Shown here: positions 1 to 50,746 of the stretch, piece after piece
Numbering within the stretch: the stretch's first letter is position 1
Layout: every line of letters starts with the position of its first letter
DNA from: Thermoplasmatota archaeon
GTDB taxonomy: Archaea > Thermoplasmatota > E2 > DHVEG-1
Reading direction: 5' to 3'
Assembly: GCA_041550515.1 (NCBI GenBank)
Contig: JBFEOQ010000005.1
Location: forward strand, 1-50,746
Length of the DNA: 50,746 nt
Made by a program: the position numbers and the translations under genes
The notes under the pieces: generated by a model
Databases searched by the model: none
Seen by the model: the letters and a program-made list of their open reading frames with translations, nothing else
Told to the model about the DNA's origin: nothing

Positions 1-434
1 AATAAGACAAATAAATATTTAAATTTTAGAAAATGAAGGTATTTAAAGGATAAATTAAAAAGTATTATTTTTTAAAAACTATAAATTCTTTTTAGGATAT
101 TAATATGTTACCATCTAGTTGGTTTTAATTTCTTATTACTTATTATCTCCGCCTAAAAAATTTATAATATTGAAAATTTAAAATAAATAACCCAGATAAA
201 GTTTTTTCAAAAAAATAACCTATACATAAGCCAAATATTTTGTTTTTTAATTAATTATTTAAAACAGATTATTATTCACAAAATTGAAATTTGAATAAAA
301 AATAGTAAAAAAGAATAAAAAAAAATAAAATTCAAATATAATAAAATGTAAAATAATGAGGAGTGCCACCATTAATGGTGAATTAATTACATATTAGAAA
401 TTATCTAGCTAAAAATCTTATTTATTTTAATTAT

Positions 435-1331
435 ATGGGGAGTAAAAAACAAATGAAGAAACTTTCAAAAAAAGAAATAATTAAATTAGATTTAATAGCT
501 GTTAGAATAAGAAAACATATAATCGAAATGCTTTATAAGGCAAAATCTGGTCACCCTGGAGGTAGTCTATCTGTCGTTGATGCATTAGTAGCGCTTTATT
601 TTGTACATATGGATCATAATCCTAAAAAGCCAAAGGATCCTAACAGAGATAGATTTATATTAAGTAAAGGTCATGCAGCACCAGCATTATATGCAACGCT
701 TGCAGAAATCGGTTATTTTGATGTTAAAGAACTCGAAAAATTAAGAAAAATTAACTGTATATTACAAGGCCATCCTGTATGTACATATACTCCTGGTGTA
801 GAAGCATCAACTGGATCACTTGGTCATGGTCTTTCTTTTTCAAATGGTATTGCTCTTTCTGGAAAACTTGACAATAAAAATTATAGAGTATATTGTATGA
901 TGGGAGATGGAGAAACAGGCGAAGGACAAGTTTGGGAAGCAGCAGCGGTTGCATCACATTATAAACTAGATAATCTAACAGCGATGATTGATAGAAATTA
1001 TCTTCAAATCGATGGAAATACAGAAGAGGTTTTAAAACTTGAATCTGTGAAAGAAAGGTGGAGTAGCTTTGGTTGGTATACAATAGAGTTAGATGGACAT
1101 AACATTCAAAAAATTTTAGAAGCATTAGAAAAAGCAGAGAACAATAAAAATAAACCAACTATAATAATACTAAATACAATAAAGGGGAAAGGTGTAAGTT
1201 TTATGGAAAACAATGTAGATTTTCATGGTGTACCACCAAATCAGATGGAACGAAACATAGCAATAGAAGAACTAACACAACTTGAGAAAGAATTAGGAGC
1301 AAAATTAAATGAGCAGCAAACTAATGTTTAA
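435..1331 (+). CDS. Transketolase, N-terminal (thiamine-diphosphate-binding) subunit
   Basis: 298-aa ORF with SGHPGGSLS and MGDGETGEGQVWEA motifs typical of the transketolase N-terminal half. It is followed by an overlapping ORF for the C-terminal half, the split arrangement common in archaea. Confidence 0.9.
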   Translation: MGSKKQMKKLSKKEIIKLDLIAVRIRKHIIEMLYKAKSGHPGGSLSVVDALVALYFVHMDHNPKKPKDPNRDRFILSKGHAAPALYATLAEIGYFDVKELEKLRKINCILQGHPVCTYTPGVEASTGSLGHGLSFSNGIALSGKLDNKNYRVYCMMGDGETGEGQVWEAAAVASHYKLDNLTAMIDRNYLQIDGNTEEVLKLESVKERWSSFGWYTIELDGHNIQKILEALEKAENNKNKPTIIILNTIKGKGVSFMENNVDFHGVPPNQMERNIAIEELTQLEKELGAKLNEQQTNV

Positions 1332-2259
1332 TCCAAGAAACGCATATGGTCAAGCACTGGTGGAATTAGGTGAAAAATATAAAAACCTAGTAGTATTAGA
1401 TGCAGATCTTTCAAAATCTACAAAAACAATTATGTTTGCAAAAAAATATCCTGAACGTTTCTTTGAAATGGGAATAGCTGAAGCGAATATGATAAGTACA
1501 GCAGCAGGTCTTGCAAGTTGCGGAAAAATACCTTTTGTAAGTACATTTGCAGTATTTGCAACAGGTCGAGTATACGATCAAATCCGAATGGATATCGCAT
1601 ATTCAAGAGCAAATGTAAAAATCTTTGCAACACATGGTGGAATTAGTGTAGGGGAAGATGGTGCAAGTCACCAAATGATTGAAGATATTGCCCTTATGAG
1701 AGCCTTACCAAATATGACAGTTCTTTCACCAAGTGATGCAATTCAAACAAAAAAAATCGTGTATCTAATGGCTCAAAACAAAGGTCCTATTTATGCAAGA
1801 GTTGGAAGAGCAGATGCACCAGTTATATACTCAGAAAAAGAACTTCAAAAATTAAAAATTGGTAAAGGAATACTAGTTGAAGGAGGAAAAGATATAACTT
1901 TTATTGCCACAGGTACAATGGTTGAACCAGCACTTGAAGCAAGAAAGATACTTAACAAACGTGGGATATCTGCTAGAGTTATTGATATGCATACAATAAA
2001 ACCACTAGATGAAAATCTTGTACTAAAATGTGCAAGAGAAACCAACGCTATTATAACTGCAGAAGAACATTCAATAATAGGTGGCCTTGGTGCAGCAGTT
2101 GCAGAAATACTTGCAGAAAAAAATATCAAAACTATGTTTTATAGAATGGGAATCAGAGATGTATTTTGTGAAAGTGGATCACCTGCAGAGCTTTGGGAAA
2201 AATATGAGTTAAATGAAAAACATATGGTGAAAAGGGCACAAAATATTTTAAAAAAATAA
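1309..2259 (+). CDS. Transketolase, C-terminal (pyrimidine-binding) subunit
   Basis: 316-aa ORF with FEMGIAEANM and HGGISVGEDGASHQ motifs. It overlaps the upstream tkt half by 23 nt. An internal Met at 1324 is an alternative start. Confidence 0.9.
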   Translation: MSSKLMFNPRNAYGQALVELGEKYKNLVVLDADLSKSTKTIMFAKKYPERFFEMGIAEANMISTAAGLASCGKIPFVSTFAVFATGRVYDQIRMDIAYSRANVKIFATHGGISVGEDGASHQMIEDIALMRALPNMTVLSPSDAIQTKKIVYLMAQNKGPIYARVGRADAPVIYSEKELQKLKIGKGILVEGGKDITFIATGTMVEPALEARKILNKRGISARVIDMHTIKPLDENLVLKCARETNAIITAEEHSIIGGLGAAVAEILAEKNIKTMFYRMGIRDVFCESGSPAELWEKYELNEKHMVKRAQNILKK

Positions 2260-2264
2260 ATATT

Positions 2265-3377
2265 CTATTTAGTTACAACAATAGTTAATATATCTCCATC
2301 TTTTAAAATATGTTCAAAACCAACTTTTTGAATATTATGCTTAGCACTAGGACCTGATACATTTGCATAACGAAATTTATCTTTAAACGTTCTATGAAGT
2401 TTACGACAAGCGTCTTCAACAGTATTGCCTTGCTTTAAGATTAATGGTTCTTCCATATCAACTTTTTTACCAACGGGTTTCATAAAAATACGAATAAGAT
2501 TTAATTCCTTAAAAATAATTTTTCTAAGTTCCTTGAGTCCTGAACCTTTAGAAGCTGATATACCAATAACCCTCCAGCCTCTAGCCTTAATCCTATCAAT
2601 CTGATTCTGAAGGGCTTTAGAACTAATTAAATCAATTTTGTTTATAATAACAATTGCTGAAACGTAAACACGATTCTCAACAAAAATATCAATAAGTTGA
2701 TCCTCACTTATATCCTCACGAATTATAATATCTGCATTAATTACATATTCAGAGGCAATAGATTTTATCAGCTCTACATCCAGAAAAGAAAGTTTAACAG
2801 TTGAATAAACATTAATACCACCGTATCCTGTTTTTTTAACAACAACATCTGGACGAGAATGATTCAGTCTAAGACCTGCATTATAAAGTTCATTAGCCAT
2901 AAGTTCAAGATGATAAGGATGCTCTGCATCAATCATAAATAAAATTAGGTCTGAGTTTCTAACTGCAGATAAAACCTCACGACCACGGCCTTTACCCTTA
3001 GAGGCACCACTTATAAGACCTGGAAGATCAAAAATCTGAATCTTAGCACCATTATAATACATCATCCCTGGAATCACATCAAGAGTTGTAAAATCATAGG
3101 AACCAACACGACTTTCAGCACTCGTAAGTTGGTTTAAAAGAGTACTTTTTCCAATACTTGGAAATCCTACTAAACCAATAGTTGCATCACCTTGTTTTTT
3201 TATTGAAAAACCCTTTCCTTTTACACCGGTACTTTTACGTTTATCAACTTCTTGTTTGAGTCTAGCAATCTTAGCTTTAAGTTTACCAATATGATGTTCT
3301 GTAGCTTTATTTTTCTGAGTGTTAAAGATTTCGTCTTCAATTTTTTTAATTTGTTCTTCAATATCTGATGTATCCAT
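2265..3377 (-). CDS. DRG-family (developmentally regulated) GTP-binding protein with C-terminal TGS-like domain
   Basis: 370 aa. N-terminal coiled region, G1 GFPSIGKSTLLN, G3 DLPG and G4 NKID motifs. The C-terminal end (DGDILTIVV) resembles a TGS domain. Confidence 0.85.
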   Translation of the reverse strand: MDTSDIEEQIKKIEDEIFNTQKNKATEHHIGKLKAKIARLKQEVDKRKSTGVKGKGFSIKKQGDATIGLVGFPSIGKSTLLNQLTSAESRVGSYDFTTLDVIPGMMYYNGAKIQIFDLPGLISGASKGKGRGREVLSAVRNSDLILFMIDAEHPYHLELMANELYNAGLRLNHSRPDVVVKKTGYGGINVYSTVKLSFLDVELIKSIASEYVINADIIIREDISEDQLIDIFVENRVYVSAIVIINKIDLISSKALQNQIDRIKARGWRVIGISASKGSGLKELRKIIFKELNLIRIFMKPVGKKVDMEEPLILKQGNTVEDACRKLHRTFKDKFRYANVSGPSAKHNIQKVGFEHILKDGDILTIVVTK

Positions 3378-3443
3378 GATAGTTAGAACCCCAAATACAA
3401 AAGTTATAATAAAAACTATTCCTAATAAAAAATTTTGATAAAA

Positions 3444-4379
3444 TTATTTAAAAATCTGAGTTCCTGTTTTACCTTTGAAAGCTTCGTAACCCTTGTTAAC
3501 ATGTGAGATTATTACTTTATTACCATTAGATTCTAAAAACCTAATTGCAGCAAGTATCTTCGGACCCATACTTCCCTCTGGAAAATGTCCTTCATTATAA
3601 AATTTTTTAATATCTGTTAAACTAACTTTTTTAAGTTTCTTTTCCCTGGGTTGTTTATATTTTAAATAAACATATTCAACATTTGTAAGAATCATCAATA
3701 TTTTTGCATTAATTTGTTCAGCTAAGCGTTCAGAAGCAAGATCCTTATCAATTACCGCTTCAAGACCATCAAGACCCCAGCCTTCTTTTTCAATAACAGG
3801 CATGCCACCACCGCCTGAAGCTATAACTAAAATATCATCATCAAGCATTTTATTTATTATCTCACCTTCAACAATACTCTTAGGATCAGGACTAGGAACT
3901 ACAATCCTCCAACCTTCCTTAAATTTTTTAACCTTATAACCTTCTGCTATAATATCCGCTACCTCGTCATCATCATAATAAAGACCAATAGGTTTAGTAG
4001 GATTTTTAAAAGAAATATCATCCTCATCAACTAAGACTTGAGTAATTAATGTAACAACGGAACGAGAAATACCTTCGTTTTTTAAAGCATTAGAAAGACA
4101 TTGCTGGATCATATAACCTAAAAAACCTTCACTTTCTGCAACACAAATGCCAAGAGGCATTGGAGGTGTAATATCACGAGCAATATCATTTTGAATAAGT
4201 ATTGCTCCAACTTGCGGACCATTGCCATGGGTAATAACTACATCCCAACCGTCTTTAATAATTTTAACAATATGTTTCATAACATCTCGAGTATTTGCAA
4301 ATTGCTCTGATATAGTTCCCTCTTGATCTTTATGGATAAGTGAATTTCCGCCAAGTGCTATTACTACTTTTTTTCTCAT
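3444..4379 (-). CDS. arcC: Carbamate kinase
   Basis: 311 aa. IALGGNSL and THGNGPQVG signatures of the amino-acid kinase fold and carbamate kinase family. Confidence 0.88.
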   Translation of the reverse strand: MRKKVVIALGGNSLIHKDQEGTISEQFANTRDVMKHIVKIIKDGWDVVITHGNGPQVGAILIQNDIARDITPPMPLGICVAESEGFLGYMIQQCLSNALKNEGISRSVVTLITQVLVDEDDISFKNPTKPIGLYYDDDEVADIIAEGYKVKKFKEGWRIVVPSPDPKSIVEGEIINKMLDDDILVIASGGGGMPVIEKEGWGLDGLEAVIDKDLASERLAEQINAKILMILTNVEYVYLKYKQPREKKLKKVSLTDIKKFYNEGHFPEGSMGPKILAAIRFLESNGNKVIISHVNKGYEAFKGKTGTQIFK

Positions 4380-4441
4380 AAAACAAATAGAGGAAACAAA
4401 ATAAATATATAAAAAAGAATGCTATAAAAGAGTAAGTTACT

Positions 4442-5083
4442 ATGATTCCAGAAATTAAAAGAAAAAACCTAGTAGATATGCTAAAAAACCAAGGTAGAAT
4501 AAAAACAAAAGAAATTGAGAAAGCATTTTTAGAAGTTCCTCGGGAAAAATTTATTCCAAAAATTTTTGAAAAACATGCATATTCAGATACACCTCTAGAA
4601 ATAGGTAACGGGCAAACAATATCTGCACCACATATGATAGCAATAATGTGTGAAGATCTTGATCTAAAAAAAGGACAAAAAATACTAGAGATAGGAACAG
4701 GTTCAGGGTATCATGCAGCAATAGTGGCAAAAATAATTGCACCTAACGGTCATATATACTCAATTGAAAGGCATAAAAATCTTGCAGATAAGGCGATACA
4801 AAACCTAAAAAATGCAAAAATAAAAAATGTGAGTGTGGAGATAGGTGATGGTTCAGAAGGATTTAAAGAATATTCACCATACGATAGAATATATGTAACT
4901 TGCGCAGCACCAATTATACCACCACCATTAATCCAACAATTGAACGACCCGGGTAAAATGCTGATACCAGTTGGCAGTACAATATGTACTCTATATCTTT
5001 TAGAAAAAAATAAAGGAAAAATTAAAAAAGAAAATCATGGTGGATGTGTTTTTGTTCCTCTAATAGGTAAATATGGTCACTAA
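4442..5083 (+). CDS. pcm: Protein-L-isoaspartate O-methyltransferase
   Basis: 213 aa. GQTISAPHM followed by the SAM-binding EIGTGSGYHAA motif. Length and order match Pcm. Confidence 0.9.
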   Translation: MIPEIKRKNLVDMLKNQGRIKTKEIEKAFLEVPREKFIPKIFEKHAYSDTPLEIGNGQTISAPHMIAIMCEDLDLKKGQKILEIGTGSGYHAAIVAKIIAPNGHIYSIERHKNLADKAIQNLKNAKIKNVSVEIGDGSEGFKEYSPYDRIYVTCAAPIIPPPLIQQLNDPGKMLIPVGSTICTLYLLEKNKGKIKKENHGGCVFVPLIGKYGH

Positions 5084-5586
5084 AGTTTATATCCAATATC
5101 GCGTAAAAATTTTTTACGCCATATAAAATCCTCTTCGTTTTCAATACCTTTAGGGCTAAAACCGTCTAGTACACCTAGAACACCACGACTTATAACGTTA
5201 CTTTCATTTATTGTTTCTGCAATTATAACTTGTGTAGGGTTTGCTGTAGCGCAGTAAATATTACAAACCTCAGGAACATTTTTTATTGTATTTAAAACAC
5301 TTAATGGATAACAGTTTTTCATAAAGATTATAAAACTATGACCGGCACTAATAGCAAGAGCATTTTTTTCTGCAAGTTTTTTTAATTCATCATCATTTCC
5401 CTCAACTCTAACTTTACATGCACCACTTGCTTCACAAAAAGCAACTGCAAACTTTGCAGACGGAGCATTATTAACCATAGCCTCATAAAGATTTTCAACA
5501 GATTTTATAAAATGAGTTTGGCCAAGAATAAAATTTATTTCATCTGGTTTTTCTATTCTGACAGTTTTAATTTCAATATCTCCCAT
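5080..5586 (-). CDS. Conserved archaeal protein, probable adenosine-specific kinase family (PAE2307-like)
   Basis: 168-aa ORF. My recollection of the family pattern (FAVAFCEASG..., AGHSF, CATANP) suggests the Pfam adenosine-specific-kinase family. Not verifiable here. Confidence 0.45.
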   Translation of the reverse strand: MGDIEIKTVRIEKPDEINFILGQTHFIKSVENLYEAMVNNAPSAKFAVAFCEASGACKVRVEGNDDELKKLAEKNALAISAGHSFIIFMKNCYPLSVLNTIKNVPEVCNIYCATANPTQVIIAETINESNVISRGVLGVLDGFSPKGIENEEDFIWRKKFLRDIGYKL

Positions 5587-5743
5587 AACAATCTCATTTC
5601 TCCTAAAAACTAATTTTATTAGAAAAATAGATTGTATTATTTAAAATATTTTATTTTAAAATAAAGAAATTATGTATAATAAAACACATATCACCGGCTC
5701 AAGAAAATATAGATAATATCATAAAAAAAAAATAGGATAAGAA

Positions 5744-5926
5744 TTATTTTCTTGTATAAAACTTACTCCAACGAACACGACGAGGTATACGTTTTAAGTC
5801 AAGCATGTTTACCTGACATTTAAGTTTACAAAAATAAAAAACAGTACCATCTTTTTTAGCATAGATTTTACCAGTACCTGGTTCAATTTCCTCACCACAA
5901 AATGAACATTTACGTCTTTCAACCAT
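5744..5926 (-). CDS. rpl24e: 50S ribosomal protein L24e
   Basis: 60 aa. CSFCGEEIEPGTG...FCKLKC zinc-ribbon pattern of eL24. Lies in the conserved L7Ae-S28e-L24e cluster. Confidence 0.9.
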   Translation of the reverse strand: MVERRKCSFCGEEIEPGTGKIYAKKDGTVFYFCKLKCQVNMLDLKRIPRRVRWSKFYTRK

Positions 5927-5937
5927 AAACTCAACCT

Positions 5938-6150
5938 CTAACGTGGTCCACCAAGTCTTCTTGCTTCTCTTTGTGTTTCACCAAGCATTAATATATCACC
6001 AAGTTGAACTGGACCTATAACATTTCGAGTAATAATTTTACCTTTATCAATTCCATCAAGTACTCTTATTTTTACTTGTGATGCTTCACCAGCCATACCG
6101 GTACGATCGATTATTTCTACCACTTCACAAGGTGTTCCTTCTACAGTCAT
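5938..6150 (-). CDS. rps28e: 30S ribosomal protein S28e
   Basis: 70 aa. The [25 protein letters not shown] signature is typical of eS28. Confidence 0.9.
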
Positions 6151-6162
6151 ACTTTATCACTA

Positions 6163-6534
6163 TTACTTTTTAATTTTAAGTGGTTCAATCTTTTTAACAA
6201 GAGTTTCAATCCCTGCTTTGTCTTTTCCAGGATTGGTAATTGCCACTGCTGCAGTACCAACCTTTAAACCCGCAGCGCTACCTAACTCATCCTTGCTTGG
6301 AACGTATGAATAAGGCGTATTTTTTTCTTCACATAAAATTGGCATATGAGCAAGTATTTCCTCAGGTGTTATATCTTCTGCCATTACTACTAGTTTTGCC
6401 TGTCCTCGTTCCACTTGTTTGGTGACTTCATTTGCTCCTTTACTGATTTTGCCACTATCTCGAGCTTTTTCTACAAGATCATAGGCTAAATCTTGAATTT
6501 CTTTTGGTGTTTGAAATTTTACATACATTGGCAT
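6163..6534 (-). CDS. rpl7ae: 50S ribosomal protein L7Ae (K-turn binding protein)
   Basis: 123 aa. The KGANEVTKQVERGQAKLVVMAEDI..P motif is diagnostic of L7Ae/eL8. Confidence 0.92.
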   Translation of the reverse strand: MPMYVKFQTPKEIQDLAYDLVEKARDSGKISKGANEVTKQVERGQAKLVVMAEDITPEEILAHMPILCEEKNTPYSYVPSKDELGSAAGLKVGTAAVAITNPGKDKAGIETLVKKIEPLKIKK

Positions 6535-6642
6535 ATTTTTAGCCCCCTTATATTTAAGCTTTCATTGAGTTTTATTTTCTAGATATGTAAAGCACTTGAA
6601 TACAGGTCTATTATAAAAAGGTTATTCAAATAAAATACATCT

Positions 6643-7755
6643 TCAAGTTAAAGGTATTTTTTCTACTTCCAGTCTATCCGCAGTTGGATATTCTTCAACA
6701 ATGAAACATTCAAAAAAATTTTTTTTAAAAAAATTTAAATTTTTCTCTAAAATCCAAATAGCAAGTTCAATTCTTTTTTTATCAATATCGATGTTTATAT
6801 ATTTTTTTTGGATTTTTAAAGATTTAATTAATAAACTATAAATTTCATCTAAAGATTTATTTTTTGAAACAATTATTCCCTTAAGAAGTGTTCCATCATC
6901 TGTAATTATATCACCACTTCTTGCTATATTTATTGCACGTCTTTTAATGCGGTTTCTAAGTTGAATACCATCTTTAAAAGAAGACGAACAATAATGAACC
7001 CCTATTTCAAAATCAGCATTATTTATTTTTTTTATAACATTATATGCAGTTTGTTGACTATATTTTACTGCTGATGATATATCATCTTTTACATTAAAAC
7101 CCCTATTGTTTAACTTTAAAACATTTGTCTCTGAAAATTCTAGTTCATTTAGATTAATCCAGGACACATAATTTTCATCAGCCCATTTAATAAGTGAAAA
7201 AATATCTTCTTCAAAACCTGGAATTACAGGTATTTCAAATGCTACATCACAATCAAGCGATATCGCTTTTTTTATATATTTATTAAAGGGAATATTTTGC
7301 ATTTTTTTCCAATATATCAACATTGGATGAAAACGTATTTCATTTAAACCTAATGTCACAAGTTCATTGATATATTCACCATTTTTTAAACCTGAAGTAT
7401 AAAGATGAATATGAAAATCTTTACCAAACTCATTTTTTAAAAGAGATATATATTTTTTGGTTCTTTTCCATTTAATTAATGGGTCTCCACCAGTAATACC
7501 TGCTCCCTTTGCATTAATATATTCTGCTTCTTGTAATAATTTTTGTGTATCATTTTCAGTAGATAATTCCCATTCATCAACGAAAATTTTATCTTTTCCA
7601 TTTTTTTTTTCACTTAAAGGACAATAAAAACATAATGCAGGGCATAATCCTGTTATAAGTAACACCATTTTTGAGCCCTCTGCGCACATTGAACATGCAG
7701 GTGATAGAGGCTCTATATATCTACTTTCATTTAACCAATTTACAATTTTACCCAT
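6643..7755 (-). CDS. Radical SAM domain protein (pyruvate formate-lyase-activase-related, function unknown)
   Basis: 370 aa. CPALCFYCP contains a CX3CX2C cluster motif. An upstream CSMC pair and a GGDPL glycine-rich SAM motif are also present. Confidence 0.75.
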   Translation of the reverse strand: MGKIVNWLNESRYIEPLSPACSMCAEGSKMVLLITGLCPALCFYCPLSEKKNGKDKIFVDEWELSTENDTQKLLQEAEYINAKGAGITGGDPLIKWKRTKKYISLLKNEFGKDFHIHLYTSGLKNGEYINELVTLGLNEIRFHPMLIYWKKMQNIPFNKYIKKAISLDCDVAFEIPVIPGFEEDIFSLIKWADENYVSWINLNELEFSETNVLKLNNRGFNVKDDISSAVKYSQQTAYNVIKKINNADFEIGVHYCSSSFKDGIQLRNRIKRRAINIARSGDIITDDGTLLKGIIVSKNKSLDEIYSLLIKSLKIQKKYINIDIDKKRIELAIWILEKNLNFFKKNFFECFIVEEYPTADRLEVEKIPLT

Positions 7756-7759
7756 TCAT

Positions 7760-8416
7760 TTACTCCAATCCACATGAAGTTATAGCAAAAGAAGTTGTCT
7801 TTCCTTCAGGTTGAGATCTATGTTTCATAATCATAGCGTTTCTTTTTCCAATACCTATTTTTTCAAGTTTAATACTGGTTTTAATTATATGTTCTGTCTC
7901 ACGATGAGTAAAAGGTTTTATTTCACCATTTTTATCAGTATATACTTGTTCAGATATAAGAATAAAAATATCTTTTTTTCTTGCAGCCATTTGCATACAA
8001 CCCATTTGTCTTAAAAAAGAACGCATGGTCGCATCTTTATCTTCTTCAAGATTCATCCTATAAAAAAGATTAAAAGTATCAACAACTAATAGCTCAAGAT
8101 CGCTAATATTAGTTGCTTTTTTGATCATTTGTTCTTGACAATCAAAAGAATCGGGTGTAAAAAACATTATATCAGTAAGGATTTTTTTAAAATTATATTC
8201 TTTTTTACAGATTTGATTTATTCTTTCAATTGAAACACCTTCACTATCAATAAACGCAACCTTTTTACCTTTACTTGCACATTCGCGAGTAGCTTGTAAA
8301 CAGAGATTCGATTTACCACTACCTGCTTCTCCATAAACTTCGGTTATAACACCACTTTCAATTCCTCCACCTAAAAGATTATCAAGAGGTTTACAATTAA
8401 GTTCAAGATATTTCAT
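7760..8416 (-). CDS. radB: DNA repair and recombination protein RadB
   Basis: 218 aa. LLGGGIESGVITEVYGEAGSGKSNLC Walker A in RecA/RadA-fold context. The short length, with no N-terminal HhH domain, fits RadB. Confidence 0.85.
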   Translation of the reverse strand: MKYLELNCKPLDNLLGGGIESGVITEVYGEAGSGKSNLCLQATRECASKGKKVAFIDSEGVSIERINQICKKEYNFKKILTDIMFFTPDSFDCQEQMIKKATNISDLELLVVDTFNLFYRMNLEEDKDATMRSFLRQMGCMQMAARKKDIFILISEQVYTDKNGEIKPFTHRETEHIIKTSIKLEKIGIGKRNAMIMKHRSQPEGKTTSFAITSCGLE

Positions 8417-8475
8417 TTTACTAATATTAGGTCAGTGTCAATTCAAATAAAAACTTTTTTAAAATACTCTTTGGA

Positions 8476-9390
8476 TTAATCTAATCTTTTTTTTAGAATG
8501 CATACCTTACATAACTTTTGACTAGTTGGTTCACCACAAATCATGCATTTATCTAGATTTATAGGAGGATATTTTTCTAAAAGTATATCTTTAATAGATT
8601 CATAACTATTAAGAATACTATGACGTGTTCCAGGGGTTTGATACTCAAGAGTATCAATTATATTTCTAAAACTACCACGTAATGCTCTATTAGAATATGG
8701 ACATTCAGCGTCATAAAAATGTAGATTTTTTAGAACTGCATAAAGCATATTTTCTTTTTCAGGAATACTACGTAATGGCATTATACGAGGAATAAGTCCA
8801 GGCTGAACTTTTTTATGAGGACCAAGTCGTGCTAATTTTTTAATATCACTATTAACAAAATTCATTAGAATAGACTGAGTTATATCATCAAGGTTATGAC
8901 CAGTTGCAAGTTTTGTAACACCAAATTGCTTTGCTTTTTGATTCAAACACAGTCTCCTAAAAACACCACAATAGCTACATTCTCCTAATTTATCATTTTT
9001 TTTAGCTATCTCATCCATTGTAAATCCTATTTTATCTTTGAAAGATATAACATATGATTCAATATCTAAAAGTTTACAGTTATATTTAACATATTTTATA
9101 CTTTTATCTCTATACCCTCTAATTCCTTCATCAACTGTTATACAAATAATTTCTATATCAGGTCTTTTTGAAAAAATTTCATGCATTATATGAAGAGTAG
9201 CAATACTATCTTTACCACCTGATACAGCTATACCAATCTTAGTAGAACTCTTGGTTTTCCCTTGTTTTTTTAAATCTTTTTTAATTCTTTTTTCAAAATA
9301 TTCAATAAAATGATCGCTGCATAGATGCGTACCATTATATCTTATATAGGTAATCGCTGGTTTCTTACATTTACTACACTTCTTACTCAT
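8476..9390 (-). CDS. TtuA/Ncs6-family tRNA 2-thiolation PP-loop ATPase
   Basis: 304 aa. N- and C-terminal CxxC...C zinc fingers flank the SGGKDS PP-loop and an ATGHNLDD motif. Confidence 0.8.
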   Translation of the reverse strand: MSKKCSKCKKPAITYIRYNGTHLCSDHFIEYFEKRIKKDLKKQGKTKSSTKIGIAVSGGKDSIATLHIMHEIFSKRPDIEIICITVDEGIRGYRDKSIKYVKYNCKLLDIESYVISFKDKIGFTMDEIAKKNDKLGECSYCGVFRRLCLNQKAKQFGVTKLATGHNLDDITQSILMNFVNSDIKKLARLGPHKKVQPGLIPRIMPLRSIPEKENMLYAVLKNLHFYDAECPYSNRALRGSFRNIIDTLEYQTPGTRHSILNSYESIKDILLEKYPPINLDKCMICGEPTSQKLCKVCILKKRLD

Positions 9391-9428
9391 TTTAATAAAA
9401 CAGCTAATAAATACAAAATAAAAAAAGG

Positions 9429-11066
9429 TTATTGATGTAAAAATTCTGTTTCTATTTCAAACGCAATAATTGGATGTTCAAGTGAAAAATTTAAAATCGT
9501 CTTGGGATGCAGTTCACCAAAGAAACCTACATTTTTATTTTTAATAATTACAGCTGCACATCGCCCTTCTACAAAACCAGGATGATCAAAATCTCTAATA
9601 TCATAATGAATACCTATATCTCTCATAATTGCTTCAACAAATGATTTACATTCAGTAAAATTTGCTTTAGCATCAATTTTTACAAAACCTAATTTATATT
9701 GATTTTTGAAATCTTGATTGACCACTATTCCTAGTTCAAAAATCTGTTGAGGTAATGCATGATGTCTATTTTCCTTCAAAATTTTTAATAGAGAAGAAAT
9801 AAGATTTACACGTAAACATGAAAACTCCTCACTTATTGGGTTTTTAATTTCAACAGCTATTTCTTTTTTCTTTCCTATTTTTTCGAATTCATCTTTATCG
9901 TTAATGATGGTAAAAGTTGTAACTTCGTTAAAACCTAAACCTATCATTATATTTCTAAGTGTATCATAGAAATTTTGATACTTTAATTTTTTACCAAATG
10001 TCAAAGATTTTGGAAAATTAGATTCAAAGTTATTATAACCAAAACCTTTTGCAACATCTTCTATAATATCAATTTCATGAAGAATATCTGCCCGATAAGC
10101 TGGTATAAATACATTAAGATGATTTCCTGATTTTTCAAGACAGTTATAACCCATTATCTGTAAAGATTTTATTACTTCTTTTGCATTAAGATTTATTCCA
10201 AGAATCTTATTTACATATTCTAATGACAAATTCATTTTTAAAGGATCAAGTCTTGGTGCTATAAACCTATCATTTCCATCTATTACAGTTGTTGAAAATA
10301 TCTGCCCACCACGTTCTGCAAGAGCTGTAATAACTATATTAAGTGCGTAATTTATTGCATTTTTATCATTACCTGTAACATCGATAAAAAGATTAGTTGT
10401 AAAAGGAGTAACTTCAGTTAAACTACCATTGATAATAGGTGGATATGAAAGAACATTGTTATTTATATCAATAATCAATGGATGCTTATCAAATCCTGCA
10501 ATAAGATGTGCATAATCTATACCTTTTTCATGTTTCTTAAGTATCTGTCGAAGAGTCATTGACTCTACTTTATTCAAAGGAACAAATTGTACTGAATCAG
10601 GATCGACAGCTTTATACATAAAAGGAGGGTTAACAGGTTCAAAATTATGTACACCAATTGCAACTTTTTTACGGTTTCGACCTAAACCCATATGCAATTT
10701 TTCTTGTAGTTCCATTAAAGACGAAATTAACTCATCAGTCATAACAATATTTTTAACAAGAGCTGTCACAACAAAAGGTCTAACTTTTTTAACACTAGGA
10801 TCAACATTAATAATAATATTTGATCTTTTAACAGAATATTCTTTTAAACCGACCTTAAAATTAAAAAAAGCACGAGATGCTCGTGCAATTCCTTCAACAG
10901 ATGCTAGATCAGGTCTATCCGGGAAAAACTCTATACTGATTTCATCGTTCTCTACTCTATCAAGATCTGCACCTATCATAGGTAGTTTTTTAAGTAATTC
11001 TTTTTTTGATAAATTATATCCTAATAAATTTAGAAAATCATTATAGTTAAATGTTACAACTGGCAT
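9429..11066 (-). CDS. pheT: Phenylalanine--tRNA ligase beta subunit (archaeal type)
   Basis: 545 aa. N-terminal B3/4 and B5 domain-like sequence and overall length are typical of archaeal PheT. Confidence 0.88.
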   Translation of the reverse strand: MPVVTFNYNDFLNLLGYNLSKKELLKKLPMIGADLDRVENDEISIEFFPDRPDLASVEGIARASRAFFNFKVGLKEYSVKRSNIIINVDPSVKKVRPFVVTALVKNIVMTDELISSLMELQEKLHMGLGRNRKKVAIGVHNFEPVNPPFMYKAVDPDSVQFVPLNKVESMTLRQILKKHEKGIDYAHLIAGFDKHPLIIDINNNVLSYPPIINGSLTEVTPFTTNLFIDVTGNDKNAINYALNIVITALAERGGQIFSTTVIDGNDRFIAPRLDPLKMNLSLEYVNKILGINLNAKEVIKSLQIMGYNCLEKSGNHLNVFIPAYRADILHEIDIIEDVAKGFGYNNFESNFPKSLTFGKKLKYQNFYDTLRNIMIGLGFNEVTTFTIINDKDEFEKIGKKKEIAVEIKNPISEEFSCLRVNLISSLLKILKENRHHALPQQIFELGIVVNQDFKNQYKLGFVKIDAKANFTECKSFVEAIMRDIGIHYDIRDFDHPGFVEGRCAAVIIKNKNVGFFGELHPKTILNFSLEHPIIAFEIETEFLHQ

Positions 11067-11154
11067 AAGATGGTAAATATTTTTTTTATTTATTTTATTT
11101 TGGTAAAAACTTATAAAAAAGGTTTAATTTTAGAATATAATAAAGGAATCAAAA

Positions 11155-11802
11155 ATGAATAAATATAAACTGGTAATGTTTGACATGGATGGTACAATTC
11201 TAAAGGATAGAGGAATCTTTGTTATCGCTGAAAAACTAGGATTTTATAATGAACTTTTAAGTTATTTTAAAAACAAAAAAAAAATACCTTTTTATAAAAA
11301 ATCTATAGAAATTGCTACACTATGCAAAGGTTTTGATAAAGATGAATTTCTAAATATTTTTCGTAAAATACCTTTACAAGATAATGCATACAATATTATT
11401 AAAAATTTAAAAAAGAAGAGAATTAAAATCGCAATTGCAACAGATAGCTATATGTTTCTTGCACAAGATCTGAAAAAAAGATTAAAAATTGATTTTATTT
11501 TTGGAAATAATCTCTTAACAAACAATGGCACTATAACTGGAGATATTGAAATCAGTAATAAAAATCTTATAAGTGATATAACAGGTAATATCTATTCAAT
11601 TTGTAAAGAACAAGAATTAAAAAACCTTTGTAAGAAATTAAACATATCTATCAATGATTCCATTGCAGTTGGGGATGGAATAGTTGATATTGGTATGATT
11701 AAAAATGCAGGTTTGGGTATAGCATTCCGTGCACCTGGTAAAGTAAATAAATATGCGGATATTGTAACACGTGACTTGAGCATAATACTTGATTACATCT
11801 GA
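11155..11802 (+). CDS. HAD-superfamily hydrolase, phosphoserine-phosphatase-like (SerB family)
   Basis: 215 aa. DxDxT motif (FDMDGTIL) and C-terminal VGDGIVDIGMIKNAGLGIAF motif as in SerB-type HAD enzymes. Confidence 0.7.
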   Translation: MNKYKLVMFDMDGTILKDRGIFVIAEKLGFYNELLSYFKNKKKIPFYKKSIEIATLCKGFDKDEFLNIFRKIPLQDNAYNIIKNLKKKRIKIAIATDSYMFLAQDLKKRLKIDFIFGNNLLTNNGTITGDIEISNKNLISDITGNIYSICKEQELKNLCKKLNISINDSIAVGDGIVDIGMIKNAGLGIAFRAPGKVNKYADIVTRDLSIILDYI

Positions 11803-11879
11803 AGGAAATATTGTTAATTTAAACTTTATAAAAAAAATCCAAACCTCATCATTAAATAAAAACAAAAAGGATGTAAAAA

Positions 11880-12482
11880 ATGAAAATTTATTGTATAGCA
11901 GATATACATGGTTCACAGTATCGTCTAAATATTATCTTAAAAAATATAAATATACACCAGCCCGATCTTGTAGTTGTATGTGGTGATATAACTCAATTTG
12001 GACCTGGAGATGTAGCTACAAATTTATTAAATCAGATACCCGTTGAGACTATGGCAATAACAGGGAATATTGATTCACCTGATGTAAAAATTGGAATAGA
12101 TAATAGCAAAGCCACAAAAATAGAACTTAAAAAAGTAGTAAAAAAAGATATATCTTTTGTTGGTTTAAGTGGAATAAACATTAATGAATTTAAAGCTATT
12201 GAAGAAAAAAAAATGATTGATGAAAAAACTATACTAGTTACCCACGTACCACCTTTTAACACCAAGGATAAAATATTCATTGGATTACGTGGTGGAAGTA
12301 AAGATCTCCGCGAGTTAGTTGATAAATTTAAACCAAGACTTGTATTAAGTGGTCATATCCACGAAGATCCTGGATATATAAAAAGGAATAATACAATATT
12401 TGTAAATTGTAGCATGGGAAAACGTGGTGAAGGGGCATTTATAAAAATAAATAAAAAAATATCAGTAACAATGCTTAAATAA
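11880..12482 (+). CDS. Calcineurin-like metallophosphoesterase
   Basis: 200 aa. ADIHG, CGDITQFG, GNID and SGHIHE metal-ligand motifs appear in canonical order. Confidence 0.75.
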   Translation: MKIYCIADIHGSQYRLNIILKNINIHQPDLVVVCGDITQFGPGDVATNLLNQIPVETMAITGNIDSPDVKIGIDNSKATKIELKKVVKKDISFVGLSGININEFKAIEEKKMIDEKTILVTHVPPFNTKDKIFIGLRGGSKDLRELVDKFKPRLVLSGHIHEDPGYIKRNNTIFVNCSMGKRGEGAFIKINKKISVTMLK

Positions 12483-12652
12483 AATTTAAAGTATGATTAA
12501 GAGTCTTAAATTGCAGACACTTATATACACTTTTAAACAAATTGAAGCTGAATAACCATATTTGTTATAAAATCTAGAGTTGAATCTTAAAAAACCTAAA
12601 ATTCATATAATAAATTTAGATTATAAATTTTCAAAATGGAAAAGGTTAACAA

Positions 12653-13663
12653 TTGATAAAAGTTGAGATTATCGGAGGAAGTCTAAGCGGTTTAAGCACT
12701 GCAATATCTATTAAAGAATATAATAAATCTATTGATGTAGTTGTTTATGAAAAAAATAAAAAAATAGGCTATAATCATGAAGGACGTAGATGCGGTGAAG
12801 CTCATTCAATAGAAAAAGAATGGAGTAAATGGATTCCAGAAAAAAATAGCTATTATAATAAAATTAAAACTGGGTTAGTATACTTAGGAGATAAAAAACA
12901 TAGATATACTACTAAACCAGGAACTGGATATATTTTAAATAAACAAGAGTTTATCTGTCAACTTGCAAGAAAAGCAGAAAAATTAGGTGTAATAATTCAA
13001 ACAGATCATAAAATAAAATCAAAAGATGATCTTAATTCCGATTACATAGTTGATGCATCTGGATGTCCTAGTACAATTAAAAGAGAACTAAAATTAAATA
13101 AAGGTTTAAAAGGTGTATCTTATCAACAAACAATTGAAGACTCCAATTGTTTTATCTCTGATACAATAAAAATTTATTATATTGGTGAATTTGGGTATTA
13201 CTGGATTTTTCCAAGAAACCCTGATAAAAAAGAAGTTAACATCGGTATAGGTTTTATAAAAAATTTTGGTTATAATCTAAAAAATCTTTTAGAGGATTTT
13301 AAAATAAATCAAAATATTACAGGTAAAGTAAATTATATTACAGGCGGCTTGATACCTATTGGACTTCAACGACCTTTTAAGTATAATAATATTTTATTTG
13401 TTGGAGATGCCTCAGCAGGTACTTTTCCACCTACAGGTCAAGGTAATTATCGTGCATTATTGAGTGGTGATGTAGCAGGTAAATGTATAGCTTTTAATCA
13501 AGTTAATAAATATCCATATATGTTATATAAGATGTTTATAAAATGGGATGTAATATGTAAAATATTCACAACAACAAATCTTATCTGCAGAAATATAAAT
13601 CCAGATCTAGTTATAAAAAATTTTGAGTATTTAATTAAATTTGGGGTAAGAATTTTACATTGA
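12653..13663 (+). CDS. Geranylgeranyl-reductase-family FAD-dependent oxidoreductase (paralog 1)
   Basis: 336 aa from a TTG start. Shows an N-terminal dinucleotide-binding GGSLSG, an RCGEA motif and FVGDASAGTFPPTGQG. Shorter than typical GGRs. Confidence 0.65.
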   Translation: MIKVEIIGGSLSGLSTAISIKEYNKSIDVVVYEKNKKIGYNHEGRRCGEAHSIEKEWSKWIPEKNSYYNKIKTGLVYLGDKKHRYTTKPGTGYILNKQEFICQLARKAEKLGVIIQTDHKIKSKDDLNSDYIVDASGCPSTIKRELKLNKGLKGVSYQQTIEDSNCFISDTIKIYYIGEFGYYWIFPRNPDKKEVNIGIGFIKNFGYNLKNLLEDFKINQNITGKVNYITGGLIPIGLQRPFKYNNILFVGDASAGTFPPTGQGNYRALLSGDVAGKCIAFNQVNKYPYMLYKMFIKWDVICKIFTTTNLICRNINPDLVIKNFEYLIKFGVRILH

Positions 13664-13815
13664 AATGAAAATAGTAATAAGAAAAAAACGATATTATTTA
13701 CTCTTAAAAAAATAATTTTAATAAATTAAAATATTATTTTTATCCAATTTATTTTTTATAATAACTTGGAGTAATGTCTAATATAAAATCTTTGAGTATT
13801 ATTAAAATTTTTATT

Positions 13816-14877
13816 TTAATTTAAAACATCTTTAATTTCAGTTATTAAGGTTTCCATCTGATGTTTTGTTCCCACTGCTATTCTTAAACAACCACTTAGC
13901 ATAGGAAGATTAGAAACATTATTAACTAATATATTTTTTTCTTTTAAATTCTTAAAAATAACATCCAGGTCTTCACCAAAATTAGCAATTATAAAATTTG
14001 CATCAGAAGAATAAGTTTTAACACCAATTTTATTTAATTCATTAATTAGATAGCTTCGATTATCTCTAACAAGATTTACATAATGATTTACGAAATCCAA
14101 ATCATCAAGTGCTGCTGAACCTGCAATAATACTCAAACCATTTACTTCATAAGGTAAAACTATTTTCTTAAGGTTATTGATAACATTTTCATTAGAAATG
14201 ATATAACCAAGTCTAACACCTGCAAGACCAAAAACTTTTGAAAAAGTCTGAACAATGATAAGATTATTATAATTATTTATTAAATCTTTACAGCTTTTAT
14301 TGCTAAATTGAAAATATGCTTCATCAACTAAAACAATAGAATTTTTTCCCTTTTCTAAAATCCTAATTATAGACTCTCTTTCAACTATAGTCCCAGTGGG
14401 ATTATTAGGATTAACAATAGCTATCATCTTAGTTTTATTATCTATTTTTTCAAGTATATCTTCAACAGGAAAACTTAGATCTTTAGTATAGTTTACTATA
14501 ATCTTTTCTGCACCAATTATTTCTGAATAGGATTCAAAAATATAAAAAGTTGGAATAGGTATAATTATTCTATCGCCTTTATCAAGATAAGTATCCATTA
14601 TAATTCTAAGTGCTTCATCTGCTCCATTCGTAAGCAATAAATTATTTGTTTCTAAGTTTAAATATAATGCAAGTTTATCAATAAAAGTATCATATTCTGG
14701 ATACATAGATATTTCATCACATGTTATTTTTTTTATAGCTTCAATAACTTTAAGCGAACAACCCATTAGATTTTCATTTAAATCTAATTTAATTTTGTCT
14801 TTTCTATTATTATTTAAATGTAATTTTTTAACAGTACCTTGTAGAGTAGATTTCGGTTTTACAACAATTTTTTTCAT
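13816..14877 (-). CDS. hisC: Histidinol-phosphate aminotransferase-like class II aminotransferase
   Basis: 353 aa. NPNNPTG and SKVFGLAGVRLGY (PLP lysine) motifs. Confidence 0.8.
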   Translation of the reverse strand: MKKIVVKPKSTLQGTVKKLHLNNNRKDKIKLDLNENLMGCSLKVIEAIKKITCDEISMYPEYDTFIDKLALYLNLETNNLLLTNGADEALRIIMDTYLDKGDRIIIPIPTFYIFESYSEIIGAEKIIVNYTKDLSFPVEDILEKIDNKTKMIAIVNPNNPTGTIVERESIIRILEKGKNSIVLVDEAYFQFSNKSCKDLINNYNNLIIVQTFSKVFGLAGVRLGYIISNENVINNLKKIVLPYEVNGLSIIAGSAALDDLDFVNHYVNLVRDNRSYLINELNKIGVKTYSSDANFIIANFGEDLDVIFKNLKEKNILVNNVSNLPMLSGCLRIAVGTKHQMETLITEIKDVLN

Positions 14878-15001
14878 TTCTTAAGGTTAAACAAAATAGT
14901 AATTTATCAATGTTTTTGTTTATTAAATTAATAATGTAAAAATATTTAGAAGATGATTTTATACAGGTATCTCAGAATAATAATATTTAAGGGGAATTTA
15001 T

Positions 15002-16525
15002 ATGACAATTGTTATAGATGGTTCAAATCTAACAATTGAAAAACTAGTACAGGTTGCTAGAAACTTCGAAGAAATAAAACTACATCCTGATGCTATAAAA
15101 CGAATTAAAAAATGTAGAGATCTTCTTGATAAAAAGATAAAATCAAAAGAAATTATGTATGGTGTTAATACGGGAATTGGAGAATTCTCAGAAGTAGTTT
15201 TATCTGACCACCAAATTAAAAAATTCCAGAAATATTTAGTTTATAATCATGCAGCGGGAATAGGAGATCCTGCCCCAATAGAACATGTCCGTGGAGCGAT
15301 GCTTTCACGAGTTAATGTTCATGCTCATGGACAAAGCGGTTGTAGACTTGAAATAACACAAACTCTTGTTAAGATGATTAATAAGAATGTTACTCCTTTT
15401 ATTTGTCAGAAAGGCTCAGTCGGTGCTTGTGGAGATTTAGCACCAATGTCACAAATTGCACTTTTAATGCTTGGAGAGGGAAAAGCATATTACCGAGGAA
15501 AATTGTATAATGGAAAAGAAGCCATGAAAAAAGCAGGAATTCCTATCCCTGGTTTACAAGCAAGAGACGGACTTTCAATAATCAATGGTTGTAATGTACT
15601 TACTGCTATGAGCGCGATTTTATTATACGATGCTAACAATTTTTTTAAACAAGCAGAAATTGCTGCATCAATGAGCTTGGAAGCATTAAAAGCAAATATG
15701 AAGCCATATGCTCCAAAGTTACATAAAGCGCGTGGTTATCCAGGAGCAATACGAAGTGCTAAAGCTATATGTAAACTTGTAAAAGATGGAGATCTTCAGA
15801 AAGAGAAAATTAAAAGTAAAGTACAAGATGCTTATTCAATGCGTTCAACTCCACAAGTGATCGGTACTGCACACGATGCTCTTAATTGGGCTAAACAACA
15901 AGTTGAAATAGAGTTAAATGGTGTTGGTGACAACCCAGTATTTTTCCCTAAAGAAAATTTACAATTATCAGGAGCAAATTTCCAAGGATCACCTATAGGT
16001 CTTCCAATGGATATGGTGGGAATTGCTATAACTATGGTATGTATTTTAAGTGAAAGACGTATGAATCGGTTAAATAATCCATCGCTAAGTGTTGGATTAC
16101 CAGCTTTTTTAACAAAAGGCGCTGGAATGTTTTCAGGTTTAATGCTTAGCCAATATACTGCGGATCATTTAATTGTTGAGCAAAGAATACTTTCAAATCC
16201 CGGATCTATACAAAGTATTCCTGCTGCAGCTGACCAAGAAGATTTTGTAAGTATGGCTATGAATACAGCTATTAAAAACCAACAAATTTTAGATAATGCG
16301 TATGGTATTCTTGGTATTGAATTCATGGCTGCTGCACAAGCACTAGATTTTCGTAATTATAAATTTGGAAAGGGTGTAGCAAAAGCAAAAGAAGTAATTC
16401 GTCGACATATAAAGTTTTTAGATGAAGATAGACCACTTTATCCAGATCATACAAAAATGAAGGAAATTGTTAAATCTTGTGAAATACTTAATGAAGTTGA
16501 AAAAGTTATAGGTAATCTAGAATAA
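15002..16525 (+). CDS. hutH: Histidine ammonia-lyase (MIO enzyme) with Ala-Cys-Gly instead of Ala-Ser-Gly
   Basis: 507 aa. YGVNTGIG, GSVGACGDLAP, SIINGCN and QDAYSMR motifs. SD-like AAGGGGA lies upstream. Confidence 0.9.
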   Translation: MTIVIDGSNLTIEKLVQVARNFEEIKLHPDAIKRIKKCRDLLDKKIKSKEIMYGVNTGIGEFSEVVLSDHQIKKFQKYLVYNHAAGIGDPAPIEHVRGAMLSRVNVHAHGQSGCRLEITQTLVKMINKNVTPFICQKGSVGACGDLAPMSQIALLMLGEGKAYYRGKLYNGKEAMKKAGIPIPGLQARDGLSIINGCNVLTAMSAILLYDANNFFKQAEIAASMSLEALKANMKPYAPKLHKARGYPGAIRSAKAICKLVKDGDLQKEKIKSKVQDAYSMRSTPQVIGTAHDALNWAKQQVEIELNGVGDNPVFFPKENLQLSGANFQGSPIGLPMDMVGIAITMVCILSERRMNRLNNPSLSVGLPAFLTKGAGMFSGLMLSQYTADHLIVEQRILSNPGSIQSIPAAADQEDFVSMAMNTAIKNQQILDNAYGILGIEFMAAAQALDFRNYKFGKGVAKAKEVIRRHIKFLDEDRPLYPDHTKMKEIVKSCEILNEVEKVIGNLE

Positions 16526-16531
16526 AAATAT

Positions 16532-18181
16532 TCATTTTATCATTGGTAGATTTAAATCTGTTTTTTTTATAACAGTTAATGCTTCATTATAACCTGCATC
16601 TGCATGTCGTACTACACCAATACCAGGGTCTGTTTTAAACACTCTTTTAATTCTTTCATCTGTGTTTTCAGTTCCATCACAGACAACCACCATACCTGCA
16701 TGAGTACTTAGACCAATTCCTACTCCACCACCATTATGGATTTGCACACTATCTGCACCAGCTGCACAATTTAATAGTGCATTTAATAATGGCCAATCCG
16801 CAATAACATCACTACCATCTTTCATACTTTCAGTTTCACGATATGGCGATGCAACACTTCCGCTATCAAGATGATCTCGAGTTATTGCAATAGGTCCAAT
16901 TTCACCTTTTTTTACCATCTGATTAATTTTCAATGCGAATTTATCACGTTCACCATAACCTAGCCAGCAAACACGTGCAGGTAATCCTTCCCATGGTAAA
17001 AATTTTTCAGCGAGTTTAATCCAATTGCATAAAATATCATCTTTTGGAAACATTTCAATAACTGCTTTATCGGTTTTTATTATATCATCTGGATTTCCTG
17101 ATAGAGCTAACCATCTAAATGGACCTCTACCTATTGCAAGCATCGGCCTAATATATGATGGTACAAAACCAGGGTAGTTAAAAGCATTTTTTAAACCTGC
17201 CTTAAATGCTTGTCCACGTAGATTATTACCATAATCAAAAACAACTGTACCATTTTTCATAAAATCAAGCATTGATTTGCAATGAAATTTAATACTTTGC
17301 ATTGATTTTTTAATATAATCTTTAGGTTGATTTTTTCTTAGTAAATATGCTTCCTTTAAATTATCACCATAAAAACCTGATGGAATATAACCATTTAATT
17401 CATCATGAGCACTAGTTTGATCTGTTACAACATCAGGATTAAAACTATCTTTAACTAAGTTGGGTAAAATATCTGCACAATTTCCAAGAACAGCTATTGC
17501 CAAAGCTTGCTCTTTTGTTTTTGCATTTTGAGAAAGATATATTGCATCATTTATATCTTTAATTTTCTTATCACAAAAACCCGCTTTTAATCTTCTATCA
17601 ATCCGGTTTTCATCACACTCTATAGCAATACATATACCACCTGCCATTTTAACAGCAAGTGGTTGTGCACCACCCATTCCACCTAAACCACCAGTTAAAA
17701 CAATTTTTCCTTTGAGATTACTATTAAAATGTTTTTTTGCACAAGCTGAAAAAGTCTCATAGGTTCCCTGAATTATTCCTTGAGTTCCAATATAACACCA
17801 TGATCCTGCAGTCATCTGACCATACATTATAAGACCTAGTCTTTCAAGTTCATTAAAATTTTCCCATGTGCTCCAATGCGGTACAATATTGGAATTTGCC
17901 ATTACAACCCGTGGTGAGTTAACCCAAGTTTTAAAAACAGCAACAGGTTTACCAGATTGAATGACCAATGTTTCATCATTTTCAAGTTTTTTTAATGTAT
18001 CAACAATTTTTTTATAACAATCCCAATTCCGAGCAGCTTTACCTGTACCTCCATAAACAATTAATTCCTCTGGAATCTCTGCATTTTCTAAATTATTTTC
18101 AAGCATACGGAGAATAGCTTCTTGTTTCCAACCTTTACACCTGACATCCATACCTATTTTAGCCTTTATTTTAATCTTCAT
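16532..18181 (-). CDS. hutU: Urocanate hydratase
   Basis: The ORF track gives 16532..18265. I place the start at the internal Met (MKIKIKAKIGMDVRCKGWKQEA...) because the first 28 codons run through a GC-rich structured element. Family motifs present include YGGTGKAARNW and GGLGGMGGAQP. Confidence 0.88.
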   Translation of the reverse strand: MKIKIKAKIGMDVRCKGWKQEAILRMLENNLENAEIPEELIVYGGTGKAARNWDCYKKIVDTLKKLENDETLVIQSGKPVAVFKTWVNSPRVVMANSNIVPHWSTWENFNELERLGLIMYGQMTAGSWCYIGTQGIIQGTYETFSACAKKHFNSNLKGKIVLTGGLGGMGGAQPLAVKMAGGICIAIECDENRIDRRLKAGFCDKKIKDINDAIYLSQNAKTKEQALAIAVLGNCADILPNLVKDSFNPDVVTDQTSAHDELNGYIPSGFYGDNLKEAYLLRKNQPKDYIKKSMQSIKFHCKSMLDFMKNGTVVFDYGNNLRGQAFKAGLKNAFNYPGFVPSYIRPMLAIGRGPFRWLALSGNPDDIIKTDKAVIEMFPKDDILCNWIKLAEKFLPWEGLPARVCWLGYGERDKFALKINQMVKKGEIGPIAITRDHLDSGSVASPYRETESMKDGSDVIADWPLLNALLNCAAGADSVQIHNGGGVGIGLSTHAGMVVVCDGTENTDERIKRVFKTDPGIGVVRHADAGYNEALTVIKKTDLNLPMIK

Positions 18182-18244
18182 AAAAACCAGTTGAATATAT
18201 CTAAAAACTATACTTAAAACTTTTTTTATATAAAGTAGTAAAAA

Positions 18245-18316
18245 GGAAGGATTGGCTGGCCTCACTAGGAGGGGATGGGATGCACTCTAACAAAAACTAC
18301 CAGCCCGATTCCTTCC
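18245..18316. ncRNA. GC-rich structured element E1 (unknown RNA, or terminator-like structure on the minus strand)
   Basis: GGAAGGA-UU-GGCUGG (18245-18259) pairs with CCAGCC-CGAU-UCCUUCC (18300-18316). This stem encloses a hairpin carrying the 18-nt core GGAGGGGATGGGATGCAC (18268-18285), which is identical to 37424-37441. On the minus strand the stem is followed by TTTTT. Confidence 0.3.
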
Positions 18317-18366
18317 ATATATATCAAATAAGTAACACATATATATACATTTCGCTAATCTATTTA

Positions 18367-18582
18367 CTATAAAAGAGAAATACTTACAACATTATTACCA
18401 CGAAGAATAACTGTTCCAAGACGACGTTTATTTTCATTCATAGTTTCTTCTGCATCTGTTAGGACTAAGTTCATATATTCATCATAACCAGTTAATTTTC
18501 CATCTATTACTCGACTATCTTTCAATAATAAGGAAAGTTTTTGATCCATTGCTTTTTCTAGTACATCTAAAGGAAGTGCCAT
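18367..18582 (-). CDS. Sm-like archaeal protein (SmAP/LSm)
   Basis: 71 aa. Sm1 and Sm2 motifs (G.L.G.D.YMNLVL ... ILRGNNVVSI). Confidence 0.9.
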   Translation of the reverse strand: MALPLDVLEKAMDQKLSLLLKDSRVIDGKLTGYDEYMNLVLTDAEETMNENKRRLGTVILRGNNVVSISLL

Positions 18583-18721
18583 GGAAAGGGTGTAATATCT
18601 TACTCTTATTAAAGTATTCTCTTAAATACAAACTAAATTTTATTTAAAAATAATAACAATTAAATGTAATATGTTGATTACCAACTGCTCAAAACAAAAA
18701 AATATGGGAGGTGTTTACCTT

Positions 18722-19792
18722 ATGTCAAATAGAAATATTATACATGTTGTTGGAACAGGTACTATTGGAGAACCCTTAATTGGTCTATTATGTGATGCAC
18801 AGGAAGATCTTGGTATAGACGAAGTAACATTTTATAAACATAGTCCAAAACTAACTGATAGACCAAAGATAAAAGGACTAATCAAAAGAGGCGCAAATCT
18901 TGCAGTAAACAAAGAAAAAACAACTGGATTTCAAGAATTAGGAATTGACCCTATGTACAATGAAGAAGAAGCAATTAGTCGTGCATCAGTTATAATTGAT
19001 TGTACACCAAAAGGTACAGGTATGATGAATAAAGAAAAATATTACAATAAATATAAAAACAAAGTCAAAGGATTTATGGCTCAAGGTTCAGAATTTGGTT
19101 TTGGCAAAATGTATGCTGTCGGAATCAATGATGAAGCAATAACCCCTAAAGATAAATTCATTCATATTGTCAGTTGTAATACCCATAATATTGCAGTTTT
19201 AATAAAAACACTGGGGCTAGAAAATAAAAATAAAAATTTTCTAAAAGAAGGACGTTTTCTATGCATTCGCCGTGCAAACGATATAAGTCAAGTTAAAAGC
19301 TTTATACCCTCCCCTGAAGTAGGTAGTCATAAAGATCCAAAGATGGGTACTCATCATGCAGTTGATGTGTATTATTTATATAAAACATTAGGAATTGATA
19401 TCAATGTTTTTTCAAGTGCACTTAAAATAAATACTCAATATATGCATTGTATATGGTTTGATTTAAAACTTGACAAGAAAATTACAAAAGATGAAGCAAT
19501 ACAAAAATTCATAGATAATCCACGTGTTGCAATCACACATAAAAATTCTGCAAATCTTGTATTTTCTTTTGGTCGAGAACATGGTCACTATGGTCGATTA
19601 CTTGATCAAACTGTTGTAGTAGTACCAACTATTCATGTTTTAAATGATAATGAAGTCATTGGTTTTTGTTTTACACCGCAGGATGGTAACAGTATACTGA
19701 GTAGTGTTACTGCAGCTGAGAGATTCTTGTATCCTAGTGAGTGGGAAGAAAAAATTAAATGTCTAGGAGCTTTTTTATTACAAGAAGTATAA
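18722..19792 (+). CDS. Divergent type II (archaeal) glyceraldehyde-3-phosphate-dehydrogenase-like oxidoreductase
   Basis: The ORF track starts at 18671. ATG 18722 is preceded by GGAGGTG at suitable spacing. Motifs VGTGTIGE (Rossmann), IIDCTPKG, catalytic-Cys motif VSCNTH (canonical VSCNTT), RRANDI and HHAVDV are in the same order as archaeal GAPDH. Confidence 0.6.
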   Translation: MSNRNIIHVVGTGTIGEPLIGLLCDAQEDLGIDEVTFYKHSPKLTDRPKIKGLIKRGANLAVNKEKTTGFQELGIDPMYNEEEAISRASVIIDCTPKGTGMMNKEKYYNKYKNKVKGFMAQGSEFGFGKMYAVGINDEAITPKDKFIHIVSCNTHNIAVLIKTLGLENKNKNFLKEGRFLCIRRANDISQVKSFIPSPEVGSHKDPKMGTHHAVDVYYLYKTLGIDINVFSSALKINTQYMHCIWFDLKLDKKITKDEAIQKFIDNPRVAITHKNSANLVFSFGREHGHYGRLLDQTVVVVPTIHVLNDNEVIGFCFTPQDGNSILSSVTAAERFLYPSEWEEKIKCLGAFLLQEV

Positions 19793-19845
19793 AAATTTTA
19801 TTTCATATCTTATAAACCTAACAATCAAGGATAAATTGATGTATA

Positions 19846-21087
19846 ATGACCAAAATAATACGTGATCCGATTCATGGTGATATCAAAATTGAAGGTATTT
19901 ACCTTGATTTTTTAGATGCACCTGAAATTCAAAGACTTTATAATATTAAACAACTTGGATTTGCACATCTTGTTTTTCCGGGTGGTCATCATACTCGTCT
20001 TGAACATTCATTAGGAACTTATTTTATTTCAGTAAAAGCATGCGATATACTAGAATTAAATGATGAAGAAAAAGAACTTATCTCTTGCGCTGCTTTTTTA
20101 CACGATATAGGTCATGGTCCTTTTTCCCATACTCTTGAATCCATTTTAAGGACAGCATTAAATGTTGACCATATTGATCTTACTGAAAAATTAATACTTG
20201 GTGAGCATAAGATTTTTAAGGATTATGAGGAAAAAATAATTGACCCTTTTACAATTTTTGATATTCTAAATGAATATGGTTTTAATCATCACAAGATTAT
20301 TGATATAATCAAGGGAAATGGAAAAGATTATCTAACACAGTTTCTAAATAACCCTGTTGATATAGATCAACTTGATTATCTCATACGTGATGCATATTAT
20401 ACCGGTGTTGCATATGGTTTAATTGATGTCGAGCGTTTTTTAAATTCGTTAACAATAAGTAATAATGTCCTTGGTATTACTAAAAAAGGTGTTAGTGTTG
20501 TTGAAAATATACTAATGGCTCGTACTCTTATGTATTCTTCAGTTTATTTTCATAAGACTGTGAGAATAGCAGAACTTATGCTCTCAAAAGCAATTGAACT
20601 TTCTGAGGAAATTCATCCTTTTGATATTTTTAAAATGACTGATGACGAACTACTAAATAGTATTAAAAAAATGGGAATCTTTCAGCGTGAAATTGCGGTT
20701 AGATTAAAGTATCGAAAATTATTCAAACAAGCATATGCTCCATCCCCTATTGAATTATCGACTGATCGTATTAATTTCATTAAGAAATTTGATGATATTA
20801 GGTTTAGAAGAATGAAGGAGGTTGAATTTGAAGATAAGATAGGTATAAAAAAAGGACATGTAATTATTGATTTTCCAAATTCTGAACTTCATCTCAATGA
20901 ACCTCGTATAGATAAAACAGGTATCTTGGTCGTTGACGAAAATCATTGTAAAGTTTTGGATGACTTTACTCCAATCTGTCGTGCTATTAGAAAACGTTTA
21001 ATTACTGATTGGGCGGTTATGATTATTACAGATGAAAAGTATAGAAATATAGTTGCAAAAAAAGCTGAAAAAATTTTATTTAATTAA
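19846..21087 (+). CDS. HD-domain metal-dependent phosphohydrolase (dGTPase/SAMHD1-like architecture)
   Basis: 413 aa. IRDPIHG, RLEHSLGT, FLHDIGHGPFSH and DQLDYLIRD motifs. Confidence 0.8.
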   Translation: MTKIIRDPIHGDIKIEGIYLDFLDAPEIQRLYNIKQLGFAHLVFPGGHHTRLEHSLGTYFISVKACDILELNDEEKELISCAAFLHDIGHGPFSHTLESILRTALNVDHIDLTEKLILGEHKIFKDYEEKIIDPFTIFDILNEYGFNHHKIIDIIKGNGKDYLTQFLNNPVDIDQLDYLIRDAYYTGVAYGLIDVERFLNSLTISNNVLGITKKGVSVVENILMARTLMYSSVYFHKTVRIAELMLSKAIELSEEIHPFDIFKMTDDELLNSIKKMGIFQREIAVRLKYRKLFKQAYAPSPIELSTDRINFIKKFDDIRFRRMKEVEFEDKIGIKKGHVIIDFPNSELHLNEPRIDKTGILVVDENHCKVLDDFTPICRAIRKRLITDWAVMIITDEKYRNIVAKKAEKILFN

Positions 21088-21123
21088 TATAAATATAATT
21101 TTATTTTTATAGCGATGAGGAGA

Positions 21124-21192
21124 GAATGGGGAAGATGAAGGTGGTGAGGAGAGATTAAGAAAAAATAATCTAATCAATTATCTCCCCCATTC
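21124..21192. other. Nested hairpin in a purine/G-rich island (element E3)
   Basis: GAATGGGGAAGAT (21124-21136) pairs with ATCTCCCCCATTC (21180-21192) at 12 of 13 positions. An inner hairpin pairs AGATTA (21152-21157) with TAATCT (21166-21171). Confidence 0.25.
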
Positions 21193-21596
21193 AATAAAAA
21201 AATAATATATTGGGAGAGTATATAAATCTTATTATAGTAATATCGATAATTATCGAATTATTTTTTGTTTTCTATATAAAAAAGATAAAAATAAATGAAT
21301 AACAGTGATAAATATTTTATTTTAATAGCAAAATAAAGTTACTTAAACAAAAAAATTTTAATACAAAAATATGAAGGATAAACTATTTAAACAGATAAAA
21401 AATAAACAGTCGTTCTTTAGGAGGATTTTAACTGAAAGAAGAAAAAGACACGTATATTAGTTTAAAAGATAGCCCATTTGTTTTTAATCCAAGTGATATT
21501 ACATTAAAAGATGATGCGTTTCATAGTTCAACTGCCCCTAGATTTACTGAGTGGTGGTATTTTGATGCCATATTTGATAATGGTTATAGCATTGAA

Positions 21597-22430
21597 TTGA
21601 ATATTAGAGTTTTAAGTATAATAAAAAATAGATATGCTATAATATATAAAAGAATAGATATATATAAAGAAGGTAAAATAATAAAACATTATAGAACAAG
21701 ATATCGTTTAAAGGATTTCGAAGCATCAAAACAATTCCCTAATGTTAAATTAGGTGGAAAGAAAGTTATTAAAGGAATTATTGATAAAAAGACTGGTAAA
21801 TTAGTATACGATGTTTTCTTTGAAATTCATGATACTTCAGTAAATTTAAGATTCAAATCTTGTACAAAAGGTTGGAAGGGAACGAATCCAGGAGGAGATG
21901 GATGGGTAGTAATATTACCTCGTGCAGAAGTTAAAGGTAAAATTAAACTAGATAGCGATGAGATAGATGTAAAAGGAATTGGATATCATGATCATAATTG
22001 GGATGTAAGATATTCAGTAACTAAAAATAACCATGGTTGGTTTTGGGGGAAAATTTATTCAGATAATTATACAGTCACTTGGGCAACAATATATAAAAAT
22101 AAGAATATAGGGCAGCCGCTTCTGGTTTTAAATGAAAATAATAAAGGATATATTAATTTCAAACCTGAGGAAATAAAATTTATTGGAGATAGACTAAGTT
22201 TAAAAAATAAAAAGAGGATTCCTCATCATTTTATACTTGAAGCAAATAATGGTAAAGAAAAAGTAAAAATTGAAATGGAAACTAAAGATCTTCATCATGA
22301 TACTGTAATGATAAGATATAATTACTGGCGTTATCATATGAATTGTACTGGAACAATTACTGTTGGTGATAATACAGAAAATGTTGAAGGTATACAGATT
22401 GCTGAATTTTTACGATTTAAGGATAAATAA
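21597..22430 (+). CDS. CrtC/AttH-like lipocalin-fold hydratase (carotenoid 1,2-hydratase family); the real N-terminus lies upstream
   Basis: The ORF track begins at TTG 21597, but the same frame is open back to 21432. That upstream stretch encodes the family-typical ...APRFTEWWYFDAIFDNGY. GIGYHDHNWD lies downstream. There is no ATG/GTG/TTG between 21432 and 21597. Confidence 0.6.
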   Translation: MNIRVLSIIKNRYAIIYKRIDIYKEGKIIKHYRTRYRLKDFEASKQFPNVKLGGKKVIKGIIDKKTGKLVYDVFFEIHDTSVNLRFKSCTKGWKGTNPGGDGWVVILPRAEVKGKIKLDSDEIDVKGIGYHDHNWDVRYSVTKNNHGWFWGKIYSDNYTVTWATIYKNKNIGQPLLVLNENNKGYINFKPEEIKFIGDRLSLKNKKRIPHHFILEANNGKEKVKIEMETKDLHHDTVMIRYNYWRYHMNCTGTITVGDNTENVEGIQIAEFLRFKDK

Positions 22431-22463
22431 TAATTTTTTTAGAAGAGATAAAATACAATTTGT

Positions 22464-23540
22464 TTAAATTGCGGCTCGCATTGGATCCCCACTAATAAGT
22501 TTATTTACAATAAAAAACCATATCAACGGAAAAAATATATAGATTAAAGCGATTATTCCACCAATAAGAGGTAAAAGTAATACTGGTGCTAAAAAATAGG
22601 TTGCAATTTCTCTTACTGCCATTACTTTCATAAGTCTATTTCGTTCAAAAAATTTGAAATACATAGTTTTTAACATTGATACCATTATTATAATTGAAAG
22701 TAAAATAAGACTAAGAGATAATAAATATAAATTTATACTTCCATCATAGAATTTATTATAAAAAATTAATGGTAAAAAAGCAATTAGCAAATTAATTATT
22801 TGTATAAATACAACAAAAGTTCTAAAACCCTTTGGAATAATAAGTTTTAGGATTTTTCCATCTCCTTCCACTTTTACACCGAATACCATAGGAAATGTTT
22901 TTACACCAAATTCTGAATCATTTTTGATATCTTTTAAATGTCCAAGAATTGCAGTATTTATCCATAATTGAAAAAATCCTAGAATGCTAAGTATATAAAC
23001 TAAGGATGGTATCAATAAAATATTATTATATTTCCCTGCGTAAGCAGCTCCAAATAATATTATAAAAAAAACATAAAATGCTAAAAATAAAGCAGAGTGT
23101 AACCATTTTTTTGAGATTAATTGATAAATAATACCAGTTGTAGCACCTATAATTAATAATAAAAGACTTAAAAAGTTAAAATTTGAAAATAATATTATTA
23201 TTAATAGAATTATCAAACATATTATCATACCAATTAAAGCACTATTTTTAGAAATTACCCCGCTAACCAATGGTTTTTTTGATAGTTCGATATTTGCTCT
23301 ATCAATATCATAATCCATATAATCATTTAATATTTCCCCAAATATATGTGTAATAATTCCAACTAAAAATAAAGGAATAAAAATTTGTATAAGATTGTCT
23401 GGTATTAATTTATCTTTTAAAACAGAAAATGTTGCAAATGCTCCAAGGCTTGGCGTTAATGCTGTTGCTATTATTGTATGAATTCTTATTAAACGAAGAT
23501 AACCTTCGATTTTATCTTTAAAATTTGTCATATTTACCAA
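22464..23540 (-). CDS. UbiA-superfamily prenyltransferase (paralog A)
   Basis: 358 aa, polytopic membrane protein. First Asp-rich motif is LNDYMDYDIDRANIELSKKPLVSG. Second motif is LKDIKNDSEFGVKTF. Confidence 0.8.
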   Translation of the reverse strand: MVNMTNFKDKIEGYLRLIRIHTIIATALTPSLGAFATFSVLKDKLIPDNLIQIFIPLFLVGIITHIFGEILNDYMDYDIDRANIELSKKPLVSGVISKNSALIGMIICLIILLIIILFSNFNFLSLLLLIIGATTGIIYQLISKKWLHSALFLAFYVFFIILFGAAYAGKYNNILLIPSLVYILSILGFFQLWINTAILGHLKDIKNDSEFGVKTFPMVFGVKVEGDGKILKLIIPKGFRTFVVFIQIINLLIAFLPLIFYNKFYDGSINLYLLSLSLILLSIIIMVSMLKTMYFKFFERNRLMKVMAVREIATYFLAPVLLLPLIGGIIALIYIFFPLIWFFIVNKLISGDPMRAAI

Positions 23541-23704
23541 ATCAATAGCTATATATTTTACAATTTATTCCAGATAAACATTACTTAGAATAAAAAATTT
23601 TATATTAATTTTATTAATTTGTCAAACCAAAGTAAAACTTGACTATAAAAAAAAAATTGAAAACGATGGTTTTTTATGTTCTTTTTTACTACTGAAATTT
23701 CTAT

Positions 23705-24718
23705 ATGCCAATTAGAGAATATTTAAAATTATCTAGGTCATTTAATGCTGTACTAACAGGTGTTTCTCCTGTCATGGGTGCTATTGCAATGGAGGAATAC
23801 AATATAATTACTCTTTTTTTTCTCTTTTTAATAGGTTTTTTTGGACATACGTATGGATTTGTTTTAAATGATATCATTGATTATAATATTGATAAAACAT
23901 CAAAAGAAATAAGTGATCGACCATTAGTTAGTGGTACTATCTCTATAAAAAAAGCTTGGATTTATGCTATTTTTTCAATGATAATTTCTTTTATCATTGC
24001 TTTTTATTTAGCATTTATAACTAATATATATTACCCAATTTTTATACTTGCATTATCAGCTATTTTTGTTACAATTTATGATCTAATAAGTAAAAAAATC
24101 TCAGGTATGGATATAATTTTAACAATTAGTATTTTCTTTTTAATACTCTATGGTGCTTCAACTGTTGTCAATGATATTTTTAATGTTACAAAATTAGCAT
24201 TAATAGTGTGTATTCTTGGTTCTATCCAGGTTTTATTTATGAATGCAATTGCTGCTGGTATGAAAGATATTGGAAATGACTATAAACGAGGAGCAAGAAC
24301 TCTTGCTATTAAAATGGGAGTTAGAATAATAAATGGTGAACTTAAAGTTCCTTTCACATTTAAATCATTAGCTTATGGAATTCAATTAGTAGACATTTTG
24401 ATAGTGTTTTTACCCTTTTTTATAGTGTGGAATGTAACTAAATTATCAATATTACAATATTTACAATGGGGAATCATTATCATCATTGGAATAATTTTAT
24501 TCGTTTTATCAAGTAAGTTATTAAATATGAAATATTTCAATAGAAAAAAAGCAAGAATGTATATAGGTAGCCATTATATGATTAATTTCACAATTGTCCC
24601 AATAATGCTTATGACACTTAATCCATGGGCAATAATAATTATGTTTTTACCCGGCTTAGGATTTATATTATCAAATATTATATTACATGGAACAATTACA
24701 CAACCAAAAACTATGTAA
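23705..24718 (+). CDS. UbiA-superfamily prenyltransferase (paralog B, divergent from A)
   Basis: 337 aa, polytopic. LNDIIDYNIDKTSKEISDRPLVSG, IYDLISKK and MKDIGNDYKRGARTL align motif-for-motif with paralog A. Confidence 0.8.
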   Translation: MPIREYLKLSRSFNAVLTGVSPVMGAIAMEEYNIITLFFLFLIGFFGHTYGFVLNDIIDYNIDKTSKEISDRPLVSGTISIKKAWIYAIFSMIISFIIAFYLAFITNIYYPIFILALSAIFVTIYDLISKKISGMDIILTISIFFLILYGASTVVNDIFNVTKLALIVCILGSIQVLFMNAIAAGMKDIGNDYKRGARTLAIKMGVRIINGELKVPFTFKSLAYGIQLVDILIVFLPFFIVWNVTKLSILQYLQWGIIIIIGIILFVLSSKLLNMKYFNRKKARMYIGSHYMINFTIVPIMLMTLNPWAIIIMFLPGLGFILSNIILHGTITQPKTM

Positions 24719-24801
24719 AAAAACTTTTACATTTTAAATAGTTAAAACTACTAAATTTTTAAGTTATAATTATTTATATAACATAAAACTTTACTTATTT
24801 T

Positions 24802-25932
24802 GTGTATGATATAATAATAGTCGGTGGTAATTTATCAGGAGCCACTGCCGCAATTAATGCAGCCAACTACGGAGCAAAAGTTGTATTGGTTGAAAAAAAT
24901 AAAAAACCTTTTTTCCCACCTCGTTGTGGAGAAGCTACTGAAGAAATAACAGCTAATATATTAAATCTTGATAAAATTGGATGTCCTAAAAATCAAATAA
25001 AAAAAATTACAATAAATGTATCTAGTAAGAAAGAATATAATTTTAAAACAAATCATGGGATTTATATTATTGATAGGTATTTTCTTGAAAAATATTTGAT
25101 TAAACATGCAGAACAAAAAGGTGTACATGTCATTCTAGGAAGTAGAATGACAAATTTTAATCCTCCAAAAGAAATTGTTCTAGATAATAAAAAAACTCTA
25201 GAAGGTAAAATTATAATTGATGCAACTGGTATAAGTTGTCAAATTGGGAAAAAAATTAGAAACGATATAGAACTAAAACCAAGTGATATTGGAGTCTGTA
25301 TTCAAAGTAGAGTAGAAGGAAATTTCAATTCTGATACTATGAAAATGTGGTATGGTAAACCTTTTGCACCTTTTGGATATTCCTGGTGTTTTCCAAAAAA
25401 TGAAACATTAGCAAATATTGGAATTGGAGTACCCGGTGGTCAAAAATTAAATTTATCCTATTTACTAGATAAGTATATAGAATACGAAGTAAAAGATAAA
25501 TTTAAAGTTTTAAATACATTTCATTCATGTGTTCCAGCATCAGAACCATTAGATCCTCTTATAAAAGATAACATAATTTTTATTGGTGATGCTGCTAGAT
25601 TCGCTAATCCTATATTTGAAAATGGTATTAATAATGCAATATTTTCAGGGAGTTTAGCAGGAGTAGTTGCTGCAAAATATATTAAAGGAGATATTTTAAC
25701 TCTTAAAACTTATGAACAACTTATGAAAAATAAAGTAAAAAGATTAAAAAAGGCATACTACAAAAAAAATAAACTAATAACTGAAGAAAAATATAACAAG
25801 TCATTTAAAAGGATGTTTTCATTGCTTTCTTCTTTAAATAAAATTTTTCCAAACATCTTACAAAATCAATTTATAAAAATGTTAAAAAATGATAAAAAAG
25901 TTTTAGATTCTATTAGAAAAAACGAATATTAG
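24802..25932 (+). CDS. Geranylgeranyl-reductase-family flavoprotein (paralog 2)
   Basis: 376 aa from a GTG start. IIIVGGNLSGATAA FAD-binding fold, PRCGEA and FIGDAARFANPIFENGINNA motifs. Confidence 0.8.
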   Translation: MYDIIIVGGNLSGATAAINAANYGAKVVLVEKNKKPFFPPRCGEATEEITANILNLDKIGCPKNQIKKITINVSSKKEYNFKTNHGIYIIDRYFLEKYLIKHAEQKGVHVILGSRMTNFNPPKEIVLDNKKTLEGKIIIDATGISCQIGKKIRNDIELKPSDIGVCIQSRVEGNFNSDTMKMWYGKPFAPFGYSWCFPKNETLANIGIGVPGGQKLNLSYLLDKYIEYEVKDKFKVLNTFHSCVPASEPLDPLIKDNIIFIGDAARFANPIFENGINNAIFSGSLAGVVAAKYIKGDILTLKTYEQLMKNKVKRLKKAYYKKNKLITEEKYNKSFKRMFSLLSSLNKIFPNILQNQFIKMLKNDKKVLDSIRKNEY

Positions 25933-25938
25933 TGGGTC

Positions 25939-27333
25939 ATGATGACAAATAAAAAAGTATGTATAATCGGTGCAGGAATTGGAGGACTTGCATCAGCAGT
26001 ATTACTTACTAAAAAAGGATATAAAGTTACAGTTTTTGAAAAAGAACCTCAAATAGGTGGAAGAGCACTATCTATTAAAGGTTCAACCATTACATTAAAT
26101 GAGTATAAAAATCTTCTAGCTCGTTTCCATATGGGTATCGCTTTTTCTGAACCAAATATAGAAACAATTTTTGATAAAAAAATGTTAGATAATTATGTTT
26201 TAGATCTAGGTTTTCATATATTAAGTGGTGGTTTTCCGTTGAACATTAAAAATCTTTTAGCAGAAAATAATAATCATATCGATTTCCTTGAATCATATCT
26301 TGGTTTTATTGAAGGTAATAAGTATAAATTCCCCTTTCTTTCCAAATTAGATAAACTGAAAATTGCACCGAATATATTTAGACTACTTTTTGCAAATGAA
26401 AAAACATTAAAAGAATTAGATAGAGTTTCAATTTCAGATACAATTAAAAAATATGGAAAAGGAAAAATGAAGTTGATTTTAGAGGTTTTTTCAAGATCGA
26501 TCACAACTATGAATAATCTTGATAAGATTTCATCGGGGGAGATGCTGCGTGCTCAAAAGAATCTATATAAAGGTTCAAAACCAGTAGCATACCCAAAAAA
26601 TGGTCTTATAAGTATTAATAATGAATTTGTAGATTTCATCATAAAACATGGTGGAGAGATAAAGTTAAATACTTTTGTTAATCAAATTCTAATAAAGGAT
26701 ATGAAAGCCATAGGGATAAAAGTTCAAGATAAAGAAAAATATTATGATATAATTATATCAAATATAATTGTACAAGATCTTTTTAATATAGTAAATGAAA
26801 AAAATTTTCCAATAGAATACACTAATTATATTAAATCTCTTAAAGGAACTGGTAGTCTTTGTGCTTATTATTCTTTGAAAAAAGTCCCAAATGATTTAAT
26901 TGGTAAATCTTTTCATTTTATTGAAAGAAATGTTGGTTTAGAAGGAAATGATGCTGTTGGAATGATTGATTTCATGGTTTCATCATCTGATTCAGGTCTT
27001 TCACCTAAAGAAGAATATCTTGTTCAATCATATATCATTTGTAATCCTGATGAGGCAATAAATCATTTAACTTTAAAGAAATTAAGAGAATTATTAGATA
27101 AAAATCTAAAGGTTTTAATTCCAGATTATAAAAAACAACTTATTTGGGTGATTTATCCAGTTATTTGGCATCTTGATGGTGTTGCAAAAACAATTGATAA
27201 TCAAAAACCAGATATAATCACTCCTATAGAAAATCTTTATTTAGTAGGTGATTGTGTAAAGGCACCTGGTATCGGATTAAATTGTGCTTTAAATTCTGCA
27301 AAAATTGCAACAGATATTATACAAAAAAATTAA
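25939..27333 (+). CDS. Phytoene-desaturase-family (CrtI/CrtD-like) FAD-dependent oxidoreductase
   Basis: 464 aa. VCIIGAGIGGLASAVLLTKKGYKVTVFEKEPQIGGRA dinucleotide-binding motif and C-terminal LYLVGDCVKAPGIG. Starts 6 nt after the GGR stop. Confidence 0.8.
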   Translation: MMTNKKVCIIGAGIGGLASAVLLTKKGYKVTVFEKEPQIGGRALSIKGSTITLNEYKNLLARFHMGIAFSEPNIETIFDKKMLDNYVLDLGFHILSGGFPLNIKNLLAENNNHIDFLESYLGFIEGNKYKFPFLSKLDKLKIAPNIFRLLFANEKTLKELDRVSISDTIKKYGKGKMKLILEVFSRSITTMNNLDKISSGEMLRAQKNLYKGSKPVAYPKNGLISINNEFVDFIIKHGGEIKLNTFVNQILIKDMKAIGIKVQDKEKYYDIIISNIIVQDLFNIVNEKNFPIEYTNYIKSLKGTGSLCAYYSLKKVPNDLIGKSFHFIERNVGLEGNDAVGMIDFMVSSSDSGLSPKEEYLVQSYIICNPDEAINHLTLKKLRELLDKNLKVLIPDYKKQLIWVIYPVIWHLDGVAKTIDNQKPDIITPIENLYLVGDCVKAPGIGLNCALNSAKIATDIIQKN

Positions 27334-27418
27334 ATTTTATTAATGTAGTATGTTTCTAAATATTTTCAAAGAAATTTTTTAAAAAGTTTTTAATAGATTG
27401 GTAAGATATTATTATACA

Positions 27419-28438
27419 ATGGAGAAACCCAAATTGGAATCAAAAATTAAAATTCCTGGTAAATGGACAATGAAAGAACCTTACTCAAAATCAAGGTTTC
27501 TTTCAAAACAAGCACGTGGTGCTCTTGATCTTTTTAGACCTTTTACTCTTGCTCCACCTATAATAGTTTCTATGTCTATCATGGTTGCAAGCTTAATTTA
27601 TAATTATAATAATGGAAATCTAAATCCTAATGAAATTTCTGAATATTGGTGGATTACAATCGGGCAAGCAGCTTTAACAATTGCTTTAGTTAATGCAGCT
27701 TCAAACTCTCTTAATCAAGCAGCTGATGTTGATTCTGATAAAATATCAAAACCATATAGACCTATACCTCGTGAAATAATAAAACCTGAAAGTGCTCAAA
27801 GTCTTGCTTATATACTATATCTTTTTGCTCTTCTTCGTGCTATTACTATTAATTTCTGGTTCGGAGTTTTTATATTTTTAATTATCATTTTCACAGTAAC
27901 TTATTCACTTCCTCCAAGAATAAAAAGATATTTATTTATAAATCAAGTATGGATAGCTATACCACGTGGACTTTTTGGAATTCTTGCGTCTTGGAGTGTT
28001 TTTGGCTCTGAGAATCTTTTTAATGATGCTACACCATGGGTAATTGGAGGAATTGCAATGACATATTTAATAGGAGGAATGGCAACAAAAGACATAACTG
28101 ATGCGGAAGCAGATAGAGCAACAGGCATCAGTACTCTCATAAATACAATTGGTGTAAAAAAAACAGCCTTGATCTGCTTACCCTTTATGCTTTTTCCATT
28201 TCTTTTTATCTTTATATTTATACATGCAGGTTTAATTGATGGCTATCTTTGGCCTTTAAGTCTTTTCATGTTTCTTAGCTTATTCATATTTTATCTTATG
28301 ATTAAAGGTTTAGAAAGTAAAACTCTTGAAAATGTTCAAGCATGGTCAATTATGTATGTTGAGTATATCTTTTTTGCACTTAGTTTTGCTATACTTACAA
28401 TGTTTAGTGATAAGATAACTATTCTAAATTTTGCTTAG
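27419..28438 (+). CDS. UbiA-superfamily prenyltransferase (paralog C, DGGGP-synthase/chlorophyll-synthase-like motifs)
   Basis: The ORF track starts at TTG 27398. I prefer ATG 27419. Motifs are NQAADVDSDKISKPYRPIPRE and KDITDAEADRATGISTL. Polytopic membrane protein. Confidence 0.78.
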   Translation: MEKPKLESKIKIPGKWTMKEPYSKSRFLSKQARGALDLFRPFTLAPPIIVSMSIMVASLIYNYNNGNLNPNEISEYWWITIGQAALTIALVNAASNSLNQAADVDSDKISKPYRPIPREIIKPESAQSLAYILYLFALLRAITINFWFGVFIFLIIIFTVTYSLPPRIKRYLFINQVWIAIPRGLFGILASWSVFGSENLFNDATPWVIGGIAMTYLIGGMATKDITDAEADRATGISTLINTIGVKKTALICLPFMLFPFLFIFIFIHAGLIDGYLWPLSLFMFLSLFIFYLMIKGLESKTLENVQAWSIMYVEYIFFALSFAILTMFSDKITILNFA

Positions 28439-28530
28439 TTTATTTGACAAATATAACCATTCTATTTTTTGTTATGAATAAATAACTGAATCGTTTTATG
28501 AAATTTTACCAGAGATATAAAAAATATAAT

Positions 28531-28595
28531 ATTTATTCCTCATAAAAGTTAACGATGTCGGGGACAGGAACTATTCCCAGGGGCTACTGTTCCCA
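28531..28595 (-). pseudogene. Decayed copy of the 3' end plus downstream flank of tRNA-Met(CAU); possible att remnant
   Basis: 28541-28569 matches 33542-33570 at 24 of 29 positions, and all 5 differences are transitions. Weaker similarity continues about 35 nt into the T-arm region. The T-stem can no longer pair. The two copies have the same orientation and lie 5001 bp apart. Confidence 0.45.
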
Positions 28596-28663
28596 ATAAT
28601 GATTAAAGTAAAAAATAAAGAAAAAATATATAAATAAATATACTTTTATGTATGGTATTATAT

Positions 28664-28807
28664 ATGGAACGTAAACTTCGTGAAATAAAAGGAAGTCTTG
28701 TTATCACCCTCCCTAAACATGTTTGTGATCTCTATGATTTTAAGGTTGTGGATAAATTATCCATTGAACCGATAGGTGTTGGTGAATTACGATTAAGAAA
28801 GTTATAA
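28664..28807 (+). CDS. Small AbrB/SpoVT-fold (MazE-like) DNA-binding protein, 47 aa
   Basis: Hand translation gives MERKLREIKGSLVITLPKHVCDLYDFKVVDKLSIEPIGVGELRLRKL. It fits the looped-hinge-helix pattern (G-S-x-x-V-T-L-P-K ... short beta strands). Too short for the ORF track. Confidence 0.45.
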   Translation: MERKLREIKGSLVITLPKHVCDLYDFKVVDKLSIEPIGVGELRLRKL

Positions 28808-28974
28808 GATAAATATTATATTCCCAACCATTCTTTTTTATCTGCCACATAAATACGGAGTTATTAAGCAGATTATAATTTTATTACCTATTAATAAAAA
28901 AAGAGTTTAGTGTTTTAGAACTCATTGTAATAAAAGATATAATAAGGGAGGATTTTTATTAATTTCTGTAAAAT

Positions 28975-30171
28975 TTAAAAGTTGGATTTCATTCCATGTG
29001 AAGCCTGATGATATCTTTTAAATTTTTTCATATGTTGATTAGATTTTCTAAAAAATGGAATTCTTATGAAATCTGGAATCTCTGCTTTTTCAATCTCTAG
29101 TTCATTATTGCTCTGTACCCGCCTAAAATTATCATGATCCGGTTTTGTTAAAAGCGTTATTGCTTTACCTTTTTCTCCAGCACGGGCTGTTCTACCAATT
29201 CTATGTATATACTCAATCGAATTTTTTGGTACATCATAATGATATATATGAGTAACATTTTTAATATCTAAACCTCGTGCTGCCACATCAGTTGCAACAA
29301 GTACATCGGTTTTCTCATTTTTTAAAGAATCAAGTGACTTAGACCTTTTATTTTGACTCATTCCCCCATGTATTGCAGTAGCATTAACTCGTTGCTTATT
29401 CAGATTTCTGGCTACAATATCTGATTCTATCCTAGTGGCACAAAATACAATTGAAAGACCTGCGGTATTTTTTTTTAGTAAATGTACAAGAATCGAGAAT
29501 TTACTATCTCGTGGGTAAATATCATAATATACTTGTTCAAGTTTATTTTTATCAACAAGGGATTGGGTTTTTATAACCACAGGATTATTCAAATGTTTAT
29601 TCATTAATTTGTGTATTCCACCTATTATAGTTGCACTAAACATCAGGGTTTGACGCTTCCTATTAGTATATCGTATTATTTTTTCAACGTCTTCAATAAA
29701 TCCCATATCTAACATTTTATCAGTTTCATCTATCACTAGAAATCGAATATTTTTTAAATTAATAGTCTTTCTATTCAGATGATCCAACATCCTACCCGGG
29801 GTTCCAACAATAATCTCAGAACTGAGTATTTTTTTTATTTGTGGTTCTATATTAACCCCCCCATATACTCCAGTTGTTTTAACACCGAGAGTTTCTCCAA
29901 AATCGACAAATACATCATTTATTTGCGCACACAATTCCCTAGTTGGAGTAAGAATAACACATTGTAAACCTCCACCTAAAATAATCTTATCTAATATAGG
30001 CAAACAAAAGGCAAGTGTTTTTCCTGATCCAGTTTCTGCTTGACCTACTACATCTTTTCCTTTAATTATTTCGGGACAACATTTTTCCTGAATAAGAGTC
30101 ATATTTTCTAATTTATTATTTAGTGTTTTATCTATAAGTTTCTTATTTATTTTTAATTCTTCAAATTTCAT
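28975..30171 (-). CDS. DEAD-box ATP-dependent RNA helicase (motif II is DETD)
   Basis: 398 aa. Q motif (TLIQ), AETGSGKT, PTRELC, TPGR, DETD, SAT and HRIGRTARAG. Confidence 0.9.
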   Translation of the reverse strand: MKFEELKINKKLIDKTLNNKLENMTLIQEKCCPEIIKGKDVVGQAETGSGKTLAFCLPILDKIILGGGLQCVILTPTRELCAQINDVFVDFGETLGVKTTGVYGGVNIEPQIKKILSSEIIVGTPGRMLDHLNRKTINLKNIRFLVIDETDKMLDMGFIEDVEKIIRYTNRKRQTLMFSATIIGGIHKLMNKHLNNPVVIKTQSLVDKNKLEQVYYDIYPRDSKFSILVHLLKKNTAGLSIVFCATRIESDIVARNLNKQRVNATAIHGGMSQNKRSKSLDSLKNEKTDVLVATDVAARGLDIKNVTHIYHYDVPKNSIEYIHRIGRTARAGEKGKAITLLTKPDHDNFRRVQSNNELEIEKAEIPDFIRIPFFRKSNQHMKKFKRYHQASHGMKSNF

Positions 30172-30212
30172 TTTTTTTTCTCCTAATTCTAAATTTATTT
30201 AAATCAATATTT

Positions 30213-31166
30213 CTACATAACAATATCAATATCAAGTCTGTTTATCAGTTCTTTATAACGATTACGTATCGTAACTTCTGTAACTCCTGCTACTAATGCT
30301 ACTTCACGTTGAGTACGACGCTCACCACAAAGAACCGATGCAACATACAACGAAGCTGCTGCAAGACCTGTAGGACCACGACCGCTAGTTAATTCTTTTT
30401 GTGATGCGTTTTTTAATATTTCCATTGTCTTTATTTGAACATCATTGCTAAGATCTAATTGATTACAAAAACGAGGAATATAATCTTGAGGTACTGTAGG
30501 AAGTAATTTTAATTCCAATTTACGTGAAATATTACGATAATTTCTCCCAATTTCTTTCTTTTTCATTTCAGTTAATGTACTTATCTCTTCAAGAGTTCTT
30601 GGAACATTACACTGACGACAAGCAGCATATAAAACTGAAGCAGCAACACCTTCTATACTTCTACCGCGTATTAGCTTTCTTCTTACTGCTTTTCTATAAA
30701 TCACAGCTGAAGTCTCACGAACATTTCTTGGTAGACTCATTAAAGAGGAAAACCTATTAAGTGCTGATAATGCAATTGATAAATTTCTTTCTGTACCATC
30801 ACTTATTCTAGTTCTATTTTGCCATTTTCTCAAACGATAAAGTTGTGCACGATTTCTTGCTGGAATAGATTTTCCATATGCATCTCTATTTTGCCAGCTT
30901 ATATTTGTAGAAAGACCTTTATCATGAATCGTATAAGTCATAGGAGAGCCGGTTCGGGTTTTTTTATCTCGTTGTTCATTATCAAATGCACGCCACTCTG
31001 GGCCATGATCAATTATTTCCGCATCTATTACAAGACCACATTTTTCACATACAAGTTCCGCATGAGAATAATCTTTAGTAAGATGTGTATTACCACATTT
31101 CGGACATTTTATTGTTTCTTCAATTATTTGTTCATTTTTATTCTTTCTATCGTTTTTATTTTCCAA
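30213..31166 (-). CDS. tfb: Transcription initiation factor IIB (TFB)
   Basis: 317 aa. N-terminal zinc ribbon CPKCG...CEKCG, B-reader/linker and two cyclin-fold repeats. Confidence 0.92.
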
Positions 31167-31214
31167 TTATATCAAACCTATTAAAAATAAAGAAAATTAT
31201 AAAGAATATACAAA

Positions 31215-31406
31215 TTATAATTTTTTTACATTTTTTGCTTGTAGCCCACGTTCTGTTTTTTCAATATCATATTCAACAGAATCATCCTCATTAAGATTTA
31301 CATCCGGAGGTATATTATTTTTATGAACAAAGATGTCTTTTTCATTTTCACCTATTATAAATCCATATCCTTTTATTCTATTGTACCATTTTATTTTTCC
31401 CTTCAT
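31215..31406 (-). CDS. csp: Cold-shock domain protein (CspA family)
   Basis: 63 aa. KGKIKWYNRIKGYGFI (RNP1) and IFVHKN (RNP2). Confidence 0.9.
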   Translation of the reverse strand: MKGKIKWYNRIKGYGFIIGENEKDIFVHKNNIPPDVNLNEDDSVEYDIEKTERGLQAKNVKKL

Positions 31407-31451
31407 ATTATCTTACCTCTTTAATGATAGTTTTTAAAAAATCTATGTATT

Positions 31452-31628
31452 CTAAAAAGAGTTAATGCAATTCTTACAAATTATATTTGCATCAGTATTT
31501 TCTTTTTTTGAAAAATTATCACAAGTATCAGATTCAAAAACTATTAACATTTTATGTTTACATCTAGTTATTTTTTTATTTTCATTTATTGTATTATTTC
31601 TAAATGACTTTTTTCTTGTTTTATTCAT
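31452..31628 (-). CDS. Unannotated 58-aa basic protein with C-X12-C-X14-C-X2-C pattern (paralog 1)
   Basis: Hand translation of the minus strand gives MNKTRKKSFRNNTINENKKITRCKHKMLIVFESDTCDNFSKKENTDANIICKNCINSF. It has the same length and Cys spacing as 32756..32932 and also ends in SF. It lies directly upstream of csp on the same strand. The track ORF 31465..31695 is its antisense. Confidence 0.5.
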   Translation of the reverse strand: MNKTRKKSFRNNTINENKKITRCKHKMLIVFESDTCDNFSKKENTDANIICKNCINSF

Positions 31629-32091
31629 GTTTAATTACCTTCGATTATATTTGATAAAAAAACAAAGTAAAATTAAATCAATATCCTCAAAATAAGAAGA
31701 AGTTGAATCTTAATGTTTTATTTTATTATCATTACCATTACGACATTATATCTTATATACTTTTGTTTTTTAAAACCAAAGTTAATAACAACAAAATGTA
31801 AAAACATCTAGTAAATGTGATATGTCAATAGTATGTGTATTTACTATAGCTAAACTTTTACTTATATCGTATTATCATCCATCACCTTATCATATATCAC
31901 TTTATTTTCTCACATTTTTTACAATATTTAAAATGCATAACTATTTAAGCAAAGACGATTTATATAGACATTGAAAAGATTTAAGATAAAAAAAATTCAC
32001 AACTTCGTTTTATTTCGGACTTTTGAGACTTTTTATTTTTCTTTCTTTTTAAACAATTCCAGATATAATAGTCTGAGGAGGTGAAAAATAT

Positions 32092-32292
32092 ATGAAAGGA
32101 ACAGTAAAATGGTTCAACGATAGAAAAGGATTTGGATTCATACAAGGAGAAGATGAAAAAGATATTTTCGTCCATAGAAACTCAGTTGCTGAAGGTGACT
32201 ATATAACTGAAGGTGACAGTGTTGAATACGAGGTAGAATCCTCTGATAAAGGACCACATGCAATTAATGTTAAAAAATTAAAAAATAACTAA
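32092..32292 (+). CDS. csp: Cold-shock domain protein (CspA family)
   Basis: 66 aa. KGTVKWFNDRKGFGFI and IFVHRN. A strong SD (GAGGAGGTG) lies upstream. Confidence 0.9.
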   Translation: MKGTVKWFNDRKGFGFIQGEDEKDIFVHRNSVAEGDYITEGDSVEYEVESSDKGPHAINVKKLKNN

Positions 32293-32391
32293 ATAAAATA
32301 TTCAAAAACAACAATAATAATTAAGCAATCTGAATTAAAAATTTTGATTGCCTTTATATCTATTTGATTAAATGTTTTGGAGAAAGAAATA

Positions 32392-32733
32392 ATGACAGAA
32401 AAAGCAAATGAAATAAAAAAAACAGAAGAAATTAAGGATGAAAATACAATATTTATTGGTAATAAACCATCTATGAACTACGTTATTGCAGTAGTCACTC
32501 AATTTAACAGCAACAGTAGTAATAAAGTATTTTTAAAAGCAAGAGGTAGGGCAATAAGCAGAGCTGTAGATACTGCTGAAATTGTTAAAAACCGATTTAT
32601 GAAAGATATTATCATTAAAGATATACAAATAGGGACAGAAAATTTAACAAATGAAGAAGGTAGAACATCAAATGTATCAACTATTGAAATAAGTCTAATA
32701 AATAATAGTAAATCTAATTCTAAAAAGAAATAA
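32392..32733 (+). CDS. albA: DNA/RNA-binding protein Alba
   Basis: The ORF track begins at TTG 32377. ATG 32392 is more likely. [14 protein letters not shown]...[21 protein letters not shown] is typical of Alba. The N-terminal extension is acidic and lysine-rich. Confidence 0.85.
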
Positions 32734-32755
32734 AATCTAATATTTTGTGATTAAG

Positions 32756-32932
32756 ATGAATGGAAGAAAAAATAAAAGACATAATAGAAATAAAAATGAA
32801 AAACCAAAAAATATTATTAGATGTGGTTTTAATCAAAAGATTGTATGGGATAATGAATTATGTTCAAGCTTTTTAAAAACTGGAAATTCCTCTTCTGAGA
32901 ATAATTGTAAGACTTGTAAATATTCATTTTGA
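32756..32932 (+). CDS. 58-aa basic protein with C-X12-C-X14-C-X2-C pattern (paralog 2)
   Basis: From ATG 32756: MNGRKNKRHNRNKNEKPKNIIRCGFNQKIVWDNELCSSFLKTGNSSSENNCKTCKYSF. It aligns without gaps to the 31452..31628 product, with 19 of 58 residues identical by my count and Cys at 23, 36, 51 and 54 in both. Confidence 0.55.
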   Translation: MNGRKNKRHNRNKNEKPKNIIRCGFNQKIVWDNELCSSFLKTGNSSSENNCKTCKYSF

Positions 32933-33556
32933 TGATATTATACTTCTCAAAAAAATTATATGGAGATGATATATAGTGAAAGATAAGACTAAGAAACTTA
33001 AAAAGATGATGAAATCAAGGAAGAATAAAAAAATAATCTATAAACAATCTAAATTAATGAAAGGAAATTCTTTCGTAAATTAATTATTTTCTTATATAAA
33101 AAATTAATTCAACATTACATTGCCAAATATCCTTTTAAGATCCTCTTCACTTTGAGCATTTTAATACATCAGATCAACATCAAGTCTTTAAGTAATAACT
33201 GATTTAATCATAATATTTAATGAAAAAAAAAGAGAAAATCTTTGGAAAGGAAATTTTAAGGTTAAGAGGAGAGCATAAAATTGATGTGCATGTAAATACA
33301 ATCAGTGGTAAAACAACATATGATGAAATGGATTTTTATGCTATTACACCAATCTAATAAACTTATTAATAACACTTATCAAAATGTATACAGCCACCTC
33401 AACTTAATTAACATAATAATCCATTTTTTTCTAAATTTTTGGAAGTACTATTAGAATCATAATTTTTAAATTTATGTAACAAAATAATCAATAATGAAAT
33501 TATAAATAAGATTTTGTGATATTAAAAGTAAATTTATATTTCATAAAAGCTGATGA

Positions 33557-33684
33557 TGTCGGGGGCGGGATTTGAGCCCGCGACCTCCTGATATCTTAGC
33601 GCCGAAAGGCTTATTTTATTTTTTCGAACCCTTTAAAGCTTAGCTTATGAGTCAGGCGCTCTAACCAAGCTGAGCCACCCCGAC
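33557..33684 (-). tRNA. tRNA-Met (or Ile2) with anticodon CAU and a 53-nt intron at the canonical 37/38 position
   Basis: Manual fold: acceptor GTCGGGG/CCCCGAC, D arm GCTC-AGCTTGGTTA-GAGC, anticodon stem CCTGA/TCAGG, loop CTCATA|intron|A, variable AGGTC, T arm GCGGG-CTCAAAT-CCCGC, discriminator A. G1-C72 argues for elongator rather than initiator. Confidence 0.85.
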
Positions 33685-33729
33685 AATAATTTAGTAATAG
33701 CCGTATAAAACAATCATTATAAAAATTTT

Positions 33730-34149
33730 CTAAACAAAATCCTCGCTCATCATCAAATATTTCTTGTTTCTCATAAATATTGTTTTAATTTTTTCTTTTT
33801 TTGCTCTTTTTTTAAGTTCTTTATCGTTGGAAAGAATTACTCCATTAAGTTTTTTTGCTGTATTTAAAACCGCATCATCTGCTTTTTCAGATTTATCTAC
33901 AACTATTTTATAATTCTTAATAAAAGAAAGAGCAGGTTTTGCATATTGTTTCTGTTTACCTTTACCTTTTTCACACAACAACTTAAGTTCTTCAATAATT
34001 TTATATGGCACTACTAATTCATAACTTCCTAAAAGTCTTAACAATTCCTGTTCTAATTTTATTGAATATTCAAAAATCATCAATATGGCACTACTATCTA
34101 AAACAACTATTTTTAAAGCTGTATTTTTCCGTAACCTATGAGATGCCAT
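33730..34149 (-). CDS. PIN-domain protein (Fcf1/Utp24-like, COG1412-type)
   Basis: 139 aa. Acidic PIN residues in VVLDSS, EEL, ADDAVL and SND. Overlaps the aIF2-gamma 3' end by 37 nt. S6e - aIF2-gamma - PIN gene order. Confidence 0.75.
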
Positions 34150-35348
34150 CGACCGTCAATCCTTCTACTAATAGCAATTCTTTGACCTTCTTGTGCACAA
34201 ACAGCTAATTTAAGTTTAACTCCGACGATTTCTCCATGAAACTCCTTAACTATCCCCACTGTTGTTGCTGTACCTATGGTAAGCATCAATGGCTCATTTG
34301 TTTTAATAGGATCAACATTTTTTTCATCAACAGTTCCTACAACGCGTTTTAATAGAGTGATAGAAAGATTAAAACTATCCTTAACTAGAGGTAACAATCC
34401 TGGTTTACCAATGACTTTTCCAGCGTAAGAATCTGACTTGGTACGAGCAGGATCAAGAAATGTTCCTATAGCAATAAGACCCCCAGGACTAGCTTCTGAA
34501 ACAGATTTACCGCCTGTAATTAAAGAGTCTATTTTAGTAATAATTGGTTCAATTTTTGCCCTACCTTCTACCTCTATATTACGACCAGGGGATATCTCTA
34601 TTTCATCACCTTTATGAAGAATTCCTTGTATAAGTGAACCACCTATAACACCACCACGAATATTATTTGGACTAGTACCAGGTTTATTAATGTCAAAACT
34701 TCTTGCAGTATACATAAAAGGTGGTTTTTCTTTATCACGATTTGGTGTTGGTATCGTTTTTTCTAAAGTTTTAATTAATACATCTATGTTTATATCTTGA
34801 TGAGCACTAACAGGGATTATTGGTGCATTCTCTGCAACTGTTCCTTTAATAAATTTTAAAATTTGTTCATAGTTTTTGATAGCATTATTCTCTGTTACAA
34901 GATCAATTTTATTTTGTATAATAACAATATTTTTGATACCTGCAATATCTAAAGCAGTTAAATGCTCACGAGTTTGAGGTTGAGGACAAGGTTCATTGGC
35001 AGCAATAACTAGAATTGCCCCATCCATAATTGCTGCCCCTGATAACATTATAGCCATTAGGGTTTCATGCCCCGGAGCATCAACAAAAGATACAACTCGC
35101 AGTAGTTCGGTTGATTTTCCACAATTTTTACATTTTTTAGTTGTACAATAACATTTAGGCTCTTCGCAATTTGGACATTTGTAAAAAGCAGCATCAGCAT
35201 AACCAAGTTTTATACTAATACCACGTTTTAATTCCTCTGAATGTTCATCAGTCCATTTGCCTGTAAGACGTTGTGTTAGAGTGGTTTTACCATGATCAAC
35301 ATGACCTATCATTCCAATATTAACTTCAGGTTGCTTTGGAAGACTCAT
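34113..35348 (-). CDS. eif2g: Translation initiation factor aIF2 gamma subunit
   Basis: 411 aa. [19 protein letters not shown] and a zinc knuckle CPNC...C..C. Confidence 0.92.
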
Positions 35349-35788
35349 TATTTATCCTCTTTATTTTCTTCCATTTCTTTCGTATTTTTTCCGTCTGATG
35401 ACTTATCCTCGGTTTTTAAAAGGGAATCGATGGGTTTTGAACTATGTTTTATTACTTTCATATTGATTTGAACAACGTCTTGACTTATAGTATTAGCACG
35501 TATCGATTTTTTCTTTCTCATTCCATGTTCTGTTTCATGAAATCCTTTGCAATCGCTTAAAAGAATTCTTCTACGACTTGTTCCTGGTAAATCCTTCCTC
35601 ATAGCAAAACCATCTTTATCAGTACCACCAGTTATTAGTAATTTATAACCGGGAAGTGATATAAAGATTCCATCCACTTCATCTCCAATTTTTTTACCTA
35701 TTAAAGAGTTAGCATGATGACCACTAACTGGTACTTGATATGACTTACCACTTTTTGTGTCATTTACCACTACTTTAAATTCGACCAT
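35348..35788 (-). CDS. rps6e: 30S ribosomal protein S6e
   Basis: 146 aa. [11 protein letters not shown] and RRRILL signatures. The stop overlaps the aIF2-gamma start by 1 nt (TAATG). Confidence 0.9.
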
Positions 35789-36147
35789 ACTATCTTCACC
35801 ATTATTTCCCTATTTCATTAATTATTTTTTCGGTAACAAAATTATATATTAATAATCTTTGTTTCAAAAGATTATTAGCTATTTTTATAAATTCCTATTT
35901 TTTTTCTCCATATAATCAGCCTTTAAAAAGATTACTACATTATTAATTTATTAATAATTTATAAAAAAGTTTGTAATTTATTATAGTGATCAGCTTCTTT
36001 TTTAATAAAAAATTGTTTAGACTTTACATATAAAATTTTTATAATACAAATCCTTTTTTTTAAAAAGTTATATAAACAATACTTTTATTTTCCAATCTGA
36101 CAAGTACTTTAAAATAAACTATAGTAGTATTTGGGGGAGAATTAAAA

Positions 36148-36285
36148 ATGTCAGAGTTTATCTGGACATGGACTAAAGGAAATACAAAGGTTTTTACTAT
36201 GGATGTTGATTCTGCTGAAAAAGCGATGAAAGAAGGAAACCTTGTAATGGGCGTTAAAGTTCCGCCTAATGTTATGAATATTTAA
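36148..36285 (+). CDS. Small hypothetical protein, 45 aa
   Basis: GGGGGAG SD lies 7 nt upstream of the ATG. Hand translation gives MSEFIWTWTKGNTKVFTMDVDSAEKAMKEGNLVMGVKVPPNVMNI. I recognise no family. Confidence 0.35.
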   Translation: MSEFIWTWTKGNTKVFTMDVDSAEKAMKEGNLVMGVKVPPNVMNI

Positions 36286-36361
36286 TAAAAATTTCTTTGT
36301 GATGAGGTTGCTTTTTTTAACCAAAGATTTTTAGATATGAAGCGTATTAGCTTTCTAAATT

Positions 36362-36985
36362 ATGACTGATTTAGATTATAAGCATTTACTTAAAAAAGTT
36401 GTAGAAAGTTCTAATAAAAAAGAATTAGTAGAAGATAGATTAAAAGTTCCTAAAGCAGATATTTTTTATGAGGGTAATACTACAGTTATAAAAAATTTTG
36501 ATAAAATTACAGATATTTTAAATCGTGAACCTAATGTTATATTAAAATTTTTATTAGGTTCTCTTGGAACAGCTGGTGAACTTGTTGGTCCAAGAGTAGT
36601 TTTCCAAGGGAAAATTCCAACTAAAAATATCCATGATCGAATTAGAGATTATGTAGATATGTTTGTTGTATGTTCTGAGTGTAATCGACCTGATACTCAT
36701 CTTGTAAAACAAGGGCGAGAACTTCTTATTCGTTGTGATGCTTGTGGTGCTTTTCGTTCTGTAAAATCACGTAAGAAAAAAGTTGTAAGTCCGCCAACTG
36801 AAAGTCTTAAAGAAGGTATTACAATAGATCTTAATATCAAAGATATTGGTAAAAAAGGTGATGGTATTGCATATCATGATAAATATATAGTTTATGTATC
36901 TGGTGCAGTTAAAGGAACATTTGTGAAAGTAAAGATTGAAAAAATATCTGGGACTGTAGCATTTGGTCATATTGTTGAAGTGTAA
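36362..36985 (+). CDS. eif2b: Translation initiation factor aIF2 beta subunit with C-terminal TRAM domain
   Basis: 207 aa. The aIF2-beta core includes zinc ribbon CSECNRPDT...CDACG. It is followed by about 60 aa resembling a TRAM beta-barrel (IKDIGKKGDGIAYHDKYIVYVSGAVKGTFVKVKIEKI). Confidence 0.85.
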   Translation: MTDLDYKHLLKKVVESSNKKELVEDRLKVPKADIFYEGNTTVIKNFDKITDILNREPNVILKFLLGSLGTAGELVGPRVVFQGKIPTKNIHDRIRDYVDMFVVCSECNRPDTHLVKQGRELLIRCDACGAFRSVKSRKKKVVSPPTESLKEGITIDLNIKDIGKKGDGIAYHDKYIVYVSGAVKGTFVKVKIEKISGTVAFGHIVEV

Positions 36986-37116
36986 TTTTTTTAAAATAAT
37001 CTACATATACTTCTACATATACATCAGTAAAAAAATAACGAAAATTATTTAAACTAAACGCAGTATTCGAGTATACGATTGTCAGACAAATGATGTCTTT
37101 TGTCGTTTGTAAAACG

Positions 37117-37160
37117 TATAAAAGATATAGTTTTGACATCCGTGAGATGTCACATGACAT
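37117..37160 (+). promoter_or_regulatory. Putative promoter and operator of the cdrS-like gene
   Basis: TATA-like TATAAAAG (37117-37124) sits 60 nt upstream of the ATG. Inverted repeat GACATC-N5-GATGTC (37135-37151) overlaps palindrome ATGTCA-CA-TGACAT (37147-37160) near the expected TSS. Confidence 0.3.
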
Positions 37161-37183
37161 TAAAAGATATGTGAGGAGAATAG

Positions 37184-37411
37184 ATGGATACACAACGAAT
37201 AACAATAAGACTACCTCAGCATGTTATACACTCTATGGATCTTTTTGTTAGAGTCGGAGAATTTGCTACTCGTTCTGAAGTTATTCGTCATGCTGTAAAT
37301 GATTTTATTAAAAATTCTGCTCAGGATATTATTGAAAAGGCAGATAAAATTAAAAAAGTGCAAGAATTGGAACTTGCAGTTGAATCCATTGAACCTTACA
37401 TGAAAAAATAA
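37184..37411 (+). CDS. cdrS: Ribbon-helix-helix (CopG family) regulator, CdrS-like, immediately upstream of ftsZ
   Basis: 75 aa. RITIRLPQHVIHSMD...RSEVIRHAVNDFI is a classic RHH fold pattern. SD GTGAGGAG lies upstream. Its position upstream of ftsZ matches the haloarchaeal cdrS-ftsZ2 arrangement. Confidence 0.65.
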   Translation: MDTQRITIRLPQHVIHSMDLFVRVGEFATRSEVIRHAVNDFIKNSAQDIIEKADKIKKVQELELAVESIEPYMKK

Positions 37412-37423
37412 TGTTCAAAATGT

Positions 37424-37490
37424 GGAGGGGATGGGATGCACCCCTAATAGAAGGGCGCCTATGGGGATGGGCGTCCTTCAAACTACCAGC
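37424..37490 (+). ncRNA. GC-rich structured element E2 in the cdrS-ftsZ spacer (5' leader of ftsZ)
   Basis: 18-nt core GGAGGGGATGGGATGCAC (37424-37441) is identical to 18268-18285. Hairpin 1 is GGGG-AUGGGAUGCA-CCCC. Hairpin 2 is AAGGGCGCC-UAUGGGGAUG-GGCGUCCUU, 9 bp with one G-U. The 3' block AAACTACCAGC is shared with E1. Confidence 0.35.
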
Positions 37491-37516
37491 AAAAAAAATC
37501 TAGGAGGAATGAAAAG

Positions 37517-38632
37517 ATGGGAGAAAAAAAAGGTATGCAGGCTTTTATTGAAGGAGCGATTAATAATAAAAAAGAAGAAGAAACAAAATTTAAATTTGAT
37601 GAAGCTGAAATGTTTGGCGCACCAAGAATTACAATAGTTGGATGTGGTGGTGCTGGTGGTAATACAATAACTCGATTAAAAAGGCTTGGAGTAACTGGAG
37701 CAAAGACCATAGCCATTAATACAGATAAAATGGCTCTTAATCTTGTTGAAGCAGATCATAAAATGTTACTTGGTGGTCGTTTAACTCGTGGTCTTGGAGC
37801 AGGTGGTTTCCCTGAAGTTGGAGAGCGTGCTGCTCGTGAAAGTATTCAGGATCTTGAAGAACTTCTACAAGATTCAGATCTTGTTTTTATTACCGCAGGT
37901 ATGGGTGGTGGAACAGGTACAGGTTCTGCACCTGTTGTTGCAGAAGTAGCAAAAAAACATGGTGCTGTAGTGACATGTATGGTTTCCACTCCATTTAACG
38001 TCGAACGCGCTCGTCTTATAAAAGCAGATGAAGGACTTGACAAACTAAGAATAAAAGCAGATAGTACTGTTGTTTTAGATAATAACAGACTTTTAGAGTT
38101 TGTACCAAACTTACCAATAAATCAAGCGTTCTCCGTTATGGATCAAATGATCTCAGAAACAGTAAAAGGCATATCGGAAACAATTACTGTACCTTCTTTG
38201 ATAAATCTTGATTATGCTGATATGAAATCAATTATGGATCAAGGTGGGTTATCAGTTATGCTTTGGGGAGAATCTGAAGAGGATGCAGGTGTTGATTCGA
38301 TTGTTCAAGAAGCTCTTAATCATCCACTATTAAATGTTGATTATAAAGGCGCAACAGGAGCATTAGTTCATATAACTGGTGGACAAAATATGAGTTTAAA
38401 ATATGTACAAGATGTCGCAAAGGCATTAACTCAGGATCTAGATTGTTACTCAAATGTTATACTTGGTGCACGTGTATCACCTGATTTTGGAAACAAATGT
38501 CGTGTAATGGCTATAATGACTGGTGTAGAATCACCAAATATATTAGGTCCAAAAAGTACACCTATGCTTGAAAGAACCCCTGTTACTTCTGTTGTATCAA
38601 AATCGAAAGTGGATATTGATTTTATACGTTAA
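37517..38632 (+). CDS. ftsZ: Cell division protein FtsZ
   Basis: 371 aa. Tubulin signature [13 protein letters not shown] and typical N- and C-terminal domains. SD TAGGAGG lies 9 nt upstream. Confidence 0.92.
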
Positions 38633-38656
38633 AAAAATTCTAATAAACTTCTTTTT

Positions 38657-39349
38657 TTAATTTTTTATTATTGTACCATTAAATTCATGATTATTAATTA
38701 CTTTTACTAGTTCATCTAAATTCTTACCATTTAAAACAAATGTTGGAATTTTTCCTTGTTTTATAATTTTTAAAGCAGGTCCATCAATTACCATGTTTTT
38801 ACCAGCTATTTCCCAGTTAGTTCCATATTTTTTAATTAATTCATCGATTTTTATTTCATCATATTTTTTTGCTTGTGAAAATTTATTTGGATCTATATTA
38901 TATATTCCATCTACATTTGTTGCAATAATAAATTTTGATGAATGTGTTTTTTGAGCCAGTTCGGCACCAACCATATCTGTACTATGACCTGTTGTTGTAC
39001 CACCCATAATTATTATTTCATTTGTCATTTTTTTTGCTTCATCTGTTGAATGGGGTATTTTTTGATTTGAATTATTTAGTAAGTTTGTTATTATCTTGGC
39101 GTTGATTCTTGTTAATTTTATTCCAATTTCATCCAATGTTTTTTCGTTTAATCCAAGCCTTCTTCCTATTTTTATGTATTTTCTTGCTGTTTTACCTCCA
39201 CCAATTATTAGATATATTTTATATTTTTTTGATAATTTTTCAAGAAGTTTTATTAATTTTTTTATAAAATATATATTAATTTTTTCAGGAAAAAGTACTG
39301 AACCACCTATTGAAATTACAATTGTTTGCATGTTTAAGTTTGTATACAT
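38657..39349 (-). CDS. pyrH: Uridylate (UMP) kinase, archaeal type
   Basis: 230 aa amino-acid-kinase fold. ISIGGSVL, IIGGG and GGTTTGHSTD motifs. Confidence 0.82.
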   Translation of the reverse strand: MYTNLNMQTIVISIGGSVLFPEKINIYFIKKLIKLLEKLSKKYKIYLIIGGGKTARKYIKIGRRLGLNEKTLDEIGIKLTRINAKIITNLLNNSNQKIPHSTDEAKKMTNEIIIMGGTTTGHSTDMVGAELAQKTHSSKFIIATNVDGIYNIDPNKFSQAKKYDEIKIDELIKKYGTNWEIAGKNMVIDGPALKIIKQGKIPTFVLNGKNLDELVKVINNHEFNGTIIKN

Positions 39350-39383
39350 ATTTTATTTATTAGTATTATTAAAAACAAAAAAA

Positions 39384-39809
39384 TTATGCTACTTCAGGTC
39401 CTGATTGTGCTTTTGTAGATTTATTTCCTAATCGAACTTGTGGAAGAGGTATGGGTGGAGGCAAGGCTAAGTCTTTTGCGATTCCAACAGCTTCTGGAAC
39501 GCAAGCATGCATTATTGCTGTATGCAAATTACTTGCTACTTCATTTGGTATTTTTCTTTTATTATTCCATTCATTTGATATGTCTCTTGCATCCTTGTTT
39601 TCATATACAAGTTGACCCTCTATTTTTATTACTCCTACTGAACCATAGCTTGCTGTGTATTGGAAATCAACGGAGGTTTGATCTTCTTTTATGTAAGCTA
39701 TATGTGTAAAAGAACTGTTATGATCTATTCTTATTTGTTTAGGTTTTTCATTTAAATTAGTATATCTTCTTGCTTCAATAGTTTTTAAATTGATATTTTT
39801 TATTTTCAT
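39384..39809 (-). CDS. Hypothetical protein (no family recognised)
   Basis: 141-aa ORF with coding-like composition and a proline-rich C-terminal tail (LPPPIPLPQ). The antisense ORF 39440..39709 is low-complexity. Confidence 0.45.
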   Translation of the reverse strand: MKIKNINLKTIEARRYTNLNEKPKQIRIDHNSSFTHIAYIKEDQTSVDFQYTASYGSVGVIKIEGQLVYENKDARDISNEWNNKRKIPNEVASNLHTAIMHACVPEAVGIAKDLALPPPIPLPQVRLGNKSTKAQSGPEVA

Positions 39810-40009
39810 AATTAATGCAGGTAAAAGAATATCTTATTTTTACATGTTTCGTTTAATAAGAATTTTTTATACTTTTTTAAACTAAAACTATTAATAATTT
39901 TTGTATTTATTAGATTTCTTTGAGTTTTTTGTAATAAATTAAAATTGTTCTTATATATTTTAGAAAAATAGATAAATAAATAAAATATGACCGTGCCGGG
40001 GAGTTTATA

Positions 40010-40771
40010 ATGTTAAAAAGAGTATTTTTGACAATTATTGCTTTAATCATGATAATTACAGGTAGTACTATACTGGTAAACGGGGATAAAATAGATATAG
40101 ATATACGAACCGAAGATAATGGAATTAATATTATTGAAAAATATTTAATTGATGTTACTGATGATGACATTATATCTTTTTGGATACAAAGTGGGCATTC
40201 TAATGTTGTTATTACAATCGATGGTTCAGATATTACACCTTTAGTTGATAATAATATTTATTATGTAAATATAACTGAATTTGATATTACCTCCAATGAT
40301 GTTATTCAGGTTATGTATAATCTTGATAGATATACTTATGAATTTGAAAAAATTTTACAGTATTATACAAATTTAATTACAATTAGTTTTGATGAAAATG
40401 AAATATATTCTGGAAAAAATTTATCTGTTGGTGGGTATATTAACATAGCTTTACTAAAACAAGTTACTGTACAAAATGTTGAAGAAATACCTTCTTGGAT
40501 GTTTATAATTATTATTATACTTGTAATCTTATTGATTATAGTGTTAATTAATTCAGTAAAAAAACAAAAATCAACAACAAAAAAAGAAAACATTGGTGGA
40601 TCAGAGGAACTTATAACTACTAAAAAGGTGCTATTGATGGAAATATTAAAAGAAATTGAAAAGAGACATCGTAGTAAACAAATATCAGATGATACTTATA
40701 ATAAGCTTAAAGATGAATATAAACGAGATGCGGTTGAAGCAATGAAACATCTTGAAGATTTAAAAAAATAA
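40010..40771 (+). CDS. Single-pass membrane protein with N-terminal signal anchor and cytoplasmic coiled-coil tail
   Basis: 253 aa. Hydrophobic N-terminus, an extracellular domain of about 150 aa, a TM segment (WMFIIIIILVILLIIVLI), then a charged helical tail. Confidence 0.55.
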   Translation: MLKRVFLTIIALIMIITGSTILVNGDKIDIDIRTEDNGINIIEKYLIDVTDDDIISFWIQSGHSNVVITIDGSDITPLVDNNIYYVNITEFDITSNDVIQVMYNLDRYTYEFEKILQYYTNLITISFDENEIYSGKNLSVGGYINIALLKQVTVQNVEEIPSWMFIIIIILVILLIIVLINSVKKQKSTTKKENIGGSEELITTKKVLLMEILKEIEKRHRSKQISDDTYNKLKDEYKRDAVEAMKHLEDLKK

Positions 40772-40773
40772 TT

Positions 40774-42177
40774 TTAAAAATTAAATAGATTTTGCTGGAT
40801 ATTGTTAGTGTTTTCTTTAAGATTTTTTTCTTTTTTTATTTCTAATTTTTTAATTTCAAAGTTAGACATTATTTGTTTGATTTTATTGCGATTGGTTGCA
40901 CCTAGTAAAAATTCTACTTCTTTCTCTGTCAAATCCAGTTTTTTTTTCATATTAATTGCAAAAGAAGTATTATTTTTAAACATTTGAATAAAATAAAAAT
41001 AAACTTCTCCTTTATTTTTTTTGTTTGAAAGATGAGTTTCCTTACTTAGTTTATTAATAATTATGTTGTTTAAATCTGATTCTGATTTAACTTTTTTTCT
41101 ATCTTTAATCCAAACAGGAAAATTATATTTATCATTAGGATATGTATGGTGTTTTGCAACAGCAATACCACCATTCATTATATCATATGCATATGACCAA
41201 AGACAATAATTTTGACATTGAAAAGTTCTACTAAGGAAAATATCTGCTTGTGATAATGCTTCAAAACCATTTATGAGATCAGTTCTATCAAGATATTCTT
41301 TTGGGAGGTTTTCATTTAACCATAAAATTAGAAGATTTGGATCTAAGTTTATATGATTAATACTTTCACGTATTGATTTTAGATTTTTAGTTTTAAATAC
41401 TTCACGTATAAAGTTAAAAATATCTTTTTCACGATCTCTATAACCTAAAACTTCGAGATTTGTTGAATCGATCAGGGTTCTATTCATTGATACAGATTGT
41501 AAATCATTAATTGCGGATCTGATATCTCCTTTTGATCTATCTGCAATAATCTTTAAGACCTTTTGATCAATATTAATATTTTCAGAAAGACAAATCTTTT
41601 TTAAAAGACCAATTACTTGATTTGGATAAGGATCATAAAAGCGTATAAGTTTACATATATTTTTTAAGGGTTCGCCATTACCTTTTATTAGTTTATAATA
41701 ATCGTTTACAATTAATATTATAGGTTGACTAGTGATTTCTATAGTATCAATAATTGCTTTTTTCCCACCACGATCGCTTAGATCATTATTTATGTTAGAG
41801 CTTTCAACTCGTTCATATAAATTATCTGCTTCATCAAGAATTATAAGTTTATGACCTCCAGTTTTTGATGAAATAAATGTTCCATTTTCAGAAAATGTTT
41901 CATTCATTGCACCATATGTTGCGATTGTTTTTATCTTTTGAGCATTTCTTGCATCTGATGTATTTAATTCTATTGGTGTCCAGTTATAATCTTTTGCTAG
42001 TGCGATGGCGCTACTTGTTTTTCCAGTACCTGGTTTACCTAATAAAATAACCGCTTTATTTTTTGGTTTTCCGTTTGACCATGAACTAGCCCAATTTCTA
42101 AGTTCAATTAATGCTTTTTCATTCCCAACTATCTCATCAAGAGATTTTGGGCGATATTTTTCTGTCCAATCCCTCAT
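40774..42177 (-). CDS. rfcL: Replication factor C large subunit
   Basis: The ORF track extends to 42231. The start is more likely Met at 42177 (MRDWTEKYRPKSLDEIVGN). GKPGTGKTS Walker A and ILDEAD Walker B. Confidence 0.85.
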   Translation of the reverse strand: MRDWTEKYRPKSLDEIVGNEKALIELRNWASSWSNGKPKNKAVILLGKPGTGKTSSAIALAKDYNWTPIELNTSDARNAQKIKTIATYGAMNETFSENGTFISSKTGGHKLIILDEADNLYERVESSNINNDLSDRGGKKAIIDTIEITSQPIILIVNDYYKLIKGNGEPLKNICKLIRFYDPYPNQVIGLLKKICLSENINIDQKVLKIIADRSKGDIRSAINDLQSVSMNRTLIDSTNLEVLGYRDREKDIFNFIREVFKTKNLKSIRESINHINLDPNLLILWLNENLPKEYLDRTDLINGFEALSQADIFLSRTFQCQNYCLWSYAYDIMNGGIAVAKHHTYPNDKYNFPVWIKDRKKVKSESDLNNIIINKLSKETHLSNKKNKGEVYFYFIQMFKNNTSFAINMKKKLDLTEKEVEFLLGATNRNKIKQIMSNFEIKKLEIKKEKNLKENTNNIQQNLFNF

Positions 42178-42511
42178 TTTCCGATTTAACAAAAGAAAAG
42201 GTATTATTTTAATATTTACTATTAAACTCAATGTTTTATAAAAGAGGTATATAAAAGATTTATAGATTTAAATAACAATATATTTGTAAAATATTTATTG
42301 TGTTAATTAAATTTGGGTTATACTATCTTATGAGTAAGAATTACTTAGTAGTTTATTCTCAAATTTTTTATTTTAATAATGTCATATTTGCTTGAATTTT
42401 GACAAATATTTTTATAAATGAGAATTTTATCCAGGATAATTAAAGCAAAATGTAAAAAGCAATATTGACTAAACTTTTTTATTATGGAGCTTTATTTCTT
42501 CATGAAAAATT

Positions 42512-42595
42512 GTGGGGATGGCCCAGCCTGGCACGGCGATGGATTGCTAATCCATTGGTCTTATGACCTCGGGAGTTCGAATCTCCCTCCCCACG
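42512..42595 (+). tRNA. tRNA-Ser (anticodon GCU), class II with long variable arm
   Basis: Manual fold: acceptor GTGGGGA/TCCCCAC, anticodon stem ATGGA/TCCAT with loop TTGCTAA, variable arm TGGTCTTATGACCTC, T arm GGGAG-TTCGAAT-CTCCC, discriminator G. Confidence 0.9.
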
Positions 42596-42703
42596 TAAAA
42601 ATAACAATATTTTAAAAAATTTAGTTGTATACTTTTAAGTAAATTTATTATTTATTTTTAGTCTCAAATTCTTTTTTAATTCTTTTGTAAATAGTAAATA
42701 ATA

Positions 42704-43762
42704 TTATATTTTAGCAAGTTCTTCCTTAAGTTGACGGATTGCTTCTACTGGTGTAGGATCAATCTTTCTAAGAATTGCTAAATAAAAACTTACATAATCT
42801 CCAAGATACATTGAGTATATTATTTTTGAAAGTCTTCTTTTTACATTTATCTTAATCTCAATAGTATCTCCTGCGACATTTTCAAAAAGTTTTTTCATGA
42901 AATTTAGTCGTTTATTAATATAAATTGATTCGTTTTCATGATCTCTAAAGAGTATGCATATAAATTTTTTTGATACTTCTGGATTTAAGGACCATCCAAC
43001 TATATCATTATGATTGCATTCTGGAACTTCATCATTTCTACAAATTATTTTACTGTTTTCATTAAATTGAGTGCACCATCTTTTAGCTATTGGTATGTAT
43101 AATCCCCATCCATAGATTTGAGGGATTTTACTAAATATTTTTTTTGCGATTTGTTTTGAAAGATTTTTTTCTTCAGGAATTTCTTTTTTATTATTTTTTG
43201 AAAAGTCCTCTATTGTATGTATTGTATCTTGGATTTCTAAATTAATATCTTTTTGTAGAAAACCTATTTTTTTAAATGAATGTAAAGTACAAAAAAGCAT
43301 GTAACCTGTTGCTGCACGTGGTTGTATACCTGAAGGTATTTCTATAAAAGGAACTTCAATTTTTTCGCAGTATTTTAATAGTTTTCCCCCGGTAGTAATA
43401 GCAATTATTTTACAATGTTTTTTAAGAGCATGTTTGAATGTACTTATTGTTTCTTCTGTATTACCTGAATAGCTTTGTGAAATGACTAATGTGTTTTTAT
43501 TTGCCCATTTTGGTAGATCATATTGTCTTGATACAAAGATTGGTTTAGAAATTTTATCTCTTAATAAACTTTGAATAATATCACCTGAAATTGCAGAAGC
43601 TCCCATACCACTGATAATTATATTGTCGATTTTGTATAGCTTAGGAATGTTTGAAAATTCAACTATTCTTTCAGCTTCTTTTATTTGTATTGGGAAATTT
43701 ATAATATCATTGAGCATACTTGATTTATCAATTTCTTCTATCATTTTTAACTCATTTAACAT
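42704..43762 (-). CDS. Bifunctional phosphoglucose/phosphomannose isomerase (SIS-domain, archaeal PGI/PMI family)
   Basis: 352 aa. SIS-domain motif ISGMGASAISGD and SYSGNTEET, with a C-terminal family-like region. Confidence 0.72.
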   Translation of the reverse strand: MLNELKMIEEIDKSSMLNDIINFPIQIKEAERIVEFSNIPKLYKIDNIIISGMGASAISGDIIQSLLRDKISKPIFVSRQYDLPKWANKNTLVISQSYSGNTEETISTFKHALKKHCKIIAITTGGKLLKYCEKIEVPFIEIPSGIQPRAATGYMLFCTLHSFKKIGFLQKDINLEIQDTIHTIEDFSKNNKKEIPEEKNLSKQIAKKIFSKIPQIYGWGLYIPIAKRWCTQFNENSKIICRNDEVPECNHNDIVGWSLNPEVSKKFICILFRDHENESIYINKRLNFMKKLFENVAGDTIEIKINVKRRLSKIIYSMYLGDYVSFYLAILRKIDPTPVEAIRQLKEELAKI

Positions 43763-43893
43763 AAATAATCAACCATATTTTTTATTATATAAAGTTAAGT
43801 TAAATGTGTAAATATTGTGTTGTTATTTAGAGGTTTCTCTTTTGATTATTATTAGAAAAAATACTTATATTACAAATTTTTATCTTAGAGATA

Positions 43894-44526
43894 ATGATAA
43901 TAACAAAGCAAAAAGATTTGGAAAGTATTATTTGTTTAATTGAAAAAGATACTGTTTTTATTGTAGGCTGTAGTCAATGTGCAACTCTTTGTAAAACAGG
44001 CGGTGAAGATGAAGTTAAAAAAATGATTTCAATTCTGAAGGAAAATAATATTAAAGTTAGTGGTTGGGTCATACTTGATCCTGCTTGTCATTTTTTAAAT
44101 GATAAACGTGTTTTAAACAAAAATAAGGAAAATTTAAATAAAGCAAAAAAAGTTTTAGTATTAGCTTGTGGTAATGGTGTTCAAACTGTTGCTGAGATAA
44201 TAGAAGATGCAAAGGTTATACCAGGTTTAGATACACTTTTTTTAGGTGAGATTAAACGTGTAAAAAATTTTGAAAAAAGATGTAATCTATGTGGAGATTG
44301 TATTCAGAACTTATTTGATGGTTTATGTCCAATTTCTCGCTGTCCAAAAAATATGTTAAATGGCCCTTGTGGTGGTTCTATTAATGGTAAATGTGAGGTC
44401 TCAAAAGATTTAGATTGCATATGGGAAACTATAATTGAAAAACTTGATAAAGAAAAAAAATTATTTATATTAAAAAAAATTGTTGAACCGAAGAAATGGA
44501 GCAAATCTTTAGTTATGCGGAGGTGA
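43894..44526 (+). CDS. metV: MetV-like Cys-rich partner of methylenetetrahydrofolate reductase (MTHFR C-terminal-domain protein)
   Basis: 210 aa. Multiple Cys clusters (GCSQCATLCKTGG; CNLCGDC; CPISRCPKNMLNGPCGGSINGKCEV). Lies 6 nt upstream of metF, as in acetogen-type metVF. Confidence 0.7.
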   Translation: MIITKQKDLESIICLIEKDTVFIVGCSQCATLCKTGGEDEVKKMISILKENNIKVSGWVILDPACHFLNDKRVLNKNKENLNKAKKVLVLACGNGVQTVAEIIEDAKVIPGLDTLFLGEIKRVKNFEKRCNLCGDCIQNLFDGLCPISRCPKNMLNGPCGGSINGKCEVSKDLDCIWETIIEKLDKEKKLFILKKIVEPKKWSKSLVMRR

Positions 44527-44532
44527 ATTTTT

Positions 44533-45438
44533 TTGAGGTATACTAGTAATCTTGAAAAGGTTTTGAAAAACAAAGGTTTTGCTGTTACTGCTGAGATTGG
44601 TCCACCTAAAGGTTGTAATGCTGAAAAGATAAAATTAAAAGCTAATATTTTATTAAATTCTGCTGATGCTTTTAATATAACAGATAATCAAACTGGTGTT
44701 GTTCGTCTTTCTAGTCTTGCAGGTAGTGTTATTTTGTTAGATATGGGTCTTGAGCCTATTATGCAGATAGGTTGTCGTGATCGTAATAGAATAGCGCTAC
44801 AAAGTGATATTCTTGGTGCGTGTGCTCTTGGTATTAAAAATATACTTTTTATAACTGGTGATCATCAGTGTTTTGGAAATCATCCTGATGCTCGCGGTGT
44901 TTATGATTTGGATTCTATTCAACTTATAAAAATTGTTAAAGATATGCGGGATCATGGTATTTTTCAGAGTGGTGATGAGATAATATTTGGTCATCCAAAT
45001 GTTTTTATTGGTGGAGTTGCAAATCCTTTTGCAGATCCTTTGAGTTTTCGTGTTGATAGATTAGAAAAAAAGATTTTAGCTGGTGTTGATTTTATCCAGA
45101 CTCAGAGTGTTTTTAATCTTGAGCGTTTTAAATCTTGGATGGATGAGGTTCATTCTCGTGGTTTGGATAAAAAGGTCTTTATTCTTGCAGGTGTAACACC
45201 TCTTAAGTCAATTAAGATGTGTGAGAGGATGAAGTTTTACGTTCCAGGTGTTGATATCCCAGATGCAATACACAAAAGAATGAAAAATACTTATGATCCA
45301 AAAAAAGAAGGTTTTGATATTTCATTAGAACTTATCAAAGAGATTAAGAAAATAAAGGGTGTTTCTGGTATTCATATTACTGCTTTATTCTGGGAGGAGA
45401 TAATTCCTAGTTTAGTTTCAAAAGCTGGGCTTTATTAA
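44533..45438 (+). CDS. metF: 5,10-methylenetetrahydrofolate reductase (MetF)
   Basis: 301 aa from a TTG start. TIM-barrel MetF pattern (TAEIGPPKG, ITDNQ, CRDRNR, FITGD, DFIQTQ). Confidence 0.85.
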   Translation: MRYTSNLEKVLKNKGFAVTAEIGPPKGCNAEKIKLKANILLNSADAFNITDNQTGVVRLSSLAGSVILLDMGLEPIMQIGCRDRNRIALQSDILGACALGIKNILFITGDHQCFGNHPDARGVYDLDSIQLIKIVKDMRDHGIFQSGDEIIFGHPNVFIGGVANPFADPLSFRVDRLEKKILAGVDFIQTQSVFNLERFKSWMDEVHSRGLDKKVFILAGVTPLKSIKMCERMKFYVPGVDIPDAIHKRMKNTYDPKKEGFDISLELIKEIKKIKGVSGIHITALFWEEIIPSLVSKAGLY

Positions 45439-45454
45439 TATCAAAAATATAATG

Positions 45455-45462
45455 TTTTTTTT
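45455..45462 (+). terminator. Oligo-T tract (T8) downstream of metF
   Basis: GTTTTTTTTA lies 17 nt after the metF stop. Archaeal intrinsic termination commonly uses oligo-T runs. Confidence 0.35.
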
Positions 45463-45540
45463 ATTGAAAAATTAAGTTTGAATTTTTTTGATTATAAAGT
45501 TTGGAGTCGAATATCATTCCCTGTTTTTTTTATTTGGATA

Positions 45541-46272
45541 TTAAAATTTCTTATTAAATAAGTAAAAGCAAATACTTATTAGTGCAATATGATAAATGAA
45601 ACCTATAGCAAGACTAAAAAAATCAATTGATCCATTTTTTAACACTGCATCTAATGATAAAAGTGACCAAAAAGTAGGAATTGGACTAAAAATCCATTTT
45701 AGGTTGCCAAGGTTTAGGAAAAAAGCAAATATTGGAATTATAAAAACTGTTCCTCCAATTTTGAAAATAGCAAATGCTTGAACCTTGTTTGTTGCAAATG
45801 ATGCAACTAGTAATGATGCAACTGGTGTAAATAAAGCAAATAATAGTGCAGTGGGAATATATGCAAGATAGGAAAATTCTGCCATATTTACTAAACCTGA
45901 TAATGGAGGAAATATCAATAATACGATAAATGAAAATACTAACATGAAAAACATACGGAAAGCAAGAAAGCTCGTTCTTGATATTGGCATAATTCTTAGA
46001 ACTGTTAGTAAATGCTCATCTCTTTCATCAAGAATTATAAATGCAGCAATAAAACTGTAAATAAAGGGAATAATTACAACAAGAAACATAAGAACTAATG
46101 AAAATTCTGATGCCAGTTGAAATATGCCTCCGATTCTAGGTTCTATTATATGTACAAGTATTCTTGAAAATAAAATCAGCATCACCGGGTAGGCAAAGAA
46201 TGCAAAAAGAAAGAAGCGATCTCTTATAATATTTCTTAGGTCATTTACAGCGAGTTTGAAAAGGTATACCAT
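45541..46272 (-). CDS. ABC-2-type transporter permease
   Basis: 243 aa with about 6 hydrophobic segments. Downstream of a second permease and an ABC ATPase in an apparent operon. Confidence 0.65.
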   Translation of the reverse strand: MVYLFKLAVNDLRNIIRDRFFLFAFFAYPVMLILFSRILVHIIEPRIGGIFQLASEFSLVLMFLVVIIPFIYSFIAAFIILDERDEHLLTVLRIMPISRTSFLAFRMFFMLVFSFIVLLIFPPLSGLVNMAEFSYLAYIPTALLFALFTPVASLLVASFATNKVQAFAIFKIGGTVFIIPIFAFFLNLGNLKWIFSPIPTFWSLLSLDAVLKNGSIDFFSLAIGFIYHIALISICFYLFNKKF

Positions 46273-46277
46273 ATTTT

Positions 46278-46994
46278 TTATCCTCCTTTCAATACAATAT
46301 GTTTATAAAATGCTTTTTTTGCAAGCCAAAACAATATTACAATCCAGATGAGTTGATAACCAATTCCATATGCTATCTCCCATGTCTCGAGGCTTTCTGC
46401 AACAAATACACCTTTAAATAGTAAAAAAGATGCCTGAGTCGGCCATAAGTAAAATATAATATTTTCATATAGATGTGATAAATGTAACATTGGAAAGAAA
46501 GTAAGTCCTAGAAATAAAACAGCAAATGCCATTAAATATTCATTAATGCTTTTTACACGAGAAACTATTATGAATCCTAGAAGAATCAGCATGATAGAAG
46601 TAAGAATTATTGAAATGGCAAGATAAAATACATTAAAATCGATTTCTCCAAAAAGATTCAAAAGAATAATGAATATTGTTGCAGATATAACTGAAAGAAT
46701 TGTAAGAGAAATAATCTTTGATAAGAGATAATCATTGACTTTCATTGGAGTTACTACAAGTGCTTGAAGAACATTTTCTGATTTTTCAAATAAAACTAAT
46801 GCACCTACGAACATAATTCCAATTATCGCAGGATCAAAAAATAAAAGTAATGTATGAAAAACTGGAATGTTCATATCAGGTAAAGCTTGAGTAATAATAA
46901 AATATAAAATAACACTTAAAATTGAAATATGAATAATTTTGTATCTATACAGAAGAGTAAATTCCCATTTTATCATATTTTTAAGATTACTCAT
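46278..46994 (-). CDS. ABC-2-type transporter permease
   Basis: 238 aa, polytopic. Overlaps the ATPase gene stop by 4 nt. Confidence 0.65.
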   Translation of the reverse strand: MSNLKNMIKWEFTLLYRYKIIHISILSVILYFIITQALPDMNIPVFHTLLLFFDPAIIGIMFVGALVLFEKSENVLQALVVTPMKVNDYLLSKIISLTILSVISATIFIILLNLFGEIDFNVFYLAISIILTSIMLILLGFIIVSRVKSINEYLMAFAVLFLGLTFFPMLHLSHLYENIIFYLWPTQASFLLFKGVFVAESLETWEIAYGIGYQLIWIVILFWLAKKAFYKHIVLKGG

Positions 46995-47845
46995 TTCAAT
47001 TGTCGCCCCGTTGCTTTAATAAAAATATCCTCCAAGGTTGCTTCTTCAGTGTGAATCGTCTGAACTAAGCCTGATTTTAATAGACTAAAAAAGGACTTAT
47101 TTTCTGCAAGATTTTTAAGGTCAAACTCTTGACTTACTAAATCTCCGTTTTTAAGATATTCCAACTTTACAATTTTTTTACCGTGTTTTATTTTTAGTTC
47201 TTTTGGGCTTTCAATAAGAACAAGTTTTCCGTCAACAATGAATCCCACTCGATCACATAATTCATCTGCATCTTGCATATTATGAGTTGTTAGAAAAATT
47301 GCTTTTCCATCCTTTCTTTTCTGAAGAATTATGTTTTTTATTAAACGTCTACCAACTGGATCAAGCCCTGTTGTTGGTTCATCAAGAAATAACACTTCTG
47401 GATCATTTAACAAGGATCTGGCAAAGTTAAGTTTTGATTTCATACCTTTTGAATAGGTACCAACTCGTTGATTTGCATCTTCTTCAAGTTCTACCATTTT
47501 TAATAAATCCATTGTTGGTATTGTTCTTCTGCGATAAAAAGAAGCGAAAAGTTCTAGGTTTTCCAAAGCTGTAAGTTTTTGATAATGATTTGGAAGTTCA
47601 AATCCAACTCCTATTCTATTGTAAAGTTCTGTTTTCCAGCTATGTAGATTTTTACCAAGGATTTCTACATTTCCTCCATATCCCTTTAAAAGCCCGATTA
47701 TTACCTTTTGAGTTGTTGTCTTTCCTGCTCCATTTGGACCGAGGAATCCAAATATTTCACCTTTTTGTATTTCAAATGAAACTCCATTTACAGCTTTTTT
47801 ATTTGATTTAGGATAAGTAAATTCTAGGTTTTGTACCTTTAACAT
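46991..47845 (-). CDS. ABC transporter ATP-binding protein (ABC-2/drug-exporter type)
   Basis: 284 aa. Walker A GPNGAGKTT, signature YSKGMKSKL, Walker B LFLDEPTTGLD. Confidence 0.9.
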   Translation of the reverse strand: MLKVQNLEFTYPKSNKKAVNGVSFEIQKGEIFGFLGPNGAGKTTTQKVIIGLLKGYGGNVEILGKNLHSWKTELYNRIGVGFELPNHYQKLTALENLELFASFYRRRTIPTMDLLKMVELEEDANQRVGTYSKGMKSKLNFARSLLNDPEVLFLDEPTTGLDPVGRRLIKNIILQKRKDGKAIFLTTHNMQDADELCDRVGFIVDGKLVLIESPKELKIKHGKKIVKLEYLKNGDLVSQEFDLKNLAENKSFFSLLKSGLVQTIHTEEATLEDIFIKATGRQLK

Positions 47846-47940
47846 TTTATTTCACATCCTCATCTCTATAATCCTAGATTGAATAATTATTTATAAGTAT
47901 GTACTATTTTTTATACTAAAATTATTAATCATTAATTTTT

Positions 47941-48687
47941 TTAATTTTTCTGCATTATAAAAAATTCATAACCATAATAATCTGAATATTTAGTATACAT
48001 ATTAATTTCTTTTTTACATTCTTCAAAGGTTTGTAAGGCGATTTTATTATTATAATATTTTTTCTCTAATTCTTTTATTCTTTTTTCCATTGGTGAATAA
48101 AAACTATCAATCCATGATGATTTAGGAAGAGTAAAATGGGATATTATTTTAAAACCTTCATTACGAATCAAAGTAATATTGCTTTTTATGTTTTTTATAT
48201 CAGGGTATCCTTCATCCCAGAATTGTTTTAATTCTTTGGGTAGATTAGGTAAAAGCAATACTGCTTCTGTTACAACTAGATATCCATTGTTTTTTAAAAT
48301 TTGATTACATCGTTTTAATCCATTTTGAAAACCCATAAAATATAATGCTCCTTCGGACCAAATAATATCAAACATATTGTTTTTGAAATTCATATCAAGC
48401 ATGGATTGGTTATTTGTAATTATTCTTTTATCAAATCCTTCTTCAATTGCTTTTTTTCTTAGAATATCTAAAAAGGGTTGATAGATATCAATAGCGATAA
48501 TTTTTGCTTTTGAAATTCTTGCTAATTCTATAGTCTGCATACCATGTCCACACCCGATATCAAGAATAATTAGTTCATCTGGTAAATTTTTCAGATATCC
48601 AAATGCTTTACTAGTAGATTTGTTATCTCCGGGCCCACCTCTGGGAAGTCCTTGAAATAATTCATAAAAATATTGCATATCTTCCAT
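47941..48687 (-). CDS. Class I SAM-dependent methyltransferase
   Basis: 248 aa. Motif I ILDIGCGHGMQT and post-I acidic residue. Substrate unknown. Confidence 0.78.
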   Translation of the reverse strand: MEDMQYFYELFQGLPRGGPGDNKSTSKAFGYLKNLPDELIILDIGCGHGMQTIELARISKAKIIAIDIYQPFLDILRKKAIEEGFDKRIITNNQSMLDMNFKNNMFDIIWSEGALYFMGFQNGLKRCNQILKNNGYLVVTEAVLLLPNLPKELKQFWDEGYPDIKNIKSNITLIRNEGFKIISHFTLPKSSWIDSFYSPMEKRIKELEKKYYNNKIALQTFEECKKEINMYTKYSDYYGYEFFIMQKN

Positions 48688-48979
48688 GTTATCACTTTTT
48701 GATAATATTTTATGATAAAATAACTATGTAGTTATATAGATTTTTGAAATTAATAAATTGTTTGTAATTAATTATATTCTTTTTTTTTATACAACAATAC
48801 ATTTTTTGAGAAAATATTTGAATAATTGATTTGAATTTAATGAAAAATTTCTATTTTTGCTTAAGCAAAGAAGATAATTTTATCTTGATATAGCAAATAT
48901 AAAATACCATAGGATAATACTGCTTATCTAATTATATTATAAAGATAAAAAAAAAATTATGATTCGAGGGTAGTAAGAT

Positions 48980-49588
48980 ATGAAAAAAATATCATTATTA
49001 CAAAATTCCATAATTGTACTAAATGTACTTTGTATAGTTTTATTAAGCGGATGTAATGAACAAATATCAGAGCAAGGCTCAGCTCCTATTATAAATTTCT
49101 TTACAGCTACTCCAAATATTGTCATTTATGGAAATAGCTCAGTTTTAAATTGGTCTGTAGAAAATGCTACTAGTGTTATTATAGATAATGGGATAGGTAA
49201 TGTAAATTTTAGTGATCTCTTAAAAATCACTCCTGAGAAAAATCAAACTTATAATCTTACAGCAATTAATTCATATGGGAATAGTAATGCATCTGTCAAA
49301 GTTGATGTGATAGTAATTAATGATAATACATCAGAAAAAAATTCAGCTCCAATAGTTTATTTCTTTACAGCAACACCTATGGAAGTAAAATTTGGTGAAA
49401 GTACTACATTAGATTGGTTTGTAGAAGGGGCTACTAGTGTGAGTATAAACAATGGAATAGGTGAAGTAGGTTTAATTGGTCCTTTCACTTTTAAGCCAGT
49501 AGCCACTAGAAAATATATACTAACTGCAACTAATGAATTTGGAATTACTTATGGATCTATCATTTTGAAGGTAAATATGTCAGGTTAA
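48980..49588 (+). CDS. Secreted/lipobox protein with two tandem Ig-like repeat domains
   Basis: 202 aa. Signal peptide ending LLSGC. Two repeats of about 85 aa begin SAPIINFFTATPNIV...NWSVENATSVIIDNGIGNV and SAPIVYFFTATPMEV...DWFVEGATSVSINNGIGEV. Confidence 0.6.
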   Translation: MKKISLLQNSIIVLNVLCIVLLSGCNEQISEQGSAPIINFFTATPNIVIYGNSSVLNWSVENATSVIIDNGIGNVNFSDLLKITPEKNQTYNLTAINSYGNSNASVKVDVIVINDNTSEKNSAPIVYFFTATPMEVKFGESTTLDWFVEGATSVSINNGIGEVGLIGPFTFKPVATRKYILTATNEFGITYGSIILKVNMSG

Positions 49589-49687
49589 CATTGTTAATGA
49601 TAAACAAATCATATATTTAGTATCCTCGAATGTAAAATGAAGATAATACTATATTAAGATAGAATTATAGTTTTGAAGGTAAAAAGT

Positions 49688-50746
49688 ATGAAAAACATGT
49701 TAATATTACTAATTACTTTGATTATGATTAGTTTAGGTTTTTTTAGTGGATGTATCGAAGAGAAAAAAATTGTTGATACAGATGGAGATGGATACGAAGA
49801 TAAGTTTGATGCTTTTCCATATGATCCAACAGAATGGGTAGATAGTGATAATGATGGTATAGGTGATAACTCAGATGATCAAAATGATAAAACAAGTAAT
49901 TTTATTTATATTAAGGGAAAAGGTAGTTATTCAACAATCCAAGAGGCCATTAACTCAGCTTCTACAAATGATACTATACTAGTAAGTAAAGGAATATATT
50001 TTGAAAACATTAATATAACAAAATCAATAGAGTTAATAGGTGATAATAAAAATACAACTAAAATTAATGGAAATGGTTCTGGAATTGTTGTTAATATTTC
50101 AGCGGATTATGTTAGGATTAGTGGTTTTACTATAATGAATGGTGGTCCTATGTCTGCTTTTGAGTCAAATGCTGGTATAAAAATTGGGTCAAATAATAAT
50201 ATAATATCTGATTGTAATATTTCATCAAATAGAAATTATGGTTTGTATCTTTATACAAATCTTACAACTACAAAAAATACAATAACGGATAACGAGTTTT
50301 CAAATAATAAATATGGGATATTTGGATTCTATACAAAAACAAATAATATTTCATCAAATACTTTTGTAAATAATACTTCTTATGGAATGTATCTTCAAAG
50401 CGCATCTAATGATAATTTGATTTCTGAAAATACATTTATTGGAAATAACTATGCGATTAGAATCAAAGGTTCAAGTAGAAATACATTTCTAAAAAATTTA
50501 ATAATTAATAACAAAAATGGAATTTATTTCTGTTGTGGTGCAAAAAACAATATTGCATATAACAATGTGCTAATAAATAATACTAACTGGAATGCAAGGG
50601 ATGATCCAATTAATATTTGGGATAATGGAATAGTCGGTAATTACTGGGATGATTATACTGGTTTGGATGTAGATGGTGATGGAATAGGTGATACACCTTA
50701 CCTAATAAATAGCGATAAAGGAGATAGATTTCCACTAATGAATCCA
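49688..50746 (+). CDS. Secreted lipobox protein with Ca-binding DxDxDG repeats and a right-handed parallel beta-helix (NosD/CASH-like) domain; 3'-truncated by the window end
   Basis: Open frame from ATG 49688 to the window edge (353 codons, not in the ORF track because there is no stop). Signal plus GFFSGC lipobox, DTDGDGYED and DSDNDGIGDNSDD, repeated N-x-I-x-x-N beta-helix rungs, and a terminal DVDGDGIGD. Confidence 0.7.
   Translation, partial: MKNMLILLITLIMISLGFFSGCIEEKKIVDTDGDGYEDKFDAFPYDPTEWVDSDNDGIGDNSDDQNDKTSNFIYIKGKGSYSTIQEAINSASTNDTILVSKGIYFENINITKSIELIGDNKNTTKINGNGSGIVVNISADYVRISGFTIMNGGPMSAFESNAGIKIGSNNNIISDCNISSNRNYGLYLYTNLTTTKNTITDNEFSNNKYGIFGFYTKTNNISSNTFVNNTSYGMYLQSASNDNLISENTFIGNNYAIRIKGSSRNTFLKNLIINNKNGIYFCCGAKNNIAYNNVLINNTNWNARDDPINIWDNGIVGNYWDDYTGLDVDGDGIGDTPYLINSDKGDRFPLMNP

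Follow-up and report, generated by a model that had tools for sequence, protein, structure and literature searches.

A conserved cluster of UbiA prenyltransferase, flavoprotein and hydratase-like genes in MBG-D Thermoplasmatota, a candidate operon for isoprenoid lipid tailoring

The 50,746-nucleotide stretch of Thermoplasmatota DNA analysed here (the window; contig JBFEOQ010000005.1) had been predicted to carry an island of six isoprenoid-tailoring genes, and all six open reading frames were found to be real, adjacent (21432-28438) and of the families named for them: three UbiA prenyltransferases, one geranylgeranyl reductase (GGR) family protein, one CrtI-like protein and one protein of AttH/CrtC fold. 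The motifs listed in the original prediction were also found in the translations. The features of the locus are:

21420 to 21425, forward strand: Shine-Dalgarno-like GGAGGA, 6 nt upstream of the CTG of HYD
21432 to 22430, forward strand: HYD, an AttH/CrtC-fold hydratase-like gene (332 aa), with an apparent CTG start and without an N-terminal hydrophobic segment
22464 to 23540, reverse strand: UbiA-A, a fast-evolving paralog (PF01040 79.7 bits, 2.7e-22)
23705 to 24718, forward strand: UbiA-B, the best-conserved UbiA in the cluster (PF01040 75.9 bits)
24802 to 25932, forward strand: GGR2, a geranylgeranyl-reductase-family flavoprotein (GGR_cat 56.7 bits, cut-off 27; TIGR02032 162.6 bits)
25939 to 27333, forward strand: CrtI-like FAD protein of the archaeal 3KA7/PF1083-like subgroup (Amino_oxidase over residues 14-459; NAD_binding_8)
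27419 to 28438, forward strand: UbiA-C, a distinct UbiA (PF01040 113.2 bits, 1.6e-32), whose ORF opens at TTG 27398

UbiA-A is convergent with HYD and divergent from UbiA-B, and the same-strand run from UbiA-B to UbiA-C has operon-like gaps of 6-85 nt. Along the order HYD-A-B-GGR2-CrtI-C the intergenic gaps are 33, 164, 83, 6 and 64 nt, the last becoming 85 nt if UbiA-C starts at ATG 27419, which is probably its true start as it agrees with the 339-aa orthologs; of the gaps originally given as 83, 6 and about 85 nt, the first two stand and the third holds when counted from this ATG, against 64 nt from the TTG. The further GGR-like ORF noted at 12653 does exist, with 30% identity to the cluster GGR (E 1e-20) and a TIGR02032 score of 93.6 bits, under the cut-off of 158.8. 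Scanning of the window ORFs gave no phytoene synthase, polyprenyl synthase, GGGPS or ring-biosynthesis gene, which agrees with the earlier statement that phytoene synthase, GGGPS and aromatic-ring genes are absent.

The start of HYD, first placed at 21371, had to be moved, as the ATG there is out of frame and not kept in relatives. In the right frame, the ORF begins at CTG 21432, immediately past a stop codon, and homologs of about 333 aa begin at the equivalent position, where the start codon is CTG in loci L083 and L084 and TTG in L002 and L003. The GGAGGA is kept in the window, L083, L084 and L002, with one mismatch in L003. The first canonical start lies at 21597, with the invariant EWWYFD and GYHDHN motifs partly upstream of it. 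The label 'CrtC/AttH-like' given to HYD was borne out by fold and not by Pfam: the protein scored 19.6 bits on the CrtC family PF07143 (threshold 22.5), with weak matches to this family in 23/25 of its homologs (best E 1.9e-5) and a profile match to the 7A0Q CrtC domain (E 0.0026), whereas its AlphaFold model (pLDDT 91.2, pTM 0.90) has the predicted two-lobed, lipocalin-like beta-barrel fold of the AttH/CrtC-like superfamily. The best Foldseek match of the model was AttH (2ICH; E 1e-11, TM 0.65, probability 1.00), followed at probability 1.00 by 7A0T (TM 0.60) and 9FZN (TM 0.57), with kievitone hydratase among the top matches; HYD is a soluble protein and a remote member of the AttH family. 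Diels-Alderases and a phospho-lyase share this fold too.

Homologs of HYD are spread over Thermoplasmatota, Asgard archaea and Chloroflexota. A UbiA gene was found within 3 kb of HYD in 18/49 Thermoplasmatota homologs compared to 0/36 in Asgard archaea and Chloroflexota, and the HYD-UbiA linkage is present in two deep HYD clades. An operon of FAD-oxidase, Fe-S and AttH-like genes was observed in Asgard archaea.

The cluster was found again in approximately 15 independent MBG-D/Thermoplasmatota loci, both when anchored on HYD (L002, L003, L007, L008, L010, L011, L030, L032, L040, L045 and L048) and in an independent search anchored on UbiA-B (L086, L087 and L088). Its conserved core comprises UbiA-B, one or two A-like paralogs, the CrtI-like gene and UbiA-C; HYD is usually present, and GGR and a CruG/HpnB-like glycosyltransferase are variable. 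Examined for conservation in relatives, as the original prediction had suggested, the six-gene synteny held for the core neighbourhood, and the exact six-gene set was confined to the close relatives L002, L003 and L083; in wider relatives a fourth UbiA paralog often takes the place of GGR. Neither HYD (absent in L088, duplicated in L008 and L087) nor GGR2 (L007-L048) is universal. GGR2 lies in the cluster in L002, L003, L083, L084, L086 and L088, and adjoins HYD and an A-like UbiA in L004 and L005. Each cluster carries three to seven UbiA paralogs, and three UbiA genes in 6 kb, seen again in some 15 loci, are far beyond chance. A family 2 glycosyltransferase (GT2) within the cluster in L008 and L086 is nearest to HpnB and CruG, glycosyltransferases of isoprenoid lipids. 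In L088, heliorhodopsin is encoded at a distance of 7 kb from the cluster.

All three UbiA proteins are intact intramembrane prenyltransferases by family; they scored above the PF01040 gathering threshold of 34.2 bits and carry both Asp-rich motifs of the superfamily (N[DQ]xxDxxxD; DxxxDxxxG or DxxDxxxD). The proposed paralogy of A and B was confirmed (32% identity, E 5e-31), and UbiA-C is distinct, with no significant similarity between UbiA-B and UbiA-C. UbiA-A has only 51 database relatives, all within a narrow lineage, and an ortholog at the same place in L002, L003, L083 and L088. Each locus that bears the cluster has an ortholog of UbiA-B (58-98% identical), those of the MBG-D MAGs SG8-52-1 and SG8-52-4 included. 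UbiA-C has NQxxDxxxD...KPYRPIP as its first motif and KDxxDxxxDxxxG as its second, the Asp-rich motifs also standing in the consensus of its family, which has 56 cluster representatives at E<=1e-30.

None of these proteins could be placed in a housekeeping orthogroup of NCBIfam. Against the DGGGP synthase equivalogs NF009521, NF009522 and NF009523 the scores were 52.5 bits for A (cut-off 296), 70.4 for B (269; PRK12884, its best NCBIfam match) and 79.6 for C (269); cluster paralogs of relatives reached 67-95 bits against the PRK12884 cut-off of 269; and models of 4-hydroxybenzoate polyprenyltransferase, MenA/MqnP, heme O synthase, chlorophyll synthase and homogentisate phytyltransferase all gave 66 bits or fewer (cut-offs 180-436). 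Among the 69 representatives nearest UbiA-C, none reached an NCBIfam family at 1e-40 save one matching PRK12884 (3.5e-41). As all three UbiAs fall below the equivalog cut-offs and the neighbourhood is conserved, the outcome named at the outset as refuting, a coincidental adjacency of housekeeping genes, does not apply.

An ordinary ether-lipid operon with accessory genes, in which MBG-D has its divergent DGGGP synthase in UbiA-B or UbiA-C and its lipid reductase in GGR2, is the strongest alternative, yet we think it unlikely. All three UbiAs are weakly nearest to DGGGP-synthase-type models (PRK12884, PRK12882, PRK12883), the structures nearest UbiA-C are M. jannaschii DGGGPS (6M31, 4e-6) and chlorophyll synthase, no other gene of the cluster is as well conserved as UbiA-B and UbiA-C (89-98% identity among close relatives, 58-72% in distant ones), and GGR2 passes the GGR family cut-off (TIGR02032 162.6 against 158.8 bits, with GGR_cat present), which makes it a bona fide GGR-family protein. 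However, the UbiA scores are three- to five-fold under the equivalog cut-offs, the nearest representatives of UbiA-C are just as unassignable, and the UbiAs, at about 340 aa compared to about 280 aa in the matched models, are expanded three- to seven-fold in one locus, where a single DGGGPS would leave the remaining paralogs unexplained, as it would the conserved CrtI-like and AttH-like partners. Digeranylgeranylglycerophospholipid reductase equivalogs were likewise not reached by GGR2 (122/580, 107/780 and 67/700 bits). Were UbiA-B or UbiA-C the DGGGP synthase, core and tailoring genes would stand together in the island.

The CrtI-like protein could be assigned at superfamily level only (Amino_oxidase 52.2 against 19.8 bits), and its orthologs are 57-93% identical in at least 12 loci. 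A carotenoid-type pathway, in which the UbiAs would elongate lycopene in the manner of LyeJ/CrtEb, with 3,4-desaturation falling to the CrtI-like protein (as for CrtD) and 1,2-hydration to HYD (as for CrtC), would yield an elongated or hydroxylated carotenoid, glycosylated in some relatives and perhaps linked to heliorhodopsin; we consider this quite improbable. A UbiA-family protein, a CrtI-family flavoenzyme and a hydratase are adjacent here as in bacterioruberin synthesis of haloarchaea (LyeJ-CrtD-CruF), and the pair recalls CrtC-CrtD of purple bacteria; HYD shares its fold and motif region with CrtC and kievitone hydratase; a carotene desaturase (4REP, 3e-17) is the second-best structure for the CrtI-like profile; and the CruG-like GT2 and the heliorhodopsin gene of L088 would fit. 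Against this, the window and the scanned flanks of relatives have no phytoene synthase, CrtI proper, cyclase or polyprenyl synthase, the locus has several UbiA paralogs rather than one, and CruF is a membrane hydratase non-homologous to HYD. The CrtI-like protein is nearer to non-carotenogenic archaeal proteins (M. mazei 3KA7, 3e-20; P. furiosus PF1083, 3NRN, 6e-15) than to CrtI (4DGK, 1e-6), every carotenoid equivalog model is far under its cut-off (phytoene desaturase family TIGR02734, crtI_fam, 65/238 bits; CrtD 64/500 and 59/550), no lycopene-elongase family came up in the NCBIfam matches, and the hosts are anoxic-sediment heterotrophs. A carotenoid substrate is weakly disfavoured.

Least probable of all, and very unlikely in our view, is a quinone- or chromanol-like pathway in which UbiA-C, or UbiA/MenA-like A and B, prenylate an aromatic head group and GGR2 saturates the side chain like menaquinone-specific prenyl reductases: quinone-saturating GGR paralogs are known, UbiA-C has NQxxDxxxD...KPYxP with 65.6 bits on the HPT model and 57-59 on ChlG, and JGI labels A and B orthologs '4-hydroxybenzoate polyprenyltransferase', but the aromatic-prenyltransferase equivalogs are far under cut-off and score below DGGGPS-type models, no ring-synthesis, methyltransferase, decarboxylase or hydroxylase gene lies in the cluster at any locus examined, and the AttH-like hydratase would be left without a role.

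Two systems for hydroxylated archaeal lipids offer further parallels. The AttH-like hydratase Hgs produces OH-GDGTs and AttH-like hydratases work at tertiary carbons (Garcia et al., bioRxiv 10.1101/2025.10.20.683597). The phytoene-desaturase homolog Has (MA0127) produces hydroxyarchaeol; the statement, in the original prediction, that a CrtI homologue is implicated in hydroxyarchaeol formation by Methanosarcina was correct. As in the Ted-Hgs system (hydroxy-GDGTs, Bathyarchaeota/Guaymas), the gene for an AttH-like protein is linked in the genome to that for an enzyme able to supply an isoprenoid double bond, and the chemistry to be expected is hydration that gives a tertiary alcohol; whereas Hgs is partnered by a B12-radical-SAM desaturase, HYD is partnered by a CrtI-family flavoprotein and UbiAs, and no B12-radical-SAM gene adjoins HYD in any locus examined. 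A true Hgs would be expected to be a close homolog of JGI gene GBSed_1000338311 and to lie beside ted. As Hgs homologs are reported almost only from Methanobacteriota and Bathyarchaeota, and Thermoplasmatota without Hgs (10.1101/2025.10.20.683597), HYD is probably not an Hgs ortholog but, judged by its taxonomic range, of another AttH-like subfamily. As with Has, which acts on unsaturated archaeol intermediates, a CrtI/PDS-superfamily protein is found in an archaeon without a carotenoid pathway, here beside DGGGPS-like and GGR-like genes; its closest solved structure is the Methanosarcina mazei oxidoreductase 3KA7, an indirect hint, and no more, of possible orthology to MA0127/MMP0146. Unlike Has, it is accompanied by a separate AttH-like hydratase. 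The cluster joins relatives of both hydroxylating families, Has and Hgs, with DGGGPS-like UbiAs.

On balance we favour, as somewhat more probable than not, a lineage-specific operon of MBG-D Thermoplasmatota that would build or tailor a membrane lipid of isoprenoid type, hydroxylated, partly saturated and probably ether-linked. The family assignments, the operon-like spacing, conservation by two anchors, the HYD-UbiA linkage, the GT2, the literature on Has and Hgs and the failure of every UbiA to reach a housekeeping equivalog all point to such a lipid-tailoring operon; against it stand the remoteness of HYD within the AttH family, the other activities housed by its fold, the probable lack of orthology between HYD and Hgs, the patchy presence of HYD and GGR2, the three or four prenyltransferases that a simple hydroxylation route leaves unexplained, and the chance that UbiA-B or UbiA-C is an ordinary core enzyme. 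The families and conserved cluster uphold in part the 'tailored isoprenoid' first proposed; the quinone- and carotenoid-like products proposed with it fare less well, the evidence leaning towards hydroxylated ether lipids. In such a pathway the UbiAs would move prenyl chains, one perhaps as DGGGP synthase and the rest with other acceptors or donors. The CrtI-like enzyme may make or retain a double bond, acting as a desaturase in the way of CrtD or as a flavin-dependent equivalent of Ted, the radical-SAM desaturase; or it may itself hydrate one, like Has. HYD could hydrate a double bond of an isoprene unit, giving a tertiary alcohol, as with CrtC, kievitone hydratase and Hgs, GGR2 would saturate those double bonds that remain, and in some relatives the CruG/HpnB-like GT2 may glycosylate the new hydroxyl.

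More tentatively, it is possible that the cluster makes, by a so far undescribed route, an archaeal membrane lipid of a new class in MBG-D, for which several DGGGPS-like UbiAs attach or branch prenyl chains and a CrtI-type desaturase and AttH-like hydratase install tertiary hydroxyls, glycosylated in some lineages. The route would then parallel the radical-SAM Ted/Hgs system on a flavin basis, and the Asgard FAD-oxidase/Fe-S/AttH-like operon would follow the same 'dehydrogenase plus AttH hydratase' logic as a third variant.

Hydroxylated archaeal lipids serve as biomarkers and temperature proxies, and to our knowledge only the Has and Ted/Hgs routes to them are known. MBG-D (Thermoprofundales-type) archaea, which are uncultured, rank with the most widespread and most abundant archaeal groups of sediments and have lipids that are essentially undescribed. 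The conserved operon is a concrete candidate for a third hydroxylation route beside these two and offers a putative function for orphan archaeal UbiA, GGR and CrtI paralogs; each of the six genes is short, and hosts for heterologous expression have already served for Has and Hgs. If MBG-D does make a new lipid class by this route, it may be a source, so far overlooked, of biomarkers of the hydroxylated archaeol or GDGT type.

The six adjacent genes of polyprenyl chemistry that had been predicted in the window were all found as open reading frames at the expected positions, apart from two corrections of start codon, and the motifs read from them were present in the translations. In cluster order, with intergenic gaps of 33, 164, 83, 6 and 64/85 nt, they are:

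21432-22430 (+): HYD, hydratase-like gene with a predicted AttH/CrtC-type fold
22464-23540 (-): UbiA-A, UbiA-family prenyltransferase gene (Pfam PF01040)
23705-24718 (+): UbiA-B, UbiA-family prenyltransferase gene (PF01040)
24802-25932 (+): GGR2, geranylgeranyl-reductase-family gene (Pfam GGR_cat; NCBIfam TIGR02032, 162.6 bits against a cut-off of 158.8)
25939-27333 (+): CrtI-like, flavoprotein gene (Pfam Amino_oxidase/NAD_binding_8; best named models crtI_fam and CrtD, both far below cut-off)
27419-28438 (+): UbiA-C, UbiA-family prenyltransferase gene (PF01040)

The proposed paralogy of UbiA-A and UbiA-B was borne out by pairwise comparison (32% identity, E 5e-31), and UbiA-C was indeed distinct, with no detectable pairwise similarity to UbiA-B. 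The additional GGR-like gene expected at 12653 (12653-13663, +) also exists, as a weaker match (TIGR02032, 93.6 bits against 158.8; 30% identity to GGR2); its neighbours are unrelated housekeeping genes and membership of the cluster is not indicated.

The start of HYD had been placed at ATG 21371, which was rejected as it lies in another frame, where it opens a 29-codon ORF, and is not conserved in relatives. The HYD frame opens at CTG 21432, immediately behind a stop codon. Use of its first canonical start, TTG 21597, would delete the invariant EWWYFD block; existing gene-caller versions of 277 aa (P0003, P0008-P0010) are truncated and have lost the invariant motif. The HYD orthologs of loci L002 and L003 have TTG at the codon equivalent to CTG 21432, and the CTG itself is common to the window, L083 and L084, which are independent contigs. 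With GGAGGA (21420-21425) 6 nt upstream and coding-like changes in the intact first 55 codons (7 synonymous and 4 non-synonymous relative to L083), HYD is most likely an intact gene that initiates at a non-canonical codon. A frameshift or pseudogene was rejected on the same codon changes and on retention of the CTG and in-frame N-terminus in three independent contigs. UbiA-C orthologs of 339 aa agree in length with a start at ATG 27419.

A HYD profile was run against GTDB genomes, one for each species, and gave 80 loci; loci were compared by tblastn, blastp and a UbiA tree. Synteny of the six genes held in close relatives, with the full set in the same order in L002 and L003 (HYD 79% identity) and L083 (92% identity), but wider relatives varied. 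In L007, L008, L010, L011, L030, L032, L040, L045 and L048, HYD was accompanied by an ortholog of UbiA-B (58-68%) and by A-like UbiA paralogs, one or two in number. Of these, A1 is usually divergent and adjoins HYD, and A2 occupies the position that GGR2 has in the window, between UbiA-B and the CrtI-like gene. The CrtI-like gene (57-67%; missing in L007) and UbiA-C (58-70%) are usually present as well, and the genes of these loci often run in one direction with little space between them (L010, L048). HYD, A1 and GGR2 were found in L004 and L005, only HYD and an A-like UbiA in L031, L035 and L037, and a larger island than that of the window in L008 (2947-15809), with seven UbiA genes, two HYDs and a glycosyltransferase gene, GT2. 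With UbiA-B as an independent anchor, three further clusters were recovered: L086 (UbiA-B, GT2, two UbiAs, GGR2, HYD and CrtI-like, with a fragment of an IS110 transposase between the last two), L087 (two HYDs, UbiA-B, A1, A2, CrtI-like and UbiA-C) and L088, the complete MAG CP070836.1 of the sediment Thermoplasmatota group MBG-D (UbiA-A ortholog, UbiA-B, GGR2, CrtI-like and UbiA-C, with no HYD within 8 kb of the cluster).

Gene content across the HYD- and UbiA-B-anchored loci therefore defines a conserved core of UbiA-B, A-like paralog(s), CrtI-like and UbiA-C, of which HYD is a frequent companion and GGR2 and GT2 variable ones. What stood of the original prediction is an isoprenoid gene cluster that is real, conserved and uncharacterised; the exact set of six genes is peculiar to a sublineage. 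Coincidental adjacency was rejected because synteny is kept in relatives under both anchors.

A UbiA gene lay no more than 3 kb from HYD in 18 of the 49 Thermoplasmatota homologs and in 0 of the 36 from Asgard, Chloroflexota and others. The UbiA-linked HYDs belong to two deep clades (33-39% identity of members of one to those of the other) and mostly have no N-terminal hydrophobic segment; the unlinked ones (~385 aa) possess one. The Asgard AttH-like homolog is the last gene of a co-directional, tightly spaced operon of GlcDEF-like layout (FAD_binding_4 oxidase, CCG/4Fe-4S protein, second FAD oxidase, AttH-like; e.g. L058 5114-10975), which recurs in 19-21 loci, among them L054, L057, L058, L062, L063, L066, L069, L076 and L078, and may be another pairing of dehydrogenase with AttH hydratase.

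The window is an archaeal fragment of low GC (~28%) encoding TFB, eIF2-gamma, FtsZ and an intron-containing tRNA, whose gene (33557-33684, -; 128 nt in total, with a long intron) is detected by Rfam and missed by ARAGORN. Its own proteins are recorded in databases from short metagenome contigs only, and uncultured Thermoplasmatota account for nearly all homologs of the cluster genes, with 'Thermoplasmatales archaeon SG8-52-1' and 'SG8-52-4', two MBG-D MAGs, among the sources. A sigma-70 promoter scan (72 sites against 61.5 expected) is uninformative for an archaeon. A Hut pathway (histidine ammonia-lyase and urocanase, 15002-18265), kept upstream of the cluster in L002, L030, L086 and L087, is in keeping with the proposal that MBG-D live by degrading proteins and amino acids. 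A 373-aa protein (18671-19792, +) without Pfam match, 79-98% identical across MBG-D loci and constant in position upstream of an HD-domain gene and the cluster, is a divergent protein resembling type II GAPDH (NF003251, 99 bits, cut-off 185; PDB 1CF2, 1e-16).

As the original prediction implied, placement against curated NCBIfam HMMs left UbiA-A, UbiA-B and UbiA-C without membership in any curated orthogroup. Their best models were PRK12884 'prenyltransferase' or DGGGPS (52-80 bits against cut-offs of 269-353), with 4-HB, MenA/MqnP, heme O, ChlG and HPT models scoring lower, and the UbiA paralogs of relatives repeated this pattern, all below cut-off. The closest solved structures were M. jannaschii DGGGPS (4e-6) and chlorophyll synthase for UbiA-C, chlorophyll synthase (2e-7) for UbiA-A and ApUbiA (8e-4) for UbiA-B. 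At E<=1e-3 an exhaustive search with UbiA-C gave 1507 cluster representatives, of which 56 remained at E<=1e-30. Because the 69 nearest full-length representatives (28-49% identity) had no NCBIfam family at 1e-40, save a single PRK12884 match at 3.5e-41, and bore generic or missing names, UbiA-C is placed by sequence in an uncharacterised UbiA clade (consensus NQxxDxxIDxINKPYRPIPxG ... KDFxDxxGDxxxGxxTLP). UbiA-A had 51 matches in a narrow lineage only; UbiA-B is abundant and highly conserved, and its best 120 matches were orthologs of at least 66% identity with generic names, so that naming it by relatives was fruitless. Searches of plasmids by tblastn found nothing for UbiA-A and one weak match, to a haloarchaeal DGGGPS, for UbiA-C. 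That the cluster serves mostly core lipid synthesis, with UbiA-B or UbiA-C as the DGGGPS, seems unlikely.

In a search of the PDB with a profile of 11 CrtI-like orthologs, M. mazei 3KA7 (3e-20), the carotene desaturase 4REP (3e-17) and P. furiosus PF1083/3NRN (6e-15) far outranked CrtI 4DGK (1e-6), 3KA7 and 3NRN being archaeal structural-genomics proteins of unknown function. By this ranking the CrtI-like protein is assigned to the phytoene-desaturase superfamily, in an archaeal branch seen in organisms that make no carotenoids. A carotenoid pathway is suggested by the analogous gene triad, by the CruG-like glycosyltransferase and by a heliorhodopsin gene (PF18761; L088 1-617) ~7 kb upstream of the L088 cluster, but crtB, crtI proper and cyclase genes were not found in the window or the relatives' flanks that were scanned, and the CrtI-like protein groups with those of non-carotenogenic archaea, making this reading improbable. 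GT2 (L008; L086 9880-11088) had its best matches, both below cut-off, in HpnB (195 bits), a hopanoid glycosyltransferase, and CruG (183 bits), which glycosylates hydroxylated carotenoids. A prenylated aromatic product, to which UbiA motifs like those of HPT and UbiA might point, is more doubtful still, as ring-related genes were not found in the cluster at any locus.

Neither truncated nor full-length HYD matched Pfam (cut E 0.001) or NCBIfam at threshold, and fold prediction was therefore used. The Pfam CrtC N-terminal domain scored 19.6 bits against a threshold of 22.5, with weak matches in 23/25 homologs, and in the GYHDHNW region the family profile matched the CrtC-domain structure 7A0Q (E 0.0026) and AttH 2ICH (0.23). 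The AlphaFold model, for which 25 homologs were used, was confident and all-beta (pLDDT 91.2, pTM 0.90) and Foldseek matched it to the AttH-like fold, with 2ICH at the top (E 1e-11, TM 0.65, probability 1.0), followed, also at probability 1.0, by the fungal decalin Diels-Alderases Fsa2, Phm7 and CghA, 25-phosphosteroid lyase 9FZN and kievitone hydratase 7A0T. The proposed AttH/CrtC likeness is thus right at the level of the modelled fold, but 'hydratase' is a putative function, strengthened by an invariant block of polar residues (Y185 H186 D187 H188 N189, E40, D45, R74, H288, R300, H302).

On the most economical reading of the gene content, the operon would make an isoprenoid membrane lipid, probably an ether lipid, that bears tertiary hydroxyl(s) and is selectively saturated. 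The CrtI-like enzyme would supply or process a double bond, which HYD would hydrate, and the multiple UbiAs might differ in donors or acceptors, perform a second alkylation, C-prenylate a chain in a LyeJ-like manner, or carry out cyclase-type chemistry. The role in hydroxyarchaeol formation that the original prediction gave to a CrtI homolog of Methanosarcina is confirmed in the literature: in M. acetivorans the phytoene-desaturase homolog MA0127, now named Has, is responsible for hydroxyarchaeol (Mori et al. 2015). An AttH-like hydroxy-GDGT synthase, Hgs, expressed in T. kodakarensis, forms OH- and 2OH-GDGTs; its gene overlaps that of Ted, a B12-radical-SAM tetraether desaturase, and AttH-like hydratases act at tertiary carbons (10.1101/2025.10.20.683597, preprint). 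Hgs homologs are reported there as nearly restricted to Methanobacteriota and Bathyarchaeota and as lacking in Thermoplasmatota and Asgard (10.1101/2025.10.20.683597). Archaeol appears dominant in an uncultured Thermoplasmatota group related to MBG-D, according to the literature. A literature search found no paper on this combination of UbiA, GGR2, CrtI-like and HYD genes. Compared with Has and Hgs, the cluster pairs family-level relatives of both, the phytoene-desaturase-like CrtI-like protein and the AttH-like HYD, with DGGGPS-like UbiAs and a GGR. It is a variant of known archaeal lipid-tailoring logic, and its interest is moderately high, since existing heterologous systems allow it to be tested directly.

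Follow-up and report, generated by a model that had tools for sequence, protein, structure and literature searches.

Two open reading frames of 58 residues in the window, by which we mean the complete stretch of 50,746 nucleotides from a Thermoplasmatota archaeon that was analyzed, are genuine genes and encode small basic proteins with four cysteines that belong to a previously undescribed family (referred to as X; the two members in the window as XA and XB). In uncultured archaea the genes of this family almost always occur in one operon with a gene encoding a cold-shock-domain (CSD) protein (csp), often joined by an RNA helicase gene, which makes X a probable new component of a module for RNA handling or cold response in archaea. 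CSD proteins are patchily distributed among archaea and, to our knowledge, almost nothing is known about their regulation and partners there. What emerges is a conserved operon of three parts in widespread sediment Thermoplasmatota, encoding a small Cys4 protein along with a CSD protein and a DEAD-box helicase; its promoter is conserved and its leader is long.

The genes encoding XA and XB

XA is encoded on the minus strand (31452..31628), as the first cistron of a gene cluster that we call unit A, and XB on the plus strand (32756..32932), 22 nt 3' of an Alba gene in unit B; for XB an upstream extension to a GTG at 32747 is a possible alternative start. The coordinates, strands and translations that an earlier note on this DNA had given for both frames were matched exactly on re-reading, and its gapless alignment was reproduced as well: both proteins are 58 aa long and share 19/58 identities (BLASTP with composition adjustment, E 2e-7). 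Among 50,000 composition-preserving shuffles of XA, the best had 17 ungapped identities to XB, short of the observed 19. The cysteines lie at positions 23, 36, 51 and 54 in both proteins, as had been stated, and all four align. Both proteins have an isoelectric point of 9.6-9.9, with 7-8 Lys/Arg per 21 residues in the tail, and both are recovered by the family HMM (XA, E 7e-20; XB, E 6.5e-24).

The two frames had been described as unannotated, which is correct for the ORF track from which that description was made but not for the public MAG assemblies, where both are already called as 58-aa genes, nameless or labelled 'hypothetical protein'. The public protein identical to XA (P0005) was read on 17 contigs. 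Orthologues of XA (67-78% identity) are located upstream of a csp gene in every case, and those of XB (72-91% identity) follow csp-alba wherever the flanks are readable (L001-L003). Pairwise dN/dS among the A-type orthologues was 0.29-0.46; the P0004 lineage, represented by three independent contigs, has lost one of the CxxC cysteines and has a higher dN/dS (0.59-0.87).

Sequence conservation and range of the family

We gathered 133 unique X sequences, mostly of 55-61 aa. Every sequence of this set has R22 and C23, conservation of C36, C51 and C54 is 98%, and the first two cysteines keep the C-X12-C spacing wherever it can be read (127/133). The resulting signature, R-C-X12-C-X14-C-X2-C followed by a conserved C-terminal S-F, bears out the earlier proposal of a conserved small-protein family with a C-X12-C-X14-C-X2-C pattern and a basic N-terminal tail. 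Two histidines are frequent (H33 in 65% and H56 in 60% of the members), neither of which is present in XA or XB. The GC content of the member loci ranges from 26 to 50%, and the similarity can therefore not be ascribed to AT bias. A GGAG / AGGTGA motif is found 9-14 nt 5' of the X start codon in the leader alignment (59 loci).

The family was revealed by exhaustive profile searching and not by word-indexed searching. The exhaustive profile search recovered 44 representative clusters of relatives and a metagenome scan with the main-clade sub-alignment recovered 135, whereas word-indexed protein searches with XA or XB as query returned just four close relatives apiece. No relative was recovered by a scan of the GTDB species representatives with a narrow pattern derived from window-type sequences, nor by a first metagenome scan with a window-type sequence pattern. 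The homologue search that had been suggested thus yielded relatives with conserved cysteine spacing beyond the window. Profile searches of Pfam, NCBIfam, PDB sequences, PADLOC and PHROGs with X gave chance-level matches only, in line with the earlier failure to recognize the family: no library entry matches X. For PHROGs every match had an E-value of at least 0.019, and in PADLOC there was no match for XA, XB or P0056 and only generic CSD and SF2-helicase matches for their neighbours. A match of XA to DUF6970 (E 0.014) was rejected, being a single match not common to other members. A literature search retrieved no description of the family or its operon. The case illustrates that ORFs of less than 60 aa, hidden by standard cut-offs, can belong to the best-conserved genes of their locus.

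Genetic context of the X genes

The association with csp genes that had been suggested on the basis of the window was recovered at large. A same-strand csp gene is located directly downstream of X in 63 of the 69 informative non-redundant metagenome loci, and in 4 of the 6 remaining loci that position is taken by a DEAD-box helicase gene. A DEAD-box gene is present within 400 nt after X or X-csp in 19/51 metagenome loci, and only 4 csp genes were found in the 161.7 kb located more than 500 nt away from X. In the loci collected earlier, which are more diverse, a same-strand csp lies at most 611 nt from X in 10/12 contexts; L044 and L050 are contexts without any csp. The common gene unit is X-csp(-DEAD), with the order X to csp kept family-wide, and in L045 and L047 X is found at the 3' end of a csp operon. 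The csp genes that are associated with X encode a divergent CSD subfamily with an IPF[FLW]-x-[IL] segment, unlike cspA of the window, which is of the canonical CSD type. Genes encoding TFB or TBP are frequent near X.

Unit A comprises, in the order XA-cspA-TFB-DEAD, four minus-strand genes with intergenic gaps of 41-48 nt. The cspA gene (31215..31406) follows XA on the same strand after 45 nt and has a GAGGT ahead of its ATG. The gene for transcription factor B (TFB; 30213..31166) starts 48 nt 3' of cspA and was identified by the Pfam domains Zn_Ribbon_TF and TFIIB (in the identical gene in L005); the order X-csp-TFB also occurs in L040. A DEAD-box RNA helicase gene (28975..30171; Pfam DEAD and Helicase_C), 41 nt 3' of TFB, is likely to close the unit.

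Unit B, on the plus strand, has the rarer arrangement cspB-alba-XB. Its first cistron is cspB (32092..32292), followed by a gene for an Alba-family protein (32392..32733; PF01918, E 1e-20) that has a GGAG ahead of its ATG at 32392 and is called at 113-114 aa in relatives. Both CSD proteins pass the PF00313 cut-off of 27 bits (cspA, E 8e-19, 67.7 bits; cspB, E 2e-22, 79.1 bits) and contain the RNP1/RNP2 motifs (KGYGFI/IFVH and KGFGFI/IFVH), so that the csp and alba neighbours had been correctly named. None of the GTDB relatives of the window Alba gene (L019-L039) carries X, and a csp gene upstream of alba was found only in L025; these relatives place the window in the Thermoplasmatota. Downstream of XB, a Lys-rich ORF of 35 aa with a GTG start (32976..33083, plus strand) has conserved counterparts in L001 and L002, where most changes in its 3' two-thirds are synonymous, and may be a fourth gene of unit B.

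Candidate promoters and leaders

The two units are separated by a spacer of 463 bp (31629..32091), in agreement with the earlier estimate of about 460 bp, and both begin with conserved candidate promoters followed by conserved putative leaders of about 100-120 nt. The candidate BRE/TATA promoter of unit A, ACAAAAGTATATAAG (31752..31766, minus strand), lies ~133 nt 5' of the XA start; it is invariant in close relatives and fits the family-wide promoter TGCAAAACTATATAAG, a TATA-like motif that is found at -123..-142 in 58/67 X loci. The candidate promoter of unit B, GCATAACTATTTAAG (31935..31949, plus strand), lies ~152 nt 5' of the cspB start and is the sole exact match to the motif within the window. 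The motif recurs 138-156 nt 5' of csp in L001, L002, L040, L045, L043 and L047 (first csp); upstream of the second L047 csp it is missing. Scans for sigma-70 promoters and intrinsic terminators gave no more than chance matches, as an archaeal origin would predict.

The leader of unit A (31629..31735, minus strand; ~100 nt, with its 5' end deduced from the TATA position) is nearly invariant in five relatives, the XA coding DNA of which diverges more. It is predicted to fold into a long A-rich/U-rich stem with an apical hairpin. The leader of unit B (31972..32091, plus strand; ~120 nt, its 5' end likewise deduced) is conserved in L001-3 and in the more distant L040, L045, L047 and L025. Its conserved blocks are TTTTGAGA and CCAGA-N8-TCTGAGGAGGTGA, and a small hairpin ahead of the Shine-Dalgarno motif is kept in 8/9 sequences. 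The folding energies of the window leaders were not significantly better than those of shuffled sequences (z -0.6, and -1.4 for unit A).

A clade-restricted RNAalifold alignment of the main-clade leaders contained an inner hairpin with five pairs supported by compensatory changes, and 84.9% of its cells were paired, compared to 48-69% when the partners were slid. RNAalifold found no consensus structure in a mixed alignment of every leader type. The covariance model of the main-clade leader gave 13 bits (E 7) for the window leaders, which is within AU-rich noise, and because the model did not single them out we claim no homology between the two kinds of leader. The Rfam cspA thermoregulator (RF01766) matched the cspB leader at 20.6 bits (E 0.013), far below the cut-off of 78, and this sub-threshold match (31998..32141) extends into the csp coding region.

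Origin of the two-unit layout

The earlier note had regarded the two units as mirror-image modules, the layout of which suggested an inverted duplication. The gene orders do not mirror each other, X being first in unit A and last in unit B, and the cores of XA and XB are only 36% identical to each other, compared to 47-55% to members from other genomes. An inverted duplication fails because XA and XB are each nearer to proteins from other genomes and because the gene orders differ. At the DNA level an inverted repeat between the units is limited to the 5' half of the two csp genes, and orthologues of each X type were found singly, in other flanks. Unit A may have kept the ancestral order, and unit B (cspB-alba-XB-small ORF) would then be a lineage-specific arrangement that now lies back-to-back with it.

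Predicted protein features

Structure prediction, which had also been suggested, was done with AlphaFold for two members, the second being a main-clade member. The two runs agreed in topology, with a hairpin (20-23/28-31) followed by a short helix located at the CxxC; confidence was moderate to low (mean pLDDT 69 and 62; ~80 for the core in the first run). A Foldseek search of the PDB with the better model alone returned nothing below E 6 and thus no analogue. We then compared X to the known classes of small cysteine proteins. The CPxCG motif, two knuckles of which mark the corresponding micro-proteins (PF19769), is absent from XA, XB and the consensus, and 0/46 members match. A classical zinc ribbon needs two CxxC motifs, each carried by a beta-hairpin, and X has a single one (C51-x2-C54); Zn_Ribbon_1 matched 2/46 members below threshold (E at least 0.034). 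The CCHC zinc knuckle (PF00098, C-X2-C-X4-H-X4-C) is absent from the alignment and gave no Pfam match, and the best matches to bL32 (TIGR01031 / PF01783) stayed sub-threshold with E 0.014 in 2/46 members (NCBIfam) and 0.049 in 1/46 (Pfam).

Proposed function and alternatives

With moderate confidence, we propose on the basis of gene order and sequence conservation that X is a small zinc-binding, RNA-binding partner of a CSD/helicase system in uncultured Thermoplasmatota; as part of the same explanation XA and XB would be two old paralogues within the family. The protein would consist of a tail of ~20 disordered Arg/Lys/Asn-rich residues (charge ~+6) and a mini-domain of ~37 residues, in which the four near-invariant cysteines would hold one zinc ion, and it may contact RNA through the basic tail and the zinc knuckle. 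Normally X opens the operon X-csp(-DEAD-box RNA helicase), which would be transcribed from the strongly conserved promoter, behind a U-rich leader of ~105-120 nt that is probably structured. The putative partnership with the CSD protein and the helicase, which are encoded separately from the zinc module, would serve to remodel RNA, with the co-expressed CSD protein as RNA chaperone, most plausibly under cold or a related stress, and the operon may accordingly be subject to cold-related regulation. A more specific version is tentative and to our judgement rather unlikely: X would be a zinc-dependent cofactor (or a temperature/redox switch) that binds the CSD protein and retargets it, within an unrecognized archaeal cold-shock/RNA-remodelling regulon formed by X, a specialized CSD paralogue and a DEAD-box helicase behind a structured U-rich leader, which would serve as an RNA thermosensor or attenuator, comparable in role to the 5' UTR of bacterial cspA without being related to it.

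Small archaeal zinc-finger proteins can be regulators, as exemplified by the Halobacterium protein Brz, and X might thus be an autoregulator of its operon, setting csp/helicase expression through a zinc finger on the promoter DNA or the U-rich leader RNA. Its position as first cistron after an unusually conserved promoter and leader and the frequent adjacency of TFB or TBP genes would fit such a role, which is nevertheless improbable: a shared transcript would make X about as abundant as the CSD protein, which is atypical for a regulator, X in unit B, as in L045/L047, lies 3' in csp operons that have a leader of this kind, and it has no recognizable DNA-binding fold. We give as little weight to a role as ribosome-associated or assembly protein, in which X would act with the DEAD-box helicase and the CSD protein in ribosome biogenesis or translation at low temperature. 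The bacterial DEAD-box protein CsdA has a role in ribosome assembly in the cold, the size, basic tail and Cys4 pattern of X resemble those of small zinc-ribbon ribosomal proteins (with the weak sub-threshold bL32 matches in 1-2/46 members), and the surroundings in the window abound in genes for translation (aIF2 gamma, S6e, aIF2 beta). Yet the matches to ribosomal families are at chance level, there are two divergent X copies per genome, X is tightly linked to csp rather than to ribosomal-protein operons, and its range looks narrow, with 0 relatives in the one GTDB species-representative scan, done with the narrow window-type pattern.

Considerably less probable is a redox or metal sensor, in which the four cysteines would form reversible disulfides or an Fe site and switch the partner CSD protein or helicase under stress. 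The conserved H33 and H56 would raise the number of possible ligands to six, and the hosts live, judged from the sample names, in anoxic sediments with redox gradients; XA and XB, however, are without both histidines and yet keep the cysteines, and no known redox-switch or Fe-S family resembled X in the Pfam and NCBIfam searches. Even fainter is the prospect that the X ORF acts in cis only, as a translated leader controlling csp with a functionless peptide as product, a role that would suit its position in most loci, directly 5' of csp and separated from it by a few tens of nt. The fixed length, the invariant R-C and the cysteine spacing over 133 sequences argue for a folded product, in some loci X follows csp or alba or has no csp in its context, and it has a Shine-Dalgarno-like motif of its own. 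The notion that XA and XB are non-coding chance products of an AT-rich genome, finally, could appeal to their short length, the low GC content of the window (28.5%) and the low-complexity N-terminal tails, but it retains next to no credence: no shuffle equalled the observed identity, the signature is kept in homologues with up to 50% GC, and it is refuted by the family from the profile search, the conserved synteny with csp and the conservation over 133 sequences.

Comparison to known systems

Lin28 and the plant CSD proteins likewise combine a cold-shock domain and a small, basic zinc module built on cysteines that binds RNA, as is proposed for the X operon. There the CSD is followed by CCHC knuckles in one chain, whereas X and its putative partner, the CSD protein, are separate polypeptides encoded by adjacent cistrons, and the Lin28-type spacing (C-X2-C-X4-H-X4-C) differs from that of X (C-X12-C-X14-C-X2-C), which gave no zf-CCHC match. 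The small zinc proteins bL32, eS27 and RpoP/Rpb12 are, like X, ~50-60 aa long and strongly basic with four cysteines; they have two CxxC knuckles and are universal, whereas X has one knuckle and an apparently narrow range, and matches between X and these families were at chance level only. The one-domain zinc-finger micro-proteins of haloarchaea (CPxCG-related; HVO_2753, HVO_2400), most of which are without an assigned function so far and some of which have been associated with stress adaptation, are similar to X in being archaeal, smaller than 70 aa and essentially one Cys4 mini-domain (PMC10117724, PMC6562870). X differs from them in the absence of CPxCG, the presence of one CxxC knuckle and a long basic tail, and it is marked by its linkage to csp, of which there is no report for the haloarchaeal proteins.

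The operon as a whole is reminiscent of the bacterial cold-shock regulon, in which a long conserved CSD leader (cspA, RF01766) is likewise grouped with a DEAD-box helicase (CsdA/DeaD) and in which the leader is, as in the archaeal case, U-rich and probably structured. The X operon differs in being a single archaeal operon with a BRE/TATA promoter, the cspB leader of the window matches the Rfam family at 20.6 instead of 78 bits, and we know of no counterpart of X in bacteria. It provides a testable candidate for a cold/RNA-stress module of archaea, and X one for a new type of small zinc protein that acts on RNA; all parts are small enough to make heterologous expression feasible despite the uncultured hosts.

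A conserved family of small four-cysteine proteins

The two ORFs named XA (31452..31628, minus strand) and XB (32756..32932, plus strand) were recovered at the positions claimed in the earlier note, with the translations quoted there, and share as reported 19 of 58 residues in an ungapped alignment (BLASTP E 2e-7), including Cys 23, 36, 51 and 54. At least 19 identities were found in none of 50,000 composition-preserving shuffles, the best of which reached 17. Both proteins are basic (pI 9.6 for XA and 9.9 for XB), and their net charge resides almost entirely within the first 21 residues. The genes had been called unannotated, but both are already predicted by public gene callers (as 'hypothetical protein' or unnamed).

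Word-indexed searches retrieved only close relatives of these proteins. When 1.84 billion representatives were searched exhaustively with a profile, 44 clusters with E ≤ 1e-3 emerged, mostly of 55-61 aa; entries above this length have extra N-terminal residues, apparently from wrongly called start codons. With the sub-alignment of the main clade, a scan of metagenomes gave 135 relatives, and 80 loci were retained. Pooling all sequences resulted in 133 unique members, which bears out the earlier proposal of a family (hereafter X). R22 and C23 are invariant among these, C36, C51 and C54 are each conserved in 98% and V30 in 96%. The C-X12-C spacing is without any variation and C-X14-C-X2-C is found in 115 of 127 sequences; the consensus reads M-N-(about 18 basic/polar residues)-K-K-x-I-R-C-x5-P-V-[FY]-E-H-E-x-C-x2-[FY]-x11-C-K-N-C-x-H-S-F. 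The two additional His that most members have are absent from both window proteins, and therefore are not essential. Since the GC content of the member loci spans 26 to 50% (28.5% in the window), the similarity is not a product of AT-rich composition. In the leader alignment, which covers 59 loci, GGAG or AGGTGA stands 9-14 nt ahead of the start codon. Close A-type orthologues have pairwise dN/dS values of 0.29-0.46, and close B-type orthologues values of 0.54-0.87. X is a real and conserved family of small proteins that combine four signature Cys with a basic tail.

The highest dN/dS values (0.59-0.87) belong to the lineage of the public sequence P0004, a B-type orthologue, in which an in-frame deletion of three residues costs the CxxC motif one Cys on three independent contigs (L002:5001-5168, L003 and L004). 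The constraint on this lineage may be relaxed, or a site with three Cys may be tolerated.

The family had not been recognised in the earlier note, and X has no significant match in Pfam, NCBIfam, PDB sequences, PADLOC or PHROGs. Two AlphaFold2 runs predicted the same topology (disordered tail, beta-hairpin 20-23/28-31 and a short helix from the CxxC motif), with a mean pLDDT of 69 for XB (core about 80) and of 62 for the public sequence P0056; a Foldseek search of the PDB with the better of the two models gave no match below E 6. Small archaeal Cys4 zinc-finger proteins are known as a kind of object; the fold signature of X, its obligate linkage to csp and helicase genes, and its leader are new. 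Literature searches, as far as possible, gave no description of the family or the operon.

Genomic association with cold-shock and helicase genes

The genomic linkage of X to genes encoding cold-shock-domain (CSD) proteins (csp) is the strongest result of the analysis, and substantiates the genomic part of the functional link that had been claimed. We examined 72 non-redundant metagenome loci, 69 of which continue for 300 nt or more downstream of X, and found a same-strand csp gene directly downstream in 63 of these 69; in four of the remaining six that position is taken by a DEAD-box RNA helicase gene. Of the 51 loci that continue for 900 nt or more, 19 have a DEAD-box gene within 400 nt and 15 the complete order X-csp-DEAD. 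The 161.7 kb situated over 500 nt away from X contain only four csp genes. The loci collected before these, which are more diverse, agree with this picture: X precedes csp in the first unit of the window and in loci L015, L017, L040 and L043, the order csp-alba-X is found in the second unit and in L001-3, csp-alba-csp-X in L047 and csp-42 aa-Y-X in L045, and any csp is lacking in L044 and L050. Where Alba permits a guess, the X loci resemble Thermoplasmatota (73-80% identity to labelled MAGs).

The csp genes behind X (L053-L130) form a divergent CSD subfamily, recognisable by the segment 'IPF[FLW]-x-[IL]-[FLY]-L', with degenerate RNP1/RNP2 motifs in one clade. The cspA of the window is canonical in type, and its close relatives L015 and L017 carry the X-linked CSD type.

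Beside csp, alba or X there is repeatedly a second uncharacterised small protein of 59-68 aa, here named Y, with the motif RYPG[FY]-x-WR (L025:4360-4536, L044:3637-3843, L045:3649-3846, and L077 and L104-L106); it has no Pfam match and no homologue in the window.

The two units in the window

The flanking csp and alba genes are as named before. Unit A runs on the minus strand from XA over cspA (31215..31406) to a TFB and a DEAD-box helicase gene, with spacings of 45, 48 and 41 nt, is probably one operon and retains the ancestral arrangement with X in first place. Unit B, on the plus strand, consists of cspB (32092..32292), alba (32392..32733) and XB, separated by 99 and 22 nt, and is followed after 43 nt by a conserved 35-aa Lys-rich ORF (32976..33083, plus strand; GTG start, GGAG upstream). 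The Alba protein is nearest to that of uncultured Thermoplasmatales MAGs (up to 77% identity).

These units had been read as mirror-image modules that arose by inverted duplication. Their gene orders are not mirror images, the cores of XA and XB are 36% identical to each other and 47-55% to members elsewhere, and orthologues of each type occur elsewhere without the other type nearby; we therefore reject both readings. The sole inverted DNA repeat is shared by cspA and cspB, in the 5' half of each (31318..31408 and 32090..32180; 91 nt, 78% identity), with a similarity far above that of the adjacent X genes. It may stem from gene conversion of one csp copy by the other, which could also explain the canonical look of cspA.

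Promoters and leaders

The 463 bp between the units, described before as a non-coding spacer, are not empty and contain two divergent BRE/TATA-like promoter elements 168 bp apart, ACAAAAGTATATAAG for unit A (31752..31766, minus strand) and GCATAACTATTTAAG for unit B (31935..31949, plus strand). A TATA-like motif, part of the consensus TGCAAAACTATATAAG, lies at -123..-142 from the X start in 58 of 67 X-first loci (among L053-L132, e.g. L097 and L110), and at 138-156 nt upstream of csp in the csp-first units. These distances imply 5' UTRs of about 105-120 nt. The leaders (about 100-120 nt; with promoters 31629..31766 on the minus and 31935..32091 on the plus strand) vary less between relatives than the coding DNA beside them, and that of cspB can be traced into distant lineages by the blocks TTTTGAGA and CCAGA-N8-TCTGAGGAGGTGA. 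The X operons are preceded by a conserved promoter and leader.

Most of 56 leaders and both window leaders share a fold in which a 5' arm rich in A and G is paired to a long U-tract, in a stem that encloses an apical hairpin. Within a clade of 22 sequences 84.9% of the cells were paired, versus 48-69% with the partners slid; the inner helix shows compensatory changes at five pairs, with a covariation score matched by only 2 of 500 shuffles, and the outer stem hardly varies. With z-scores of -0.6 and -1.4 the window leaders had folding energies no better than those of shuffles, an alignment of mixed leader types gave no consensus structure, the covariance model of the main clade did not place the window leaders above AU-rich noise, and the match to the Rfam cspA thermoregulator was far below threshold. 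We therefore claim no established RNA family. The leader is conserved, long and probably equipped with a hairpin, and that of L053-L132 is a candidate archaeal csp-operon leader RNA, which might act as thermosensor or attenuator.

Proposed function

The expression signals and operon structure link X with a CSD protein and, frequently, with a DEAD-box helicase too. From sequence and context we infer that the four Cys would hold one zinc ion and so form a mini-domain, that the basic tail and this knuckle would bind RNA, and that X would remodel RNA together with the CSD chaperone and the helicase that are expressed with it, probably in the cold or under a related stress. Placed ahead of its partner genes behind a conserved leader, X could instead be an autoregulator of its own operon; it might likewise be a ribosome-associated factor, or its four Cys might serve as a switch that responds to redox state or metal. 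That the ORF is a translated leader acting only in cis, or a chance ORF, is poorly supported or refuted, the protein signature being conserved over the 133 sequences. As a partner in RNA remodelling, X together with the CSD protein would be functionally similar to Lin28, which combines a CSD and a zinc knuckle in one protein, split over two genes.

Wider neighbourhood

The window is archaeal and carries genes for TFB, aIF2 gamma, aIF2 beta and S6e and an intron-containing tRNA. Translation genes occupy 33730..36985: a PIN_9-domain gene shares 37 nt with the 3' end of aIF2 gamma, and S6e and aIF2 beta, which has a TRAM domain, follow. The csp/X units therefore lie in a region of information-processing genes. 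The tRNA-Met(CAT) (33557..33684, minus strand), whose anticodon loop is interrupted by a 53-nt intron, was detected by Rfam, and by ARAGORN only with introns permitted. An ORF of 45 aa (33220..33357, plus strand), without Pfam match, is also gene-called in the same-species MAG contigs L005-L007. The 35-aa Lys-rich ORF behind XB matches no family; in L001 and L002 it is better conserved than XB, and the changes in its 3' part are mostly synonymous.
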